Source: a virus
Direction: 5' to 3' (one strand)
Length of the DNA stretch: 64,000 nt
IMG/VR virus record: IMGVR_UViG_3300005805_000045
Span: 99,886-163,885 of that record
Shown: piece after piece, positions 1 through 64,000 of the stretch
Position numbering within the stretch: the first letter of the stretch is position 1
How the letters are laid out: each line of letters begins with the position of its first letter
The notes under the pieces: generated by a model
What the model saw: the letters and a program-made list of their open reading frames with translations, nothing else
What the model was told of the DNA's origin: nothing
Databases searched by the model: none
Translations under genes and position numbers: made by a program

Positions 1-123
1 CTCTTCCCGCATCTTCTTATACCAAGACAAGCTCTCGATCATGCTGTTGAACGATTGTGGTTTCCGTTCTGCTAGAAACTCGTCCAACGCCTTCTTGAAC
101 TCTTCACTTCCGATGGTCATCAT
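1..123 (-). CDS. hypothetical protein, 5' part only (runs off the window)
   Basis: ATG at 123 just after the upstream stop; frame open to the edge (MMTIGSEEFKKALDEF...). Confidence 0.5.
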   Translation of the reverse strand, partial: MMTIGSEEFKKALDEFLAERKPQSFNSMIESLSWYKKMREE

Positions 124-127
124 TTGT

Positions 128-655
128 TCAGTCCTTTGGCATGAAGGTTATTCTTCGTCTCTTCTTTTCGGGTCTGCGTAGTTGATACTCTGTTTCGCCG
201 TAAGGGTTTCTTGGTGCGCCTAAGTCTCCTTGACCATATCTCGTTGGACCATACTCGTCTTTCTCACCTTTACGCGCGGTGCCAGTGTAGATCGCAGTGC
301 CTTTACCGTCGGGCGTTCTGTGGATGTAGGCGTCTTGGTCATACTTAGTAGACAGTTCGTGTACGTGCTTCAAAAGCTCTTTACCATGTTCATCACTCGT
401 GCCTCGAGCAAAGACGTGCAAAGAGTTTTCGCTGCCTACGCCGCCACCCTCATCCCACTTGCCCTTTGTCTTCCTGAAGCCGAACCCTCGATTCCTGAGT
501 TCACCCTTCAGCTCCTTCATCCTAGCAGCATTCTCCTTGGGTGTCAAGTGCTTCCTTTCAGGTGAGAAGATGGCTGAATGACCCTTGAATGAAGCAACGC
601 GAGACAGGGGATTACCCTCTGTTAAGTATGTCCGTAGTTCTTTGAAAGTTTTCAT
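128..655 (-). CDS. hypothetical protein with capsid-targeting-like leader
   Basis: N-terminus MKTFKELRTYLTE resembles T4 internal-protein leaders. Confidence 0.7.
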   Translation of the reverse strand: MKTFKELRTYLTEGNPLSRVASFKGHSAIFSPERKHLTPKENAARMKELKGELRNRGFGFRKTKGKWDEGGGVGSENSLHVFARGTSDEHGKELLKHVHELSTKYDQDAYIHRTPDGKGTAIYTGTARKGEKDEYGPTRYGQGDLGAPRNPYGETEYQLRRPEKKRRRITFMPKD

Positions 656-662
656 GGTTAAC

Positions 663-1259
663 CTATTTGAGTTCCTGTGTATCGTTTCTTAGTTTATCAA
701 GTCTATTTAACCAACCCTTGTGATACTTACCGTATTTATCTGGGTTACTGGTTGCCAAATGGTCATAATGATCTTTCCTGCCTTGAATCAGCTTGTCATA
801 GTTGTCGCCATGCTCTTTAGCCAATTTTTGAGCGAAGCCTTTGCCTTGATTGATAGCAGCGTCTAGCACGACCGCGCGCGATCTGTGGCTTAGATGGTTG
901 AGTTCACCCATACCCTCGAAGTAGTGCTTGCGATAAATCTCTTTGGCATCATCTTTGGTCAGGTTAGCGATGTCAACGTCTGGGTGAGCATTCTTGCTGA
1001 TGCCATATCTCGTCATGCCGCCAGTGTCGTGTGTTACTTTACCAGCAGGTCCTTCGTACTTGAATGTCCTGTGTGCAAAGCCTTCGAACTCTTTTTCACG
1101 ATCTTCGTGCTTCTTGAGCAGTGCAGCAATGCTATCGGGCTTGCTCATTCTTCTGATCAAGCCACCGATGTGATCTTCTTTGCCTGCAGGAGCAGGATGA
1201 ATGATTGCTGGTGGAGATTGTGCGGCGTCTTCTTCGATGAATTGTCTAAACGTCTTCAT
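663..1259 (-). CDS. GH108-family lysozyme with PG-binding C-terminus and capsid-targeting-like leader
   Basis: EG...DTGGMTRYGIS...DIANLTKDDAKEIY..HY, DAAINQG, C-terminal KGWLNRL; leader MKTFRQFIEE. Confidence 0.85.
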   Translation of the reverse strand: MKTFRQFIEEDAAQSPPAIIHPAPAGKEDHIGGLIRRMSKPDSIAALLKKHEDREKEFEGFAHRTFKYEGPAGKVTHDTGGMTRYGISKNAHPDVDIANLTKDDAKEIYRKHYFEGMGELNHLSHRSRAVVLDAAINQGKGFAQKLAKEHGDNYDKLIQGRKDHYDHLATSNPDKYGKYHKGWLNRLDKLRNDTQELK

Positions 1260-1777
1260 TTGAACTTTCCGTCTAATATGTCCTCGATGGGAATTGGTTT
1301 GTAGTTAGTTCTCTCCACAGAAACATTCACATAGCCATCTTTGTCGATCTTCTTTTCGTGTATGTGACCATGAACGTTCAGCGAGGTTGGATACATGCTG
1401 AAGTCATTGATCGGGTAATGCGTGAACAACAAATCTCTCTTGAACATGCCTTTAGTAGCGAGTGATGCCCTGATGCTACTGAAGTATGGAATGAACCTCG
1501 CAGCATCGTAATCATGATTGCCCATAATGAGCGTTTTGATCCCATTCAATCGTGCGAGCGTGACACCATAAAATTCTGGATGACCAAAGATAACATCACC
1601 GACGTGTATCACGGTGTCCTTTGGTTTGATGATCGAGTTCCAATTCTCAATCATCACTTCGTTCATGTGTGTCACGTCTTTGAAATCAGGCCTCATCAAA
1701 CTTCCATCAATGCACCTGAACGACAGAATATTCGCATGATTGAAGTGCGTATCAGATATAACGAAAACATCACCCAT
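1256..1777 (-). CDS. calcineurin-like metallophosphoesterase
   Basis: SDTHF, GD, GNHD, THYP, HGHIH motifs. Confidence 0.92.
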   Translation of the reverse strand: MGDVFVISDTHFNHANILSFRCIDGSLMRPDFKDVTHMNEVMIENWNSIIKPKDTVIHVGDVIFGHPEFYGVTLARLNGIKTLIMGNHDYDAARFIPYFSSIRASLATKGMFKRDLLFTHYPINDFSMYPTSLNVHGHIHEKKIDKDGYVNVSVERTNYKPIPIEDILDGKFK

Positions 1778-1781
1778 TCAT

Positions 1782-2927
1782 TCACTTCCTTGTTTTGGCC
1801 ATAGCCCGCTGATTATAAGAGTCCTTCATTGCAGCAATGTTATCCTTAGACAACGTTGGGTGATCAGGGAAATGGTGCTGCAATAGCTTGATGATTGGGT
1901 CTTTCTTGCCGTGATCTGTCTCTCTGCCACCAGGAAGATCGTGTCTGGCCGCAACTTGTGACTCCTCGCCATAAAGCAAATGAGTGAAGCGATGGGCAAA
2001 TTCATGCTGCTGTTCGGGAGTGCCGTGTGCCTTCACCGCAGCGATGGTTCCGTGAATCGAGCTGGTGTCTGTGCGCTTGGGGTTGAAGCCCTTGCCGAAG
2101 ATCATCTTGCCGATGTTGTGTGGATGCAGTTCACGTTCAGCACCCTTTGATGGTAGCTCTTCGTGAATTGGCAACTTGCTTACTGGATCAACACGTCCTG
2201 TGTCTCGTGTCTTTGCTCTTGCTCCGGGAGCAACCTTGCCACCGATGCTGAGTGTTACACCAGACTCGCCTTGCTTGAGACCTCTCTTGCCCTGAATCAT
2301 CACTGGCTTTCGCATTGACGATGCAGCGGCTCTTAGTGCGACTTTTGATGCTAGTCCAGGAACAGAAGGATGTGACCCCGAGGGGAACATATCTCCCTTG
2401 GGTGTGTTCTTGTACCACATCGCACCTTGATCAGGCTTGTTGTTCTTGTCGTGCTTCATTGGACTCAAATCAACCTGCGTGACTTGTCCAGTTTTCTTAT
2501 GTTTCCAGAGAGTGAACACACCACCTGGGTCATGTGGATCATCTGATCCTTTGACGTGAACTAGATCATGATGCTCTGTTGATAGCTTACCAACATGATC
2601 TTTGAGTGCATGAAGGTTCTTTAGTGTGTGCTCGTCATCTTTGACAACGTAATCAAGGTCACCAAACTTTTTCTTTCCCACTCTATGAAACTCAGAATCA
2701 GGAATTGAAGTATCATGGAAATGCTCTGCTGATCCTACTGGAGAAACAGGTGTGCCCCCGAGATGTTGTGATAGCACACCCCTGATTGCATTCGCATGAG
2801 GCAGCATTTCTTTTCTTTGGTGGATTCCAGTAGGCGTGGAACTAACAGTGTTACCATGCTCGTCAGAGTATTGAAGATTGCCGCCTTCTTTGAGTAAGGA
2901 ATACTGTCTGAAACTAAGCATGTCCAT
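1782..2927 (-). CDS. Pol-beta-fold nucleotidyltransferase-like protein (paralog 1)
   Basis: VGS...GDLDYVV...QVDL motif; leader MLSFRQYSLLKEGG (start probably 2921). Confidence 0.6.
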   Translation of the reverse strand: MDMLSFRQYSLLKEGGNLQYSDEHGNTVSSTPTGIHQRKEMLPHANAIRGVLSQHLGGTPVSPVGSAEHFHDTSIPDSEFHRVGKKKFGDLDYVVKDDEHTLKNLHALKDHVGKLSTEHHDLVHVKGSDDPHDPGGVFTLWKHKKTGQVTQVDLSPMKHDKNNKPDQGAMWYKNTPKGDMFPSGSHPSVPGLASKVALRAAASSMRKPVMIQGKRGLKQGESGVTLSIGGKVAPGARAKTRDTGRVDPVSKLPIHEELPSKGAERELHPHNIGKMIFGKGFNPKRTDTSSIHGTIAAVKAHGTPEQQHEFAHRFTHLLYGEESQVAARHDLPGGRETDHGKKDPIIKLLQHHFPDHPTLSKDNIAAMKDSYNQRAMAKTRK

Positions 2928-3990
2928 GCAGCCTTTCTAGTTGTGGAATCGTGTCTGTTCTAAGGCCACCGCGCTCTTCGATCTTCTTATTGAATCTGGA
3001 AACGACTTCATGGTAATCTTCTGGGCTGACATGACCTTTCTTGACAGCGTTACTCATGGCTCTATGCATCTCGACCATAGACGAGTCCTCAGATAGCTTT
3101 GAACCTAAACGAGACCCAAGCCACTCATGTTGTCTGGTGCCACCGTGGGCTGCTCTGTCTTCAGCAGATGTTTTGACGAGTCCATTTGGATGATCTTTGA
3201 AACGGGGGAACACACGACCTTTGACGAGTGACAATTTCTTGGCACCGCCTGGTTCTTGGTTCTTTCCTGGCTTTCCTGTCTTCTCAGAAACCTCGAGCTT
3301 GTTTGCAGGATGTGCTCCGCCGAGTACAGAAACTGCGGCCTCTGCAAAGGCGTTTCTATGTGCGCCCTTGATCTTTTGATCCAAGTCTTCTCTGTGTGAA
3401 CTGTTGGCAACGATGTGTGATGGGTCCATTTCTTCACCCTTGGGACCTTTGGGTGTATGCAATAGATCGATCTGCACAGGTGTCGTGTGACCTTCAGGAT
3501 GATGGAAATGGAATAGAGCACTGGTAATACCAGAGCCATGTCGTGTCATGCTTTGTAGCGACATGTGACCAAATCGATTGTCCTTACCATCATTCTTGAA
3601 CATGCCATGCAAATGGTTCTGAGACTCTTCGGTTGCGTGAGTATCAATATCGTTGAAATCTTGCTTACCCCATCTGGCCAAATCTTTTGGGGTAGTCTTC
3701 TTGTCCATGATGGGACCAGTCGAGCCGCCATACTTGATGCCCTTTGAACCAAAGATATTGTGCCCAGCTCTCTCATGAAATCTCTTGCCGAACTCTTCCA
3801 GAGAACTATGAATTGCCTCTCTGTGGTCAGTGCTGATTGGCTCGCTTGCAACGTGACCTTCTCTGGCATCAGTCTTTGGCACAGGCAGAACTGGAATCGC
3901 TTTGCCCTTGGGTGTGGGAAGAAACATGTTCGTCCCGCCACCCTCTAGGAGAAAGTAGTTCTCGATTACAAACTGTTTGAAGGTTTTCAT
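2914..3990 (-). CDS. Pol-beta-fold nucleotidyltransferase-like protein (paralog 2)
   Basis: GGS...NDIDTH...QIDL motif; leader MKTFKQFVIENYFLLEGG. Confidence 0.6.
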   Translation of the reverse strand: MKTFKQFVIENYFLLEGGGTNMFLPTPKGKAIPVLPVPKTDAREGHVASEPISTDHREAIHSSLEEFGKRFHERAGHNIFGSKGIKYGGSTGPIMDKKTTPKDLARWGKQDFNDIDTHATEESQNHLHGMFKNDGKDNRFGHMSLQSMTRHGSGITSALFHFHHPEGHTTPVQIDLLHTPKGPKGEEMDPSHIVANSSHREDLDQKIKGAHRNAFAEAAVSVLGGAHPANKLEVSEKTGKPGKNQEPGGAKKLSLVKGRVFPRFKDHPNGLVKTSAEDRAAHGGTRQHEWLGSRLGSKLSEDSSMVEMHRAMSNAVKKGHVSPEDYHEVVSRFNKKIEERGGLRTDTIPQLERLHGHA

Positions 3991-4694
3991 AGTCCCATTT
4001 CCGTTCGTTTGATGATGTAGTCTCGCACGAGACCTGACCGAACAATGTCCTGCTTCTCAAACTCGATGTAAGCGAACTTGTTCATACGTTTTGTGATATT
4101 TATAAAACTCATAAGGCCACTTTTGTCAGTCTCCTTCACTAGGTCAGTTTGTCGGAAGTCACCACAGAACATGATCTTGGAATAGTCGCCCATACGGGTC
4201 ATGACTGTATCGAGTTCTGGGAACGTCATGTTCTGGAGTTCATCGACGATCACGACAGCATTGTTGAACGTGATACCACGAAGAAACGATGTGGTTGTGA
4301 AGTGAATGATGCCGCGCATTTTCAAAATGTCATAACCATCACCTCGACCAAAGAGTTCATCACAAATTTCCTTGTAGGGTTCTTCGTATACGCGAATCTT
4401 CTCTTTCACACTACCAGGAAGGAAACCAATGTCACGAGAAGGAACAACAGAGCGAACGATGATGACTTTATCATAGTTGCTTGATGATGACAGCACTTCA
4501 TTTAACGCAAGATACAAAGAAATGTAAGATTTACCAGTACCAGCATAACCATGAAGCATCAAATTAGAACCACGATTGTAGGCTTCGAAAGTCAGCTGTT
4601 GATTTGGTGTGAGTGGAGAAACTGTTCTGAGTTCGAAATGATTACGTTGCGCAGTCTGTTGATCTTGTTGCTTCTTGACTTTACGTTTTGACAT
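3987..4694 (-). CDS. phoH: PhoH-like ATPase
   Basis: GYAGTGKS, RDIGFLPG, RGITF, DELQN, GDFRQTD, DIVRSGLV; start moved to 4694 (AAAGGAGA RBS; a terminator lies upstream). Confidence 0.95.
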   Translation of the reverse strand: MSKRKVKKQQDQQTAQRNHFELRTVSPLTPNQQLTFEAYNRGSNLMLHGYAGTGKSYISLYLALNEVLSSSSNYDKVIIVRSVVPSRDIGFLPGSVKEKIRVYEEPYKEICDELFGRGDGYDILKMRGIIHFTTTSFLRGITFNNAVVIVDELQNMTFPELDTVMTRMGDYSKIMFCGDFRQTDLVKETDKSGLMSFINITKRMNKFAYIEFEKQDIVRSGLVRDYIIKRTEMGL

Positions 4695-4711
4695 AGTTTC
4701 TCCTTTATGCG

Positions 4712-4743
4712 AAAAAGGGACCTTCCTTAGAGAAAGGCCCCTT
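4712..4743 (-). terminator. intrinsic terminator between the FmdB-like gene and phoH
   Basis: minus strand GGGGCCTTTC-TCTAA-GGAAGGTCCC followed by TTTTT. Confidence 0.7.
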
Positions 4744-4785
4744 GCAATTTTCTTAAATTTAGGAATTGTCTTCTTACTCAACTGA

Positions 4786-5049
4786 TCAAACTTCCTTGGC
4801 TACGTCCCACCGTCGATTGCCAATCTCAGTATGCGGATTGGCTGCTTTGACTTTGCCTAGAACATACTTTGAAAAGTCTGAGGGTGGTTTTGATACGCCG
4901 ATACCAGCAGGATCGACAACATTGAGTTTATTGTAGATTCGTTCGTGTTTAGGATTGTCTTTTTCGTATTGTTCCATTTCAGAGATGGACATAGAGAGAT
5001 CAAATACTTCACCAGTATCAGTGTTTTGATATGTGTAATTAGGCATCAT
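4786..5049 (-). CDS. FmdB-like small protein typical upstream of phoH in T4-like phages
   Basis: MPNYTY..T.TGEVF...MS.SE pattern and synteny. Confidence 0.65.
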   Translation of the reverse strand: MMPNYTYQNTDTGEVFDLSMSISEMEQYEKDNPKHERIYNKLNVVDPAGIGVSKPPSDFSKYVLGKVKAANPHTEIGNRRWDVAKEV

Positions 5050-5065
5050 AACTCCTTGTATATCA

Positions 5066-5073
5066 TATTTATA
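5066..5073 (-). promoter_or_regulatory. T4-type late promoter
   Basis: exact TATAAATA just upstream of an AGGAG RBS. Confidence 0.75.
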
Positions 5074-5614
5074 TAACCTCGAGATTCATCCAGTCTGGTA
5101 CACCTCGTTTTGTCCAAGTATGTAGATGAGTTTTACCTTGCTTGTAATAGTTGCGATAGTTGGTAATCGAGTCGGCTGAGATGATGTACTTAGCGTCCAT
5201 TGCAGGGGTAACTGGTGTGAAGTAGCCAACTGGAATATTGTATGGTGGAATTTTTAGATACGACAACAGAAACGAACACTTGTGTGATTTGCCATACCGA
5301 TAATTGTATTCATTCAACAGGCCACGAAGGTGTTCATACAGCCAGGTATAGTTGTTATTGCTTCTACGGCACCACACGGCACTCGGATGATTGATATGTG
5401 TTGCTGAATAGATGTTCGTTTCACGATCATCATCGAGTTTCCATCGTTTGACTTTGCGACCAGTTTTTGATTGTCCAATATACTCTTGACCATCGAGAAG
5501 CCGATGTGCTGTTGACAGCAACTGACACGTCTCGAGGATCATTTTGACCACATGCTTGTCAACCATCATCTGGGCTGCAATGTATGGATCTTTGTCGAGA
5601 TAGAAGATGTTCAT
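5069..5614 (-). CDS. pyrimidine-dimer DNA glycosylase (DenV)-like family protein
   Basis: MNIFYLD...DKHVVKMILE..QLL, THINHPSAVW, YRNYY. Confidence 0.7.
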   Translation of the reverse strand: MNIFYLDKDPYIAAQMMVDKHVVKMILETCQLLSTAHRLLDGQEYIGQSKTGRKVKRWKLDDDRETNIYSATHINHPSAVWCRRSNNNYTWLYEHLRGLLNEYNYRYGKSHKCSFLLSYLKIPPYNIPVGYFTPVTPAMDAKYIISADSITNYRNYYKQGKTHLHTWTKRGVPDWMNLEVI

Positions 5615-5787
5615 TGCTTCACCTCATAAGTCGGACAGTGCTTGCCGTCTTCGATATACACGGGCGTCCGAACACGATTAGCATGTCGCAAAGACCAAGG
5701 CAACGTCAATAGACGCCAACTGCATTCGCCGATATCGTCAACTTCAGGATCACGAGTAAAGAAACGACAGGAACCACACTTTTTCAT
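5611..5787 (-). CDS. small Cys-containing hypothetical protein (58 aa, below the track cut-off)
   Basis: MKKCGSCRFF...; ATGA overlaps with both neighbours. Confidence 0.6.
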   Translation of the reverse strand: MKKCGSCRFFTRDPEVDDIGECSWRLLTLPWSLRHANRVRTPVYIEDGKHCPTYEVKQ

Positions 5788-5921
5788 TCGTCTTTTCCTT
5801 TGTGTTTGATCTTGCGGGTATAGACTGTACGCATCCGCACAATCTTATTCTTGAACGGAGTATCCTTCACAAAAAGGATTTGGGCACTTCGGGGTTTTCG
5901 TTGTGTCTTTACTTTCGGCAT
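5784..5921 (-). CDS. small basic protein, ArfA-like C-terminal motif
   Basis: GGAG RBS; ...DTPFKNKIVRMRTVYTRKIKHK resembles ArfA DPLFRQRV...YMRKGKH. Confidence 0.55.
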   Translation of the reverse strand: MPKVKTQRKPRSAQILFVKDTPFKNKIVRMRTVYTRKIKHKGKDE

Positions 5922-6177
5922 CGTCTTTCTCCAGATGGGTTTTGATTTCATCCATAAGACCAGAGAGTTTACCTTTTCCAATATCTTCTTCATACCAATC
6001 AACAACCTCTCTCAATAATTGTTTTTCTTTTCTTGTTTTTAGAGTATACATGATATGCTGCCTTTTGTCATCAGATAAATTAGACCAATCTTGAATTTCT
6101 TCTAAAGTACGAAAGCACCCGATGCAATAATTCGCATCGAGTGCAATCTTACAGACTTTTATGCAGGGACTAATCAA
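5845..6177 (-). CDS. DUF1289 (YdhL-like Fe-S/Cys) domain protein
   Basis: SPCIKVC...CIGCFRTLEEIQDW. Confidence 0.8.
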   Translation of the reverse strand: MISPCIKVCKIALDANYCIGCFRTLEEIQDWSNLSDDKRQHIMYTLKTRKEKQLLREVVDWYEEDIGKGKLSGLMDEIKTHLEKDDAESKDTTKTPKCPNPFCEGYSVQE

Positions 6178-6674
6178 ACTCCCAATTCCCTTCGATCTAA
6201 AGAGGTGCTGTCCCAGTCGGCATCAACACCATACGAACTAACAGGTTCACTAACAACAGTTTTCACATTCTTGTCCTTCTCACGGAGAGCCATGATAGCA
6301 GCGGTGGCCTTCTTGATCTCTTCCTTGGTCATGACAGGCTTAGCAGCAGGCTTTTCCTTAGCAGGCTTTGCTGCCTTCTTCGGCTCAGGCTTCGCTGCCT
6401 TGACGACAGGCTTGCCAGTCAGCATAGAGCCAGCACGTCGATCAGCGGCCTTGATGGAAGTGTCAATGTTCTTGTTGATGCCAACATATGTATACGAGAC
6501 GACAGTCCGACCCTGCTTGGTGGTAGTGATATCATGACCAGCCAACTTGAGGTACAGGACATATTTAGAAGCATAGTTGCCCTTACCAACATGCTTGTTG
6601 ATCTGGTCGGGCGTGACAGTACCCTTAGACTTGAAAAGAGAAAGGGCGAGATCGAGAGCGGTATTCTTAGCCAT
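6174..6674 (-). CDS. early hypothetical protein, Lys/Ala/Pro-rich, possibly DNA-binding
   Basis: AGGAAG RBS; KPAA-type repeats. Confidence 0.7.
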   Translation of the reverse strand: MAKNTALDLALSLFKSKGTVTPDQINKHVGKGNYASKYVLYLKLAGHDITTTKQGRTVVSYTYVGINKNIDTSIKAADRRAGSMLTGKPVVKAAKPEPKKAAKPAKEKPAAKPVMTKEEIKKATAAIMALREKDKNVKTVVSEPVSSYGVDADWDSTSLDRRELGV

Positions 6675-6721
6675 GTGATTTACTTCCTGTGTTTGTGTTA
6701 GAACGAACGTGATAGGGATTA

Positions 6722-7048
6722 TTAGTCCCACCAGAACCGAACGATGTTGTTGGACGACATGGACAATTCATCGGGACGCCAGCGTTCGACCATCGGACCA
6801 ACGAGACGCATCAATCCGTAGGCACTCAGATCATTTACCTTGAACCGAAATACTGCATCCCAATTGTCGGTTGTCAGATTGGAAACGTCAATCGAGATCG
6901 AACCGTCCTTCACAGCCTTCAGAACGAGGGTAAGCAGGTCACGGTGATCGTTGAACATCCAGAAACCCAAAAGAATTTCCTCGAGGACGTTCTTCTGGGT
7001 TGCAGGAACGTCGAGCACCATGTTGGTGTTGTTGATAAACTGGGTCAT
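6722..7048 (-). CDS. early hypothetical protein
   Basis: RBS and ORF; C-terminal RFWWD typical of small phage proteins. Confidence 0.7.
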   Translation of the reverse strand: MTQFINNTNMVLDVPATQKNVLEEILLGFWMFNDHRDLLTLVLKAVKDGSISIDVSNLTTDNWDAVFRFKVNDLSAYGLMRLVGPMVERWRPDELSMSSNNIVRFWWD

Positions 7049-7049
7049 G

Positions 7050-7469
7050 TTACTTCCCCTTTTTGGTGAGTTCATACGGCTTGTTCCAGCGACCGATGTT
7101 CACGTCAACGTACCAACCCACGTCGAAGTAATCAGTCTGGATGTCCGAGTTATCGTGGTTACCCTTGTTGAGTGCACGGAACAATTCGTCGATGAATTTC
7201 AGGCACTTGCCATCAAAGTGCTTATCGTAGTGGTACGGGTTCACGTCGAGATGACCTTCAGCCGCAGTCCATGCAACACCACGCATCGCAACATTAGCAC
7301 CGCAAACCTTGTTGCAGTTGCCGATAAAGTCAAGGCTGCCAGACTTGATATTACAAACGATGGTCAAGTGGTTGCGAACACCGAAAGTGGCCTTGACGCC
7401 GTATTTCTTCAGGACCTTCTTGGCATCGGCGACGAGGGCAGCCTTGCGGTCTTGGGACATATAAGCCAT
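7050..7469 (-). CDS. conserved early phage hypothetical protein
   Basis: MAYMSQ...NHDNSDIQTDYFDVGWY; AGGA RBS; promoter upstream. Confidence 0.75.
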   Translation of the reverse strand: MAYMSQDRKAALVADAKKVLKKYGVKATFGVRNHLTIVCNIKSGSLDFIGNCNKVCGANVAMRGVAWTAAEGHLDVNPYHYDKHFDGKCLKFIDELFRALNKGNHDNSDIQTDYFDVGWYVDVNIGRWNKPYELTKKGK

Positions 7470-7510
7470 GGTGTGGATTTCCTGTGGTGGTTGTCGGTTC
7501 AACTATGACC

Positions 7511-7575
7511 ATTATACTGGCCTGTGGAATGGATGCAACACATATCTTTGCATGGATGGTATGCATTTATGCATG
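7511..7575 (-). promoter_or_regulatory. early promoter with GCAT-N7-ATGC operator, copy 1
   Basis: TTGCAT-16-TATAAT; palindrome at 7550-7564. Confidence 0.7.
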
Positions 7576-7635
7576 ACTGATGGGATCGATGGAATATGCG
7601 TTGGAGCTGGCCGTTTGCGTGGAGGCCGGGTTGGT

Positions 7636-7690
7636 GGCTAAGTCATTGAAATCATTAGACATGAAGTCTAGCAAAATCAATGACTTAGCC
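7636..7690. repeat. 14-bp inverted repeat containing IHF-consensus sites
   Basis: GGCTAAGTCATTGA (7636-7649) and TCAATGACTTAGCC (7677-7690). Confidence 0.75.
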
Positions 7691-7696
7691 TTGCCG

Positions 7697-7891
7697 TTAG
7701 TGTATTGTATTGATTAGAGAAAATTCTGAGTTGCCCCAGACCTTTAGGCAATAGTTCTCGGCATAGTACTCTGCGACCTCTGGCTCCACGAACACCATAT
7801 GGTGTACCATCAACTTGTTCTCATAGACTTTGAGATCATACGCACACACACCATTCGATCGGGTATTCTTCTCTATGATGATCGATTTCAT
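7697..7891 (-). CDS. early hypothetical protein
   Basis: AAAGGTGA RBS; ATGA overlap. Confidence 0.6.
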   Translation of the reverse strand: MKSIIIEKNTRSNGVCAYDLKVYENKLMVHHMVFVEPEVAEYYAENYCLKVWGNSEFSLINTIH

Positions 7892-8208
7892 TTGCTCACC
7901 TTTCCTTTGAGGTAAGACGCAACACAATAGGACGAGACGCTGGCTTTGATGTGGACCCGTTCGTCGCTGGGGCACTTGAAGGCACACAGCATGAAACCTC
8001 GAGTAGCCACATAACCGAGATCGGTGTCCAATCGGGCTTCACGAGCCGTGGAGATCATTTGCTCGACCAGTTCGTTTGTCGTGAAATGCTCGGCATGAGG
8101 ATTGAGAACACGAACCACGTCGGCTGTTTCACGCAGGTTTTCTAGATCGAACACCATGTCGCTGATGACCACTTCGGTTGCTTCATCCAAAATCATATTC
8201 ATCTCCAT
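7888..8208 (-). CDS. early hypothetical protein
   Basis: TAATG coupling with the upstream gene. Confidence 0.65.
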   Translation of the reverse strand: MEMNMILDEATEVVISDMVFDLENLRETADVVRVLNPHAEHFTTNELVEQMISTAREARLDTDLGYVATRGFMLCAFKCPSDERVHIKASVSSYCVASYLKGKVSK

Positions 8209-8852
8209 TAGGCTGCTGCCTTGAGGTTCTTGTTGAGCTGATAGTCCACCGACTCGATGGCGTCCTTCATCAACCCTTCGGTGTCGATCTCGGGAGCATC
8301 GGTGCGCTCACAATTGTAAGCCCACACCCAAGCCATATCACGATGATTCTTGTAGACCTTGCCGTTTTTGGCAACAGTGTCAACCATCACATCGGACAGG
8401 GCGATGCCGAGCTTGGTGGCCACGGAGCGACGATAGCCCCAGCCGTTTTCACGCTCGATCATAACGATAACCTTGCCCTTGGTACCTTTCTTGACCTTAC
8501 GGCCAGCGACGACCTCGACCGTGCAACCCTTCTCAATACGATAAGCACGTGCCTTCTCGGCATTCAGGCGCTTCGAATACTCGATGGTGATCAGATACTC
8601 ACGGTAAGCCTTGAGCACCGCCTTGGTCGCATCGACCTCAGCGTAGGAATTGGAATCCCAGGTGTAGTCGCAGAAGCGGATATAGACTTCTTTGGGCTGC
8701 TTGGTAGCCTTGTCCCAAACGAGAGCCTTGTCAGCCCCACCCCAAACGTCGGACATAATACGGTAATCGACGTTCTTGGTAACCTGGAGGACCAGACCCT
8801 TGTATTCAACGGACTTGAGCGAGCCGTCGGCATTCAGGAAGTGGATAGCCAT
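8208..8852 (-). CDS. early hypothetical protein with possible KOW/SH3-like motif
   Basis: IEKGCTVEVVAGRKVKKGTKGKV; AAGGA RBS; promoter upstream. Confidence 0.75.
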   Translation of the reverse strand: MAIHFLNADGSLKSVEYKGLVLQVTKNVDYRIMSDVWGGADKALVWDKATKQPKEVYIRFCDYTWDSNSYAEVDATKAVLKAYREYLITIEYSKRLNAEKARAYRIEKGCTVEVVAGRKVKKGTKGKVIVMIERENGWGYRRSVATKLGIALSDVMVDTVAKNGKVYKNHRDMAWVWAYNCERTDAPEIDTEGLMKDAIESVDYQLNKNLKAAA

Positions 8853-8885
8853 GTGCTAGGTTCCTTGTTCGCTGTTGATGGTGTA

Positions 8886-8951
8886 ATCATACTGGTTTCT
8901 GGAAAGAAAGCAACGCATACCTTTGCATATCAGGCATGCGTTGGATGCATG
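8886..8951 (-). promoter_or_regulatory. early promoter with GCAT-N7-ATGC operator, copy 2
   Basis: TTGCTT-16-TATGAT; palindrome at 8925-8939. Confidence 0.7.
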
Positions 8952-8953
8952 GC

Positions 8954-9253
8954 TCAGCGGAGGTATGCCACACCATAGGGACCGAGAGCACGACCCCAGG
9001 AATAATCAGGGTCAAACACCGAGCCACGGACATGCTTGGCTGGAGCCTTCCAACTGGCAGGCTTGTAGATATTACCCTTCTGGTCGATGAAACAGTATAC
9101 TGACCGTGATCCATGCGACTCGTCTACAACCTTGATATACTTGCGACCAGGCTCAGCCGTCAGTTTGACCGTGGTACCACGGCGATCCGACATATGCTTG
9201 GAGAGCACGGCAAGCATCTGGTCAAGAAAGTCAGAAGTCAGATTGTTCGTCAT
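8954..9253 (-). CDS. conserved early phage hypothetical protein
   Basis: GRKYIKV...SVYCFID..GNIYKPASWKAPAK..RG. Confidence 0.75.
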   Translation of the reverse strand: MTNNLTSDFLDQMLAVLSKHMSDRRGTTVKLTAEPGRKYIKVVDESHGSRSVYCFIDQKGNIYKPASWKAPAKHVRGSVFDPDYSWGRALGPYGVAYLR

Positions 9254-9275
9254 AAGTTGTTCCTTCGTTGTCAGG

Positions 9276-9557
9276 TTAAAAGTAGGTGCGATGGCTTTTG
9301 ATTTTCCACCGTTCAACGATCCACTCGCCATTCGCATCCTCGTCCACGATAACATAAGCAACGGTTTCCATAACCCTTGCCATACGGGTCTCACCGAGCG
9401 GACCCACATAGATCACGTGGTCAAACCTTTGCTTATCCTTTCGGCCGTTGATGTAGGCCATGACTCCATTCTGGGTGTGGTTATACTCAAAGAATTTACC
9501 AAACTCCACTTCCTTGAAGCAGCCGACAGACTGGTAAGCATTGGGAGCATAAGCCAT
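9276..9557 (-). CDS. early hypothetical protein
   Basis: AAGGAG RBS; ORF. Confidence 0.7.
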   Translation of the reverse strand: MAYAPNAYQSVGCFKEVEFGKFFEYNHTQNGVMAYINGRKDKQRFDHVIYVGPLGETRMARVMETVAYVIVDEDANGEWIVERWKIKSHRTYF

Positions 9558-9570
9558 GTGAGAAATCTCC

Positions 9571-9891
9571 TTATCGGATGTCGGTGTTGAGACGGGGTTT
9601 CAGGGTTCGGATCAGGTCACGTTCGATGGTGTGGGCTTCGGCTTTGCCACGAACAACCTCGAGGACTTCGACCGTGAAAGCATCACGACCGTACTTGCGA
9701 ATTGCTCTGCATAATGCCCAATTACGACCCTCAGTCATAGCCCGCTGGACATGCTTGCGCCAACGACGGCTGAGGCTCTTGGACGGGGACTTGTTCTCCA
9801 CATACGTAACGCCGATATAGATCAGATCACGCACTACCAACTGGTAGACGATGTGGTTGCGGTCGACCCGCTTTTTGCGTCGTTTGATCAT
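9571..9891 (-). CDS. stand-alone GIY-YIG nuclease domain protein
   Basis: IVYQL...YIGVT, RWRKH, AIRKYG, conserved E and LN. Confidence 0.7.
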   Translation of the reverse strand: MIKRRKKRVDRNHIVYQLVVRDLIYIGVTYVENKSPSKSLSRRWRKHVQRAMTEGRNWALCRAIRKYGRDAFTVEVLEVVRGKAEAHTIERDLIRTLKPRLNTDIR

Positions 9892-9897
9892 GGTTCC

Positions 9898-9925
9898 AGT
9901 ATACTGGTCTGGAATCGAAAGTCAA
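9898..9925 (-). promoter_or_regulatory. sigma70-type early promoter
   Basis: TTGACT-16-TATACT with an AT-rich UP-like region; ATG 6 nt downstream. Confidence 0.75.
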
Positions 9926-9984
9926 CCAGGGAAAGTAAAAAATTATTGCTTTTTTTGACCAGATCGTAGAATTTTTTTCTCAAC

Positions 9985-10013
9985 AAAAAGAGGGGTACTG
10001 ATTGTACCCCTCT
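9985..10013 (-). terminator. intrinsic terminator
   Basis: AGAGGGGTAC/GTACCCCTCT 10-bp stem followed by a U tract. Confidence 0.85.
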
Positions 10014-10022
10014 GTATCAAGA

Positions 10023-10199
10023 TCATCTGTGTCGGTGAAAATCATCTACCTCGTCATAATCGGTTTCATGTTCGTGCCACGCTCGTTTCCAGTTCTTTGT
10101 TTCACGACGCCTGGGCGAATCTTTCTTTTTCGCTTTTCTCATGTAATCTTCATCTTCATCATAATATTCATAACTGTCGGTGCGATTATGACGCTTCAT
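10023..10199 (-). CDS. small charged hypothetical protein (58 aa)
   Basis: MKRHNRTDSYEYYDEDED...; fills the gap before the terminator. Confidence 0.6.
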   Translation of the reverse strand: MKRHNRTDSYEYYDEDEDYMRKAKKKDSPRRRETKNWKRAWHEHETDYDEVDDFHRHR

Positions 10200-10223
10200 G
10201 GTAGTTCTTTGTCCTTCTTTCTG

Positions 10224-10655
10224 TTATGTTGTGATCAAATCAGGGAATGCTGATTTTACCATCATTGGGGTTAGTCCTTTCACATTTTGTTTTTTGAGGA
10301 GCATGTTGGCAAAGATTTCTGCCTCTCTAGCTTCAAGACATTCCAAAATTTGAATTAGAATTTGCTTACGTCTACTCTCCGAGAGATTTGCACTGGCTCT
10401 TGGATTGTTCTCTTGAAACAGATACACACGACTCAATTCTTGATGAATAGAGGAGTAGCCAAGACCTGGTGGTGCATCTGACTTTTTGTATGGGGGAATC
10501 TCTTTGACGTTGAACTTGATGTTGTGATCATATGTGCCCTGGAGTATATTTCGAAGGGCATAACTGGAGTTATTTCGAAGCACATCAATCTTATCATCAA
10601 CTGTTTCTGCTTTTTCAAACTCATCAAAGACTTCATAGATATTTTTCATTGTCAT
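10224..10655 (-). CDS. conserved T4-like phage protein downstream of rnh
   Basis: PPYK....P.G...RRKQILIQILE.L...EAE; synteny. Confidence 0.75.
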   Translation of the reverse strand: MTMKNIYEVFDEFEKAETVDDKIDVLRNNSSYALRNILQGTYDHNIKFNVKEIPPYKKSDAPPGLGYSSIHQELSRVYLFQENNPRASANLSESRRKQILIQILECLEAREAEIFANMLLKKQNVKGLTPMMVKSAFPDLITT

Positions 10656-10658
10656 TCC

Positions 10659-11510
10659 TTAAAATTCATCAGCCACTTCCACAAGTGCTTTGAGCTTATT
10701 CTGTATGAAATAATTTAGCATGTTGGATTTTGTGCTTGGTTTGGTTGTCTCGAAGGCTTCGACGATCTTCTGTTTGATCATATCTGGTACATAGTCTAGA
10801 TCGACAAGCATTTGGTTCCGCTTGTAGCCTCGTTGCATAACTTCAGTGGTACAGAACGTCTCTGGGCTACTGTTGATCCATTCTGTAAGTTTCTTCTTAT
10901 TTATTACTTTTTGACGTTCTCCAGCGACGAATGTGTTGTCAGGTGAAAGAAAATTTGGAATGCCGTCACCACGATCACCCTTGATGATATGTTCCTTCAC
11001 GAACATGTGAGGATCTTCGGTACGAATGAATCGCTTGAGGATCGGGCTGTATTGCGTGACGTTCTTGTACTTCTGAAGTTGAACGAAGTCCTTGTCTGAC
11101 GACAGGATCAACACATCTTCGCTGACTGAATATCGAGCAGCCAACACCGCAATAATGTCATCAGCCTCAGCACCCTCGACCTCGAGAACACGGTATGGGA
11201 AATATACTTTGAGTTCATCACGAATCTTATTGAGGCATTCGAAGATCAAGTTCCAATCAAACTCCGAAGCATCACGACTCTTGCGTCGATTGGACTTATA
11301 GAAGGGAAATACGTCACGTCGCCAATACTTCTTAGAGTCGCAGCAAATGACGACGTTGCCATACTTTGATTTGAATTGACGAATGTAAGATCGAAGACTG
11401 TTGAGAACGATATGCCGAACGAGGTCTTCCTCGATCTTGGCTTTGGGATCACTGTTGATGTGCATCATTAGATTGGAAATGAGTACTTGATTTAGGTCCA
11501 CTAAGATCAT
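10659..11510 (-). CDS. rnh: T4-like RNase H / 5'-3' exonuclease
   Basis: YWRRD.FP.YK.NR, EADDII, SSDKDF.QL, GD.GDGIPN. Confidence 0.95.
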   Translation of the reverse strand: MILVDLNQVLISNLMMHINSDPKAKIEEDLVRHIVLNSLRSYIRQFKSKYGNVVICCDSKKYWRRDVFPFYKSNRRKSRDASEFDWNLIFECLNKIRDELKVYFPYRVLEVEGAEADDIIAVLAARYSVSEDVLILSSDKDFVQLQKYKNVTQYSPILKRFIRTEDPHMFVKEHIIKGDRGDGIPNFLSPDNTFVAGERQKVINKKKLTEWINSSPETFCTTEVMQRGYKRNQMLVDLDYVPDMIKQKIVEAFETTKPSTKSNMLNYFIQNKLKALVEVADEF

Positions 11511-11560
11511 TGTTTTGTTCGCTTTCCTATACATGTTTATGAATTATATAGCATTACATG

Positions 11561-11905
11561 TTAGATGTCAAGCGTATCCTCTGTTGTTTCTTTGAGAATC
11601 ATTTCCACTGTCTTTACATAGTCGTCAAGGAATGGATGCATCTCATGATGGATTTTTAGTGATCGATAAACAGCCGCAGATAGGACTGTAAGAGCAAAGT
11701 GTAAATCTCGTTTTACAGCATCCTGTTCTCTTTCCAGACCATAGTTGTCAATCTCACTTATGATCAAATTGGTAAGTTCATCTACCGTGGTGTCGGCATA
11801 GTTCCTTACACTCTTTTCTTGTGCTTTCTTTAGGTCTTCAACATCGTTTATTGCTTCTCGGACGATCTTGTCTTTAGGAAAAAGTAGTATGTTGTTGGTT
11901 GTCAT
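11561..11905 (-). CDS. hypothetical protein
   Basis: ORF; ATGA overlap. Confidence 0.7.
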   Translation of the reverse strand: MTTNNILLFPKDKIVREAINDVEDLKKAQEKSVRNYADTTVDELTNLIISEIDNYGLEREQDAVKRDLHFALTVLSAAVYRSLKIHHEMHPFLDDYVKTVEMILKETTEDTLDI

Positions 11906-12993
11906 TTGATAGCCCTTAGGAGTACCACTTCATTATTTATGCGTCCCTTTGCTGCTACGTCACGGGTCTTGATTGTTTTCATAAGATTTCGAAGTGTTAC
12001 TTTACCACCATCGACTACTTGTGGTAGAATTTGATCTGGTTTACGCAACTTCTTTGTGATAGAGGTCTTCTCGTCGAAGCCCAGGACTGTAGATCCTTTG
12101 ACTGACAGACCAGCATGGCTCATGGCATTTAGCACCGTGAGTGCCCGAGTTTTCGTATTGAACACCCATAGTTGTTGGGCACCAATAATCTCTGTAGCCT
12201 TGATACTGGCAATCTTGAATGCTTCGTCATTGGTCTTGAACTTGAGTTTTGACACAAGCACACCAGCAGGCTTCTCTTTCCTCTTGCGTGGCTTGCGAGA
12301 CTTCTTGATTTGTGTCTGGACAATCACCGCCTGCGTGTCAGCAGCCGAGATGATAGCCTTGACAAATTCCATATACTTCTTGATTTGAGATTTCTTGAGA
12401 TGTGAGTAAGCATCACGGAGCTCCTTATCGGTACCCTTGTATGCGTCAAACAACTCCGAATAGAGTGGATTGTAATATTCAACAATCTTCTTGGCAATCT
12501 GAGGCTTCACAGCCTGCTTTTGCATCCACTCGACAATATCGAAATCATTCTTGCCGTTGTTGATAAAGATGTCAACCTGGTCTTCGAGGAGAGCAATCAA
12601 GTTACCAGCACGGGCGTTGATACGATCTTGGATAGAAATGACTTGTCGAGTTTCAACAACCACTTCCTCTTCTTGTTCTTTAGGAGTCAAGGCCTCGAGC
12701 TTGAACCACATAGACTTCTCAAGCCCGACTGGCAAAGAACCACCGTTAGTAAGAATACGGCAGTTCCAGCCAATCGTGCGGAGCTTGTGAGCATCGACCT
12801 TTGCTAGTCGCTTCGCAAGCTCCTTCTTCTTTACGGACTTGAGATATGATAACACAAAGCCTTTCGCATCATCCGAATCATGATAATAGTTGAACCAATT
12901 CCAAGCACGAATGACCTCACCATCAGTGGAGTTCACCGACAGAGTTGGTTCATCACCATGAAACTGATTGTCAATGCTAAGGCGCTTAGTCAC
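11902..12993 (-). CDS. conserved T4-like phage hypothetical protein
   Basis: C-terminal QLWVFNTKTR.L...VKGS...KKLRKP...GRIN. Confidence 0.8.
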   Translation of the reverse strand: MTKRLSIDNQFHGDEPTLSVNSTDGEVIRAWNWFNYYHDSDDAKGFVLSYLKSVKKKELAKRLAKVDAHKLRTIGWNCRILTNGGSLPVGLEKSMWFKLEALTPKEQEEEVVVETRQVISIQDRINARAGNLIALLEDQVDIFINNGKNDFDIVEWMQKQAVKPQIAKKIVEYYNPLYSELFDAYKGTDKELRDAYSHLKKSQIKKYMEFVKAIISAADTQAVIVQTQIKKSRKPRKRKEKPAGVLVSKLKFKTNDEAFKIASIKATEIIGAQQLWVFNTKTRALTVLNAMSHAGLSVKGSTVLGFDEKTSITKKLRKPDQILPQVVDGGKVTLRNLMKTIKTRDVAAKGRINNEVVLLRAIK

Positions 12994-13228
12994 CGTCTTG
13001 CTCCTTCAGTTCAGCAATCTTCTCTTGGAGAGTTTTCTCTTTCCAGTGCTTACGAGGATTGCCGCACATATGGCATGAACATCTCTGCCTGTTTTCGGCT
13101 CGACGACATACCTGTTCGGCAAACTTTTCTGGATCAGTTTCTCGATAATAGTCTAGATCACGGAACTCCTCAGTTCGCTTTTTCATCCGATTGTGATGGT
13201 GTCTGCGTTCTGCCCGAGTTCTTGCCAT
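12986..13228 (-). CDS. small basic protein with CSCxxCGNPR motif
   Basis: RAERRHH...CSCHMCGNPRK. Confidence 0.7.
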   Translation of the reverse strand: MARTRAERRHHHNRMKKRTEEFRDLDYYRETDPEKFAEQVCRRAENRQRCSCHMCGNPRKHWKEKTLQEKIAELKEQDGD

Positions 13229-13320
13229 TAGTGCTTCCGATTTAGCCGACGATTCCGACGCTTCTTTGAACCAACTTTACGTCGTCCAGTACGTGGACGA
13301 TTTTTGTGTGGATGAGGCAT
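13228..13320 (-). CDS. 30-aa Arg/Lys-rich peptide
   Basis: MPHPHKNRPRTGRRKVGSKKRRNRRLNRKH; AAAGGA RBS; TAATG coupling. Confidence 0.7.
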   Translation of the reverse strand: MPHPHKNRPRTGRRKVGSKKRRNRRLNRKH

Positions 13321-13335
13321 AATAAGTTCCTTTTA

Positions 13336-13614
13336 TTATTGAACAACGCTATCATAACGAACAGACTTCACCTTGTCAAGTCTAAACGACCGCCAACCAT
13401 TATTATCTAGATCCCATACGGAGATGGTATCAGGATTTTCCTTGCGAGTAGATTCCTTTTTTTCGACGACAGGCAAATGTTGCGAGGCTAGTGTGCATCG
13501 CATGGTACGCATCGATCCATCCTTCTTTTCGGAAAACACAGTCATCACCCATTCACGCAAATCGGACTTGAGTGTATCACGATCATAACCAACAGCCGCA
13601 TCATTCATCATCAT
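13336..13614 (-). CDS. WYL-like/SH3-fold protein
   Basis: KKDGSMRTMRCTL...VWDLDNNGWRSFRLD. Confidence 0.8.
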   Translation of the reverse strand: MMMNDAAVGYDRDTLKSDLREWVMTVFSEKKDGSMRTMRCTLASQHLPVVEKKESTRKENPDTISVWDLDNNGWRSFRLDKVKSVRYDSVVQ

Positions 13615-13861
13615 ACTCCTTCATGATTTCAGGGAACAGTTCACGCATACGTGGTGACTTAAACATCATGTCACCAACATAACTCTGTAGAAGATAAGTC
13701 AAAATTAAAGATAGAGTAGGAATATAACTCAATTTAGTTCCTAAAAAGAATATTGAGAACGAACTTACAAAGATCGACATATAGATGGCAAAGAAACAGA
13801 TTTCTAGACAGAAACTAAGAATAGCCACTTTGGCTCGATCTATTCGAATATCGTCACTCAC
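13601..13861 (-). CDS. small membrane protein
   Basis: two hydrophobic segments. Confidence 0.6.
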   Translation of the reverse strand: MSDDIRIDRAKVAILSFCLEICFFAIYMSIFVSSFSIFFLGTKLSYIPTLSLILTYLLQSYVGDMMFKSPRMRELFPEIMKEYDDE

Positions 13862-14147
13862 CGCCTTTAGCCTTTCTCAATTGCTGCTTCAGAGCATCAA
13901 TCTGCGAGATCAAACTTATATAGTCACGCAAGTCCTCATAGCCACCAATGTGCTCGCCATCAATAAAGATTTGTGGCAATGTCAATCGATCTGGCTTTCC
14001 TGGTATTTTCTCACGCAACTCTTCACGAGTAAAGTCCGTTTTGAACTTGAGTTCTGTATATGTGATGCTATTGGATTGAAGGAGTTCTTTAGCCTTGTCA
14101 CACCATGGACAAGTGTCTTTGCTGTATAGAATAACCGTTTCACTCAT
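13854..14147 (-). CDS. glutaredoxin
   Basis: CPWC, TLPQIFIDGEHIGG; TATAAATA at 14169-14176. Confidence 0.93.
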   Translation of the reverse strand: MSETVILYSKDTCPWCDKAKELLQSNSITYTELKFKTDFTREELREKIPGKPDRLTLPQIFIDGEHIGGYEDLRDYISLISQIDALKQQLRKAKGGE

Positions 14148-14171
14148 ATGTGTCTCCACAATAATCCCTAT

Positions 14172-14552
14172 TTATACTTTTCGACCCAGTGACGAGGGTT
14201 CATCGGCATCGGTTACATACATGACTGGACCCTTGTTGTATGCTGGAGCCACCCGAGACTTTTTGCGTTCAGCCTCGACGATTGCTTCCTGACTTTCAAC
14301 GCGGTCTTTGCGCCACTTGTAATCGTCCATTGACCGCTTGAAGCCATTCGAAGGAATAGCATTGGAGAGTGTAGCACCTTTACGGTCTACAGTCAAGTCT
14401 GGAAAACTAACAGGGCTGACCCTCTTCTTGGCAACAGAAGAAATGCCCATCGATGCCAGAAATTTTTGATGTTCCGCCTTTGCTTGCAGGAACTTTCTGG
14501 ATCGATTGGGCTTAGGCTTGCCAGATGATTGACGAACATGGAAAATTGCCAT
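14172..14552 (-). CDS. conserved T4-like hypothetical protein
   Basis: C-terminal APAYNKGP..Y motif. Confidence 0.75.
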   Translation of the reverse strand: MAIFHVRQSSGKPKPNRSRKFLQAKAEHQKFLASMGISSVAKKRVSPVSFPDLTVDRKGATLSNAIPSNGFKRSMDDYKWRKDRVESQEAIVEAERKKSRVAPAYNKGPVMYVTDADEPSSLGRKV

Positions 14553-14554
14553 GA

Positions 14555-14803
14555 TTACACCATATCAGCATAGTCGTTGTTGTCGAAGGGGACGATGGTT
14601 TCCCAGATTTGCTCGGCTTCGTCCCAACGATAGTGACTCAGGTACCAAGAAGCGAGTTCAGCCACAGTATAGTTATACATGTGGCGAGGACGTACATTAT
14701 ACTGGTCCTTGTATGCATCCCACACGATCTGGAAAAGATCATCACGGGACATGTGGACGAGGATGTCAGCAACTTGATCTGTGGTCTTCATGTTTATCTC
14801 CAA
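14555..14803 (-). CDS. early hypothetical protein
   Basis: WDAYKD.Y.VRPR motif. Confidence 0.65.
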   Translation of the reverse strand: MEINMKTTDQVADILVHMSRDDLFQIVWDAYKDQYNVRPRHMYNYTVAELASWYLSHYRWDEAEQIWETIVPFDNNDYADMV

Positions 14804-15256
14804 TTAGACTTGATGCCAGTCGAGCGCAACACCTTGAGCATAACCTACCATGTCACCATCAAGGAATACTGAAAACTCAAATCCTTTGGATCGACCGTAG
14901 TCGATGGCTTCGTCGAGAGTGTCAAACACAACATCGGACAGATATCGGAAGTTGGTCCAATAGAGTTCATACATGATATATCTCCGATTAAGAGCGATCA
15001 CGCCAGTCGGTAATAAGCATAGCCACAGCCACGAACACACCGATTGCCATAACGAGAAGGAAGATACTTGCGAGGATCTGTTCTAGCATTACCAGTCCAC
15101 CTTGTAGCCATCTGCTTCAGGGAAAAGTCTGCGCCAATAGAATGCTTCATCCATCATCGCAGATCCACTCATGCGAGTATACTCTACGGTCTTGACGGTC
15201 TTGCCGTCTTTGGTGATAGTCAAAGTATAGGTACCGTGTTGAAGGAGTTTGGACAT
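14804..15256 (-). other. run of three short early ORFs (15256-15089; 15089 to about 14988, hydrophobic; 14974-14804)
   Basis: RBS AAAGGA and GGAG, TAATG coupling, promoter upstream. Confidence 0.55.
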
Positions 15257-15282
15257 CTCATTTCCTTTCTTTATGACACCAC

Positions 15283-15345
15283 ATTATAGCATGACATGAG
15301 CGATCGCAACACCTATTTTTGCATGGCAGGTATGCATCCATGCAT
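15283..15345 (-). promoter_or_regulatory. early promoter with GCAT-N7-ATGC operator, copy 3
   Basis: TTGCGA-15-TATAAT; palindrome at 15321-15335. Confidence 0.7.
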
Positions 15346-15348
15346 AGT

Positions 15349-15747
15349 TCATTTGAGATGAGTGCGTCGTATCTTGCAGGACACCCAGTAATTGTAGTAT
15401 TGTTCAGAGAGGAGACAGTCTCGGGTAAGTATTTCTTTGGTTTCGTGATACGTACACCAACCCTTTGACTTGCAGAGATGAAGTATTTCTTTGGTAATAC
15501 TGTGACCAGCCAGTATATCTGCGTTGAGTTGTTCGTTGGAACCAGTATAAGTTATCCAGTCCGAAGCAACACGCATTTTCTTTTTCTTCTTGTTTTTCTG
15601 ATAAGATTTTGATTTGGTAAAGAGTTTCTTACCAACATAAGATTTGCCAGAAGTATGATTGCTGATAAGATAGACAAATCCAACATTATCAGCAATCATT
15701 TCTTCAGTAAATGGCTTTCCTTGATATAACCACATAATATACTCCAT
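15349..15747 (-). CDS. GIY-YIG-like conserved T4-like protein
   Basis: GFVYLISN...SYVGKK...SDW..Y.GS...YYN. Confidence 0.75.
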   Translation of the reverse strand: MEYIMWLYQGKPFTEEMIADNVGFVYLISNHTSGKSYVGKKLFTKSKSYQKNKKKKKMRVASDWITYTGSNEQLNADILAGHSITKEILHLCKSKGWCTYHETKEILTRDCLLSEQYYNYWVSCKIRRTHLK

Positions 15748-15764
15748 AATGAATATGGAGATAC

Positions 15765-16298
15765 TTATACTCCGAATTTATGAATCTTGAATTTCTTATC
15801 ACCTTCTTCTACTGTTTTAGCACCAAGATGTTTCAAATTTTGATTTCTAGCAATCAAAACTTCATTTTCGTGGCCACCAAGATGAACGGCTAAAGAGTTT
15901 TCTGGCAACTCAATATGTGCGATATGATGATAACCGTCTTCAGATTTTACAGAATAACCTTTAGCAGAATCTTTGTGTGGTGAAGAAGAAATATATGTAG
16001 GAGTTCTACCATTCTCAATAAGAGATTTGTGCGCATTTCTGCCTAGAGCAGAATACACATTTAGTTTTTTTGGTATTTTATTATTCTCAATAAACCTGTC
16101 AATGTGTTCTACATCTGAATGATTTTTTCCAGATAATAGAGCATCATTGACAGGCTTGCTATTTTTAATATATCTTTTGATTTCTTTCGTATGCTTCGGT
16201 GCACCCAGTTGAACATCAAGTGATTTGCGTCTTTCCAAATGTTTATTGTCATCGGCAGCAAACCAATTTTCGTACAAAAAAGCCTTGAACCCAAGCAT
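15765..16298 (-). CDS. ADP-ribosyltransferase-like protein (Alt/Mod/VIP2 fold) with capsid-targeting-like leader
   Basis: Y...S..VN..L, VYS, YISSS, ENEVLI; leader MLGFKAFLYE. Confidence 0.65.
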   Translation of the reverse strand: MLGFKAFLYENWFAADDNKHLERRKSLDVQLGAPKHTKEIKRYIKNSKPVNDALLSGKNHSDVEHIDRFIENNKIPKKLNVYSALGRNAHKSLIENGRTPTYISSSPHKDSAKGYSVKSEDGYHHIAHIELPENSLAVHLGGHENEVLIARNQNLKHLGAKTVEEGDKKFKIHKFGV

Positions 16299-16326
16299 CG
16301 AAATAATCCTTTAGTTTTGAAAGTAT

Positions 16327-16485
16327 TTATTCTTCCAAATCTTCCTCAACATATTCTTCTGTATTCACTTCCGCAGAGCAGAAAGGACAAAATTTCACGA
16401 ATCCAGAAGTTTCACTCAGATCATAAACGATTCTATATGTAGATTCACATTCGTGGCAAATTTTATTTTCAACTTCTTTTGACAT
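16327..16485 (-). CDS. 52-aa zinc-ribbon protein
   Basis: CHEC...FCPFC plus acidic tail; AGGA RBS. Confidence 0.75.
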   Translation of the reverse strand: MSKEVENKICHECESTYRIVYDLSETSGFVKFCPFCSAEVNTEEYVEEDLEE

Positions 16486-16575
16486 TATTGGTTATTCCTG
16501 ATGCTAAATAGGTGTGGTTCACGATGTTACCAGCATCCAACCACTCTAATACCTGAAACGGAGGTAATCAGCATT

Positions 16576-17169
16576 ATGACTATATATAGAAAGTCTCAGC
16601 CTTTACGAAAAGGTCAACGAGACGGCAAAATTCCTCTTCCAAACAAAATTGAATTTCTTGACTTGTATGAGATTCAAAATAAATCAAGAAAAGACCTTTC
16701 TTTGCATTATGGTGTTCATAAAGGAACCATAGACAACTGGTGTAAAATATTTGGTGCTCAAAAAACAAAACAACAACAAATTGAGATAGCCCTAAAAAAT
16801 ACAAAATTTCACACTAACAGAACTGGTCAATATTCAGAAAATACATTTATAAAATTTCCAGAACTGAAGCATAAAGATGGAATATTCTATGTCGTTCGTA
16901 TGTTTAGTGAAACAGAGTCTTTTTTCAAAATAGGTATCACAACTTCAAGCACTAAGTTACGATACAGAGGTAGATTAAGACATTATAGTTATGAAATTTT
17001 ACATGAGCAAAAGATGAACTTGTATGATGCTTACACACTTGAACAGCAATATAAGCAATCACACAAGTCTCATCGTTATATTCCTCAAATCAAGTTTGGA
17101 GGACACACAGAATGTTATATCTCACAGCCACCTGCTGAACAACTCAACATTTGTACACCTTCGGTGTGA
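16576..17169 (+). mobile_element. free-standing homing-endonuclease-like gene (HTH plus GIY-YIG/T5orf172-type domain)
   Basis: FYVVRM...FFKIGIT...R...E...FGGHTEC; opposite strand, AT-rich, GGAGG RBS, own CTAAATA promoter. Confidence 0.75.
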
Positions 17170-19040
17170 TCTTCGCTCTCATATTCAGAAAGTCTAGACC
17201 AATCCACATCTTTGGGCATTTTTTCAAGAAAAGCATTATACTCTTCTTCAGTGCAATCTTGAAAAGGTGCCTGCTTGTAAATATGGTCACTGAATGGCAA
17301 AAACGATACACCACTTATTTCATCATAGTTTTTCCAAACCCAAGCACCAACTTCTGGCCATTCGTGCTCTTTCACTGATACTGTGATCGAAGGTTTGTGT
17401 TCCGTCCAATGTCTCTGATATGTTAGCCATAGTTCAAGTTGCTCAATAGCGGTCATATCTTTTCTAAAGACTGAGTTGCTTGGTGATTTCATTGGGAATG
17501 AAAACACGTAAGTATGGTCAGGCTTCGTTACATCATCCTCAACTGGAAAACCCATATCAACCATAAGTTTTGCAAGTGGGTCTTTCTTATCTGCTCTTAC
17601 AGTTCTGATATAGAATGGAGCGTGTCTTGCGTGAATGCCCGATGCTGTATCTGTAAGAGAAGAAACTGTACCAGATGGCTTGACGCAAGTAACAGCAGCA
17701 GAAACAGGAATGCCAATCATAGCAGCCCATTCAGCATTGGTCTTTTGTGCGACTTCACGAAGTGTCATTAGGTATGACTCAAGTTGACCACTTGCTTTGC
17801 CGTTTGTGTATGCGCAGTCAAGAATGCCAGTCATAGACACGCCAAGCAAACGCTCTTCCTCACAGTTCTCTTTCCACTTCTTTGATAGATACTTGAAGTT
17901 AGTGAGAGTTGACTGCATTGTGCCAAGAATTGTGGCTAGTTTGACCTTGCGTGCTAGATCATGGATGTCGTCTTCAGCACGAACAATCACTTCAGTAAGA
18001 TTACAGAATTGCCGTGAACGGAGAATGATTTCAGAACATGGATTGGTACCAAACTCATGATTAGGATCACGACGACCAAACTTCTCGGCTTGTGCTTGTG
18101 ATGCTGTACGAGAGAAGATACCACGCTCGCCTGACTTTGACTCATAGAGTGATAGCCACTCACGCATGAATACACCAACGTCGATCTTTTCTTTAGCCAC
18201 GAAAGAATTGTTGGCTAGAGCACGTTGAACGTTATCTTCCCACCATGCACCAGACTTTGCTACCCGCATACGGTCATCGGAAAGATCAGACAAAGAAATA
18301 AGAGCAGATCGACGAACACCGCCAACGACAACGATTTCAGCAATCTTACAAACGATGTCATGGCATTCAAGTGTGGTTAGACGACGACCAGCAGCCTTCT
18401 TGAAGATATTAGTACAGAAATGAAACAGCGAAACAAGTGGATCAGGACCAGATGCACGACCACCAAAGGTCTTGAGAACAGCACCAGCAGGCCGTACTTT
18501 AGATACGTCCCACTTTGGAACTTGACCAGCATAGAGCAATTGAAGAAGTTCTTTGAGAGCCTTAGCCCAACCGAGCTTTGAATCTGCTACCATGATAACA
18601 GTATCAGTCTCATGGAGTTCTTCAGCCACAACAGGAAGTTGATCGACATACTTCTGCTCGACAGAGAATCCAACACCTGTACCATTCATGAGGATGTAAA
18701 GGATCTCATCAAATGACCGAGGATTATCTACAGCCACATAAGAACAATTATAGCCAGCCACATTTTCCTTCTTGAGAGCTTCACCAGCAGTCATCAAGCA
18801 TCGCATGGATGGCATGATCTGCATAGAAAGAACAGCATCCTCAAGTTCCTTACGCATTTCCTTTGTAAGGGTAAACTTGTTGTTGTCCTTCAAGTGCTCT
18901 TCGAAGAAATCGAAATATCGAGCTACAGTCTCGGGCCAAGTCTCACGACGGTTCTTTTCTGGGAGCCAACGAGAGTACCGAGAGAGATGGATAAATTCTT
19001 GATATGAAGTCATCCCATAATTGTTCTTTTTGTTTAGCAT
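17115..19040 (-). CDS. nrdJ: class II (adenosylcobalamin) ribonucleotide reductase
   Basis: MPSMR, YNC, VVVGGVRRSA, TNPCSEI, TCVKPSGT, C-terminal CSAGGCEI. Confidence 0.95.
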   Translation of the reverse strand: MLNKKNNYGMTSYQEFIHLSRYSRWLPEKNRRETWPETVARYFDFFEEHLKDNNKFTLTKEMRKELEDAVLSMQIMPSMRCLMTAGEALKKENVAGYNCSYVAVDNPRSFDEILYILMNGTGVGFSVEQKYVDQLPVVAEELHETDTVIMVADSKLGWAKALKELLQLLYAGQVPKWDVSKVRPAGAVLKTFGGRASGPDPLVSLFHFCTNIFKKAAGRRLTTLECHDIVCKIAEIVVVGGVRRSALISLSDLSDDRMRVAKSGAWWEDNVQRALANNSFVAKEKIDVGVFMREWLSLYESKSGERGIFSRTASQAQAEKFGRRDPNHEFGTNPCSEIILRSRQFCNLTEVIVRAEDDIHDLARKVKLATILGTMQSTLTNFKYLSKKWKENCEEERLLGVSMTGILDCAYTNGKASGQLESYLMTLREVAQKTNAEWAAMIGIPVSAAVTCVKPSGTVSSLTDTASGIHARHAPFYIRTVRADKKDPLAKLMVDMGFPVEDDVTKPDHTYVFSFPMKSPSNSVFRKDMTAIEQLELWLTYQRHWTEHKPSITVSVKEHEWPEVGAWVWKNYDEISGVSFLPFSDHIYKQAPFQDCTEEEYNAFLEKMPKDVDWSRLSEYESEDHTEGVQMLSCSAGGCEI

Positions 19041-19050
19041 TGTTCCTACC

Positions 19051-19215
19051 TTATTCCTGCAATAGTTGTTTCGTTGTTCCTGTGGCCTCGTTGACTGTCT
19101 TTGATTTGCGTGGACAGTTTGGATTCTGACAGGTTAGTTCTGATGTTGGGGGGCAGATGCACCCTTGTGGTGACCCGCAATTGCCACCACAGCAATCTGG
19201 TTTATTACAAGCCAT
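19051..19215 (-). CDS. Cys-rich small protein
   Basis: 8 Cys in the first 34 aa; AAGGAG RBS. Confidence 0.6.
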   Translation of the reverse strand: MACNKPDCCGGNCGSPQGCICPPTSELTCQNPNCPRKSKTVNEATGTTKQLLQE

Positions 19216-19438
19216 TCTTGACTCCTTTTGATTTTTCAACTTCATTATTCAAGCGGTCACATAACGACTGTGCTTCTGATTGTTCTGAAAACATTCTCAT
19301 GACTATGTGTGAATGTTTTTCCATGACCATCCATCCACCACTTTTCTTCTGCTTGATAATAAAGCTAGCCGTTTTCTTCTTACTACCACGCATTCTGATC
19401 GGCGGGATATATATTTGATTCACACGTCGTCTTGCCAT
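19205..19438 (-). CDS. hypothetical protein
   Basis: ATG immediately after the thyX stop. Confidence 0.6.
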   Translation of the reverse strand: MARRRVNQIYIPPIRMRGSKKKTASFIIKQKKSGGWMVMEKHSHIVMRMFSEQSEAQSLCDRLNNEVEKSKGVKNGL

Positions 19439-19439
19439 G

Positions 19440-20102
19440 TCACATGTCCTTGATTGATGCGAATTGAGTTGTGATGATATTCCAACATTCTGTAGCAATC
19501 TCACGATGTTCTTTCTGTGTGCCATTACCCATGCGTAACTGACAATAATGAATCCAGCTTCGTAGACTTCCAGTCATATACATGCGAGACATTGTGATGC
19601 CTTCTGGAAGAACAGCACGAGCTTGTTCTTTAGCAACACCATTTTCTAATGCCCATTTGTATGTTAATTTAGTTTCATGAATTAGCTGCTTTTGCTTGAG
19701 TTCCCATGTGTCTTTGATCTTCTGGTCATTTGTCTCAATAGAGTTCTGACGGTTCTTTGTGTCCTGAAGGCGTGCTTCACGAGTCTGGAATCCAAGTTGT
19801 GAAGCATCAGCATACCGTTGAGAGAACTCTTGGAACGAGAATGATCGATGCCGAAGGATTTGCCGTGCAATGTCACGAGTCGTATTTATTTCCATGACAA
19901 CATGAACCATCTCAAATGGACTCCAATGTTGACTCTTGCTGAGATATTTGAGTAGCTTGGCTGACGTATCGAAATTTTCTTGATTAGCAGGATTGGACAC
20001 ACGAGCACAGTATGCAACCAGGTCTTCAGATGAAGGTAGGCTGTTGCTACCTTCAAATGCACCCAGAACAGGCTGTGTCATAGCGATTAGACGAACGCTC
20101 AT
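19440..20102 (-). CDS. thyX: flavin-dependent thymidylate synthase
   Basis: HWSPFE, RQILRHRSFSFQEFSQRY, TQKEH. Confidence 0.97.
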   Translation of the reverse strand: MSVRLIAMTQPVLGAFEGSNSLPSSEDLVAYCARVSNPANQENFDTSAKLLKYLSKSQHWSPFEMVHVVMEINTTRDIARQILRHRSFSFQEFSQRYADASQLGFQTREARLQDTKNRQNSIETNDQKIKDTWELKQKQLIHETKLTYKWALENGVAKEQARAVLPEGITMSRMYMTGSLRSWIHYCQLRMGNGTQKEHREIATECWNIITTQFASIKDM

Positions 20103-20103
20103 A

Positions 20104-21123
20104 TTATACCTCACATTTTTTATAAAGTTGGAGTTGGAGTTGTGCTTTGAGATCAGAGAATGTGTTGGAATCAATTGTAGATTTGATTTGGTCAGAAGTC
20201 ATGCCAGACAGGATCATATCGTTGATGTCCTTAGACTTGATGGTGGCTGGCCACACACAAATCTTTTTGCCTGTCTTGACTGCTTTACTCATGTGCTTGA
20301 CGATTTCTTTGTTGCGTGGTTCGTTGTCAAAAACAAATATGTAGTCATGATCACCAACTGTCTGAATCACCGAATACAATGCTGCATCCATAGGGGCAAT
20401 GCAGTTATCTAAAAACAGACTGTCGAGTGGACCTTCTACTACGTAAATTGTTTTGGAAAAGTCGATCTTGTTGAGACCAAAAACTTTCTTAGAGTCTTCA
20501 GCCATCTTCAAAGTTATATAGCGAATCTTGGAGTTTGAGATCGTGCGACCTTGCACACCTTGTAGCGTATTTTCAGCATCAAAAAATGGAATCACAATTC
20601 TTTGATCGTTCTCATAAAGTTTTTTGATGCCATCAGATGTTGCAGGAAACATAGACAAAGCAAAGCCCTTGAAGTCTTCAGCATAGTACAGTTCATTCAA
20701 TCGTGGTAGTTTCCGTTTCAATGCATATTGCTTTGCTGGATGATCGTCGTCAAGGTCTGATAGCTTAGGTAGATTGATGACCTTCTTTTGGAATACAGGT
20801 TGTTCCTTAGCCAAGGAGAAGTCTGGACGTGCTACGTTACTATGGCTCTCATTCTTGTACTTCTCAAGTTGGTACTGGGAATATAGATGTGGATCAACGC
20901 TCTTGATAAAGTTACCAAGAGACATGGAAGCACCGCAGTTGTGACAGATATAGTTGATGTTTGTCTTTGTTCTATAGAAATATCCACGAGTCTTGAGCTT
21001 GTTCTTTTTGGAATCTCCACAGAACGGGCACCTAAACGTCCAAAGGAATTCTTTCTTTTGAGCAAACCTTTGGAGCTTGTTTGAAACAAACGAAACGTAT
21101 TGTCTGTCTACGAATATGGTCAT
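20104..21123 (-). CDS. gp61: T4 gp61-like DNA primase
   Basis: CPFCGDS...CHNCG Zn ribbon, VVEGPLDS, DNEPRN, KDINDM; TTGACA-17-TATTGT promoter upstream. Confidence 0.95.
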   Translation of the reverse strand: MTIFVDRQYVSFVSNKLQRFAQKKEFLWTFRCPFCGDSKKNKLKTRGYFYRTKTNINYICHNCGASMSLGNFIKSVDPHLYSQYQLEKYKNESHSNVARPDFSLAKEQPVFQKKVINLPKLSDLDDDHPAKQYALKRKLPRLNELYYAEDFKGFALSMFPATSDGIKKLYENDQRIVIPFFDAENTLQGVQGRTISNSKIRYITLKMAEDSKKVFGLNKIDFSKTIYVVEGPLDSLFLDNCIAPMDAALYSVIQTVGDHDYIFVFDNEPRNKEIVKHMSKAVKTGKKICVWPATIKSKDINDMILSGMTSDQIKSTIDSNTFSDLKAQLQLQLYKKCEV

Positions 21124-21182
21124 ACATCACCGTTTTCCATTAAGTCAAATGGAGCTAACAATACACTGATTGAGTCACGTTG

Positions 21183-21686
21183 TCAATGAAATATTTTGGC
21201 TATGTCGATGGCTTTAGAGAGAAGAAATACACCCAATCCTATTGCACCCATAACCATGTAGCGATACATGTCTATTTCGGAAATCTTGTTGGTAAGATCG
21301 GCTTTGAGTCCGTGTATTTCAGTTAGGATCGTTTGTTGTGATTGATTGATTTTGTTAGTCAAGTCTACGTTCACTGTATTGATTTTATTGTTCAACTTCT
21401 GCATCTCATCATTACTGTCTTGTCTTTGTGTTTCCAAAACTCTCTCTATGTCTGCTATGAGCCTGTCTTGTGAATTGATCTTTTGTTCATGAAGAGAAGC
21501 ATTTCTAGAGATATCAATCGCCACCTGTTCAAGTCTAGAAATGGAAGATTCGGATTGCTGGAATGTGGTTTTTATAGTGTCAATATCTTTTTTAAGCAAA
21601 GCAATTTCCAACTTGTTCTTATAAGCGCATTCGTCTGTTACTGACACTGGTAGTGGCTCCGAGTTACTTGCTTCCGTATTTAGCAT
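21183..21686 (-). CDS. coiled-coil protein with C-terminal TM segment
   Basis: heptad repeats; YRYMVMGAIGLGVFLL; position upstream of primase. Confidence 0.7.
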   Translation of the reverse strand: MLNTEASNSEPLPVSVTDECAYKNKLEIALLKKDIDTIKTTFQQSESSISRLEQVAIDISRNASLHEQKINSQDRLIADIERVLETQRQDSNDEMQKLNNKINTVNVDLTNKINQSQQTILTEIHGLKADLTNKISEIDMYRYMVMGAIGLGVFLLSKAIDIAKIFH

Positions 21687-22092
21687 AGCACATGTATCCT
21701 GTTCTCTCACACTGTAGGATAATAGGTTTTTTCCTATTCTTCTTTGCATGTGCGCTAATCGCACGACCATAGTCAGTTTCTTGAAGATATTTTGTCCAGT
21801 GTTTGTATTCTTTCTTTGCCATTCTAGCAGAATTGAATACGCTCTCTGGAACTATAAATGTTTCGTTACCTGCAAACATACCACGCTTGACTTCGAACAT
21901 AGGTTGAGGAAGCCTACGATTGATAGCATCCTGCATGATAGGCGTTTCTTGCTCATTTCTCTTTTTATACGCTGTTTTGGATGGATTGACACCAGGCTCA
22001 CCTTGTGGACCTACACCAAGACCAGCAATATTACCACCACCAGCAGAATTAGCTGGTGCATCTTCCTCTATTTTTCGTACAAATCGCTTCAT
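21664..22092 (-). CDS. late hypothetical protein
   Basis: IEEDAPANSAGGGNIAG...GEPGV. Confidence 0.7.
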   Translation of the reverse strand: MKRFVRKIEEDAPANSAGGGNIAGLGVGPQGEPGVNPSKTAYKKRNEQETPIMQDAINRRLPQPMFEVKRGMFAGNETFIVPESVFNSARMAKKEYKHWTKYLQETDYGRAISAHAKKNRKKPIILQCERTGYMCYAKYGSK

Positions 22093-22099
22093 TTTTCTC

Positions 22100-22127
22100 T
22101 TGACACCCTTGACAACGTGTATATAAT
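22100..22127 (+). promoter_or_regulatory. consensus sigma70 promoter antisense to late genes
   Basis: TTGACA-16-TATAAT in an intergenic gap, with no plus-strand gene downstream. Confidence 0.55.
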
Positions 22128-22155
22128 GGCTGTGTGCCTGTTTCAATGAAATACT

Positions 22156-22542
22156 TTAGATACTTCTTAGTCTTTGACCTACATCCAAATCAACTGTGAT
22201 ATCACTTGAGTTGATGTTTCTTCCTCTGATACCAATAACAATTTGTGGCATATAAGACAAAAACAGTAAGAATGTTTTCAATATGTGATAGTCACTACTG
22301 TCTATCTTATAGAATAACATTCTAACTGTTGCTTCTGTTCCAAACACATTTGAAAGAACGATGATATGATTTAGTATCAAACGTTCTTTCAAATTACCAG
22401 TTGCTTTATATTTTCTAATCAATCTCTTGATATACTTTATCCGCTTCAAATCTCCTTCAAATTCACTCATGATGCAATTTGGAGTATTGTAGCATTTCAT
22501 AGCATAGATAAGAAAATTGTTTTCATTCAAATCATCAAACAT
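22156..22542 (-). CDS. conserved T4-like phage protein
   Basis: EF..DL.RIKYIKRL...LKERLILNHII...NVFG. Confidence 0.85.
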   Translation of the reverse strand: MFDDLNENNFLIYAMKCYNTPNCIMSEFEGDLKRIKYIKRLIRKYKATGNLKERLILNHIIVLSNVFGTEATVRMLFYKIDSSDYHILKTFLLFLSYMPQIVIGIRGRNINSSDITVDLDVGQRLRSI

Positions 22543-22912
22543 TATTCTCTTTAGTGTGACTTCTCTCTAATCTATTCATCATACGACGAATAGTTTCTTT
22601 TCGTTGTTGATGTTTATTATAAGCTACTTTATATTTTTCCATGTCTGGTTTAGCTTTTCTTGCTTTCAAAAACTCTGAATCAGCAAATCGACTAAAACCT
22701 TCTAAATTATCTTTTGTATTATGTTTACGATTAGTTTTCTCAGAATGTGTCCACAAAGCATCATAACCTTTAGGTAATTTTATTTTTTTCACTTTTATTT
22801 TCTTAGATGATTTTTTTCTTTTCTTTGATGAACGATATTCTTTAACAGCTTGATGAATCGCTTTTAGTTCACCTTTTGTAAGTCCTTTAGCTTCTGTCAG
22901 TTGACTTTTTTT
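22535..22912 (-). CDS. basic ORF with no good own start; probably reached by -1 slippage from the upstream gene
   Basis: frame open from the A9 run at 22912 to 22535; first standard start is a weak GTG at 22792. Confidence 0.5.
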   Translation of the reverse strand, partial: KKSQLTEAKGLTKGELKAIHQAVKEYRSSKKRKKSSKKIKVKKIKLPKGYDALWTHSEKTNRKHNTKDNLEGFSRFADSEFLKARKAKPDMEKYKVAYNKHQQRKETIRRMMNRLERSHTKENNV

Positions 22913-23481
22913 TTACGTAGAACAAGTTTCATTTTTGGCATATCTTCACAAGAACTATTCATCATTGGTGCACCTGAAATTCTTTTAGGACCTGTTTCAG
23001 GACCAGCAAGAGCAACTTCATCTAGTCTATCTTCACGAGCATCTTCAGCAGAATCGTCATCCATATCATCTTCTAGATTATCTAAAAGTTCATCTAGTTC
23101 TTCTTGTGTTACGATTTCGGCAAACACATCAAAGAGACCACGATCATCCATCTTATATTCAAAGTAGAGAGAATATGGTTCATCGATCTTTGTGACGACT
23201 TCTCCATTATCTCTCATACCCATGACTTCGCCAAATTGCTTGATCTGGAATACTTCTACTCCATGATCACCCTCAAGAAAGGTTGTCTTAGGAAGAAAGA
23301 TGTGAAAGTTGGCTAGAACTTTTCTGATTTTTTCCATGGCAATATAAGGAGTAATGTAACACTTGCTCAAAGAACCAGTCAGAAATGTGTTGATGTTGTC
23401 ACGAACAGCATCAACGTTGACCCCAACAAGACCTCTTTCAACATATGGTGTGATATCAACTTCTTCCTTGAGGTTTTTCAT
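22897..23481 (-). CDS. late hypothetical protein (possible head-associated)
   Basis: ORF with acidic tract; MKNLKEE N-terminus. Confidence 0.75.
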   Translation of the reverse strand: MKNLKEEVDITPYVERGLVGVNVDAVRDNINTFLTGSLSKCYITPYIAMEKIRKVLANFHIFLPKTTFLEGDHGVEVFQIKQFGEVMGMRDNGEVVTKIDEPYSLYFEYKMDDRGLFDVFAEIVTQEELDELLDNLEDDMDDDSAEDAREDRLDEVALAGPETGPKRISGAPMMNSSCEDMPKMKLVLRKKKVN

Positions 23482-23484
23482 TTA

Positions 23485-24090
23485 TTAGACTCCAGAATAT
23501 ACGACGTTATCTCTTGGATCATCACCAGAGATTGTGCCCATAGCAACAAGTGTTTCAGTCTTAATACGACCAGCACGACCACCGAGAGTTACAGTGAATG
23601 TTGGTTGAGAAATATTAGCACCATTTGTTACAACAGTGATAGCTGAAGCATTTGACCAATCAGAACCACCATTTACAATTGTGATTGTGTTGATAACATT
23701 GAGCTGTGCGTTAGATGAATATGCTTGTAGTGTGTTTTGTGAATTAGCAATAGTGAATGAAGCATTGACAGCAGTACCTTGACCATGTGCTGATGTATCT
23801 GTAAGAAGAAGATAACCAGCAGCATTGATGCCAGAACCACCAGATGCAGAAATAGAAACAACTGGACCTGTGCCATACTTAACTGATACCCAACCTGCAT
23901 GGGCTGGATTTTGTGCTGTTCCTTCAGCAGTAGCTTTTTCAGTAGCGGAAACACCCATAACAGCACCATAAAATTTAGCAGTGTTAGCTACTGTGCTGTT
24001 GATTGTTGAAACTGATTGAACGTTGGATGTGTTAGCAAATACTGGCTTTTGATTACCAGAAGCAGTATCTAATTTACCCCAAAGACTCAT
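23485..24090 (-). CDS. probable virion structural protein
   Basis: MSLWG start, HAGWV, GRIKTETLVAM; AAGGAG RBS; ACTAAATA upstream. Confidence 0.75.
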   Translation of the reverse strand: MSLWGKLDTASGNQKPVFANTSNVQSVSTINSTVANTAKFYGAVMGVSATEKATAEGTAQNPAHAGWVSVKYGTGPVVSISASGGSGINAAGYLLLTDTSAHGQGTAVNASFTIANSQNTLQAYSSNAQLNVINTITIVNGGSDWSNASAITVVTNGANISQPTFTVTLGGRAGRIKTETLVAMGTISGDDPRDNVVYSGV

Positions 24091-24121
24091 TTGTATTACT
24101 CCTTTTATTTTTATTTAGTAT

Positions 24122-24352
24122 TTATCTATTCTGGGCTATCTGAGAATTGAGTTGAGGTTCAAAGTTTACCTCAGTCTTTTCTTTTGTAGGTTCTTCAGTT
24201 TCCTGAGCCTCTTGAGCCAATTTGATACCTGGTCTGTATCTGCCAGAGATGCGTCTAGTGGCACCTCTGGCATATCTATCGGAATGATGACGTTCTTCTA
24301 GTTTTTGTCTACCAACACTTTTAATCATCTCAACGAGTTTATCAAATCGCAT
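24122..24352 (-). CDS. late hypothetical protein
   Basis: ORF in the late cluster. Confidence 0.6.
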   Translation of the reverse strand: MRFDKLVEMIKSVGRQKLEERHHSDRYARGATRRISGRYRPGIKLAQEAQETEEPTKEKTEVNFEPQLNSQIAQNR

Positions 24353-24355
24353 TTA

Positions 24356-25807
24356 TTAACCGCCTGTGTCAGGATTAAACGCTTTTTGTGCCCATGATGG
24401 CTGACCAGCAAATGATCCGCCTCTGCTAGATTGACGTGCAGCTGGTTGACGTGCAGCTGGTTGACGTGCTGCTGGTGGTGGAGCAGCTCGTGCTGGAGCT
24501 GCTGGAGCTGGAACTGCTGGAGCTGCTGGTGCACGTGCTGGAGCTGTAACACGTGCTGGAGCTGTAAAAGTTTCGCCTGGTTTTGCAGCATTAGGATCTT
24601 GAGCAATATTTGGACCAACTCGTGTTACTACACCTCTACCACCAGAAAATGGTTGATTTGGAATATTTCTAGTTAAAGGTCTTGAACGAGAACTGTTTGG
24701 TCCTAAAGGTATATTAGAAGGACCTGTTGATCGTTCTGCTTCTGGAGCTGGAACTGGTGATGCTTCTGGAGCTGGAGCTGGTGATGCTTCTGGAGCTGAA
24801 GCTGGTGGTGCTACTGGTCGATCTGGTAGTTCTGATCTACGAGGCATACGCACACCTGAGCTTGGACGAGCCAACTCTTCAGGGGTTGCATCTCTAATTT
24901 TAGGTTCTGGTTTATCTGTTTCTTGTTCATTCAGTCCCAACAACTCAGCTTGCTCTTCAGTCAATGAACCAAGGAAGTCATTCATCATGTCATAATTACC
25001 ATTCTCATAGATGTTTACAAACTGTTCTTGAAGATTGTATGCGATTTCTTCTAGAATTGATTCTAGTGACTCGTTTGTCTGAACTTTTTTAGCAATTTTG
25101 TGTGCTTTCTTAATTGTAGATTTTTCAAGAGGAGGCTTATCTCCAGTCGATTTCATTGCTGCTGACATACCAACAGCATAAGGATTCACTGCTTCTTTTT
25201 GCATTTGTTTTTTTTGCATTCTCGCTTCTGCTTTTTCAAGATAACGATCTGCTGTACCAAGTTGTTTTGATCGTTTTATATAATTTTTAGCAATAGGAGT
25301 AAGTGTAAATTCTTTTTTTGTAGTATCAATCATAGGAGTGCCTGAAGATTCTTCAGATGCGTCCCTGTACTTTTTCATTCTGATTTTTCTTGTAATTTTT
25401 TGTCTTTCTGTGCCAAAATCTCGAACTTCATCAAGAGATTCTTCTTTTGCGAGAACATGCTTATTTGGATTAGTAGGATGAGGTTTTAGAACACCTGCAC
25501 CAACTAGACGATCTTTTTGTGTTGCTTTATCTCTTGGAGGTGCAAGAGCGGCAAATGATTTAGCACGAGCATCTTCTTCAGCCATATTTTTCTTTGGCCA
25601 CATACCTTCGCTCAAAGCATCTTTGATTGCTTCGTTAAGCATAGCATCATATTGAGCATGTTGTTCATGTGGAAGAGCATTTTTGGAATGAATGCCAAGT
25701 TGTTCGTTGAGAGTAAATTCAACTTGTCTGCGAATCTCATTCTCAAGCATAACTTGCTTGACTGATTCTGTAAGCGCATCTCTTTTTGTGAACTTATTAT
25801 CAAACAT
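24356..25807 (-). CDS. probable internal head/core protein with Pro/Ala-rich tail
   Basis: many L/I-x-E sites; PEASPAPA, APAR and PAARQ repeats. Confidence 0.7.
   Translation of the reverse strand: MFDNKFTKRDALTESVKQVMLENEIRRQVEFTLNEQLGIHSKNALPHEQHAQYDAMLNEAIKDALSEGMWPKKNMAEEDARAKSFAALAPPRDKATQKDRLVGAGVLKPHPTNPNKHVLAKEESLDEVRDFGTERQKITRKIRMKKYRDASEESSGTPMIDTTKKEFTLTPIAKNYIKRSKQLGTADRYLEKAEARMQKKQMQKEAVNPYAVGMSAAMKSTGDKPPLEKSTIKKAHKIAKKVQTNESLESILEEIAYNLQEQFVNIYENGNYDMMNDFLGSLTEEQAELLGLNEQETDKPEPKIRDATPEELARPSSGVRMPRRSELPDRPVAPPASAPEASPAPAPEASPVPAPEAERSTGPSNIPLGPNSSRSRPLTRNIPNQPFSGGRGVVTRVGPNIAQDPNAAKPGETFTAPARVTAPARAPAAPAVPAPAAPARAAPPPAARQPAARQPAARQSSRGGSFAGQPSWAQKAFNPDTGG
24430..24565. repeat. 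coding low-complexity tandem repeats
   Basis: GACGTGCAGCTGGTT-like 15-mers and GCTGGA units. Confidence 0.8.
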
Positions 25808-25855
25808 GGTTTTGGTTCCTTAGACTGAAAAATTGACTATATTGTTATTTATTTA

Positions 25856-28159
25856 TTATTCTTCACAGTTCCATTTTCGCAGAGCTTTGTTGATTCTTGA
25901 ATCTGGATCTCTTGCGGTCTTAGCAGATGTAAGTCTCTTTTTCATGCCACCCATTCTAGCACAGAAAGACTTTCTTCTTTTTGCTGCTTTAGAACCTTTC
26001 TTTAGTTTCGATGGTTTAGTTGTGACAGCCATCGAGAGTTTAGAGCCTGGATTAGCACGCCGATATGAAGCAATACCTTTGCGATTTAGACCACCTTCTG
26101 GATCTTGACCTTCTTTGCGTGTCCATGCTGGTGATTCTTCACCAAGACCTTTAGCACTTCTTAGTTGTGCTTCTGTTGGTGCACCCTTTTCACCAGGCTT
26201 TCTCATACGTTCACCTCTTGCTCTTTTAGCACGAATGTTTGCCCAAAGACCAGGACGTTCTTCTTCAACATATTTTTCACCAGATGCTGCCATACCAACT
26301 GGTTGATACTTATCACCACCATATCTAGCGTCCCATGATTCACGAATTTGACTGAATGGACGAGACATCTTTGTGATTTCTTGATTGTTATCTGCTTCAG
26401 TTAGTTTGATGCCAGCTTCAATCAATCTTTGTTCGGCAAGATTACCATACTTCTTGGCAAATCTAGCTTGTGTATCGTCTTTATTCATCCAATCAATAAC
26501 TGATTCAGCGATACCATATGTGCCATAAGGATAAATTGCACCCGCTGGACCAAAACCAGTTACAGGTGAAGATACACCAACAAGACCACCGATTAGACTT
26601 GGAGACTTAGCAACACCAAACTCAGGACCAATAGAATCAGAAACAGGAAGACCAACTGCACCAGATGCTGTATCAAGAATACCATCTTCTTCTAGTTTCT
26701 TCTTTCTTTTCCGAATTGCTTCTTGAACACCTTGACCTTGTAGATTGCCAACTGTTGTTCTACCCATGCCTTCATACTCTCTATAAACAGGAGTATTTGA
26801 ACCTAGTTTTAGAGCTTCATTACATTGACCAGGAGTATCTCTTTTATACATGTTAGCAAGAGATGTTGTGCCCCATTCTCTATTATATGTGTTTGTTCTG
26901 TAATCATCTTCTTCTAAAAACTTTGTGAACTCTTTGTCGATGGCTCGTGTTTGTTTTGCTTCAGCACCATCATAATTCTTTGCTTCTTCAACTTTAGATT
27001 TCCAACCACCACCCTTGCTTTTATACCATTTTGATGCCCAACCATTAGCATATGCAGATGGATAAACGTCAAACTTTTGTTTGGCTAGTGACTTTGCTTT
27101 TGACCAAAGTTCTGGATTTGTTGGTATGTTCTTTTCGTTTAATTGAACTGATTCTGTTCTAACATTGATAGGCTTACCGCCTTTGCCTGATCGATCTGCC
27201 ACTGGGTCTTCCCTTCTTTTTCTCTTTGCTGCTTTGGCTCTTGCTGCTTTGCCTAGTGCTCTTGCTTTTGCTAGAGGTAAACATTTTGGTTTGCCTTCAC
27301 CTTCATCTCTAGCACATTGACCTTTGATATTACCTTTGGTATCGAATCTAACCCACTTTTCACGAAACCACTTTCTCAAATCTTCATCGAGTGTTGCTTC
27401 AGTAATGTGTGATAGTTCAAACGTTCCTGGATTTGCTTTTGCATACCATCTTAGAAGTCTGCCTGCCATGAAGTTTGCTTCATCTTCGATTGGACTGCCA
27501 GTAGAGCCTTCTCTGGATACGTCTTTGATTTTTCCATCTTCATTTTGCTTGTGATGAACGAGTTCGTGTGCTATTGTTCTAAACACATCCATTGGATGTC
27601 TGTTCTTAGTGCATACGATTATTTCTTGTGAAGATGGATTGTAACCACCGAAACTTGGCTGTGTATCTTGATCGTCGTTATTTTTGTAATTGACTTTTGG
27701 TATAGATTTGATACCGAGTTTATCAGATGCAAATGAAACGAATTTATCCATCATAGGACCAAAGTCTTTGTGTGATAGTTCTTCGTTGAGTCTGTTTCTG
27801 TATTCTTTGGCAACACGCATGAGTTCTAAAACAGGTAGATCGACTTGACATGATTTGGTCATTTCTTGACCTGAGTTGTGATTTGCTAACCAACGATGAT
27901 GTCCATCTAGAACGTGATCGTCGTTTGATACAATGATTGGATCTTTATTTTTTGTTCCCATCAATTGAAGTACTTTGCTACCATCAAATTCCGATTGTGT
28001 TGCTTTTAGTGAACCTGTTGGCATCTCTGCCATATTGTAACCGATGCCGTGTGCTTTCAAATATCTCTGAAAGTCTTTGATTGATTCTGGTCCAATCTGA
28101 GGCATCAAACCACGACTGAATGTTTGACCTATTGCTGGAACTGTTAGTTGCTTTTTCAT
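25856..28159 (-). CDS. multi-module late protein: ParB-like domain, HExxH peptidase-like domain, several small basic modules
   Basis: PIIVS.D.HVLDGHHRW; RTIAHELVHHKQ; LRKWFREKWV; YPSAYANGW; SRINKALRKWNC; TATAAATA at 28185-28192. Confidence 0.75.
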   Translation of the reverse strand: MKKQLTVPAIGQTFSRGLMPQIGPESIKDFQRYLKAHGIGYNMAEMPTGSLKATQSEFDGSKVLQLMGTKNKDPIIVSNDDHVLDGHHRWLANHNSGQEMTKSCQVDLPVLELMRVAKEYRNRLNEELSHKDFGPMMDKFVSFASDKLGIKSIPKVNYKNNDDQDTQPSFGGYNPSSQEIIVCTKNRHPMDVFRTIAHELVHHKQNEDGKIKDVSREGSTGSPIEDEANFMAGRLLRWYAKANPGTFELSHITEATLDEDLRKWFREKWVRFDTKGNIKGQCARDEGEGKPKCLPLAKARALGKAARAKAAKRKRREDPVADRSGKGGKPINVRTESVQLNEKNIPTNPELWSKAKSLAKQKFDVYPSAYANGWASKWYKSKGGGWKSKVEEAKNYDGAEAKQTRAIDKEFTKFLEEDDYRTNTYNREWGTTSLANMYKRDTPGQCNEALKLGSNTPVYREYEGMGRTTVGNLQGQGVQEAIRKRKKKLEEDGILDTASGAVGLPVSDSIGPEFGVAKSPSLIGGLVGVSSPVTGFGPAGAIYPYGTYGIAESVIDWMNKDDTQARFAKKYGNLAEQRLIEAGIKLTEADNNQEITKMSRPFSQIRESWDARYGGDKYQPVGMAASGEKYVEEERPGLWANIRAKRARGERMRKPGEKGAPTEAQLRSAKGLGEESPAWTRKEGQDPEGGLNRKGIASYRRANPGSKLSMAVTTKPSKLKKGSKAAKRRKSFCARMGGMKKRLTSAKTARDPDSRINKALRKWNCEE

Positions 28160-28187
28160 ATTGTTTCTTTTTATAGTTTGTAACTAT

Positions 28188-29366
28188 TTATACTTGAAAA
28201 CCTAATTTATCTTTAGGTCTGCCAACGAAGTTCTTTGATCTGAAAGTAACTCTTTTTTCAGTCTTCTTTTTTTCTGTTTCATCTTTTGGTGTTTCAACCA
28301 ATTCCCATTGAGAATCGCCCATGACAGTTATTCTAAATTTTACATAATACACTTTAGATGAGGTTGCATCTTTGAATATTGGAGTGAAGTCTAATGCTTC
28401 TCTTGAAATTGCAACGATCGCATCTTCACATTTTTGTCTAACTTCTTCAGTATATGCGTCTTTTTTTAGCCATTTGAAATAATCTTCAAAACCATTATTT
28501 TTCATCCACATAGCAGTAGTTATAGGACCCTGCTTTGTTGATCCTTCATTTAGAAGTTTTATAATTTGATACTGTGGTGTTTTTGACCATTTCTTTTTAA
28601 GGGTGTCATTTCCATCTATCAGACTAAGAACATCTCCTGGCTTGAGTGTGTTTGTCGTTGTGCCAGACTTTGCTGATATTTTATATTCTCTATTTTTATC
28701 TTTGATGATATAGTCGAGAAGTGGCTCATTTGATCTGCTAGGTATTTTAACAACTGCCGATTTGAAATCTATTGGAAGAAGCCCGTTTGCTCTAATAGCT
28801 AAAGGACCTAATGATTCACCATAATCATTGTTTATCGTATTGATTTGTATTGTCTGACCCAAGAAATTCATCATCTTTTTCATTTTACTTTTTGTACTTG
28901 GATTCGGACTTTGAGTATACTCTGCAATTGAAATCAGTACTTCTTTTTGTTCGTCAGATAATTTATTTGTAGAGCCAATAGCAACAATAAGTGCATTATA
29001 ATATGAACCAAAAGGTATTTCTTTATCTACTATATTATTATTTGAAGTACCAAAAAAACTTGGTTTCAGAATAAGTGATCCAGCTAACTTTATTGGTTTT
29101 AGAATGAACTTCGCTTGACCTATAACAACAGCACCTGCACCTGAACCAGCACTTTTTGAATCGAATTTTGCACCATAATTACTCAATGCTTTTGCTAGTT
29201 CCTTCAATGCTTCTGATCTATCTGATCTTGATTTTGTTTGACCATATAAAACTATACTTCTACTAGACAATATTTTATATTGTGATATGCCAACATTTCG
29301 AATAATCTTACTAAAGTTGGCTGAAGTCATTTTAGGTAATATTTGTTGTATTTGAATTTCACTCAT
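28188..29366 (-). CDS. hypothetical protein with restriction-endonuclease-like C-terminal domain
   Basis: DYGE...P..SNEPLLDY...KISAK resembles a PD-(D/E)xK core. Confidence 0.55.
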   Translation of the reverse strand: MSEIQIQQILPKMTSANFSKIIRNVGISQYKILSSRSIVLYGQTKSRSDRSEALKELAKALSNYGAKFDSKSAGSGAGAVVIGQAKFILKPIKLAGSLILKPSFFGTSNNNIVDKEIPFGSYYNALIVAIGSTNKLSDEQKEVLISIAEYTQSPNPSTKSKMKKMMNFLGQTIQINTINNDYGESLGPLAIRANGLLPIDFKSAVVKIPSRSNEPLLDYIIKDKNREYKISAKSGTTTNTLKPGDVLSLIDGNDTLKKKWSKTPQYQIIKLLNEGSTKQGPITTAMWMKNNGFEDYFKWLKKDAYTEEVRQKCEDAIVAISREALDFTPIFKDATSSKVYYVKFRITVMGDSQWELVETPKDETEKKKTEKRVTFRSKNFVGRPKDKLGFQV

Positions 29367-29809
29367 TACTTCTTCTCTGCGATAGACTTCAGCATCCAAC
29401 GATGTTTAGAGTGAATCATAATTCTTTCCTCGAGAAAATTCACATAACCATACATCTCTAAAACATCTGCTTTATTGCGAGCTTCAACAAGTGTACTCAT
29501 AACTTTGTCATTAGCATCAAGCAAGTTGGCAATCATGTTTTGTGTTGTAGGAATTTTTTCGTCTTCTTTGATTGTACTTAGTTCTGTCATACGAACAAGT
29601 GTGCCAGGAGCAAATGCATCGAGAGCACGAATATGTTCTGCAAGAGGATCAATTGCATCATGAAGTTCTTCATATAGTTTACCAAAGAAGTCATGAAGTT
29701 GTGGAAAATCTGGACCAATCACATTCCAGTGATATGAATGTGCTTTCATATACATAACAAACGTATCAGCAAGAACTTTCTTTGCTTGATCAATCAACGA
29801 ATCAGCCAT
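29366..29809 (-). CDS. dps: Dps / mini-ferritin
   Basis: HSYHWNVIGPDFPQLHDFF...D.LAEHIRAL...H.KHRWML. Confidence 0.95.
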   Translation of the reverse strand: MADSLIDQAKKVLADTFVMYMKAHSYHWNVIGPDFPQLHDFFGKLYEELHDAIDPLAEHIRALDAFAPGTLVRMTELSTIKEDEKIPTTQNMIANLLDANDKVMSTLVEARNKADVLEMYGYVNFLEERIMIHSKHRWMLKSIAEKK

Positions 29810-30011
29810 TTTGATTATCCTCTTTCTCTTTGCCCCATTTGCCTATTGGGCATTCTGCGCTCATCAACATTGTTTTGTATTCCATAAAGCAGCCACACTT
29901 CTCACATTTAGCTCCACGTTCACGGAAATGTTCGCACTCTTTACAGATCGCTAGACGTTTTTCAGAAACATCTTTACGATCAGTCCATATAGTTTTCAAT
30001 ATAGGTTTCAT
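29802..30011 (-). CDS. small Cys-rich protein
   Basis: RLAICKEC...CEKCGCF...CPIGKW. Confidence 0.75.
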   Translation of the reverse strand: MKPILKTIWTDRKDVSEKRLAICKECEHFRERGAKCEKCGCFMEYKTMLMSAECPIGKWGKEKEDNQNG

Positions 30012-30016
30012 GATAT

Positions 30017-30268
30017 TTATCTCTGTTTCTTGAGTTCTTTCTCTGCTAGTCTACATGCATCACGCAACTTGGAATAATCAGCCATCATCTCGACAATTTG
30101 AGATTCGTTAGGTAAATTAGCAACTTCTTTTGCTGCTTGCATCAATTCTTGTTGTGTGTATTTCTTCAACACAGGACATCTTGAGTATGCAAACTCAACT
30201 CTTTGTGGAGTAATACTAGCACAAGCACTTAGCATCAAAGCCAGTGTCAAAATAGAAATCACTTTCAT
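30017..30268 (-). CDS. lipoprotein, putative o-spanin
   Basis: lipobox LSAC, two further Cys, TAATG-coupled to a TM protein. Confidence 0.6.
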   Translation of the reverse strand: MKVISILTLALMLSACASITPQRVEFAYSRCPVLKKYTQQELMQAAKEVANLPNESQIVEMMADYSKLRDACRLAEKELKKQR

Positions 30269-30495
30269 TAGAATGTTCCGTTTTCTAATTTCTTAGCAAT
30301 GTCGTCTTTGGTTCTCTTTTCTGTGAGAACTTCAGTCTCTTTTCGCATAAGTTCGTTTTCTCTCTTGGCTTGTTCGGCCTGTTCAAGAGTACGACCTTGG
30401 TTGACATCTCTTTTAGTTCTGAGCATATCCAGGATTCTTCCAAATGCTTTGAATGCACCTGAGAAGAATCCTAGAATTGCTGCGATATATTGCAT
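30268..30495 (-). CDS. putative i-spanin
   Basis: N-terminal hydrophobic segment followed by a helical charged region. Confidence 0.5.
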   Translation of the reverse strand: MQYIAAILGFFSGAFKAFGRILDMLRTKRDVNQGRTLEQAEQAKRENELMRKETEVLTEKRTKDDIAKKLENGTF

Positions 30496-30677
30496 TATTC
30501 TTTAGCGCCAGGTGGTGTGGTTGTTAGTGTGCGAAGAACAGCCATTAGAACGGCTGAACCAAGAGCAACCATGCCTGCTTGTGGATTGTCAAGAATAGCG
30601 TTCCAGTTGGTCATTTCGAGTACGCCGAAGACAGCAACTAGAGCAGAAACTAGGTATGTACGATAACCCTTCATCAT
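30495..30677 (-). CDS. putative holin (2 TM)
   Basis: MKGYRTYLV...two TM segments...RTLTTTPPG; GGAG RBS; TATAAATA at 30717-30724. Confidence 0.55.
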   Translation of the reverse strand: MMKGYRTYLVSALVAVFGVLEMTNWNAILDNPQAGMVALGSAVLMAVLRTLTTTPPGAKE

Positions 30678-30729
30678 TTGTTTTCTCCATAGAATGCCCA
30701 TATGTGGGCCTTATCATATTTATAAAAAC

Positions 30730-30761
30730 AAAAAAGTACGGGAACCGAAGCTCCCGTACTC
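30730..30761 (-). terminator. intrinsic terminator with cUUCGg loop
   Basis: GAGTACGGGAGC-TTCG-GTTCCCGTACTT-TTTT. Confidence 0.9.
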
Positions 30762-30785
30762 AAATATTCTGGCTGTGCTGGACTG

Positions 30786-31097
30786 TTATTCAGTCTTTGG
30801 TTCAGCGACAACTTCTTCTGCTGGAGTATCAACTACAACATCTTCTTTTACTGGAACGACATCATCTGATTCGGCAACAGCACCAGCGAGCACATCAGTA
30901 GAAGCCTTAAGTTTGTCAATAAGTGCTTCAAGTGGTGCAGTGTCTAGTACAGGTGGTACTTGAGCAGCTTTAGCAGCAAGTTCTGCTGATACTGCTTCTA
31001 GTTCACCTGTAAGTTTCTTGAGAAGAGTCATAGCAGAAGCATGAACGGTAGTTACTCGTGTTACTTCTTCTGCTAGTCTATCTAGATTGAGGGCCAT
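30786..31097 (-). CDS. Ala-rich coiled-coil protein (paralog B)
   Basis: aligns without gaps to the C-terminal half of the upstream ORF; AAAGGA RBS. Confidence 0.8.
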   Translation of the reverse strand: MALNLDRLAEEVTRVTTVHASAMTLLKKLTGELEAVSAELAAKAAQVPPVLDTAPLEALIDKLKASTDVLAGAVAESDDVVPVKEDVVVDTPAEEVVAEPKTE

Positions 31098-31098
31098 A

Positions 31099-31539
31099 TT
31101 ATTTCCTTTCTACAGCGGTTATTAGTGAATCAGTAGATACTTTGAGTTTTTCTACCAAAGCATTTAGTTCGTTTGCATCTACGGCATTTTCTGCTGCTAC
31201 GGCTTTTGCAGCCAGATCAGCAGTAATAGATTCCATATCTGCAACAAGTTTGTTGATCTTTTCAACTGCCATCGTTTGTGTTGAAGCAACTCTCTCAACT
31301 TGTTCTGTGAGGGCAGCTAGACTTATTGCCATGTATGATATCCTTTCTTGAATAAGAGCAATCTCACTCATAAGCATATCAAATCTAGCCTTGACCGATG
31401 TATTCGGTTTCAGCAATTCTTCTGGTTTGTATTCTGTGGTGGATGTTGGACGTTTGATTGACTCGCCTAGTCGTCTTATTTTGGATAGTAAAAGAATGAA
31501 TCTGCCACATAACGCAATAAATGACTTCCAAGAAGACAT
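31099..31539 (-). CDS. coiled-coil protein (paralog A) with a nested in-frame start at 31332
   Basis: AAAGGA RBS before both 31539 and 31332. Confidence 0.7.
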   Translation of the reverse strand: MSSWKSFIALCGRFILLLSKIRRLGESIKRPTSTTEYKPEELLKPNTSVKARFDMLMSEIALIQERISYMAISLAALTEQVERVASTQTMAVEKINKLVADMESITADLAAKAVAAENAVDANELNALVEKLKVSTDSLITAVERK

Positions 31540-31570
31540 TTGTGATCCTTTACACGTAAGTATTCATTCT

Positions 31571-31598
31571 TATTTATAAGCAAATGCTTCTATAAATA
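31571..31598. promoter_or_regulatory. back-to-back T4 late promoters
   Basis: TATAAATA on minus at 31571-31578 and on plus at 31591-31598. Confidence 0.75.
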
Positions 31599-31629
31599 CA
31601 ATGTCGTCGATCACTTTTTGGAGAAAACT

Positions 31630-31929
31630 ATGGCTACAGTTGAGAAGACAGAGAAGGTTGATATTGTTTATGAGAATAACAAGATCATCATCCGTGGTAG
31701 ATCATTTGAACTATCAGCACAAGTTGGTGCGACAGATTTGGCAGCAATCTATATGTCTGGCAAGGGTGAAGCACAAGCCACTCTTTCAGTAGATGTTCCA
31801 GATGCACCAACACAAAAAGGAGGTGCAGACAATGTGCCCGCACCTCCTAAGAAAAGCAGAAAGAAGACTAAAACTCTAGCCGAAGTTAAGGCTGATCAAC
31901 CAGATCACAAATACAATCCTGACGGTTAA
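31630..31929 (+). CDS. late hypothetical protein on the plus strand
   Basis: GGAG RBS before the ATG of MATVEK; own late promoter. Confidence 0.7.
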   Translation: MATVEKTEKVDIVYENNKIIIRGRSFELSAQVGATDLAAIYMSGKGEAQATLSVDVPDAPTQKGGADNVPAPPKKSRKKTKTLAEVKADQPDHKYNPDG

Positions 31930-32059
31930 ACTCTGATTGATTGTGTCATTATGGCTAGAATGAAGAACAATGAAGCAGCATAGACTGTTGCAGCAAATAT
32001 CGTTTGATAGTTTACGAGCAGCCAGTAAAACAGTGCTTCAAACGCATTTGGTTCTTTGT

Positions 32060-32632
32060 TCATAGGTCGATCTTTTTACCTCCTGACTTTGGTGGTTCTT
32101 GCTTACCTGCTACATCAACACACTTAGCCAATAATTCAACAGCCCGTGTTGTTCCATCTAGTGGAATCGTAGCATTCTCAATTGTACCTGGCATGATGAT
32201 TTCTAGCTTGTGCCTTGCCATGAAGTCTGGAATAAAAGCACGAGAGTTGATACCAGGGATGACAATTGTGTTCTTATTTAGAAGAAGATAGTCGATTGTA
32301 CCACCCTTTACATCACCACCACGACTTACAAAATTCAAACGCAACTTAGAACGGGACTGTGGTGGATCACCAATATTCCATCGAGTATTGCTGAGCACGA
32401 TATACACTTCACCATCAATCAAGTCTTTGTAGAGTGTAAATGCCGATCCATCCCTGAATGACAGTTCAGCACCACAAAATGCATTCTTGTTATCGACAGA
32501 TGGACGACCGACGATGATCCAGTTATCAGCTTTCTCTGAAAAAAAGTCTTGAGCCAATACTGAAATCGTTGATGTGAACAGGATAGTGAGGGATAGTAGG
32601 ATTCGTTTGAGCATGATATAGTTCCTTGTCAT
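32060..32632 (-). CDS. secreted/periplasmic hypothetical protein
   Basis: signal peptide ending VLA-Q; two Cys. Confidence 0.75.
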   Translation of the reverse strand: MTRNYIMLKRILLSLTILFTSTISVLAQDFFSEKADNWIIVGRPSVDNKNAFCGAELSFRDGSAFTLYKDLIDGEVYIVLSNTRWNIGDPPQSRSKLRLNFVSRGGDVKGGTIDYLLLNKNTIVIPGINSRAFIPDFMARHKLEIIMPGTIENATIPLDGTTRAVELLAKCVDVAGKQEPPKSGGKKIDL

Positions 32633-32635
32633 TGT

Positions 32636-32710
32636 TGGCGCTTCCTACGGGAGTCGAACCCGTCTCTCCAGAGTGAAAGTCTAGTGTCCTAACCGATAGA
32701 CGAAAGAAGC
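32636..32710 (-). tRNA. tRNA-Glu(UUC)
   Basis: cloverleaf, anticodon loop CTTTCAC, GTTCGA T-loop, encoded CCA. Confidence 0.95.
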
Positions 32711-32713
32711 AGA

Positions 32714-33034
32714 TTACTTACGCTTGTGTTTACTCTTCTTTTTTATATATGACCGTCTTGAAGCGATCTCGTCCCAAGTTCTACCTAGTGGATGCTTTAT
32801 GATGACGACTCCCATGTCTGTTGGACCACGATCAAGTTCTAACTGTTGTGCGAAAAACAAAGCATCTTCATAAATCTCAAACACAGGTGAGTTCTTGAAA
32901 TACTGATGCATGTAACAGTCATTCTTGAATACATTACCGATAGCATGTGCTACACATACTCGCCACTCTTGATAGTCTTTAGCTTCTGGATAGATTTTTG
33001 TGGCTAGTATAGCAACACAGTTATCAGCACTCAT
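32714..33034 (-). CDS. hypothetical protein
   Basis: MSADN..ILAT; ATGA overlap. Confidence 0.7.
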   Translation of the reverse strand: MSADNCVAILATKIYPEAKDYQEWRVCVAHAIGNVFKNDCYMHQYFKNSPVFEIYEDALFFAQQLELDRGPTDMGVVIIKHPLGRTWDEIASRRSYIKKKSKHKRK

Positions 33035-33597
33035 TTGTAACTCCTAGGCATTGGTCGTAAATCCATCGCAACTTTCCACATTACAATTGCAGCCGCAGCA
33101 GCCACATTGAGTGATCGAATGACTCCGACTTGTGAAATAGAAACAATAGGAATATTGTAATGTGGAGCAAGATCAAGATATTCTTGTGGTAAGCCAAAAC
33201 TTTCTGATCCAAACATCAAGCACGGTGGCTTAGTCCAGCCATAAAAGTCTTTGCAGTACAAGTCTTCTCCTCCCTGCTCAACAAATACAGGTTGATAGTT
33301 TTCCATAATTTGGTCGAGTGCTGTTAGTGTGTCATCATGGTGTTTGATCTCAATATAGTTTTGAGCACCAACACATCCACGTCTATCAAATCTACGCTTG
33401 CCTACAGTGATAAACTCTTGAGCACCAAACACAGCAGCAGACCTAACCATGTTGGAGATATTTAGATCGCCAGTGAGATTTACCGCTGCAACTGCATATG
33501 GAAGTGATTCACTTTTTTGAATCGCTTTTACATCATCAAGGGTTAGACTTTTGAACTCATCGAATACATTGAACTTGGTGCAATCGTCAATGATCAT
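33031..33597 (-). CDS. SpoU/TrmH-family RNA 2'-O-methyltransferase
   Basis: N...MVRSA..FG, FGSE..GL, SLNVAAAA; TTGACA-17-TATTAT promoter upstream. Confidence 0.9.
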   Translation of the reverse strand: MIIDDCTKFNVFDEFKSLTLDDVKAIQKSESLPYAVAAVNLTGDLNISNMVRSAAVFGAQEFITVGKRRFDRRGCVGAQNYIEIKHHDDTLTALDQIMENYQPVFVEQGGEDLYCKDFYGWTKPPCLMFGSESFGLPQEYLDLAPHYNIPIVSISQVGVIRSLNVAAAAAIVMWKVAMDLRPMPRSYK

Positions 33598-33655
33598 GTT
33601 TGTTCCTCATTCTGAATGTTGCTTATAATAGCAAATCATTACGGCTGTGTCAACC

Positions 33656-35173
33656 CTAAACGCCCGAATCATCCCTGATAAACAGATCAACATTAGTTCC
33701 TTTTGGTGAAATGTTGTCTTCCATCGTGACATGATAACCCCACAACTTTTCCATATGTTCCATTACATCATACTTGGTATTGTTGAGTTCCGCACCATTG
33801 ATGGCTGTATACTTGAGTTGGAGAGTTCGTGTTGTGTCCAGATTGGCATTGATGACTTGAATGTCGGGCTGCCATGATTGAATCGAATACTGCTTGCTTA
33901 GTGAGTTCCGAATATCATTGTAATGCGTTCTGTTTTGAATGCCACTGATCAGGTAATGATTGTCCTTGGTGTTGTTCGTGACTTCGAACAGTTGCCACTT
34001 ACGCATCACTGCTGGACTGAGGAACTGTGTGACGAAACTCTCGTCACGATAGTTGGCAACAGCATCCAGACACACGTCTAGCCATGGCTGACCTGCGATG
34101 TCAGGAAAATACTCTTTGTCCTCTTCAGTTGGATTCTCGCAGATACGACGAATGTCCGTGAACATGTCAAAGCCTAGAGCATAGGGATTGAAGCCAGAGT
34201 AATACTTGGAATCATGCAGACGTTGATACAGGACCGACGAATGCGAATGTAGAAACTCTAGGTGTGCGCCGTCATCGATCAGACCCTTTTCCCACAGCCG
34301 TTTCATGATGTAATAGTGAGTGAATGATGCCCAGCCTTCGTTCATCAGCTTGGTCTGACGCTGTGGATAGAAATACTGGCCGATCTTGCGAACGATGCGA
34401 ACGATTTCACGTTGCCATGCTTCTAGCTTGGGTGAATGCTTTTCGATGAAGTAAAGCAAATTCTCTTGTGGTTCTTTGGGAAAAATCTTGCCCTGATTAA
34501 GCATGGGCAAAACCTCAAACTTCTTTGGTAGAGTTGACCAGAGCAGATTGGCTTGGGATTGAACGTACTCAGCACGTTCTTTTTGACGCTCTTTTTCCTT
34601 CTGCTTGTTGAGTTTACTAGGGCGCTTATATCGATCTACACCATAATCCATGATGGCATGACAGGCATCTAGAATTTCTTCTACAGTCTCGGGACCATGT
34701 TCCTCTTCGCACTTGCTGATGTAGTTACGAGCAAACACGAGATAATCAACGATAGAGCCTGCATCGGTCCATTGCTTGAAGAGGTAGTTGTTCTTGAAGA
34801 AATGGTTGTGTCCATAAGCAGCATGAGCAATCACGAGTGTCTGCATGGTCATAGAGTTCTCTTCCATCAGGTAACTGATGCAAGGATTTGAGTTGATTAC
34901 AATCTCGTATGCTAGTCCCGACATGCCTTTACGGTAAGAGTATTCTTCCTGAATAAAATTCTTACCAAAGGACCAGTGATGGTACATGATAGGCAGACCG
35001 ACGCTGGAGTATGCGTCCAGCATCTGATCTGAACCAATGATCTCAATCTGATTTGGATATACGTCTAGCTTGAGTTCTTTGAAAGCGATTTCAGCAATGG
35101 CTTCTTCGGCTCTTTTGAGACGTTCAAATGTCCAGTTGTTGTCTTCATAAAGCAGCTTTGACTTCTTAGCCAT
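33656..35173 (-). CDS. spoVR: SpoVR/YcgB family protein
   Basis: GLAYEIVINSNPC, HAAYGHNHFFKNN, YFYPQRQTKLMNEGWA. Confidence 0.95.
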   Translation of the reverse strand: MAKKSKLLYEDNNWTFERLKRAEEAIAEIAFKELKLDVYPNQIEIIGSDQMLDAYSSVGLPIMYHHWSFGKNFIQEEYSYRKGMSGLAYEIVINSNPCISYLMEENSMTMQTLVIAHAAYGHNHFFKNNYLFKQWTDAGSIVDYLVFARNYISKCEEEHGPETVEEILDACHAIMDYGVDRYKRPSKLNKQKEKERQKERAEYVQSQANLLWSTLPKKFEVLPMLNQGKIFPKEPQENLLYFIEKHSPKLEAWQREIVRIVRKIGQYFYPQRQTKLMNEGWASFTHYYIMKRLWEKGLIDDGAHLEFLHSHSSVLYQRLHDSKYYSGFNPYALGFDMFTDIRRICENPTEEDKEYFPDIAGQPWLDVCLDAVANYRDESFVTQFLSPAVMRKWQLFEVTNNTKDNHYLISGIQNRTHYNDIRNSLSKQYSIQSWQPDIQVINANLDTTRTLQLKYTAINGAELNNTKYDVMEHMEKLWGYHVTMEDNISPKGTNVDLFIRDDSGV

Positions 35174-36437
35174 TTGCTTTTTCCTTTGAGAACAGTTCTG
35201 TGAACACCTGCCAAATACCTGTATTTTCAAATACCATTCGAATTTGTAGATGTGGATACTTATCGATGATATAAATGTAGGTTCGCCAAAGTTCAGATAT
35301 CATACCCATTGCAGCGGTATGAGGATTGGCGGCTTCAACATATGCAAAGTATTGTACCTTGGGCATCAGAGCAGCCATTTCATCCGCAATGTAGTCATAA
35401 TCAAATGATGCGTTGTCACCATCTGAACACTGAGCCACATAGATGTTCCAGTCAGATAGTGGATACCGCTTGTCAATGATTTGATTGGTCAGTGTCAGAG
35501 CAGAGGATACAAGTGTGCCGCCTGTTTCACGAGAATGAAAGAACGTGTCTTCATCAACTTCTTGAGCACGATCATGATGTGAGATGAAAACGACTTCTAG
35601 CTTTTCATACTTGCGTTTGAGAAACATGTGAAGTAGCATGAAGAATCGTTTTGCAATGTCCTTCTCTCTTTCTCCCATAGACGCAGAGATGTCCATCACA
35701 CAGAACATAACAGCCTGGGTGATTGGCTTGGGAACAGGAACATAGTTGCGATACTTCACATCAAAGGGGTCGATCCAGGGCACAGCAATCTGCTTGGCTT
35801 TCAATTCTTCAATACGAAGTTTGATCTTTTCAATTTCTTCTGAATCAGTTTCAGTTTCAAGTTGTTGTTCTAGTTCTTCGATGTCCTCGTTTTTGGGACG
35901 ATTGAGACCAATGCGACGACCAATAGCGTTCTTGGCTGTTCGTGCAATGTCAATCTGGTTGGGTGTGCCGAAGCTCTTGTAACCAGCCTTCTGATACTCA
36001 ACCAGAGTGGTGTTCTTAAGTTGCTTCTTGATCAGGTTGGGCAGTTCAAGTTCATCGAATAGAAAGTCAGCAAACTCTTCTTGAGTTAGCAGAAACTCAA
36101 AGTCATCTTCGCCAGTGCCCTTGCCTGCTTGTTTGCCTCTTCCACCAGAGGAACCGTTTTGGTCTTCTTTGGGTACCTTGTCGCCATGAACGTATTGCTT
36201 GTTACCAGGAAGAACGTACTTTTTATTCCCTGTGCGACGATCAATAGAGAAGGATGGCTCCGAAACACCCTTCACCTTGATCTTGGTCTTGGTAGTATCG
36301 ATGTCCTTGATACTACCCTTTTCGATGATCTCTTTTACTCTCTCACGAATCGCAGACTTGGAACGCTGAATAAACTTCTGCCGATTGCGGATAGTCTTAT
36401 CTCGTGGATTCTTTCTGCGATCAATGATTGTTGTCAT
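35166..36437 (-). CDS. yeaH: YeaH/YhbH (DUF444) vWA-type protein
   Basis: IIDRR, VLPGN, AVMFCVMDISASM, ETGGT.VSS, SDGDN. Confidence 0.95.
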   Translation of the reverse strand: MTTIIDRRKNPRDKTIRNRQKFIQRSKSAIRERVKEIIEKGSIKDIDTTKTKIKVKGVSEPSFSIDRRTGNKKYVLPGNKQYVHGDKVPKEDQNGSSGGRGKQAGKGTGEDDFEFLLTQEEFADFLFDELELPNLIKKQLKNTTLVEYQKAGYKSFGTPNQIDIARTAKNAIGRRIGLNRPKNEDIEELEQQLETETDSEEIEKIKLRIEELKAKQIAVPWIDPFDVKYRNYVPVPKPITQAVMFCVMDISASMGEREKDIAKRFFMLLHMFLKRKYEKLEVVFISHHDRAQEVDEDTFFHSRETGGTLVSSALTLTNQIIDKRYPLSDWNIYVAQCSDGDNASFDYDYIADEMAALMPKVQYFAYVEAANPHTAAMGMISELWRTYIYIIDKYPHLQIRMVFENTGIWQVFTELFSKEKANG

Positions 36438-38374
36438 TAAGAGCTTTTCCGAATACGAAGATACCATTCAACAAGGCGACGAATTTGACGTGGTGTGTAG
36501 CCACGATCTTCCATACGCTTGATGAAGTCCTTGTGCTTGCGATCCATCTCTTTGTCCTTCTTACCTTCAAAAGAGATGACAGGTAGAATGTCTTCTACTT
36601 GTGAGAACATACGCTTTTCGATCACATCACGAAGAACAGAGTATGAAGTCCACTTGGGATTCTTGCCATTGTTCTCAGGCTTCGCACGGGCACGCAGACA
36701 AAACTGAACAACCTCGTTACGGAAATCCTTGGGGTTACCGATACCAGCAGGCTTCTCAACCTTCTCTAGTTCGTCATTAAGCAAAGACCTGTCCATGAGC
36801 AAACCAGTATCTGGGTCTTTGAACTCTGAGTCCTGGCACCATGCATCGGCAAACTCAATGTACCGATCAAATAGATTCTGTCCATATTCATTGTAGCTTT
36901 CCAAATACGCCTTTTGAATCTCGTTGCCAAGGAACTCGGCATACCGAGGTGATAGTTCAGACTTGATGAAGTCCAGATAGGTTTCTTCCTTCTCTTCACC
37001 AAACTGTTCGCCTTTGACTGACTGTTCAAGAATGTACATGAGATGCACAGGATCGGCAGCAACTTCTTCAGCAGTGAAGTTGAAGGTCTTGGAGAGAATC
37101 TTATAGGCAAACCGAGTTGAGATGCCTTCCATGCCTTCGTCAACACCAGCCACGTCACGATACTCTTGAATAGTCTTGGCTCGTGGATCAGACTCACGAA
37201 TGTTCTCACCGTTATAAACACGCATCTTGGAGAACAGAGTTGAGTTGTCATGGAACTTTAACCGAGTGAGAATAGAGAACTGTGCCAACATTTCTACGGT
37301 CTGTGGTGCACAAGGAGCATTCTTGAGTGATGATGACCGAATCATCTTCTCGTAAATCTTCTTCTCTTCATCAACACGTAGGCAGTATGGCACCTTGATT
37401 ACGCAGATACGATCCAAGAAGGCTTCGTTGTTCTTATTGCCACGAAAGGCTTGCCACTCAGATTCGTTAGAGTGTGCTAGAACGATGCCTTGAAATGGAA
37501 TAGCAGAGATGGCTTCGGTGCCGACGTAATTGCCTTCCTGTGTTGCAGTTAGCAAAGGATGTAGCACCTTGATTGGTGCCTTGAACATTTCGACGAACTC
37601 AAGAAGACCTTGGTTGGCGCGGCAGAGACCACCAGAATAAGAATATGCATCGGAATCGTTTTGGCTGAACTTCTCAAGTTTACGAATATCAACCTTACCG
37701 ACCAGAGTTGAGATGTCTTGATTGTTCTCATCTCCTGGCTCAGTCTTCATGACTGCGATTTGTTCCAGCTTGGAAGGCTTGAGCTTGACCACACGGAACT
37801 TGGAGAGATCACCATTGAACTGTTTGAGCCGCTTGAGAGCCCAGGGTGATGGGATTGTGTTGAGATAGCGGGGATCGATGCCATATTGCTCTTCGATTGA
37901 GCGAGCATACTTTGTGAAGAGTGCTAGTGGTGTCTCAAATACAGGAGACACTTCACCTGTTTCTGTGGCTAGAGCATAAATGGGATGTGTTTCCATTAGC
38001 TCCTTGAGCTTTTCAGCGAGAGACGACTTGCCGCCACCTACAGGACCAAGAAGATAGAGAATCTGCTTGCGTTCTTCTAGACCTTGCGCAGCGTGCTTGA
38101 AGAATCCAACGATACGTTCAATAGTGTCTTCCATGCCATAGAAATCTTCAAATGCAGGATAAACACGAACGGTGCGATTGGTAAAGATGCGTGATAGTCG
38201 GGCATCTTTTGAGGTGTCAACCAGTTTTGGCTCACCGATTGCTGCGACCATTCTTTCAGCAGCAGAGGCATATGCCATTTTATCTTTAGAGCAGAGTGTG
38301 AGGTAATCATCTAGGGTTAGTGTCTGTTTTTCGGCACTATCATAGTCCGCCTTGAACTTTTGTAGGATTGACAT
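36437..38374 (-). CDS. prkA: PrkA/YeaG AAA+ ATPase (annotated serine kinase)
   Basis: GLEERKQILYLLGPVGGGKSS, PGDENNQDIS, EFVEMFKAPIK; TCTAAATA at 38407-38414. Confidence 0.96.
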   Translation of the reverse strand: MSILQKFKADYDSAEKQTLTLDDYLTLCSKDKMAYASAAERMVAAIGEPKLVDTSKDARLSRIFTNRTVRVYPAFEDFYGMEDTIERIVGFFKHAAQGLEERKQILYLLGPVGGGKSSLAEKLKELMETHPIYALATETGEVSPVFETPLALFTKYARSIEEQYGIDPRYLNTIPSPWALKRLKQFNGDLSKFRVVKLKPSKLEQIAVMKTEPGDENNQDISTLVGKVDIRKLEKFSQNDSDAYSYSGGLCRANQGLLEFVEMFKAPIKVLHPLLTATQEGNYVGTEAISAIPFQGIVLAHSNESEWQAFRGNKNNEAFLDRICVIKVPYCLRVDEEKKIYEKMIRSSSLKNAPCAPQTVEMLAQFSILTRLKFHDNSTLFSKMRVYNGENIRESDPRAKTIQEYRDVAGVDEGMEGISTRFAYKILSKTFNFTAEEVAADPVHLMYILEQSVKGEQFGEEKEETYLDFIKSELSPRYAEFLGNEIQKAYLESYNEYGQNLFDRYIEFADAWCQDSEFKDPDTGLLMDRSLLNDELEKVEKPAGIGNPKDFRNEVVQFCLRARAKPENNGKNPKWTSYSVLRDVIEKRMFSQVEDILPVISFEGKKDKEMDRKHKDFIKRMEDRGYTPRQIRRLVEWYLRIRKSS

Positions 38375-38503
38375 TATGGTTAAATCCCTTGCTATTGAAC
38401 ATGCTTTATTTAGACTAATCGTCTCTAGCATTTTTTATTGTAGCATAGATAGCAGCCCCAACCATAACAACTACACAAACAATGGCTATGATCACATCAT
38501 ACG

Positions 38504-39217
38504 TCATTTAGTAACCTTATATTCAACACCTGCCGCAACTGTTCCGTAGGCATGAGTGTCTGTGATGCCCGTAATCGGTGTGACTGCCTGGATACCCAGC
38601 TTAGCACATAGGGCAATCTGTTTTTTGGGACTACCTGATCCTGCTTCAAACATACCAAATTCACAAAGAAAGGATGTATCAAACTTGGCATCAATGACAG
38701 CCTGAAGTTGATCTTCATCCAGATTCTTGATCATCAGTTTTGTCTTAATGTTCTTGGCTTTCAGTTGATCACGTAATTCAGTGTAAAATTGAACAGTCTT
38801 TTCTGGATCATTCTTGATCGTTGAACTGTCAAGATTATCTATCTCACAAGAATATGCGTTGTGTGTCTTGTAATAATATTCAAACTGCTGAAGATTCTTT
38901 TCTCTCCAACCCTTTGAGTACCACTTGGTCTTCCAACCATTCTGTTTTGTGTTGATACCGACAGTGCCAGCAAGATAGCGAATTTGATTCTGTTCTTCTT
39001 TGGACCAGGACCACATGCCAGGACCAACCAAATACACATGAAGATTTGTACCAAGTGATTTGACTGATTTAACAGTGGGCATAGCATCTTCATCAGGTGT
39101 ATCGCTGTACCCTGGGTCGATGCCAATGAGAATATCCTTGCCGTGTGTGTCTACCAATTTTTTTACACGCAGAGGAGGAATTCCATCGTTACAATTTAGG
39201 AAAAATCTCTTGAGCAT
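38504..39217 (-). CDS. hypothetical protein, possibly TIM-barrel glycoside-hydrolase-like
   Basis: EIDNLD...KN...E pattern reminiscent of GH114-like enzymes (weak). Confidence 0.55.
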   Translation of the reverse strand: MLKRFFLNCNDGIPPLRVKKLVDTHGKDILIGIDPGYSDTPDEDAMPTVKSVKSLGTNLHVYLVGPGMWSWSKEEQNQIRYLAGTVGINTKQNGWKTKWYSKGWREKNLQQFEYYYKTHNAYSCEIDNLDSSTIKNDPEKTVQFYTELRDQLKAKNIKTKLMIKNLDEDQLQAVIDAKFDTSFLCEFGMFEAGSGSPKKQIALCAKLGIQAVTPITGITDTHAYGTVAAGVEYKVTK

Positions 39218-39247
39218 TTTGTTTCCTTTTGTTTATACGGTAGATCA

Positions 39248-40225
39248 TCACATCTTTGGCTTCTTTTTCAAAATGTCTTCAATGCTCACACCGATCTCAG
39301 ATTGACCAGCAAAGGCTGTTCCGACTTCGTTTGCCTTGAACCGTGTCAGACCAAAGGTATAAGCATTATCAGGCAGGGGAAGATAATTGACTTCCTTGAT
39401 TAGCTTAGATGCGTTTGCCATCATAAACTCAACAAACTGTGCAACCTCTGGCTTCTTGGCTTCCTTGGCCGACACATAGATGAAGAGTGGACGAGACAGT
39501 GGGCTATATGATCCCTTGAGAACATTTTCAAAAGAGGGAGCCACACATCCAGAGCCGCCATCAATCTCAAGTGCCTTCAGCTTGTCCTTGTTGGAGAAGT
39601 AATAAGCAAAGCCAAAATAGCCTAGAGCATCAGGATTGCCCACAACACCCTTCACAAGAACATTGTCGTCCTCAGATGCCGTATAGTCACCTCGTGAAGA
39701 TTTGGCTTTACCGACGATGGCTTCAGTGAAGTAATCAAATGTACCCGAGTCAGAGCCAGCCCCAAACAGACGGAGTTGCTGATTTGACCATGCAGAATTG
39801 ACTTGGTTCCAACGCATGACGACATTTTGGCTTTCTGGTGCCCACATCGTCTTCAGTTCAGAAACCTTGATGCACTTGAGTGGATTGGCTTTGTTGACGA
39901 CGACAGTGAGAGCATCATAGGCAAGTGGCAGTTCGATAAACTCAATACCGTTTGCTTTACAGGCTTCGATCTCTGACTTGAGAATAGGACGAGAGCCGTT
40001 TGAGAATTGGGTTTCGCCACGACAGAACTTCTTGAAACCACCACCAGTACCAGAAATACCAACTGTTACTCGTACCTGATTCTTGGTGCTCTTCTGATAT
40101 TCTTCGGCTAGTGCTTCAACGATTGGAAACACAGTAGACGAGCCATCAATAGCAATCGTCTTGGTCTGTGCTAGTACAGGTGTAGTTAGGAATAGTAGCA
40201 TTGCTGTAGTCAAAAGTTTCTTCAT
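39248..40225 (-). CDS. pstS: phosphate ABC transporter substrate-binding protein
   Basis: signal peptide; [39 protein letters not shown]. Confidence 0.96.
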
Positions 40226-40247
40226 GATATTATTCTCCATTCAGTTA

Positions 40248-41058
40248 TCACTTATTCTTTTTCTGATTCGTATTATCTATATCAGCAGCAATCTCGTCAA
40301 TGATCTGGCGAAGCTGTTGGCGGAGACGCTGGATCTCTTCAGCAGCATCCCGAGCAGTCTTGGCTTCTGTGTATGTACCAAACTGCTCATTGATTTCGGC
40401 ATAGGCTTTCAGTCTGTCAACAATGTCAGCCATTATTAAAACTTTCTTGGTATGCTTTTCTGGCAATCTTGATATGTTCCAGATAAAGCCACTGCACTTT
40501 GTCATGTGATAGTTCAACGTAATCGAAACCGATTTTTCGTAATGCTTCCCTAAGACGTTCAATTTCATTTTTTGCTTCTACAAGAACACTACTTGATATA
40601 GTAGTTTTAGCATTTTCGTCCCACCCATCATGAGTGGACTTTTCAAGAATATCTACTATGTCAGTCATCTTTCTTTCCTGTTGTCTGTGTGATGTCTTGG
40701 ACTAACTCTCTAACCATATTTCTCCAAAATTCTTTTTGATCTTCTTTATAATGTGTTGCCCAACCACCACCATTATTACCCAAAGCAATTCTCATGGCGT
40801 ATTTTTCAATTTGGTCTTCGGTCATCTCTTTTCCCACCATTTGTTTAGATCACGAATACAATTTGGGCACACATCAGCGCAATCTTTTACATCTGAAGGT
40901 AATCCTTTTTTGTTTAACCAAATAGGACCATTGGCTTGAGCATACCAAACCTTACCCCATTTGTAGAATCTTTCAGTAGCATATGGTTCATCAGTATTCT
41001 CTTTTACACCACACCGATCACATGTGACAACATCATAAGTCTTGCATGTCATAATCAA
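40248..41058 (-). other. cluster of small hypothetical ORFs (40433-40248, 40668-40426, 41058-40822)
   Basis: first two share M(A/T)DIVD.L...A..EI.RLR. Confidence 0.6.
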
Positions 41059-41894
41059 ATCTCCACAGTTCCTGGTCCATCAAATTGTGAATAACTTCGT
41101 TCCATGTAATAGCCCTGTTGTTTGGCTACAACACGGCACTCACCAACCATATAGTCCTTGTTTTGATGTGTGTGCCCATGAATCCAGACCTTGATTTGTG
41201 GATTATCTAAAATGAACTCAGACAGATCAGAACAATAAGCGCCGTCCATGCCGTTACCAATATGATCAGGATGTAAAGACTGATTCGTTGGTCCGTGATG
41301 TGTAAAGACAACCACTTTGTTACCTAACGCAACATTAGTCTTTAGAAACTCCAGAGACTTTTTGTGCTCCTCAAGAATAAACTCTGGAGTGATAGTTCTA
41401 GATGTATATCTGTTGAAATAGTTCATATCTTCTACGTCCATTGAACCAATCACTCTGAAATCATTCATACCACGACCACACATATACATGGAGAAATCGC
41501 TACCCTTTTCAAAGTCAGACCAGAGAGTGGAACCAACAAACATTGTATCATCAATAATGACACTATGATTATCACAGAACAAAATCTTTTCCATTCCGTG
41601 TCTGGAAAACCCTTCTTTTAGGTCAAGAAGTGTCTTGTGAAAGATGGAATTGTAGTGTTCATGATTACCCATAATATACAGCACATGATTGTACTTGTCG
41701 ATCACATCTTTTTTGAACTTGTTCATGAACTTGGAATGTGATCTAGCATCTTTATCGGTTCTTTTGTCACGGAACATGGCAGCAGTTGTGATGTCTCCAG
41801 CCAAAATCAGTACATCACCACCTTTGATATTTGGTAGTGGTCTACGGTGCTGAGAAAACTCAAAATGAAGGTCAGACATATAATCAATTTTCAT
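41055..41894 (-). CDS. metallophosphoesterase
   Basis: SDLH, LAGDI, GNHE, THH.P, WIHGHTH. Confidence 0.92.
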   Translation of the reverse strand: MKIDYMSDLHFEFSQHRRPLPNIKGGDVLILAGDITTAAMFRDKRTDKDARSHSKFMNKFKKDVIDKYNHVLYIMGNHEHYNSIFHKTLLDLKEGFSRHGMEKILFCDNHSVIIDDTMFVGSTLWSDFEKGSDFSMYMCGRGMNDFRVIGSMDVEDMNYFNRYTSRTITPEFILEEHKKSLEFLKTNVALGNKVVVFTHHGPTNQSLHPDHIGNGMDGAYCSDLSEFILDNPQIKVWIHGHTHQNKDYMVGECRVVAKQQGYYMERSYSQFDGPGTVEI

Positions 41895-43762
41895 TTTTGT
41901 TCCTCTTTGTGTTTTTCACACCTGCATCTCAACCAACCAGAATCATAGTTGATAGAACCTTTATCACCACATTCTTCGCAAATATATTCTGACATTTTTT
42001 CAGCAAGCATTACGGCACCATCAATAAAATCATTACCATCAATGTAATAAAATCTCAGTCCACCAAATTTCTCTTTTACTTGTGTTACTTGAGTTTCTGT
42101 TTCTTTGTTAGATTGTATTAGAGAACAAAGACTATCAAGTAATGTATACCAACCATCACCACACTCAAAACCAAAACACATATTTGATTGTGACGGTGGC
42201 AAGTCTTTTTGTTTGAAAAGTTCTGGATAGTTATCAAACAGTTGTTTTTGAAGTTCTCGTTTCATCATTTTTCATCCAAATATGATTTGAGTGATTGATA
42301 CATAATTTCCTGCATTCCAATGTCAGACATAACATCTAATGCTGCCTGTGCTTCAATTTTTTTCTCATTCTTATATTCTTCTGTCTGTTTATTCCAAAAT
42401 TCATCAACAGACATTTTTACATCTCTACTTACAAAAGTAGGTTCTTTATAAAGAGAATCAAGAGACATTTCTTCCTTTTTACCAACAACAATATCGCCAT
42501 TACCATCATAAGGATACTTAGCAACTGCTATTGCTTTTGCTATTTTTTCTACAAGAATTTGGTAGTCTGTCATACATCAATTACCTTTATTTTAGCGTTT
42601 TTTGGAACGGGTATTTTCCCTAACTCAACGTCTATTGCATCTTGACCAGTATACACTTGAGTTTTGTTTCCGTCAACCCATATTTCTGCTCTAAATTCAG
42701 GAGATGATATTGGAATCATATTCACAGCAAAATTTGATTCTGTATTTGATTGCTTTGAAAGCAGTTTGGAAAGAAACACATTAGTTTTCATTAAACTTTC
42801 TATTGTTTCTGTTTTTACCCTTAAACAATCAGGACAAATGAGAGATGTTGTATTATATTTTTCCTCTAAAGTTTCCCTGATACTATCATAACCATCATAT
42901 ATTAATTTACAATCGCATTCACTACAGTGAATATAATCACGATATGCCATTCAAACTCCAATCTTTTTGGATTTCACATATTCTTGTCTTACTTCTTCAC
43001 AAATATCTCTTAATTGTTGTTCAGTGATTTCGACAATAGTTTCAGGTTGTGTTGATAGTTCTTCGAAATCATCAGGATGAACTCTTACGCAATTATGATG
43101 TGTAACAAAGCACTGTAGACGAACTTTGCATGGTAGAGCAGGAATCAAATATCTCTCAACAACTCTTTTTAGTATTTCTTTGTCTATAGCAAATTCTTGA
43201 GTTGTAGTATGCCAAGGCACGTCATAGTTGTTTTCATAAACAAAGTCACTGAATTGATCACCATCTCTAAACCCCCATTTGGATAAGAGTGAATTTGACG
43301 AGAGTTTTGGATTGAAGGAAGTCATTTTTCTTCTCCTGCATCTAACCCTTCAAAGATGATGTTGTGGATGCTAAAATATCCACAATCCATACCAGGAACA
43401 TATGCATCAGGTTCAAATTCAAACACATCATAAAGCACATACCGATAAGAACCTCGATCTACCACGTCACCTTTATGAATACGTTTACAGACAGAGTAGA
43501 ATGCTTTGAGTTGATCTTCTTTGCTCAAGGAATCCCAATAAGCATCACATTCTTGTTCGTAGTCATTTACTTGTGGTTTCATAACACTTTCATCCTGTAT
43601 TTCCATCCAATATCCTTCTTCAGTAATGTAAACTTCTTTATCGTTGACTGTTACTTTGCCTTTTTTCAGTCCTTGTTTGATAAAAGAAGTCATACCATAA
43701 CTGTCATGAGGAACATACTGTTGTGTTTTACCATCTTCCCATTTCACGATCCATTTGGTCAT
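41891..43762 (-). other. AT-rich run of five translationally coupled hypothetical ORFs
   Basis: 41891-42268 (QVKEKFGGLRFY), 42265-42573, 42570-42950, 42951-43325, 43322-43762. Confidence 0.7.
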
Positions 43763-43796
43763 GGCATTTTCCTATGTCAAGAGAGTTAGTATGAGA

Positions 43797-43857
43797 AGTA
43801 TACCACATGAGAGAACGGAAGTCAACAGAAAAAATCTGTTGACAAATCAATCACTTA
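43797..43857 (-). promoter_or_regulatory. sigma70 promoter with a palindrome over the -35 and an IHF-consensus site
   Basis: TTGACT-17-TATACT with TGn extension; GTCAACAGA/TCTGTTGAC; AATCAATCACTTA at 43845-43857. Confidence 0.7.
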
Positions 43858-43859
43858 TG

Positions 43860-44414
43860 TCAACTCCATAGGCATTCATAATATTTACCAAACAGACGAA
43901 ACCCGTTCTTCATTCGGTTGTGATGTGCTTCTAGTCCTTCTTTGTCAATCTTGATAGGATTGTCCAACGACCATTCACCAACTTCAGGATCAGAATAATA
44001 CTGATTGTCCCAACCGTTATCTATGGTCTTTTGTTCAAACGACCAGATCATCTCGTCCATAACCCAGTTCCAGATTACAGACAAATCATCAACATCCTCA
44101 GTAAACTTATCTTTCAGGTGTTCAGGAACATCCTCAATATCCATCAATGGAACTCCAGGCTTCTGGGCTTTCAACTGACGAAGCATAGGCACAATGATAT
44201 GCGCCAGAGTATTGTCCATGCTCCACGTATCGTGGGAATCAATACGAACATAAATCTTTTGAGGACCACGAATCCATCGAATGAACTCAAACGGCCATAC
44301 AGGCAGTTTCTTTGCGATCTTGTCTTGGGCGTCTTCGGACAGAAACCAGAACAGTTTTTCGGTCACATGATATGGACCAAACCAATTCTTGTATTTGGTG
44401 ATACGAACTTTCAT
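43860..44414 (-). CDS. conserved phage hypothetical protein
   Basis: DTWSMD.TLA.II.PML.QLK...NGFRLFGKYY..LW. Confidence 0.8.
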   Translation of the reverse strand: MKVRITKYKNWFGPYHVTEKLFWFLSEDAQDKIAKKLPVWPFEFIRWIRGPQKIYVRIDSHDTWSMDNTLAHIIVPMLRQLKAQKPGVPLMDIEDVPEHLKDKFTEDVDDLSVIWNWVMDEMIWSFEQKTIDNGWDNQYYSDPEVGEWSLDNPIKIDKEGLEAHHNRMKNGFRLFGKYYECLWS

Positions 44415-44425
44415 GATATAAATCC

Positions 44426-44779
44426 TCAGATGGGACGATAGAGAACCTTGATTGAACACTTGGTGGATTCTAATTCAGTCTCAAAGATTTCGAGAGTGTC
44501 ATTGGGATCACAAGCACCACACATAAACACATCAATAGCGCAATAACCTTCCTCTGGCCACGTGTGAATCGAGATATGTGATTCAGCAAGCACGACGACG
44601 CCAGACACACCATACTCCTCACCGAAGTGATGGAAATGTTCTGTGATGACAGTTGCGTTAGCCTTCTTAGCCGCAGCAATACAGATATCCCGAATCTTGT
44701 CGTGATCACGCAAAAGGTCAGCACGATCCGACCAGAGTTCTAATATCAAGTGTTTGCCACCAGGAGGTACAACAGTCAT
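44426..44779 (-). CDS. speD: pyruvoyl-dependent S-adenosylmethionine decarboxylase
   Basis: GKHLILE, GVSGVVVLAESHISIHTWPE, DVFMCG. Confidence 0.93.
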   Translation of the reverse strand: MTVVPPGGKHLILELWSDRADLLRDHDKIRDICIAAAKKANATVITEHFHHFGEEYGVSGVVVLAESHISIHTWPEEGYCAIDVFMCGACDPNDTLEIFETELESTKCSIKVLYRPI

Positions 44780-44780
44780 T

Positions 44781-45098
44781 TCAATTCCCCGTTTTCTGAG
44801 TTAGATATTCTTTGACTAGACTCCTGACGTAATCATCACCACCAGTATAGACAATCTTTATCTGGTTGTCAAGACATCTGACTTCTTCAATCACAACCTG
44901 TGGAATCTTTGTTTGTGATGAGGTATTCATATAGTCCAGATACGCTTGGACAACATTACAGAACTCATACAGCCTATCGTATTCCTTGTGTTGACAGGTA
45001 TAGAATGTAACACAAACCTCAAGATCATGTGTAGAAGCCGACATTCTTTGGAAAATACGAGGGAAGTTTCTGATCAACATCAGTTCTTTCGACTTCAT
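44781..45098 (-). CDS. hypothetical protein
   Basis: ORF with GAGG RBS. Confidence 0.65.
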   Translation of the reverse strand: MKSKELMLIRNFPRIFQRMSASTHDLEVCVTFYTCQHKEYDRLYEFCNVVQAYLDYMNTSSQTKIPQVVIEEVRCLDNQIKIVYTGGDDYVRSLVKEYLTQKTGN

Positions 45099-45107
45099 AA
45101 GAGACCT

Positions 45108-45737
45108 CTATTTTATCTCAAACACAACCTCAAAATCTTGGCAGTCACGAAACATTTGAGGTAACAAATTGCCTTCTTCTTGAATCAGCACCTCGAGGTG
45201 CTGAAACTCATCTTTATATGAGTCGTTTGCCATCAATGCTGTTCTGACTAACTCGACACAGGAAATATGTGTGTCGTCTGCTAACTGAAACAGGTCATCA
45301 TAGGGCTTATTGTTTTGTTCGACTGCTTTGTCAATGATACGTGTCCATTCTACGTTGTTGATATTCTTGGGTGTCATCACGCAAACATAGTCACAGTCAA
45401 ATACCTCGTCGAATGTTGAGTAGTGAACACCAACAGCAGTTGCTTCCATAAACTTGAAATCGTCACGTTCATCAGGCGATTCGATGTTGTCCACGTTCAT
45501 GAGCACATGACTGTATGGAACCCACTTGCCCGTTTTGAGAAGAGTGATGAAACGAACAACGAGACTTGATAGAGAATAGTTGTTGCCTGTTAGAATGACA
45601 TAGTAACCTTTTGATAGTGTTGCTGCTAGTCTATCTTTCTCTAGAATGTTGATTTGCTTCTTACGTTTGAAATGGATGCGTGAAGGTATATACGCTAACA
45701 TGTGATAGAAGCGGTAAAACGGATTATCATAACTCAC
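45108..45737 (-). CDS. permuted papain-like (YiiX/YebB-type) protein
   Basis: YSHV...EA...GV...KPYD...SCVELV. Confidence 0.7.
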   Translation of the reverse strand: MSYDNPFYRFYHMLAYIPSRIHFKRKKQINILEKDRLAATLSKGYYVILTGNNYSLSSLVVRFITLLKTGKWVPYSHVLMNVDNIESPDERDDFKFMEATAVGVHYSTFDEVFDCDYVCVMTPKNINNVEWTRIIDKAVEQNNKPYDDLFQLADDTHISCVELVRTALMANDSYKDEFQHLEVLIQEEGNLLPQMFRDCQDFEVVFEIK

Positions 45738-46341
45738 GTAAGGCTCTTTCTATACAAATGATTGTTTCAGGTGCTTGTAGAATTTCACTATGATTGGCTT
45801 CGATCTTATATATCGAGGCTCCAGGTGGCGTCCACTTTGTTTGTGTTGTAATGGGGATCACACCATCAGATGGCTCATAGATCATGGGATTGAAGCCCGT
45901 GTTAGAGATCAACACGTCAATAGGATTGCGCTCGAATACCTTCTTGTGTAAGTTTTGAATGAATGTGGAATCAGGCACGATATCACGCAGAATAGGTGCG
46001 TGCCACATCAGCATAGCATGGAGCCAGCGATTCATTTTGAGACCAGAAAGTGGTGATGCGAGAGTGATTGTTCTGGATACGGTAGGACGTTGTGACAGTT
46101 TCAAAGCAACTAAGCCACCCATTGAATGTCCTGCTACAACTGTTTTGAGTCCGTTTTCTGAGACGTTCTCTAACTGTGACTTAGCACGGCGAACAATGTC
46201 CGCCATGCTTTCTCTTTGGCAGTCATACTCAAAGCAATGAATACGACCAACATTTGTATCATCTAGAACTTTTTTGGTAATGTAGTTAAAGCCTTGCTTA
46301 GAACACCATGCGCCATGGATGAGAAATAGATTCTTGTTCAT
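45727..46341 (-). CDS. alpha/beta hydrolase
   Basis: IHGA, GHSMGG, SDGV, NH. Confidence 0.9.
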   Translation of the reverse strand: MNKNLFLIHGAWCSKQGFNYITKKVLDDTNVGRIHCFEYDCQRESMADIVRRAKSQLENVSENGLKTVVAGHSMGGLVALKLSQRPTVSRTITLASPLSGLKMNRWLHAMLMWHAPILRDIVPDSTFIQNLHKKVFERNPIDVLISNTGFNPMIYEPSDGVIPITTQTKWTPPGASIYKIEANHSEILQAPETIICIERALREL

Positions 46342-46368
46342 GTGATCTCCTGACAAGGCTATTTATCA

Positions 46369-46563
46369 TTAGGGAAACATCCTCTTCATCAAGAGAAGAT
46401 AACCTATACCAACGCAAAAACCCACACTCAACATAAAATGAAACACTTGGGATAACATAGGATACAAACTGACAACATACATGACAACAACTGGTACAGT
46501 AAATGCTACAAAACCCACAAAAAACATAGTCAATATTTTCAGGGGTAATGGCCACTTATCCAT
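46369..46563 (-). CDS. small membrane protein
   Basis: two TM segments. Confidence 0.6.
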   Translation of the reverse strand: MDKWPLPLKILTMFFVGFVAFTVPVVVMYVVSLYPMLSQVFHFMLSVGFCVGIGYLLLMKRMFP

Positions 46564-46942
46564 AGATCACCTTTGCTGCTTTATCGGGTTCACGGGCATC
46601 AATCTTGAGGATTGACTTGTCAGGATACTCGATCACAATCCAATCTTCTTCAGTTGTGATGCGCAGATTACCATATGCTAACCAACACTTTTTGTTAGCA
46701 CACTGCTGAACCAGACCTGCTTCAAACATCAGCCGTTGAGCCTTTTCCTTCAACTCATTTGAAGCACCCTTGTGCCAGTTCTCATGGACGAGTTCCATCA
46801 ACTCAATGAAATGGACCTTGCGTGAAAATTGACCAATATCTACCTGAGCAGGTTGTGTACGAGTGTGCCACACCGACATAGAACAACCAGACAGGAGAAC
46901 AGAGGCTAGTGCGATTGCTGCGATTTTCATTTTGTTTTCCAT
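46556..46942 (-). CDS. lipoprotein
   Basis: lipobox LSGC. Confidence 0.7.
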   Translation of the reverse strand: MENKMKIAAIALASVLLSGCSMSVWHTRTQPAQVDIGQFSRKVHFIELMELVHENWHKGASNELKEKAQRLMFEAGLVQQCANKKCWLAYGNLRITTEEDWIVIEYPDKSILKIDAREPDKAAKVIYG

Positions 46943-47105
46943 GTTAGTAGTAGAAGATGTTGACGATAAAACTCAGTACAAGACATACAAAAAGGAAGTA
47001 GGCAAGAATGCCTACTCCCAAAGCGATACGTTCCAAAATTTCCATAGTTACCTCTTCGCATTTCTGGTATATTATAGCAGGAACTACAGAGATGTCAAGA
47101 GGAAA

Positions 47106-47567
47106 CTAATGACACTTATGGAATCGGACACGAGGTCCAGTGTCAAGATGAACGTGATGAGCACCGCAGGAATACGTTCCAAGCCCACCATTCCAATTTG
47201 CTTTGAGATAAGCAATTACTTCATTCCGACGATTCTTTGGTGGAACGATATCTACAGCCTGACATGATGCATGATAGCTAGCCTTATTTGTACCAGCAAT
47301 CTTTGCGCCAGGACGATGGGCCGAGATAATACCAACAGAACCGAATAGTGACCTAACAGTATCAAGCATTGCACGAATAGGCTGTGGCATACAATGTGAG
47401 CCATGATCATGTGAACCACGAGCACCTCGAGAACCACGAGATTCTCGTAGAGCCTTTTCTGCCATTGGTTCAGTCTTGAATGCGTTAGGGAAGTTGTCGA
47501 AGCCCGAGTCAGCAAATGCTGGTGTAGCAAATAGCATTATGGCCACGATAAGTAGCATCTTCTTCAT
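47106..47567 (-). CDS. secreted peptidase M15 (Zn D-Ala-D-Ala/YcbK-like)
   Basis: signal peptide; ISAHR, SYH...AVD, GGLG.Y, HVHLD.G. Confidence 0.85.
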   Translation of the reverse strand: MKKMLLIVAIMLFATPAFADSGFDNFPNAFKTEPMAEKALRESRGSRGARGSHDHGSHCMPQPIRAMLDTVRSLFGSVGIISAHRPGAKIAGTNKASYHASCQAVDIVPPKNRRNEVIAYLKANWNGGLGTYSCGAHHVHLDTGPRVRFHKCH

Positions 47568-47596
47568 TTTACTTTTCCTTGATTGTTTACGAGAAG

Positions 47597-47673
47597 TGGC
47601 GATCACGGCAGGACTCGAACCTGCGACATACGGATTAGAAATCCGTTGTTCTATCCAACTGAACTACGTGACC
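47597..47673 (-). tRNA. tRNA-Arg(UCU)
   Basis: cloverleaf, loop TTTCTAA, encoded CCA. Confidence 0.95.
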
Positions 47674-48508
47674 TATACTGTAGAACTTTCTTCTCACGCT
47701 CTTTTCGTTCCGCTGAAAGAAACGAAGAGACATACTCTAGACTCTTATATAGCACGATGTCTCGTTGCCTGTCAAGCACAATAATATGGTAACAGTCATC
47801 GAGAACAACTAACTCAGCACGACCAGATGACTTTCTGACAATCTCCTCAGAATTGGAGATATGAGCAAAATCATCTTCACGTGGATGGAATGTGATGAGA
47901 GGAACTTTGATGTTCTTCAATCGTTTCCTTACATACGCTGACAAACAGTTGAATTGAACCATCGTTGATAGTGGCGTATAGAATGTGCCAGCATCAGTTG
48001 AATTGGCCTGCATGGAGTTTACAATCATGTTTCGCACACGATCATCCTTGATACCATGTGGATGACGTTCAGATAGCATCATGTCAAACATAATCATCCA
48101 TGGACGTAGATGACGTAGCCACTTCATGTAGAATGGAAGTGACCAGCCGTTGAGAACAAGTGTTGGTGAATATAGTAGGCAACCAGAAACACGATCAGGA
48201 TATTTCTCTGCCAAATACAAAGCCAGCAATGATCCTGCTGATAGTCCACCAACGAACACCTTCTTACAATGCTTCAACTTGTCTAGTGCTTGTTCAACTG
48301 AGACAAGCCAGTCTTTCCATGTAACTTTTTGTAGGTCTTCAGGTGAACCACAATGCCCTGCAAGTTGGCAGCAATAGACTGTGTAACCTGCACGATGTAG
48401 TCCATTAGCGATATAACGCATTTCAACAGGAGTACCACCAAGGCCATGAATGAGAAGAATCCCAGTGTCATTGCCCACGAAGTAAGTGGACTTGTCAATA
48501 ATAGTCAT
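47651..48508 (-). CDS. carboxylesterase (YvaK/Est-type alpha/beta hydrolase)
   Basis: LLIHGLGGTP.E, GLSAG, EDD, DCYH. Confidence 0.88.
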   Translation of the reverse strand: MTIIDKSTYFVGNDTGILLIHGLGGTPVEMRYIANGLHRAGYTVYCCQLAGHCGSPEDLQKVTWKDWLVSVEQALDKLKHCKKVFVGGLSAGSLLALYLAEKYPDRVSGCLLYSPTLVLNGWSLPFYMKWLRHLRPWMIMFDMMLSERHPHGIKDDRVRNMIVNSMQANSTDAGTFYTPLSTMVQFNCLSAYVRKRLKNIKVPLITFHPREDDFAHISNSEEIVRKSSGRAELVVLDDCYHIIVLDRQRDIVLYKSLEYVSSFLSAERKEREKKVLQYRSRSSVG

Positions 48509-48524
48509 AGATTTTCCTTTGAAT

Positions 48525-48599
48525 TGGCTCCAGCGATAGGATTCGAACCTATAACCAATCGGTTAACAGCCGATTGCTCTACCGTTGAGCTACGCTGGA
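48525..48599 (-). tRNA. tRNA-Asn(GUU)
   Basis: cloverleaf, loop CTGTTAA, encoded CCA. Confidence 0.95.
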
Positions 48600-48616
48600 A
48601 TAAAGAAGTATATAGT

Positions 48617-48690
48617 TGGCGCACTATGAGGGTTTCGATCCCTCTACTTCGGTTCGACAGACCGATATGATCCCAGTTCACCAATAGTGC
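48617..48690 (-). tRNA. tRNA-Asp(GUC), atypical loops
   Basis: all four stems pair; loop CTGTCGA; T-loop ATCGAAA; G73; CCA. Confidence 0.85.
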
Positions 48691-48693
48691 TTA

Positions 48694-48786
48694 TGGTAGG
48701 CGATGAAGGTATCGAGCCTTCCCGAGAACGGTAATCTGCCGCTATAAGAGTTTATAAATCTCTCCCGCACACCTGTGCTATCGCCC
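48694..48786 (-). tRNA. non-canonical 93-nt tRNA-like RNA, anticodon UAU (Ile?)
   Basis: acceptor GGGCGAT/ATCGCCT plus ACCA, D arm GCAC-AGGT-GTGC, long variable arm, T arm GAAGG-CTCGATA-CCTTC. Confidence 0.7.
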
Positions 48787-48790
48787 TATT

Positions 48791-48866
48791 TGGTAGACCT
48801 GGAGGGACTCGAACCCCCAACCAAACCGTTATGAGCGATCGGCTCTAACCATTGAGCTACAGGTCT
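48791..48866 (-). tRNA. tRNA-Ile2(CAU) (lysidine type; Met not excluded)
   Basis: loop CTCATAA; C4:G69 and C5:G68; resembles alphaproteobacterial Ile2. Confidence 0.88.
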
Positions 48867-49035
48867 CTATCTCTTGCTGGATATCAGAAAGTTCCTGCAT
48901 GATGGCTTCATATGATTGCCTAAACTGTTGCTCTTTTGTGTACATCTCAAGAACGCATGGACAGTATTCTTGACCCTCTTGAGGACCAACACATTCGCAT
49001 GACCAAAATGATGAAGAACCCTTCTTAGCGTCCAT
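48829..49035 (-). CDS. small hypothetical protein ending inside tRNA-Ile2
   Basis: CECVGPQ.G...CPC motif; AAAGAAGGA upstream. Confidence 0.55.
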   Translation of the reverse strand: MDAKKGSSSFWSCECVGPQEGQEYCPCVLEMYTKEQQFRQSYEAIMQELSDIQQEIETCSSMVRADRS

Positions 49036-49462
49036 CGCACCAATCCTTCTTTCTGCCAGAACCATTATACATCACAGCATAGTTATTGATGATTAGAGTT
49101 AGACTTAGATATTCACCGTCAAGCACTACGTCACCAAGAACACGACCGCCGTACTTGTCCCAACCAATAAGCAATACTTGAACCTTTTTGGCAGCGGCAA
49201 TACGATCTTCGACAAACTTCTTGGCTTCAGCAGCACGCTCACGTTCACGCTCACACTTAGCCCGAGCACCTTTTTCAGGTGTATCGATACCAACGAGACG
49301 TAATGAGAATACTTGCTTTAGTTCTACTGGAAGAAATGGTGCTTCAATTTCTACAGTGTCACCATCGATGACACGTAGGATCTTGTAATCATGTACTTGT
49401 TGGGCGAGTGCTGAACCTAGAGATGCTAGGAACAGCAGAATAGAAATGGCAATCTTTTTCAT
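49025..49462 (-). CDS. thermonuclease (SNase-like) with signal peptide
   Basis: RVIDGDT, RLVGIDTPE, DKYGGRVLG. Confidence 0.92.
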   Translation of the reverse strand: MKKIAISILLFLASLGSALAQQVHDYKILRVIDGDTVEIEAPFLPVELKQVFSLRLVGIDTPEKGARAKCERERERAAEAKKFVEDRIAAAKKVQVLLIGWDKYGGRVLGDVVLDGEYLSLTLIINNYAVMYNGSGRKKDWCDGR

Positions 49463-49476
49463 GACAAAATTCCTGA

Positions 49477-49758
49477 TTAGCGATGGTGACGATGATGCCT
49501 ATGTTCGTGATACCACCGAGGACGATCTAGATGGTGCCGAGGTGCATAATGATGGGGAACATATTGAGGAGCATAATGATTGTGATGATGGTGATGCCTG
49601 CGATAGTGACGGCGGCCTTCAGCAAGTGCTGCAATACCCAGACCAAGGATAAGAGCACCAACGATAACTTCATCTGTGCTAGATTGTGCTCGAACATTGG
49701 TAGTTCCTGTGATTGTAGAGAAGATTAGTAGAGTGGTAAGAGCGATGACCTTGAACAT
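49477..49758 (-). CDS. His/Arg-rich small exported or membrane protein (BA14K-like N-terminus)
   Basis: signal, GALILGLGIAALA, His-rich tail. Confidence 0.6.
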   Translation of the reverse strand: MFKVIALTTLLIFSTITGTTNVRAQSSTDEVIVGALILGLGIAALAEGRRHYRRHHHHHNHYAPQYVPHHYAPRHHLDRPRWYHEHRHHRHHR

Positions 49759-49788
49759 AGTGTTGTTCCTTTCGTTCATGTTCGGTAT

Positions 49789-50262
49789 TTATAGCATATC
49801 ATAACCATGCCCGTCAAGTGAAAAAACGACTTGCTTGATGTTGAACGTGTTTATGCATCGAAAACATCCTGGGCACGGTCTTGACAGTCCAAAAATAAGT
49901 TGCTTCTTGGTATGATCCATATACTTTACACGACAAATATATAGCGTGGATTTTTCCAGTTCGTCCTGTGAAATATACTTGAGAGCATTCTTGATAGCGG
50001 ATGTTTCGGCATGAAGGAACACAGAGTCAGCATTCTTACCATACTTAGCCTGAAAAGGATGTGACTTCATTTCATTGATACCAAACGAGACGATATCACC
50101 TCGATAAACGATACAGGCTGATAGTCTGGCATTACCACCAACGGGTTGTGGAATGTCAGCAGCCAGTTTAGAAAGGACATTCATGTATCTTGTGTGTTTT
50201 ACGCCTGAGGAACTTTTACGCTCCTCAGGCATTCTCGGGTAGTAGGGTAGAACGTTTCCCAT
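49789..50262 (-). CDS. Zn-dependent cytidine/dCMP deaminase-like protein
   Basis: LHAE...SRPCPGC. Confidence 0.88.
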   Translation of the reverse strand: MGNVLPYYPRMPEERKSSSGVKHTRYMNVLSKLAADIPQPVGGNARLSACIVYRGDIVSFGINEMKSHPFQAKYGKNADSVFLHAETSAIKNALKYISQDELEKSTLYICRVKYMDHTKKQLIFGLSRPCPGCFRCINTFNIKQVVFSLDGHGYDML

Positions 50263-50696
50263 TAGAAGTTCTCTTTGTAGATTTCATACAACTTGTTTTC
50301 CATGGAGTATGCTTCTACTTCCCACGGAAACTTCATGTACTGCGAGTCGGGCAATCGCATGATGCTACCCTTCCACTTGTATTCATCACAACCTAGATCC
50401 ATAAACTCACCACGAGCAAACTGCTTTAGATGAACCAATTCATGAGCGATGGTCTTGATTTGATTTCGCTTACACAGCCTGCTATTGATTTCCAACACAA
50501 AGTCACGACACTTACCTTTATGGATGTCAATGATACCACACCGACCCCACATACCATGTAGACGAAGGAACTCAACGTCAATATCAACATGCTTGTACAT
50601 CTTACCAAGAAGATGTTTTCCAAACAAGTCAATAACGCGTTCCGTTTCACGCTTGGTCAAGTTTTCGTTATAGCCACGGATGCGTAAATATGCCAT
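50262..50696 (-). CDS. HExxH metallopeptidase-like protein
   Basis: TIAHELVHLKQ...PWEVEA; TTGACA-17-TATACT promoter upstream. Confidence 0.8.
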   Translation of the reverse strand: MAYLRIRGYNENLTKRETERVIDLFGKHLLGKMYKHVDIDVEFLRLHGMWGRCGIIDIHKGKCRDFVLEINSRLCKRNQIKTIAHELVHLKQFARGEFMDLGCDEYKWKGSIMRLPDSQYMKFPWEVEAYSMENKLYEIYKENF

Positions 50697-50765
50697 GTAT
50701 GCTCCTGTTGATTGAGACACAGTATAACAGGCAAAACACTCCATGTCAAGTCACGAGTGTAGGAA

Positions 50766-51011
50766 TTATTCAGTTAACAAATCTTCAAACTTCCTGTTTA
50801 TACTTGTCGTGTTGTTCGGGTACTTGATTTCCGTCAAGATAAACTTGGGTGTAAAGCCGTCGAATGCACCACCTTTATTTAGGAATAGTCCGTAATCGTT
50901 TGCTTCATCTTCAAAGAAGAAGTAATCAATTACTTGCTCGGTTGCATGTTCGTAAACAACATGAAAGAAGTTATTCTCATTATCTTCTACCAAATGAACA
51001 GAATATTTCAT
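50766..51011 (-). CDS. conserved hypothetical protein downstream of gp41
   Basis: E.AT.QVI...LN.GG.FDGFTP.F. Confidence 0.75.
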   Translation of the reverse strand: MKYSVHLVEDNENNFFHVVYEHATEQVIDYFFFEDEANDYGLFLNKGGAFDGFTPKFILTEIKYPNNTTSINRKFEDLLTE

Positions 51012-52378
51012 CAGACCACCTTCAATGCTTTGAACTTATTCTTGGCTTCTACTTGATTTGGAACTTGTCCAGAATCCACGATATCTGTTTGTGCGGAAGA
51101 TTCTACATCATACAGCTTCATTTTGCTCCTGTCAATACCTATTACGAACCGTTTGTTTGTAGAAGGATCGTTGTATCGATTCTTCAACTGCTTGACCAAG
51201 ATTTGACCAAGTTCTTCAAGTTCCTCTGTCGAGATCAACGCAAACATGAAATCGGCTGTGGCTGGTAGACCAAACGACTCGGACGTATCTTCAAGACCGA
51301 TGTCGGAACTCACATAACCAGATCGTGTCGTTTGTGTTGCACTGACCAATGGGACTTCAAACTCTACGGCTAGACCACGAAGCTCTTCGGCAATCGACTT
51401 GATGTAGGTATATGAGTTGACATTGCCACCTGGCTTGATTCGTGCTGAACTACAGATATTGAGATAATCAACAAAGATGATATCTGGCTTGAATGTCTTT
51501 TTGAGGCTAAGTTCATTCAGCAGAGCCTTGAAGTGGATCGTAGATGCTGACGCTGTTGGATATTCTTTGATGATGAGTTTGCCATTCGTTTTCTTCTTGA
51601 TCGACTCAGCCTTCTTCATATAGTTATCTTGAGGCAACACCATCAAGTCTTCAAACGAGATGTTCATGAGATTGGCATCGATACGCTTGGCAACTTCTTC
51701 TTCAGCCAACTCAAGGGTGATATACAGAACGTTCTTACCTTGATTGAGACATGATGCAGCGACATGACACATAAACAACGATTTACCAACACCTGTACCT
51801 GCAAGTGCAATGTTCAAAGTCTTTTTGGGCAAACCATCTTTTGTGATCTTATTGAAATACTCAAGATCAAACGGAATCTTTTCTTGAACTCGATGATAAT
51901 ACTCATATCGTTCGTCATACTGTTCAAGATAGTCGTGACCAACATTAGGATCAAATGAGATAGCCAATGCATCAGAAAGGAGAGTAGGAATTGCACCCTT
52001 ACTCTCCTTACCTTTGCTGTTCATGATATCAATCGACTTCATGATGGCATTATAGATGGCTTTCTCTTGGCAAAACTGTTCAGTAGAAGATACAAGCCAA
52101 TCAATGTTAGTCTTCTCTTCGGAAGCATGAAACTCCTTGAGAGAAGTCACGATTTGATTGACTGTATCTTCCCTTAGATTTTCTTTTGATTCAACCTCAA
52201 GACGCAAAGCATCAAACGTTGGTTGAGTGTTGAACTTCAACAGAAAATCTTTGATTGTCTTGAACAGTACTCTATCTTCCTCAGCAAGAAAGTATTCGTC
52301 TTTGATGAATGGCAGAACCTTTCTTGTGTATGCTTCATTTGAAAACAGATTCTTCAAGACAATCTTTTCAATGTTCAT
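51011..52378 (-). CDS. gp41: T4 gp41-like replicative helicase
   Basis: LAGTGVGKS, IKEYPT, VDYLNI, SIAEELRG, SATQT, SESFGLPATAD. Confidence 0.97.
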   Translation of the reverse strand: MNIEKIVLKNLFSNEAYTRKVLPFIKDEYFLAEEDRVLFKTIKDFLLKFNTQPTFDALRLEVESKENLREDTVNQIVTSLKEFHASEEKTNIDWLVSSTEQFCQEKAIYNAIMKSIDIMNSKGKESKGAIPTLLSDALAISFDPNVGHDYLEQYDERYEYYHRVQEKIPFDLEYFNKITKDGLPKKTLNIALAGTGVGKSLFMCHVAASCLNQGKNVLYITLELAEEEVAKRIDANLMNISFEDLMVLPQDNYMKKAESIKKKTNGKLIIKEYPTASASTIHFKALLNELSLKKTFKPDIIFVDYLNICSSARIKPGGNVNSYTYIKSIAEELRGLAVEFEVPLVSATQTTRSGYVSSDIGLEDTSESFGLPATADFMFALISTEELEELGQILVKQLKNRYNDPSTNKRFVIGIDRSKMKLYDVESSAQTDIVDSGQVPNQVEAKNKFKALKVV

Positions 52379-52677
52379 TCTTTTTCCTTTTGCTCTTTCT
52401 CTTCAGCCTCTAGGGATTCGAGAAGCAACGCATTCAAAATTAGACCAGAGAACTCTTGAAACTTTACATCTCGACGAAGTTTTGTTTCAGTGTGTTCACC
52501 CATCTCAATCAGTTCATATTCAAATTGAAGAAGCACATTATCATTCTCTTCTTGTTCCTTGATGCCGACTTTAGTGTAACGTAGTATAACACCTTTGTAC
52601 GGTTCAGTCAAGATTTCGATTGGTGCTGTGTCTGCTTTGATATCATCACGAAATTTGAAGTCTTCGCCAACAATCAT
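52375..52677 (-). CDS. gp40-like protein (uvsX-40-41 synteny)
   Basis: position and size; acidic. Confidence 0.55.
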
Positions 52678-53726
52678 TCTTCAGTCTCCACCATTACATT
52701 AGTTTTGCCATATAGAAACTCATCCTTACACTTCTCGTCGATCTGATCGAGAATTTCCTTTGTAAAATACTTCTCTGGATTCTTGAGAATAGCCGACTCA
52801 AATACCTTGTCACCACTTGGTAGTTCAAATCGAGTTGATACCTTCTTGAAGATACCAAACTTCTCTGCAAGATCGAGCAGACCATAGTATGGATCAAGAC
52901 CATCTGTGTATTCAAGCAACGTCTCGACCTTTTTGTTCTCAATCGTCAATCGAGCCTTCTTGAGAACAGCAGTGACGATTGCACCTGTCACCTCGTTATC
53001 AGTCTTATCCTTCTTCTTAGATAAGAACACAATAGTAGATGCTGCATACTCAAGACCAGAACCACCACCCATCTTCTTCACAGGAACATATGAACCAACA
53101 ACATCATAAACGTGATTGGTTACGATCAATGGCACCTTTGCTTTGCCGAGCTTGAGTGTAAGCACACGAAATGCACCACGAATCAACTGTGCTCTGGTCA
53201 TGTCTCGTGTGTCTTTACCCTCAGACATATCTGCAACTTCTTTTTCAGTTGATAGATTGCCTAGAGAATCAAGAACGAAAAGCATTGGTGGTTTTTCGCT
53301 TTTGTCACCCTTTTCTCGATGCATGTAAGCATCAAGAATTTTGATTGCTTGTGTGCGAAAGTCTTGAATTGTTGCTACTGGCATATTGAATACACGCTTG
53401 GTATCAACGCCACGATCTGCAAACATTTCCTTTGAAACAGCAGATTCTGATTCAAAATAAAAAACAGCGCCTTTTGGATTTGCTCTTAGAAATTCTCTAC
53501 AGATATTGACTGCATAGAATGTTTTGCCTGTTGATGGTTCACCAGCGAGTGCTGTAACTTTGTTGGCAGGAAGACCACCGTAGATTGAACCAGAGAGAAG
53601 TGCGTTGAGGGAGTAAGAGCCAGTGCTGATGTAACCAGTAATATCACCTGCTTCAATACCATCATCAACAATGCTTGCGTATTCGTTGCCTGCTTCTTTG
53701 AGCAGGTCAGAAAAGATATCAGACAT
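52674..53726 (-). CDS. uvsX: UvsX RecA-like recombinase
   Basis: [39 protein letters not shown]. Confidence 0.96.
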
Positions 53727-53774
53727 AAGATTCTCCTTAGAATGTGAATGTGGGCAATCTCGCCCACACTCTAT

Positions 53775-54620
53775 TTAGAAATCATCGCCCGCTTTGACGA
53801 CTTGTTTAGTAACTTTTTTCTTCTTGGGTTCACGGAAAGACTTTGGTATTTCCAAATACTCCATGTTCCCTTCTTCTTTACGCTTCATCGAAATGTTAAA
53901 TGCTATCAGTAGAAAGATAGCAAGAGGATCAAATACGATGATGAGAATGATTATAACACCTCTGACTGCTTTGTCAAGCAGTTTTGTGTCAGATGTATCA
54001 TAAAACAACTCAGCAATATATTTGATTGGTCCTACTTCTGCTTCAATCTTTTTGACTTCAGATTCAAGTTCAATCTTCTTGGACTTGATAGCAACGAGAT
54101 CAGCAGTTTCTTTCTCTTTTCTCTTTACTAACTCGTCACGCTTACTTGTTTGCTTCTCATTATTCTTGAGTGCGTTTTCAGATTTGCCTGTATCGATTAG
54201 TTTCTTGATAGCATCATCAATAACAGCAATCTGCTTATCGAGGTCTCGAATAGTTAGTTCTTTAGAGTTGATCTGTGTTTCAATAACAGGAATCTGTGTT
54301 GCGATACCACTGTTCATCTTGATCTGCTGGTCGATATGTGCTTTAGACAAAAAGCCATAGATTCCCATGCTTGTGATAAGCATAAGAATACCGATAGCAG
54401 ATGACAGATAGAACTTTACGATCTTAGGTGTATGTGACCAGTTATGATAAAGCCAAGACACGGCCACAAGTTTGGCTATCTCTAATGTCGAACCCATGAT
54501 GACGATTGGCCAGTATACACCAGCAAACAGTGTCGTCAGCCCTACTATAGAGTAGAAAGCTGCGACTGCTGACAAAGCAATCCCTGTGAGGAATGCCGCA
54601 GCAGGAAGTAGCTTGTTCAT
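53775..54620 (-). CDS. membrane protein with coiled coil
   Basis: N-terminal TM segments, GFLSKAH, EVGPIKYIAE, VFDPLA. Confidence 0.85.
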   Translation of the reverse strand: MNKLLPAAAFLTGIALSAVAAFYSIVGLTTLFAGVYWPIVIMGSTLEIAKLVAVSWLYHNWSHTPKIVKFYLSSAIGILMLITSMGIYGFLSKAHIDQQIKMNSGIATQIPVIETQINSKELTIRDLDKQIAVIDDAIKKLIDTGKSENALKNNEKQTSKRDELVKRKEKETADLVAIKSKKIELESEVKKIEAEVGPIKYIAELFYDTSDTKLLDKAVRGVIIILIIVFDPLAIFLLIAFNISMKRKEEGNMEYLEIPKSFREPKKKKVTKQVVKAGDDF

Positions 54621-54631
54621 TTTTTCCCTTG

Positions 54632-55724
54632 CTAGAATAAAGTTGCTGTGACTTCAGTTTTCCAATCAATACAATCGAGAATGATCTTGAGTGGTTCTAG
54701 AAAGCTCTTCTCGAATTGTGTATTATAGTCGATATACTTCTCTAAGTCAAGTTCTTTAGGAAGTACTTGTGGAAATGATATGACATGACTTTGGATTGTG
54801 TTAGGTTCTTTTAGATAGATGAACTTGATCTTCTCTCCTTCTTTGATAAGTGGATACTTCTTGTCCAACTTATACTTACTGATCAGGTTGTTATACAGAA
54901 TTGAACCACGAACATGGATTGGTGCACCCTTGAGGATCTCTTTTGTTCTGCTATCTTGCTTTTTATTGATACCATTTACACCTCGAGGGAAAGCAATATC
55001 AGCAGCAGGTAGTGTCTTGAACTCTTGACGGAATGCTTCGATGAACTCGATCATCGCATTCTCATCTTTGTTGATGACAATATCAATTGACTCCCACAAC
55101 TTTTCACGACAGGCTGCTGGTGTGGAACTCTTGATCATCTCAAGACCCATCACCTTTACTTTTGGCTTGGCATACTCAACACCTTCGTTATTATAAACGT
55201 TGAGAATATACCGCTTCTTTGCAGTCCAAATACCTCGATCGGCCAGAGCTTCACGTTTCATTTGCATCTTTTGATCGTATGCATTCACATACGTAGCAAG
55301 GTCTCGATAGCTCTTGTCAATAAACGGTTGAATTTTACTCTCACAAACTTTATCCATAAACTTGATGACCCTTTTACTATCAGTAGTCTCTTTTCCAAGA
55401 GCCTGAAGTACCAACTCATCAAGAGAGAGGTAAATCGAGTCTGTATCCGACGCAATGACGTAATCCTTTTCGGTCTTGAGCAGTTTATTTAGATATTCAT
55501 TCAACTTCTTCTCAATCCAACGAATGGCTAGCTGACCAGACGTTGTGATTGCTGTGGCTTGACGCACATCAAAGAAGCGGAAGTATTCGTTGCCCAATGC
55601 ACCGTATGCAGAGTTAAAGACTCACCTTTTTAGCCAGTTGCAGGTTGTTATACCGTGCAATCTTCCTTTCGAGGCTTTGCTTGAGTTCTTCTAATTCACT
55701 GTCGGATAAATTTTCTAACTGCAT
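54632..55724 (-). CDS. gp43: DNA polymerase C-terminal subunit gp43B (about 363 aa; needs a +1 frameshift at 55619-55613)
   Basis: ATG 55724 gives ...ARYNNLQLAKKVSL then TAA; the +1 frame continues NSAYGALGNEYFRF, SDTDS, AKKRY. Confidence 0.88.
55613..55628 (-). promoter_or_regulatory. prfB-like +1 frameshift cassette
   Basis: AAGGTG-AGT-CTT-TAA-C compared with prfB AGGGGG-TAT-CTT-TGA-C. Confidence 0.65.
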
Positions 55725-56466
55725 CAAAACATCGCCCCTTTGTTTTTTTGATTTCCCTATCGGAAAATCTAATTATATCATATCCTTGCTGAATAGCAAG
55801 TCTATCGTATTCTTCATCCAGTTTTCTTTGTTTATCTGTATTGTGCCAAAATAATCCATCAAGTTCTATCAAGAGTTTATCTCGTAACAGAAAATCATAT
55901 CTATGACCTTTACCATCGATCTGATACTGTTTAGTATATACTATATTATTTTGAACACAAAATTCCTCAAAAGCCAACTCAATCCATGTGTCTCTTCTAT
56001 TGAAATTTTTGTTATGTATACCAGTAATACCATCGAAAGCCAATTGTCGAAGTTTGTCTTTGATCTCAGGTTTATGAGCATACATGAGAAGAGATGCTTC
56101 GGATTTATCTCTTGTTTCAATACCAAATTTTCTCAAGTTATAAAGAATGCCAGAAGGACTCATATCGTACTTTTCAGCGATCTCGTAGAGATTCATTTTT
56201 TTCTCATGATATTCTGATCTAAGGATTTCACAGTCAAATCTTTGTATATCAATATAATGTTTTCTTGAAGTTCTAGACTTACCGTTTTGTTTCACGCTTA
56301 TCAGATCAGCTAAGCCGTTTCTTCTAATGCCATTATATACAGCAGCATAAGGTAGAGACAGAGACTTTGCTATCTCACTCACACTGTATCCTTCATTCAA
56401 AAAGTTTTTGATCTGATCTATGTGTAAATTTACACTCTTTGTGATATGACTATTTTGATTTGGCAT
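55696..56466 (-). mobile_element. free-standing homing-endonuclease-like gene (2 HTH plus Vsr/DUF559 EDxHD nuclease) splitting gene 43
   Basis: T.IE, YDF, IELDGLFWH, D..A...GY.IIRF; AT-rich; start 56466 after GAGGGAG. Confidence 0.85.
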
Positions 56467-56467
56467 G

Positions 56468-56496
56468 AAATACTCCCTCGAACAGAAGTATTTAGT
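56468..56496 (-). promoter_or_regulatory. late promoter overlapping an RBS-sequestering hairpin
   Basis: ACTAAATA; AAATACTTC...GGAGTATTT stem covers the RBS. Confidence 0.7.
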
Positions 56497-56509
56497 ATTA
56501 TTTTGTTTG

Positions 56510-58012
56510 CTACAGTTTCTTACGACGTTCAATCTCTGCAATAACCTGTTCCAGTTCCTTTTTCGCTTCGATAGATTTCTTCTTATACACAGTCCGATCG
56601 TTATACATTTCTTCCATGATCTCAGCAAGAAAGCCTTGCTTGTTGATACGGAAGAACTGTCCATTTGGTGTTAGTGTAACCTTCTCACACTTCAACGCAG
56701 ATGTGTCACACTTACCTTCAAGCAGGCGATCAATGTCAACACCCGACGAGAAGATAGCACGCATGGCAGGTGTATAGTCTTTATGTTCAACAAGCATCTC
56801 AGGTGAGATGTTGAACTGCATGATCAAGTGAGGGTAAAGAGAATTGAGATCCAGACTTGCAACCCACTTGTGCAGACCAACTTGTGGATCTTTGACATAA
56901 GCACCGATATACGCAGCATCTTTTTTATGCTTCGAAATTGGTGGTACAACGATATTCTTTTTCTTGAGCTTGTTATAGATGATAGAGTCCCACATGCGTG
57001 TCTGTTGAAACACGTCATCATAATTGCTCTTAGAGTCATAGGCTAGAGTCAAAGCCAACTCGATCAGCTTTAGCTTATCGTCTAGCTTATCGACCAGTTC
57101 TACGTCTCGGATGTTATACTCGATGAATAGTTGATAGTTGTCTTTATACAATGTGTGAAGGCTACCATATTCTTCGTATGATAGCTTGCGTTCGTTTAGT
57201 TCGACATTACAAATGGCATCAAGTTTATATGAGTCCTGTGACATGCCACCAGGAGCAAACTTCTTGTATAACTCGATGTAATCAAGAACAGAGATACCGA
57301 GAGGCAAGAAGGTCTTTTGATCACGACCCATGATCACAACGATTCGTTCACTCAATCTATTCCATGGCGATAACCGACGAACGAACTCTTCGCCCATCAG
57401 CTTTGTGATCCGATTGACCAGATATGGAATATCGAAGAACTTAACATTCCAGCCTGTGATGATGTCGGGATAATCACCTGTCCATTCATCTATAAACCTC
57501 TTGATAAGATCAATCTCATCAGAGCACCGGACATAACGAACATCATCACGACTGTTGTTGAAAGTACCGCAACCAAGAACAACAAACTTCTTTGCCGTCT
57601 TGAATGTGATCGCAGTAATAGGTTCACTCGCTGTTGCAGGATCAGGAAAACCATTCTCTGATCCTACCTCGATGTCGATGTTACAGACAGTGATAAGATT
57701 TACATCCCAATCAATATCATCTGGAAAGTTGTCGGAGATATATGTGTATTCATACTTTTGATTGCCATATATCTTGAAGTTCTCTACGCTATCATACTTG
57801 CCAACGAACTCACGACAATCACGAATATCACCTGGCTTTGCTTCGGCCACGTATTCTCCGTGAATTGTCGTAAACTCTGTTGGCTGTGATGAGGGAACGT
57901 ATAGTGTGGGAAAATATTCGATTGGTCTTCTTACTCGTCTTCCATTTTCGACACCTCTGTACAAAATCTTTGAACCATAGACATGTACAGAGGTGTAGAA
58001 TGAATGTGACAT
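56510..58012 (-). CDS. gp43: DNA polymerase N-terminal subunit gp43A (exonuclease, motif A, first fingers helix)
   Basis: DIEV, GWN..FFDIPY, YNI.D, GAYVK, DLNSLYP; ends ...KKELEQVIAEIERRKKL. Confidence 0.95.
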   Translation of the reverse strand: MSHSFYTSVHVYGSKILYRGVENGRRVRRPIEYFPTLYVPSSQPTEFTTIHGEYVAEAKPGDIRDCREFVGKYDSVENFKIYGNQKYEYTYISDNFPDDIDWDVNLITVCNIDIEVGSENGFPDPATASEPITAITFKTAKKFVVLGCGTFNNSRDDVRYVRCSDEIDLIKRFIDEWTGDYPDIITGWNVKFFDIPYLVNRITKLMGEEFVRRLSPWNRLSERIVVIMGRDQKTFLPLGISVLDYIELYKKFAPGGMSQDSYKLDAICNVELNERKLSYEEYGSLHTLYKDNYQLFIEYNIRDVELVDKLDDKLKLIELALTLAYDSKSNYDDVFQQTRMWDSIIYNKLKKKNIVVPPISKHKKDAAYIGAYVKDPQVGLHKWVASLDLNSLYPHLIMQFNISPEMLVEHKDYTPAMRAIFSSGVDIDRLLEGKCDTSALKCEKVTLTPNGQFFRINKQGFLAEIMEEMYNDRTVYKKKSIEAKKELEQVIAEIERRKKL

Positions 58013-58332
58013 TAGGGACCTTTCTCTGGAAGCAATAGATTATTTTGCGGAAGAACTAGACCAGTGAATGTGGTATTGTATTGAGTGATAAACTCTTTGA
58101 TCGGTGTCATTATACACAATACATGGGAGTTGTCAAGCACGAACTCTTTTTCCTCAGCAAACTCCATCCAAGGAGCAAATCCAATCGTTGGTGCTTGTGA
58201 GTTACCTTTCGGAGGCATCACAACGATTCGAATAGGATTCTTGATTGTAACTTTTAGTCCAGTGTCAAGAACAACTTCAGCGATTAGTTCTTCACCATTC
58301 AATAGTCGAATTAGTTTGATATTCTTTGTCAT
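58012..58332 (-). CDS. conserved Sm-like protein upstream of gp43
   Basis: IKLIRL.NGEELIA...FAPW. Confidence 0.8.
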   Translation of the reverse strand: MTKNIKLIRLLNGEELIAEVVLDTGLKVTIKNPIRIVVMPPKGNSQAPTIGFAPWMEFAEEKEFVLDNSHVLCIMTPIKEFITQYNTTFTGLVLPQNNLLLPEKGP

Positions 58333-58532
58333 TTGTCAACGATCTCCATAAGATAGTCATATACGGCAACAGTAATCCACTTTTCTGGAATTAGTGACAC
58401 ACTAACACCAGACTCATTGAAGTATGTATATGCGTTTTCGTGATCGACAATCTTGACGATCTTTTCCCAACGCTTGTCCCAGTCACGTTGGACGATTTGA
58501 GTTTCGAGGACTGTCATATCAGATAGTTTCAT
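58329..58532 (-). CDS. hypothetical protein
   Basis: ORF overlapping both neighbours. Confidence 0.65.
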   Translation of the reverse strand: MKLSDMTVLETQIVQRDWDKRWEKIVKIVDHENAYTYFNESGVSVSLIPEKWITVAVYDYLMEIVDK

Positions 58533-59298
58533 TATATTCTTTCCTTTTTACTATTCTTGCAGCAGGATTATAATCACAAGTATGTATGTTGAATGCTTTT
58601 GTACCTTTGCGACTGCATGGCCATTGTTCGTCTCTAAAGCGATCTGAACATGTCTTGAGCCATTGATTGCTTGTTTCTTGTTGCAGTTGATGCCACCAGT
58701 CCTTAGTTGATGGATCAGGTAGCGAGCGAATGTGTTGTGATGTTGTCCACCAAAAACTTCCACTATAATGTGGTGATGGATCAGTTTGATAGTTTACACC
58801 AGCAATATCATATGTATCGAGTGCATCAACACATTCTTGCCATCTCTCTAGAACACCCCAGTTGAGATACTGACGCCAGTAAAAGTATTTCATGAAGGTA
58901 GCATTGTTGCCAGCAAGCAATTGCTTCTTGACCGCAGTGATACCCTTAGTGTGAATGTAACACAATCTAAAGTCCTCTTGCTGTGCATCACGATAGATGG
59001 TTTGCATGGTTATGTTTTCAGTCACACTCTTTTCTGATTCAATGCTTTCTAACATTTCATCATCATTTGCATATGGATTCTTGATTGGTAATAACTCTAG
59101 TTTGTTGGTAAACGAATGTGCTATATCAACGAAGCGGTGAAGTCTAGGATCTTCTTGTGTAATGATAACTGCTCTTAATTTGTCAAGATGTTCAAATAGT
59201 CCTGCATCCTCCATGCATTTGAGTTGTTCTAGAACGATGCTGGACCAAACTCCAGCATCGTCTGTTAGATAGACATGGTAATAGAGGTAGTTCTTCAT
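58519..59298 (-). CDS. putative glycosyltransferase-like protein
   Basis: YIHTKG, WR.YL, HYSGSFWW, R..E.W; context. Confidence 0.55.
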   Translation of the reverse strand: MKNYLYYHVYLTDDAGVWSSIVLEQLKCMEDAGLFEHLDKLRAVIITQEDPRLHRFVDIAHSFTNKLELLPIKNPYANDDEMLESIESEKSVTENITMQTIYRDAQQEDFRLCYIHTKGITAVKKQLLAGNNATFMKYFYWRQYLNWGVLERWQECVDALDTYDIAGVNYQTDPSPHYSGSFWWTTSQHIRSLPDPSTKDWWHQLQQETSNQWLKTCSDRFRDEQWPCSRKGTKAFNIHTCDYNPAARIVKRKEYNETI

Positions 59299-60530
59299 GT
59301 TGTGTGAACTTCAACCTTGGGAAAGTATGTTACAAACAAGTCCCGTGTGTTGGGTCTTGCAGCTTTGATTTTGGCTTTGATTTCATCATAGAAATTCCAA
59401 GCAAGAGGCACAAAGACTGTAGGACGTTCTTCAAGCAGCATTTGTGAACCTAGAATTGGAATGTTCATGCCAGGTGTGAATTTATTTTGTTTGAGTGGAT
59501 TGTCATCGATGATGTAATCCAGTTCGATTTTGCCATAGTTCAGCAACGTCATACCCTTGGCTGCTGCACCATATCCAACAATTGAAAGTGATGAGCCACG
59601 AAACTGATCAAGTGTGGTCTTGAGTGTCGTGACGACTTCAGTACACTTTCTGGCATATTCCACATATGTAGCATCTGACAGCAAACCAATCTTACGTTCC
59701 ATCTCAATAGCATTTTCAATGTTAGCTGGTCGAGACATGAGACGATTGCGAGAGATAACAAACAGATAGCTGTTGCCGTGCAGAGGTGTCTTGATCACAT
59801 CAACCAAAAACAGACCCACACGAGAGCATAGCTCATTCATCGACTTGATATTGAAGAAGTTAATGTGCTCGTGGTAGATTGTGTCAAACTCATTGTTCTT
59901 GATCATATCAGCTTGAGAGGTCTGAACGAACAACAGCGAATCATCACTCATAGCAATCCGTGCCGCACGAAGAAATGCTTTGGGATCATAGTTATGAGCA
60001 AAGACGTTTTGTGCGATGATGATATCAAACATCTTTCCTGTCTTGAGCACAAAGTCCATATTGAAGAACTCAGGCCACACCGTGTGGCGTTGTGATGATG
60101 TTCTGTATAGATTCTGTGCTGGATCAATACCAAATGTCTTGACACGATGAGGAGCAAAGGCATCTAGTTGTGATCCATCGTTGCAACCAATGTCAAGAAT
60201 GCTGACAGGACGCAATGCCGATAAGGTTTCAAAGAACTCAACCGAGTAATTGGCAAACCACTTGAAGTATTGCTTCATGGTAGTTGATGTACCAGACACA
60301 TACAGATAGTCCTTGAACATTAGCTCTGGATTGACTGCATGTGTTAGCTGCACATGATAACAATCTTGACAACGATTGATAGCCAGAGGAAACTCTTCTT
60401 GCATTTCCTCCTTGCTGTTCTTGTATGAGTTAGCAAGTGGTTGATTGTTCAGATCAAGTGTGAGAACAAGCTTGTCTGATCCACAAGCCAGACAATCGTC
60501 GAGCTTAACTAAATTTGTTTGGTTGAACAC
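59295..60530 (-). CDS. NDP-sugar C-methyltransferase
   Basis: CLACG, QPLAN, C..C..VQL, DIGCNDG, FDTIYHEH, GYGAAAKG, LAWNF; GTG start 60530. Confidence 0.9.
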   Translation of the reverse strand: MFNQTNLVKLDDCLACGSDKLVLTLDLNNQPLANSYKNSKEEMQEEFPLAINRCQDCYHVQLTHAVNPELMFKDYLYVSGTSTTMKQYFKWFANYSVEFFETLSALRPVSILDIGCNDGSQLDAFAPHRVKTFGIDPAQNLYRTSSQRHTVWPEFFNMDFVLKTGKMFDIIIAQNVFAHNYDPKAFLRAARIAMSDDSLLFVQTSQADMIKNNEFDTIYHEHINFFNIKSMNELCSRVGLFLVDVIKTPLHGNSYLFVISRNRLMSRPANIENAIEMERKIGLLSDATYVEYARKCTEVVTTLKTTLDQFRGSSLSIVGYGAAAKGMTLLNYGKIELDYIIDDNPLKQNKFTPGMNIPILGSQMLLEERPTVFVPLAWNFYDEIKAKIKAARPNTRDLFVTYFPKVEVHTT

Positions 60531-61173
60531 GATGCATATTCCTTTTGCCAAATTTCTCAAACACCACAACTGAATCATAGAAGTGAATCGAAGTTAGACC
60601 TTCTGCCAACTTTGTTTTTCTCTCCCACTCAGTATCTAGCTCTTCTTTCCATCCATAATGTAGAACATCAACGAAGTTCTTGGCGTATTCAATGAATGAC
60701 GACTTGCGTTTGTATCCTCCTCCGTTGTGACCCATATAACTTGTATGACAGTCTTCACAGATATACACACCACCCATATTCAACTTAGGAAACACTTTTT
60801 CAAATGTGAGGACTTGCTGATCCATGTAGTGTCCACCATCATCAATGAACACATCAATAGGTGGAGATGCTGCTAGAAAGCCATCCCAAAAAGGCTCTGA
60901 TCCTTGATCACCAATGGCTACTTTGATGTTGGGGTTATCATACTTCAACTCTCTACAGGCAGGGTCAACATCGATGCCAGTGATCTTGACATCTTCAAAG
61001 AACTTGCCCCACATCTCAAGGCTACCACCCTTTTGCACTCCAACCTCAACGAGATGAATTGGTGTACGACTAAATCTGTTTAGATGCCTCTCATAAATTT
61101 CAAAGTAGGGTTGCCACTTGTCTGATGAATGGTCGACCTGTTTGAAGATTTCTTCCAATCGCGAATAGCTCAT
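60505..61173 (-). CDS. class I SAM-dependent (sugar O-)methyltransferase
   Basis: EVGVQKGGS, GIDVD, GDQ, IDDGGH, GG.YICED. Confidence 0.88.
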   Translation of the reverse strand: MSYSRLEEIFKQVDHSSDKWQPYFEIYERHLNRFSRTPIHLVEVGVQKGGSLEMWGKFFEDVKITGIDVDPACRELKYDNPNIKVAIGDQGSEPFWDGFLAASPPIDVFIDDGGHYMDQQVLTFEKVFPKLNMGGVYICEDCHTSYMGHNGGGYKRKSSFIEYAKNFVDVLHYGWKEELDTEWERKTKLAEGLTSIHFYDSVVVFEKFGKRNMHRVQPNKFS

Positions 61174-62213
61174 AGTTCGATCCAATTTCTGTTTTTCAAT
61201 GACCAATGTGTGACCTCATGTAATCTATCTCGCAGAGAGATGCGTGGCTCCCAACCGAGCTTTTTCATGAAAGCACCATCTAGTGAGTACCGAAGATCAT
61301 GTCCTGGACGTGATGTGTGGAAATCGACCATCTCATACACAGGCTCCTTGTTCTGTGCTTCGGCGATGATCTTGACCATAGAGAGATTATCGATCTCTTC
61401 CTTGCCAACGACATTGAATTTTGGACAACGCACACCCAGCGCACTCATATGATTCTTGATGATACCGTGCTGCTTAGAATCCAAATGTAGCAAGAAATAC
61501 ATTGCTTCAGCTACATCCTTGGCATTGATGTAGAAACGACTGCCTGCTCTGGTCTTTGATGGATCAGAATGCACGAAAATCTTTTCACCATCACGAATCT
61601 TGCGAATGCACATGGGAATGAACTTCTCGGGATGCTGACGCTCACCAAAGACGTTCATCGTGTGTGTTACGAAGATAGGTAGCTTGTATGTGTTCTCATA
61701 AGCAACACAGAACTCTTCTGCCGCTGCCTTGGACGCAGAATAAGGATTGGTTGAGTTATATCGATCATACTCACCATACAAGACGCCCGGTGGTGCAGAC
61801 CCGAAGATTTCGTCGGTGCTGAAATAGATCAGTCTCTCCAGATTTTTGAGACGCCGAGCATAACTGAGCAAATTGACGGTACCAATGGTGTTGTCCATGA
61901 CAAATTCCATAGGATGTGTAATAGACCGATCAACATGGCTAGAAGCAGCAAGATGCAGAATAACATTTACTTCTCCTATGAAGTTGTGTGTTAGATCAGC
62001 AATCTCTGCCTTGAGATCATGCCATACAATCTTCACTCGCTTTTGTTCTGTCTTAGGATATCTGGAAACAACATCATGTAGACGACCTAGATTACCCGAA
62101 TAGTCTAGACGATCAAGCGATACGATTTCCCAGTCTGTTGTTTTAAGAAAGTGATCGATCACATGATGACCGATGAAGCCTGCTCCACCAGTAATTAGAA
62201 CTCGCTTAGCCAT
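61170..62213 (-). CDS. NDP-glucose 4,6-dehydratase (RmlB-like)
   Basis: TGGAGFIG, HLAA.SHVDRSI, STDE, YSASK, QHPEK, RPGHD.RY. Confidence 0.93.
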   Translation of the reverse strand: MAKRVLITGGAGFIGHHVIDHFLKTTDWEIVSLDRLDYSGNLGRLHDVVSRYPKTEQKRVKIVWHDLKAEIADLTHNFIGEVNVILHLAASSHVDRSITHPMEFVMDNTIGTVNLLSYARRLKNLERLIYFSTDEIFGSAPPGVLYGEYDRYNSTNPYSASKAAAEEFCVAYENTYKLPIFVTHTMNVFGERQHPEKFIPMCIRKIRDGEKIFVHSDPSKTRAGSRFYINAKDVAEAMYFLLHLDSKQHGIIKNHMSALGVRCPKFNVVGKEEIDNLSMVKIIAEAQNKEPVYEMVDFHTSRPGHDLRYSLDGAFMKKLGWEPRISLRDRLHEVTHWSLKNRNWIEL

Positions 62214-62224
62214 TATAAACCTCT

Positions 62225-63004
62225 TTATCGATTTGAAAGATACTTATGAGCAGGATCAACAGTGGCTCGTTTTTTGATCAACTCATAAATCTCAGGATCA
62301 TTTTTCTGATCCTCTCGGGGTGTGAACAATGCCCGTACACGATTTTCTGTCGTGGCAGGCGCGGGTTGCAAATAATATGCAGCAATGCTTTTTCTAACGA
62401 CGTTCTCTGGACAATTAATGTAGTTGGGTAGACCATGCCAGGAATTTTGTGTCGTATCGAAAATTATAGCACGATTGTATATATTGTCAACTACTTTCTC
62501 GCATTTCAGAGGCTGATTGGTTTCGTGATTGTGTGACCACAACTCAAGTCCACCACCCCATTCCTTTTTCCAGTCTTTCGTTAGATAGACAATGATATTG
62601 ACTTTTCTCTGCATTCCCATTTTGGGATGAAGATTGTAGTCCAGATGAATGTTATTGTTTCCACCTTTGCTGTGCATGTGCCAGCCACCACCATTGAGAC
62701 CATAATCGAAAATGAGTTGATCGCAGCCAGTGATCTGTCTCATCCAGTAAAGAAAACTTTCACTACCAAAGTACATGAAAGATCGATAGGTGCATGAGGG
62801 AAAACGATTCCAGTGATTGAATGACTTCTTGTTTTCCAGTGCGTTCATATGTTCACTAATGAACGTGTCATTGTAATCAGGAAAGTCTTCGGAAAGTCTG
62901 TCAGCCACTTCTGGAATAAAAAAGTTGTCAATCACAACATGATTGAATGGCTGAGCAGACACATACTCATCATAAGTTTTATTCCATGGCAATTCACGAA
63001 TCAT
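62225..63004 (-). CDS. 2OG-Fe(II) oxygenase
   Basis: HLD, WGGGLELW, SWHG, RKSIA.YY. Confidence 0.9.
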   Translation of the reverse strand: MIRELPWNKTYDEYVSAQPFNHVVIDNFFIPEVADRLSEDFPDYNDTFISEHMNALENKKSFNHWNRFPSCTYRSFMYFGSESFLYWMRQITGCDQLIFDYGLNGGGWHMHSKGGNNNIHLDYNLHPKMGMQRKVNIIVYLTKDWKKEWGGGLELWSHNHETNQPLKCEKVVDNIYNRAIIFDTTQNSWHGLPNYINCPENVVRKSIAAYYLQPAPATTENRVRALFTPREDQKNDPEIYELIKKRATVDPAHKYLSNR

Positions 63005-63722
63005 TTTTATAGCCTCTTAGTGTTTGCTGCACATCAACGGGTGTATAGTCGATACCAAAGTTCTCTTTCATGTACTTGGGGAAAAACTCGTTCATCAGGT
63101 AGTTCATCTCACGGAAGCCGTCTGCCTTGTCATATGAGCTTTCGCGTCTGGCATGTTTGATAGAAACGTTGTGGATCACATGTGCAGAAGCTTGCAGATA
63201 ATAACAAAGAATTTTGTCGATACCCCAATCTGACTTTTCGTACTTGTAGTCATTTAGGAATCTAAGAACCTTTCTGAAGATGTCGTTTCTGAAGAAGGGA
63301 ACACCAAGCTCAATGAAATTTGTCTCTGTAAATATATAGTCTTTGTTTTGCTCAAGGCATGGATACACCGTCCATGATGTCAAAGACTGCTGAAAGAGGC
63401 GAAAGTCACACTGTCTGGCCAAAGTTAGTGCCTTGTTCACTGACTGAATGTCCGTCACATAGTCATCATCCCAGCATCCAATGTAATCATAATCTTGCCA
63501 GTTAATTACCTTGCAGACTTCAGGTATCAGATTCCACTTGAGTCCTTTCTTGCGAATGATGTAATCATACGTCCCTGGCTCTGGTTGAAAGTCATTGAAC
63601 ACAACCACACACGTCTCATATGTGCGTTCTGGTTTGGTCATGCGCCAATGATTGTCTTTGTCATAGGCATCATCGAAATGTAGCGGACATCCTGTTGGTG
63701 TAATGATCAGAGCCTTATGCAT
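62994..63722 (-). CDS. DUF707-like GT-A glycosyltransferase
   Basis: KW, YDYI..WDDD, TNFIE..VP.F, WGID. Confidence 0.7.
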   Translation of the reverse strand: MHKALIITPTGCPLHFDDAYDKDNHWRMTKPERTYETCVVVFNDFQPEPGTYDYIIRKKGLKWNLIPEVCKVINWQDYDYIGCWDDDYVTDIQSVNKALTLARQCDFRLFQQSLTSWTVYPCLEQNKDYIFTETNFIELGVPFFRNDIFRKVLRFLNDYKYEKSDWGIDKILCYYLQASAHVIHNVSIKHARRESSYDKADGFREMNYLMNEFFPKYMKENFGIDYTPVDVQQTLRGYKNDS

Positions 63723-63999
63723 TGAGAACACCCTTATAGACTGTGTGTTCAAACCAGTTGAGGAACTTGTCTTTATCAAAGAACTTGTTGACCTTTTGGT
63801 AGTCAGCAAACATGGGCTGAAGGTACATTTCCTCATACATGTCTGGTACCTGATCGATCTCTTTGATTGCTTCAAAGAAGTCTTGATCATTACCAAAATC
63901 GTGATAGTTCAGAAATGCTTTGGGATTGAAATCAACTTCAATCGTTGGGCTACCCCAGTATATAGGAATTGTTTTGGCACACAGAGCTTCGTATAGTTT
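63715..63999 (-). CDS. GT10 alpha-1,3-fucosyltransferase-like protein, C-terminal part
   Basis: hand translation KLYEALCAKTIPIYWGSPTIEVDFNPKAFLN; not in the ORF track because it has no start in the window. Confidence 0.8.
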   Translation of the reverse strand, partial: KLYEALCAKTIPIYWGSPTIEVDFNPKAFLNYHDFGNDQDFFEAIKEIDQVPDMYEEMYLQPMFADYQKVNKFFDKDKFLNWFEHTVYKGVLNA

Positions 64000-64000
64000 C

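Follow-up and report, generated by a model that had tools for sequence, protein, structure and literature searches.

To our knowledge, programmed +1 frameshifting is rare in bacteria and phages outside insertion sequences and the prfB gene. The prfB site is defined by the sequence CUU_U, a C after the stop codon and a 5′ Shine-Dalgarno (SD) sequence (PMC5009743). A recoding element of another kind closes the T4 MobA element, in which the tail of ORF1 is followed by an endonuclease gene overlapping ORF2 by 8–32 nt, a unique N-terminal extension, a replaced stretch, and finally the recoding cassette (bioRxiv 10.1101/2022.08.31.505936). For the 50-nt hop of T4 gene 60, a role has been proposed in guarding against the nuclease by which its homing endonuclease gene (HEG) is spread (Bonocora et al. 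2011, as cited in PMC5009743). The DNA polymerase gp43 in turn is described as split into 43A and 43B in the Aeromonas phages 44RR2.8t, 31 and 25 (Petrov et al. 2010, via PMC2988022 and PMC2993671). The split halves co-purify and are polymerase-active (PMC2988022), and mobility of the motif-B intron of phage 25 by means of a free-standing endonuclease has been predicted (PMC2993671).

The window, i.e. the whole stretch of DNA analysed here, corresponds to the final 64 kb of an IMG/VR record of 163,885 bp with direct terminal repeats and a completeness rating of 100%. The virus is an uncultured T4-like myovirus, and its closest cultured relatives are T4-like cyanophages, the polymerases of which are about 60% identical to its own at the amino-acid level. 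On the minus strand, gene 43 is divided into three parts, i.e. 43A (58012-56510), an ORF of 256 aa (56466-55696), and 43B, which starts from ATG 55724. Taken as a whole, the locus is most likely to be explained by a real extra T in 43B that is skipped by a prfB-type programmed +1 frameshift, at a site that ends a mobile cassette, as judged from comparison of sequences. The parts of the gene are as follows.

56510..58012, minus strand: gene 43A, N-terminal 500 aa of a family B DNA polymerase (PF03104, PF00136)
55696..56466, minus strand: free-standing homing endonuclease gene, 256 aa (MPNQNSH...), from Pfam, gene call and homologues
55614..55724, minus strand: 43B zero-frame ORF, 36 codons plus TAA, from ATG 55724 (TTG 55727)
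54632..55615, minus strand: 43B +1-frame ORF, 327 aa plus stop (54634-54632), from NSAYG... to the C-terminus

The 43A part contains the exonuclease, the start of the palm and the first fingers helix, and has the cassette-type end ...ELEQVIAEIERRKKL. The zero frame of 43B is composed of a cassette-specific N-terminal extension (MQLENLSDSELEELKQSLE) and a replaced copy of polymerase sequence (RKIARYNNLQLAKKVSL), and ends ...IARYNNLQLAKKVSL before the TAA at 55616-55614. The +1 frame begins NSAYGALGNEYF... and covers the rest of motif B, the palm and the thumb; it restores the motif and adds 327 further residues homologous to gp43. When CTTT is decoded as a single Leu, a gp43B of 363 aa with a perfect KKVSLNSAYG (K-x3-NSxYG) results, and the junction peptide expected from the shift is ...KVSL-NSAYGALGNEYFR. 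KKVSLNSAYG was encoded in one frame in all of the 80 nearest IMG/VR relatives. No second polymerase gene was found in the complete genome, which has a single family B polymerase locus.

The original prediction described a gp43B of 36 codons ending in AAA AAG GTG AGT CTT TAA C, and these letters match exactly at 55631-55613. It also held that motif B continues only in the +1 frame, and the reading of CTTT as one Leu, which restores KKVSLNSAYG, bears this out. The elements of the site are listed below.

55631-55613, minus strand: the whole site AAAAAGGTGAGTCTTTAAC, i.e. AAA AAG GTG AGT CTT TAA C
55623..55631, minus strand: AAA AAG GTG, internal SD-like element, invariant (AAGGTG at 55628-55623)
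55620..55622, minus strand: spacer codon of 3 nt, AGT in the window, variable among sequences
55613..55619, minus strand: shift site CTT T AA C (CTT 55619-55617, extra T 55616, AAC 55615-55613)

The extra T at 55616 creates the zero-frame TAA, the base after this stop is C, and AAC is both the Asn codon of motif B and the first codon in the +1 frame. Past the site, motif B (K-x3-NSxYG) is readable only in this frame. In the window, a TGA located two codons before the shift point closes the +1 frame, which confines the frame change to about 10 nt. The identity of the stop is imposed by the downstream Asn codon AAY, before which only an inserted T makes a stop.

One surplus T in a short run of T is a typical sequencing error, the record is a metagenome assembly, and the original prediction itself had cautioned that a sequencing error would look the same. 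Two other assemblies, ENA ERZ27287905 and Logan SRR2962458, were 100% identical to the window over 5,067 and 3,038 nt, respectively, CTTTAAC included, and the same 43B protein was called on four other contigs, two of which were compared at DNA level. Three pattern scans looked for one additional base between the codons for Leu and Asn in motif B, with upstream codons not constrained in all of them, and 16 distinct frameshifted sequences were obtained including that of the window, the 15 others being from IMG/VR and metagenome contigs. The recurrence of the same insertion in an invariant context in these diverged sequences excludes sequencing error, and the caveat falls with it. In-frame relatives with CTT AAC assemble normally, and against a dead gene in a defective genome stands the complete genome with no second polymerase, so that the probability left for artefact or dead gene is close to nil.

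The pattern AAAAAGGTG-NNN-CTT-T-AAC was common to 16/16 frameshifted sequences, which aligned without gaps around the site, and the inserted base was T in every one. This agrees with the original prediction of a prfB geometry, i.e. an SD-like AAGGTG, a 3-nt spacer, CTT and stop-C; the alignment of relatives it had proposed gave AAGGTG-NNN-CTT-T-AAC in all 16 distinct sequences, with a TAA stop throughout. Third-position entropy in the 16 sequences was exactly 0 only at the codons AAA, AAG, GTG, CTT and AAC, and ranged from 0.5 to 1.9 bits at the flanking third positions, including those of invariant Ser (TCN), Ala (GCN), Gly (GGN) and Arg. The spacer codon was AGT, TCA, TCT, TGT, CAA or GGT, and its amino acid accordingly S, C, Q or G. 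Whole cassettes were 57–87% identical, and the downstream polymerase sequences fell on deeply separated branches. Among in-frame KKVxLN relatives (n = 82), the same codons were found at 49% (AAA), 29% (AAG), 6% (GTG), 24% (CTT) and 54% (AAC), and the full set of five in none of the 82 (joint expectation 0.11%). No match to the signal set without the extra T, i.e. no in-frame revertant, was found in 2.9 million IMG/VR contigs, and no frameshifted gene without the SD-like element was found in the scan that did not require it. The combination of an SD-like element, 3-nt spacing, a CUU-U slip site and a post-stop C is, at the level of sequence, the pattern expected under selection.

A loose pattern scan of metagenomes returned at least 120 matches, and among those listed most were in-frame genes matched out of register and four were true sites. 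The site was found in no cultured phage by megablast, by blastn with site probes of 60–71 nt, or by tblastn with the 37-aa peptide. An ungapped alignment of cyanophage Syn1 to the site was rejected, the Syn1 gene being normal and in frame. Five public gene calls (P0005, P0043, P0048, P0073 and P0077) place the start of 43B in the +1 frame and read ...KRCVFNSAYG, i.e. AAAAAGGTGTGTCTTT translated out of frame; from these calls it follows that further frameshifted loci exist and are mis-annotated in protein databases.

The AGGUG core pairs with CACCU of the 16S rRNA 3′ end. The predicted anti-SD duplex at the site was −6.3 to −9.1 kcal/mol versus −0.4 to −1.6 in in-frame relatives, and the 16S 3′ end of the actual host may differ. 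The genes of the phage are SD-led, with 4-mers complementary to the 16S 3′ end enriched 4–6x at positions −15 to −10. No conserved downstream stimulatory RNA structure was detected (Alifold energy about 0, z-scores centred on 0), no quadruplet-reading or unusual tRNA-Leu was present among the five ordinary tRNAs of the phage genome, and no start codon in the +1 frame was conserved among the frameshifted sequences, in which the seventh +1 codon was TTG, CTT, ATG, ACC or CTC. With no alternative start, odd tRNA-Leu, conserved downstream structure or second family B polymerase to account for the gene, a prfB-style, SD-stimulated +1 ribosomal frameshift is the best reading of these sequences, and a strongly supported one.

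According to this mechanism, peptidyl-tRNA-Leu would be held on CUU in the P site with a poorly terminating UAA-C in the A site, and AGGUG, 3 nt upstream of CUU, would pair with the 3′ end of 16S rRNA. The tRNA-Leu would then re-pair with UUU in place of CUU, and AAC would be the next codon decoded. The product would be the full-length gp43B of 363 aa with K-x3-NSxYG intact, which would assemble with gp43A into the only DNA polymerase of the phage, and shifting at this site is presumably efficient. Some features count against this explanation. UAA is a stop recognised by both release factors, and termination there should rival the shift more strongly than at the UGA of prfB. AGGUG uses another part of the anti-SD than the AGGGGG of prfB, so that equal spacing on the mRNA need not mean equal geometry, and no reason is apparent why the first codon, AAA, never varies.

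The run of three T at the site and the run of five A just upstream could suggest that slippage of RNA polymerase, or editing of the RNA, restores the frame before the transcript is translated. Known slippage tracts are far longer than these runs, and an A lost from the A run leads into a TGA both in the window and in one further sequence (L088). Slippage or editing also leaves the invariant AGGTG, the fixed 3-nt spacing and the C after the stop unaccounted for, and is accordingly regarded as very improbable. An equally small probability is given to a polymerase made in three pieces without recoding, i.e. 43A, a peptide of 31–38 aa and an internally started C-terminal protein, with the SD-like element as a ribosome-binding site for re-initiation. 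AGGTG would be a reasonable SD for this purpose, and gene callers begin the downstream ORF at assorted internal codons. The lack of a conserved +1 start codon argues against re-initiation, as does the upstream +1 frame, which is closed in the window and in two further sequences (L088 and L089). Moreover, a later start deletes NSxYG and leaves the essential Lys on a separate small peptide, and the SD lies just 3 nt from CTT.

Five tRNA genes were identified on the minus strand of the window (32636-32710, 47597-47673, 48525-48599, 48617-48690 and 48791-48866), with the specificities Glu(TTC), Arg(TCT), Asn(GTT), Asp(GTC) and Met(CAT). The phage tRNA-Asn decodes AAC, the first codon past the shift, and an abundant A-site tRNA for the +1 frame may favour shifting; tRNA-Asn is found in many T4-like phages, and its presence here may be meaningless. 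A putative permuted tmRNA-like gene with the tag ANDNAPFEMALAA, possibly a false positive of ARAGORN, was called outside the window, some 700 nt before its first position (genome C1:98757-99169).

Every frameshifted gene 43 is also split about 31–38 codons upstream of the site, at the fingers tip. The cassette is composed, in order, of the 43A tail, an optional HEG, the N-terminal extension of 43B, the replaced homologous stretch and the frameshift site. The 43A tail is conserved as ..E.V..E.E(K/R)RG. and the start of 43B as (M/L)SD.EL...K, after which the polymerase sequence resumes. The endonuclease of the window was recognised by Pfam as N-terminal HTH domains joined to a C-terminal DUF559/Vsr-like nuclease domain, and the last 29 nt of its gene overlap the start of 43B out of frame. 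An intact endonuclease gene of 254–279 aa was present at eight distinct loci (window, L086, L088, L090, L091, L175, L181 and L216). Homologues of the window's endonuclease, intact and 254–262 aa long, were detected in six other cassettes. Five lineages have the split and the site with no HEG and 60–100 nt between the halves, and two further contigs end too early. The polymerase of L091 is in three pieces, as an HNH gene (188 aa) splits 43A again upstream of the DUF559 cassette (oriented 173-2698).

The right edge of the cassette was mapped in one pair only, i.e. the window and L222 (protein P0002), the other nearest in-frame relatives being at most 80% identical. L222 has no split at this place and no extra T, and its DNA identity to the window is 95.8% over 1.56 kb of 43B. 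The differences between the two cluster as follows.

55600..55665, minus strand: 3′ end of the cassette, about 60 nt of clustered differences against L222 (window–L222 alignment)

In the approximately 60 nt before the site, all differences were synonymous except the inserted T, and identity rises to 96–97% directly after TAC GGT. As the cluster of differences ends at the site and high identity resumes there, the frameshift site is the last element of the inserted DNA. Identity to L222 was 95.8% downstream of the cassette (54098-55661) versus 81–85% upstream (56545-57412), and this drop on the 43A side indicates that the cassette marks a recombination boundary. The polymerase of L222 (L222:1-1548; JGI 3300032288, Ga0335290_1472200) is itself interrupted by a GIY-YIG (LEM-3-like) endonuclease gene some 90 codons farther upstream, an insertion that may contribute to the upstream drop. 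Gene 43 has thus been invaded at different places by different nucleases in the window and in L222.

In a tree of the C-terminal part of the polymerase, the frameshifted rows were scattered among unsplit in-frame relatives, which gave 11 changes, at least four of them forced by well-supported branches, and their clustering was no greater than with shuffled labels. Two loci, L181 and L175, carry cassettes that are 86.7% identical on 43B backbones that are 70.7% identical, and this contrast is, on the sequence comparison, direct evidence of exchange. The cassette is thus mobile and patchy among T4-like phages, as far as comparison of its sequences can tell.

The split as such does not bring the shift with it. 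A further contig (L223:2786-6113, Logan SRR24319155) has the same fingers-tip split, an unrelated HNH gene of 221 aa and an in-frame motif B, AAA AAG GTC TGT CTT AAT, in which the signals are absent. The N-terminus of its 43B, LSKNEL, is like the LSDSEL of the window. Since L223 is split yet in frame, the frameshift is tied to one cassette type. This context was missing from the original prediction; the site is best explained by its position, which is always at the 3′ border of a mobile cassette that splits the gene and often includes a HEG.

A regulatory sensor had been put forward instead, in which the output of gp43B is tuned by release-factor availability or the state of the ribosome and the 36-aa product may act on gp43A. 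The geometry is indeed the same as that of the autoregulatory prfB site, the five endonuclease-free lineages keep the site, which may thus be of benefit by itself, and a one-base deletion would erase it, yet revertants number 0 in IMG/VR. The product, however, is a polymerase and no release factor, so that feedback logic is missing, and most T4-like relatives manage without the site. Gating by release factors found no support, as the UAA was forced by the Asn codon AAY after the extra base rather than chosen, nor did the proposed inhibition of gp43A by the 36-aa product, which is the polymerase's own fingers helix. Finally, the restriction of the site to one cassette type, at its edge, points to an origin by insertion, and regulation of this kind is considered unlikely.

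For the insertion itself, an origin in self-immunity may be considered. By analogy with the hop of T4 gene 60 and with the motif-B intron of Aeromonas phage 25, the motif-B DNA would be the target of the HTH+DUF559 endonuclease, and the extra T with its adjacent clustered silent changes would protect the carrier genome from the endonuclease of the cassette. We tentatively propose, with somewhat less than even confidence, that the locus represents a second, independent pairing of a HEG cassette with recoding, in which the one-base insertion in motif B is the self-immunity mark of the HTH+DUF559 endonuclease and is tolerated by way of its own high-efficiency prfB-like +1 signal on UAA. Against the immunity part stands the retention of the site in five distinct HEG-free lineages; its presence there fits protection against co-infecting carriers and equally fits a function of its own. 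If the proposal is true, programmed recoding in essential phage genes would repeatedly arise from selfish elements.

The original prediction knew of no description of such a site in a phage replicase, and none was found in the literature searched; the same search returned no earlier description of a prfB-like site in a catalytic motif of any essential viral replicase. If confirmed, the site would imply that the module of CUU, stop and SD works efficiently on UAA and in a non-autoregulatory setting, and it would provide a conceptual sibling for T4 gene 60 and connect the way recoding signals arise with homing endonucleases. In practical terms, gene callers annotate these polymerases as truncated or with a start in the wrong frame, and by means of the 19-nt signature such genes can be located and their annotation mended.

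Compared with prfB, the site is alike in its short zero-frame ORF (36 codons here, 25 in E. coli), in CUU followed by U, in the stop followed by C, in the SD-like stimulator 3 nt upstream, and in having no downstream RNA structure. It differs in its stop, which is UAA here and UGA in prfB, and in its SD-like core, which is AGGUG in another pairing register here and AGGGGG or AGGAGG in prfB. Unlike in prfB, the product is a viral DNA polymerase subunit outside the RF2 circuit, with no autoregulatory loop, and the site is part of both a catalytic motif and a mobile cassette.

The split polymerases of Aeromonas phages 44RR2.8t and 25 share with the window the separate cistrons and the position of the split, which precedes motif B and falls in the tip of the fingers. 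Their 43A ends ...RG(V/I)K.D, and their 43B begins with LS(T/N)DEL, compared with LSDSEL here. The 43A end and 43B start of 44RR2.8t (L230) have short motifs in common with window positions 56510-56555 and 55665-55724, respectively, i.e. ...SRG(V/I)K.D in the 43A tail and LS(T/N)DEL in 43B. In phage 25, 43A and 43B are separated by a free-standing GIY-YIG endonuclease gene, and motif B is interrupted by a group I intron right after NSLYGAL. Unlike in the window, 43B is in frame in both 44RR2.8t and 25, the insertion of phage 25 is spliced out of the RNA, and its GIY-YIG HEG has no detectable similarity to the endonuclease of the window. In view of the shared motifs, the fingers-tip splits of distant T4-like phages may descend from one element family.

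The closest counterpart in arrangement is T4 mobA with gene 39 and gene 60. In both systems a free-standing HEG splits an essential replication-related gene, with the parts laid out as in the MobA element. The endonuclease gene overlaps the second ORF out of frame (29 nt here), the recoding element lies 30–46 codons into ORF2, and the distribution among relatives is patchy. They are unlike in the recoding event, which is a one-base +1 shift here and a 50-nt hop in T4, in the gene, a polymerase here versus a topoisomerase, and in the nuclease, HTH+DUF559 here versus HNH. The cassette is thus an analogue of T4 mobA/gene 60 and not its homologue. Both prfB-type frameshifting and a HEG cassette carrying a recoding element are known parts, and what appears to be new is their combination at this locus.
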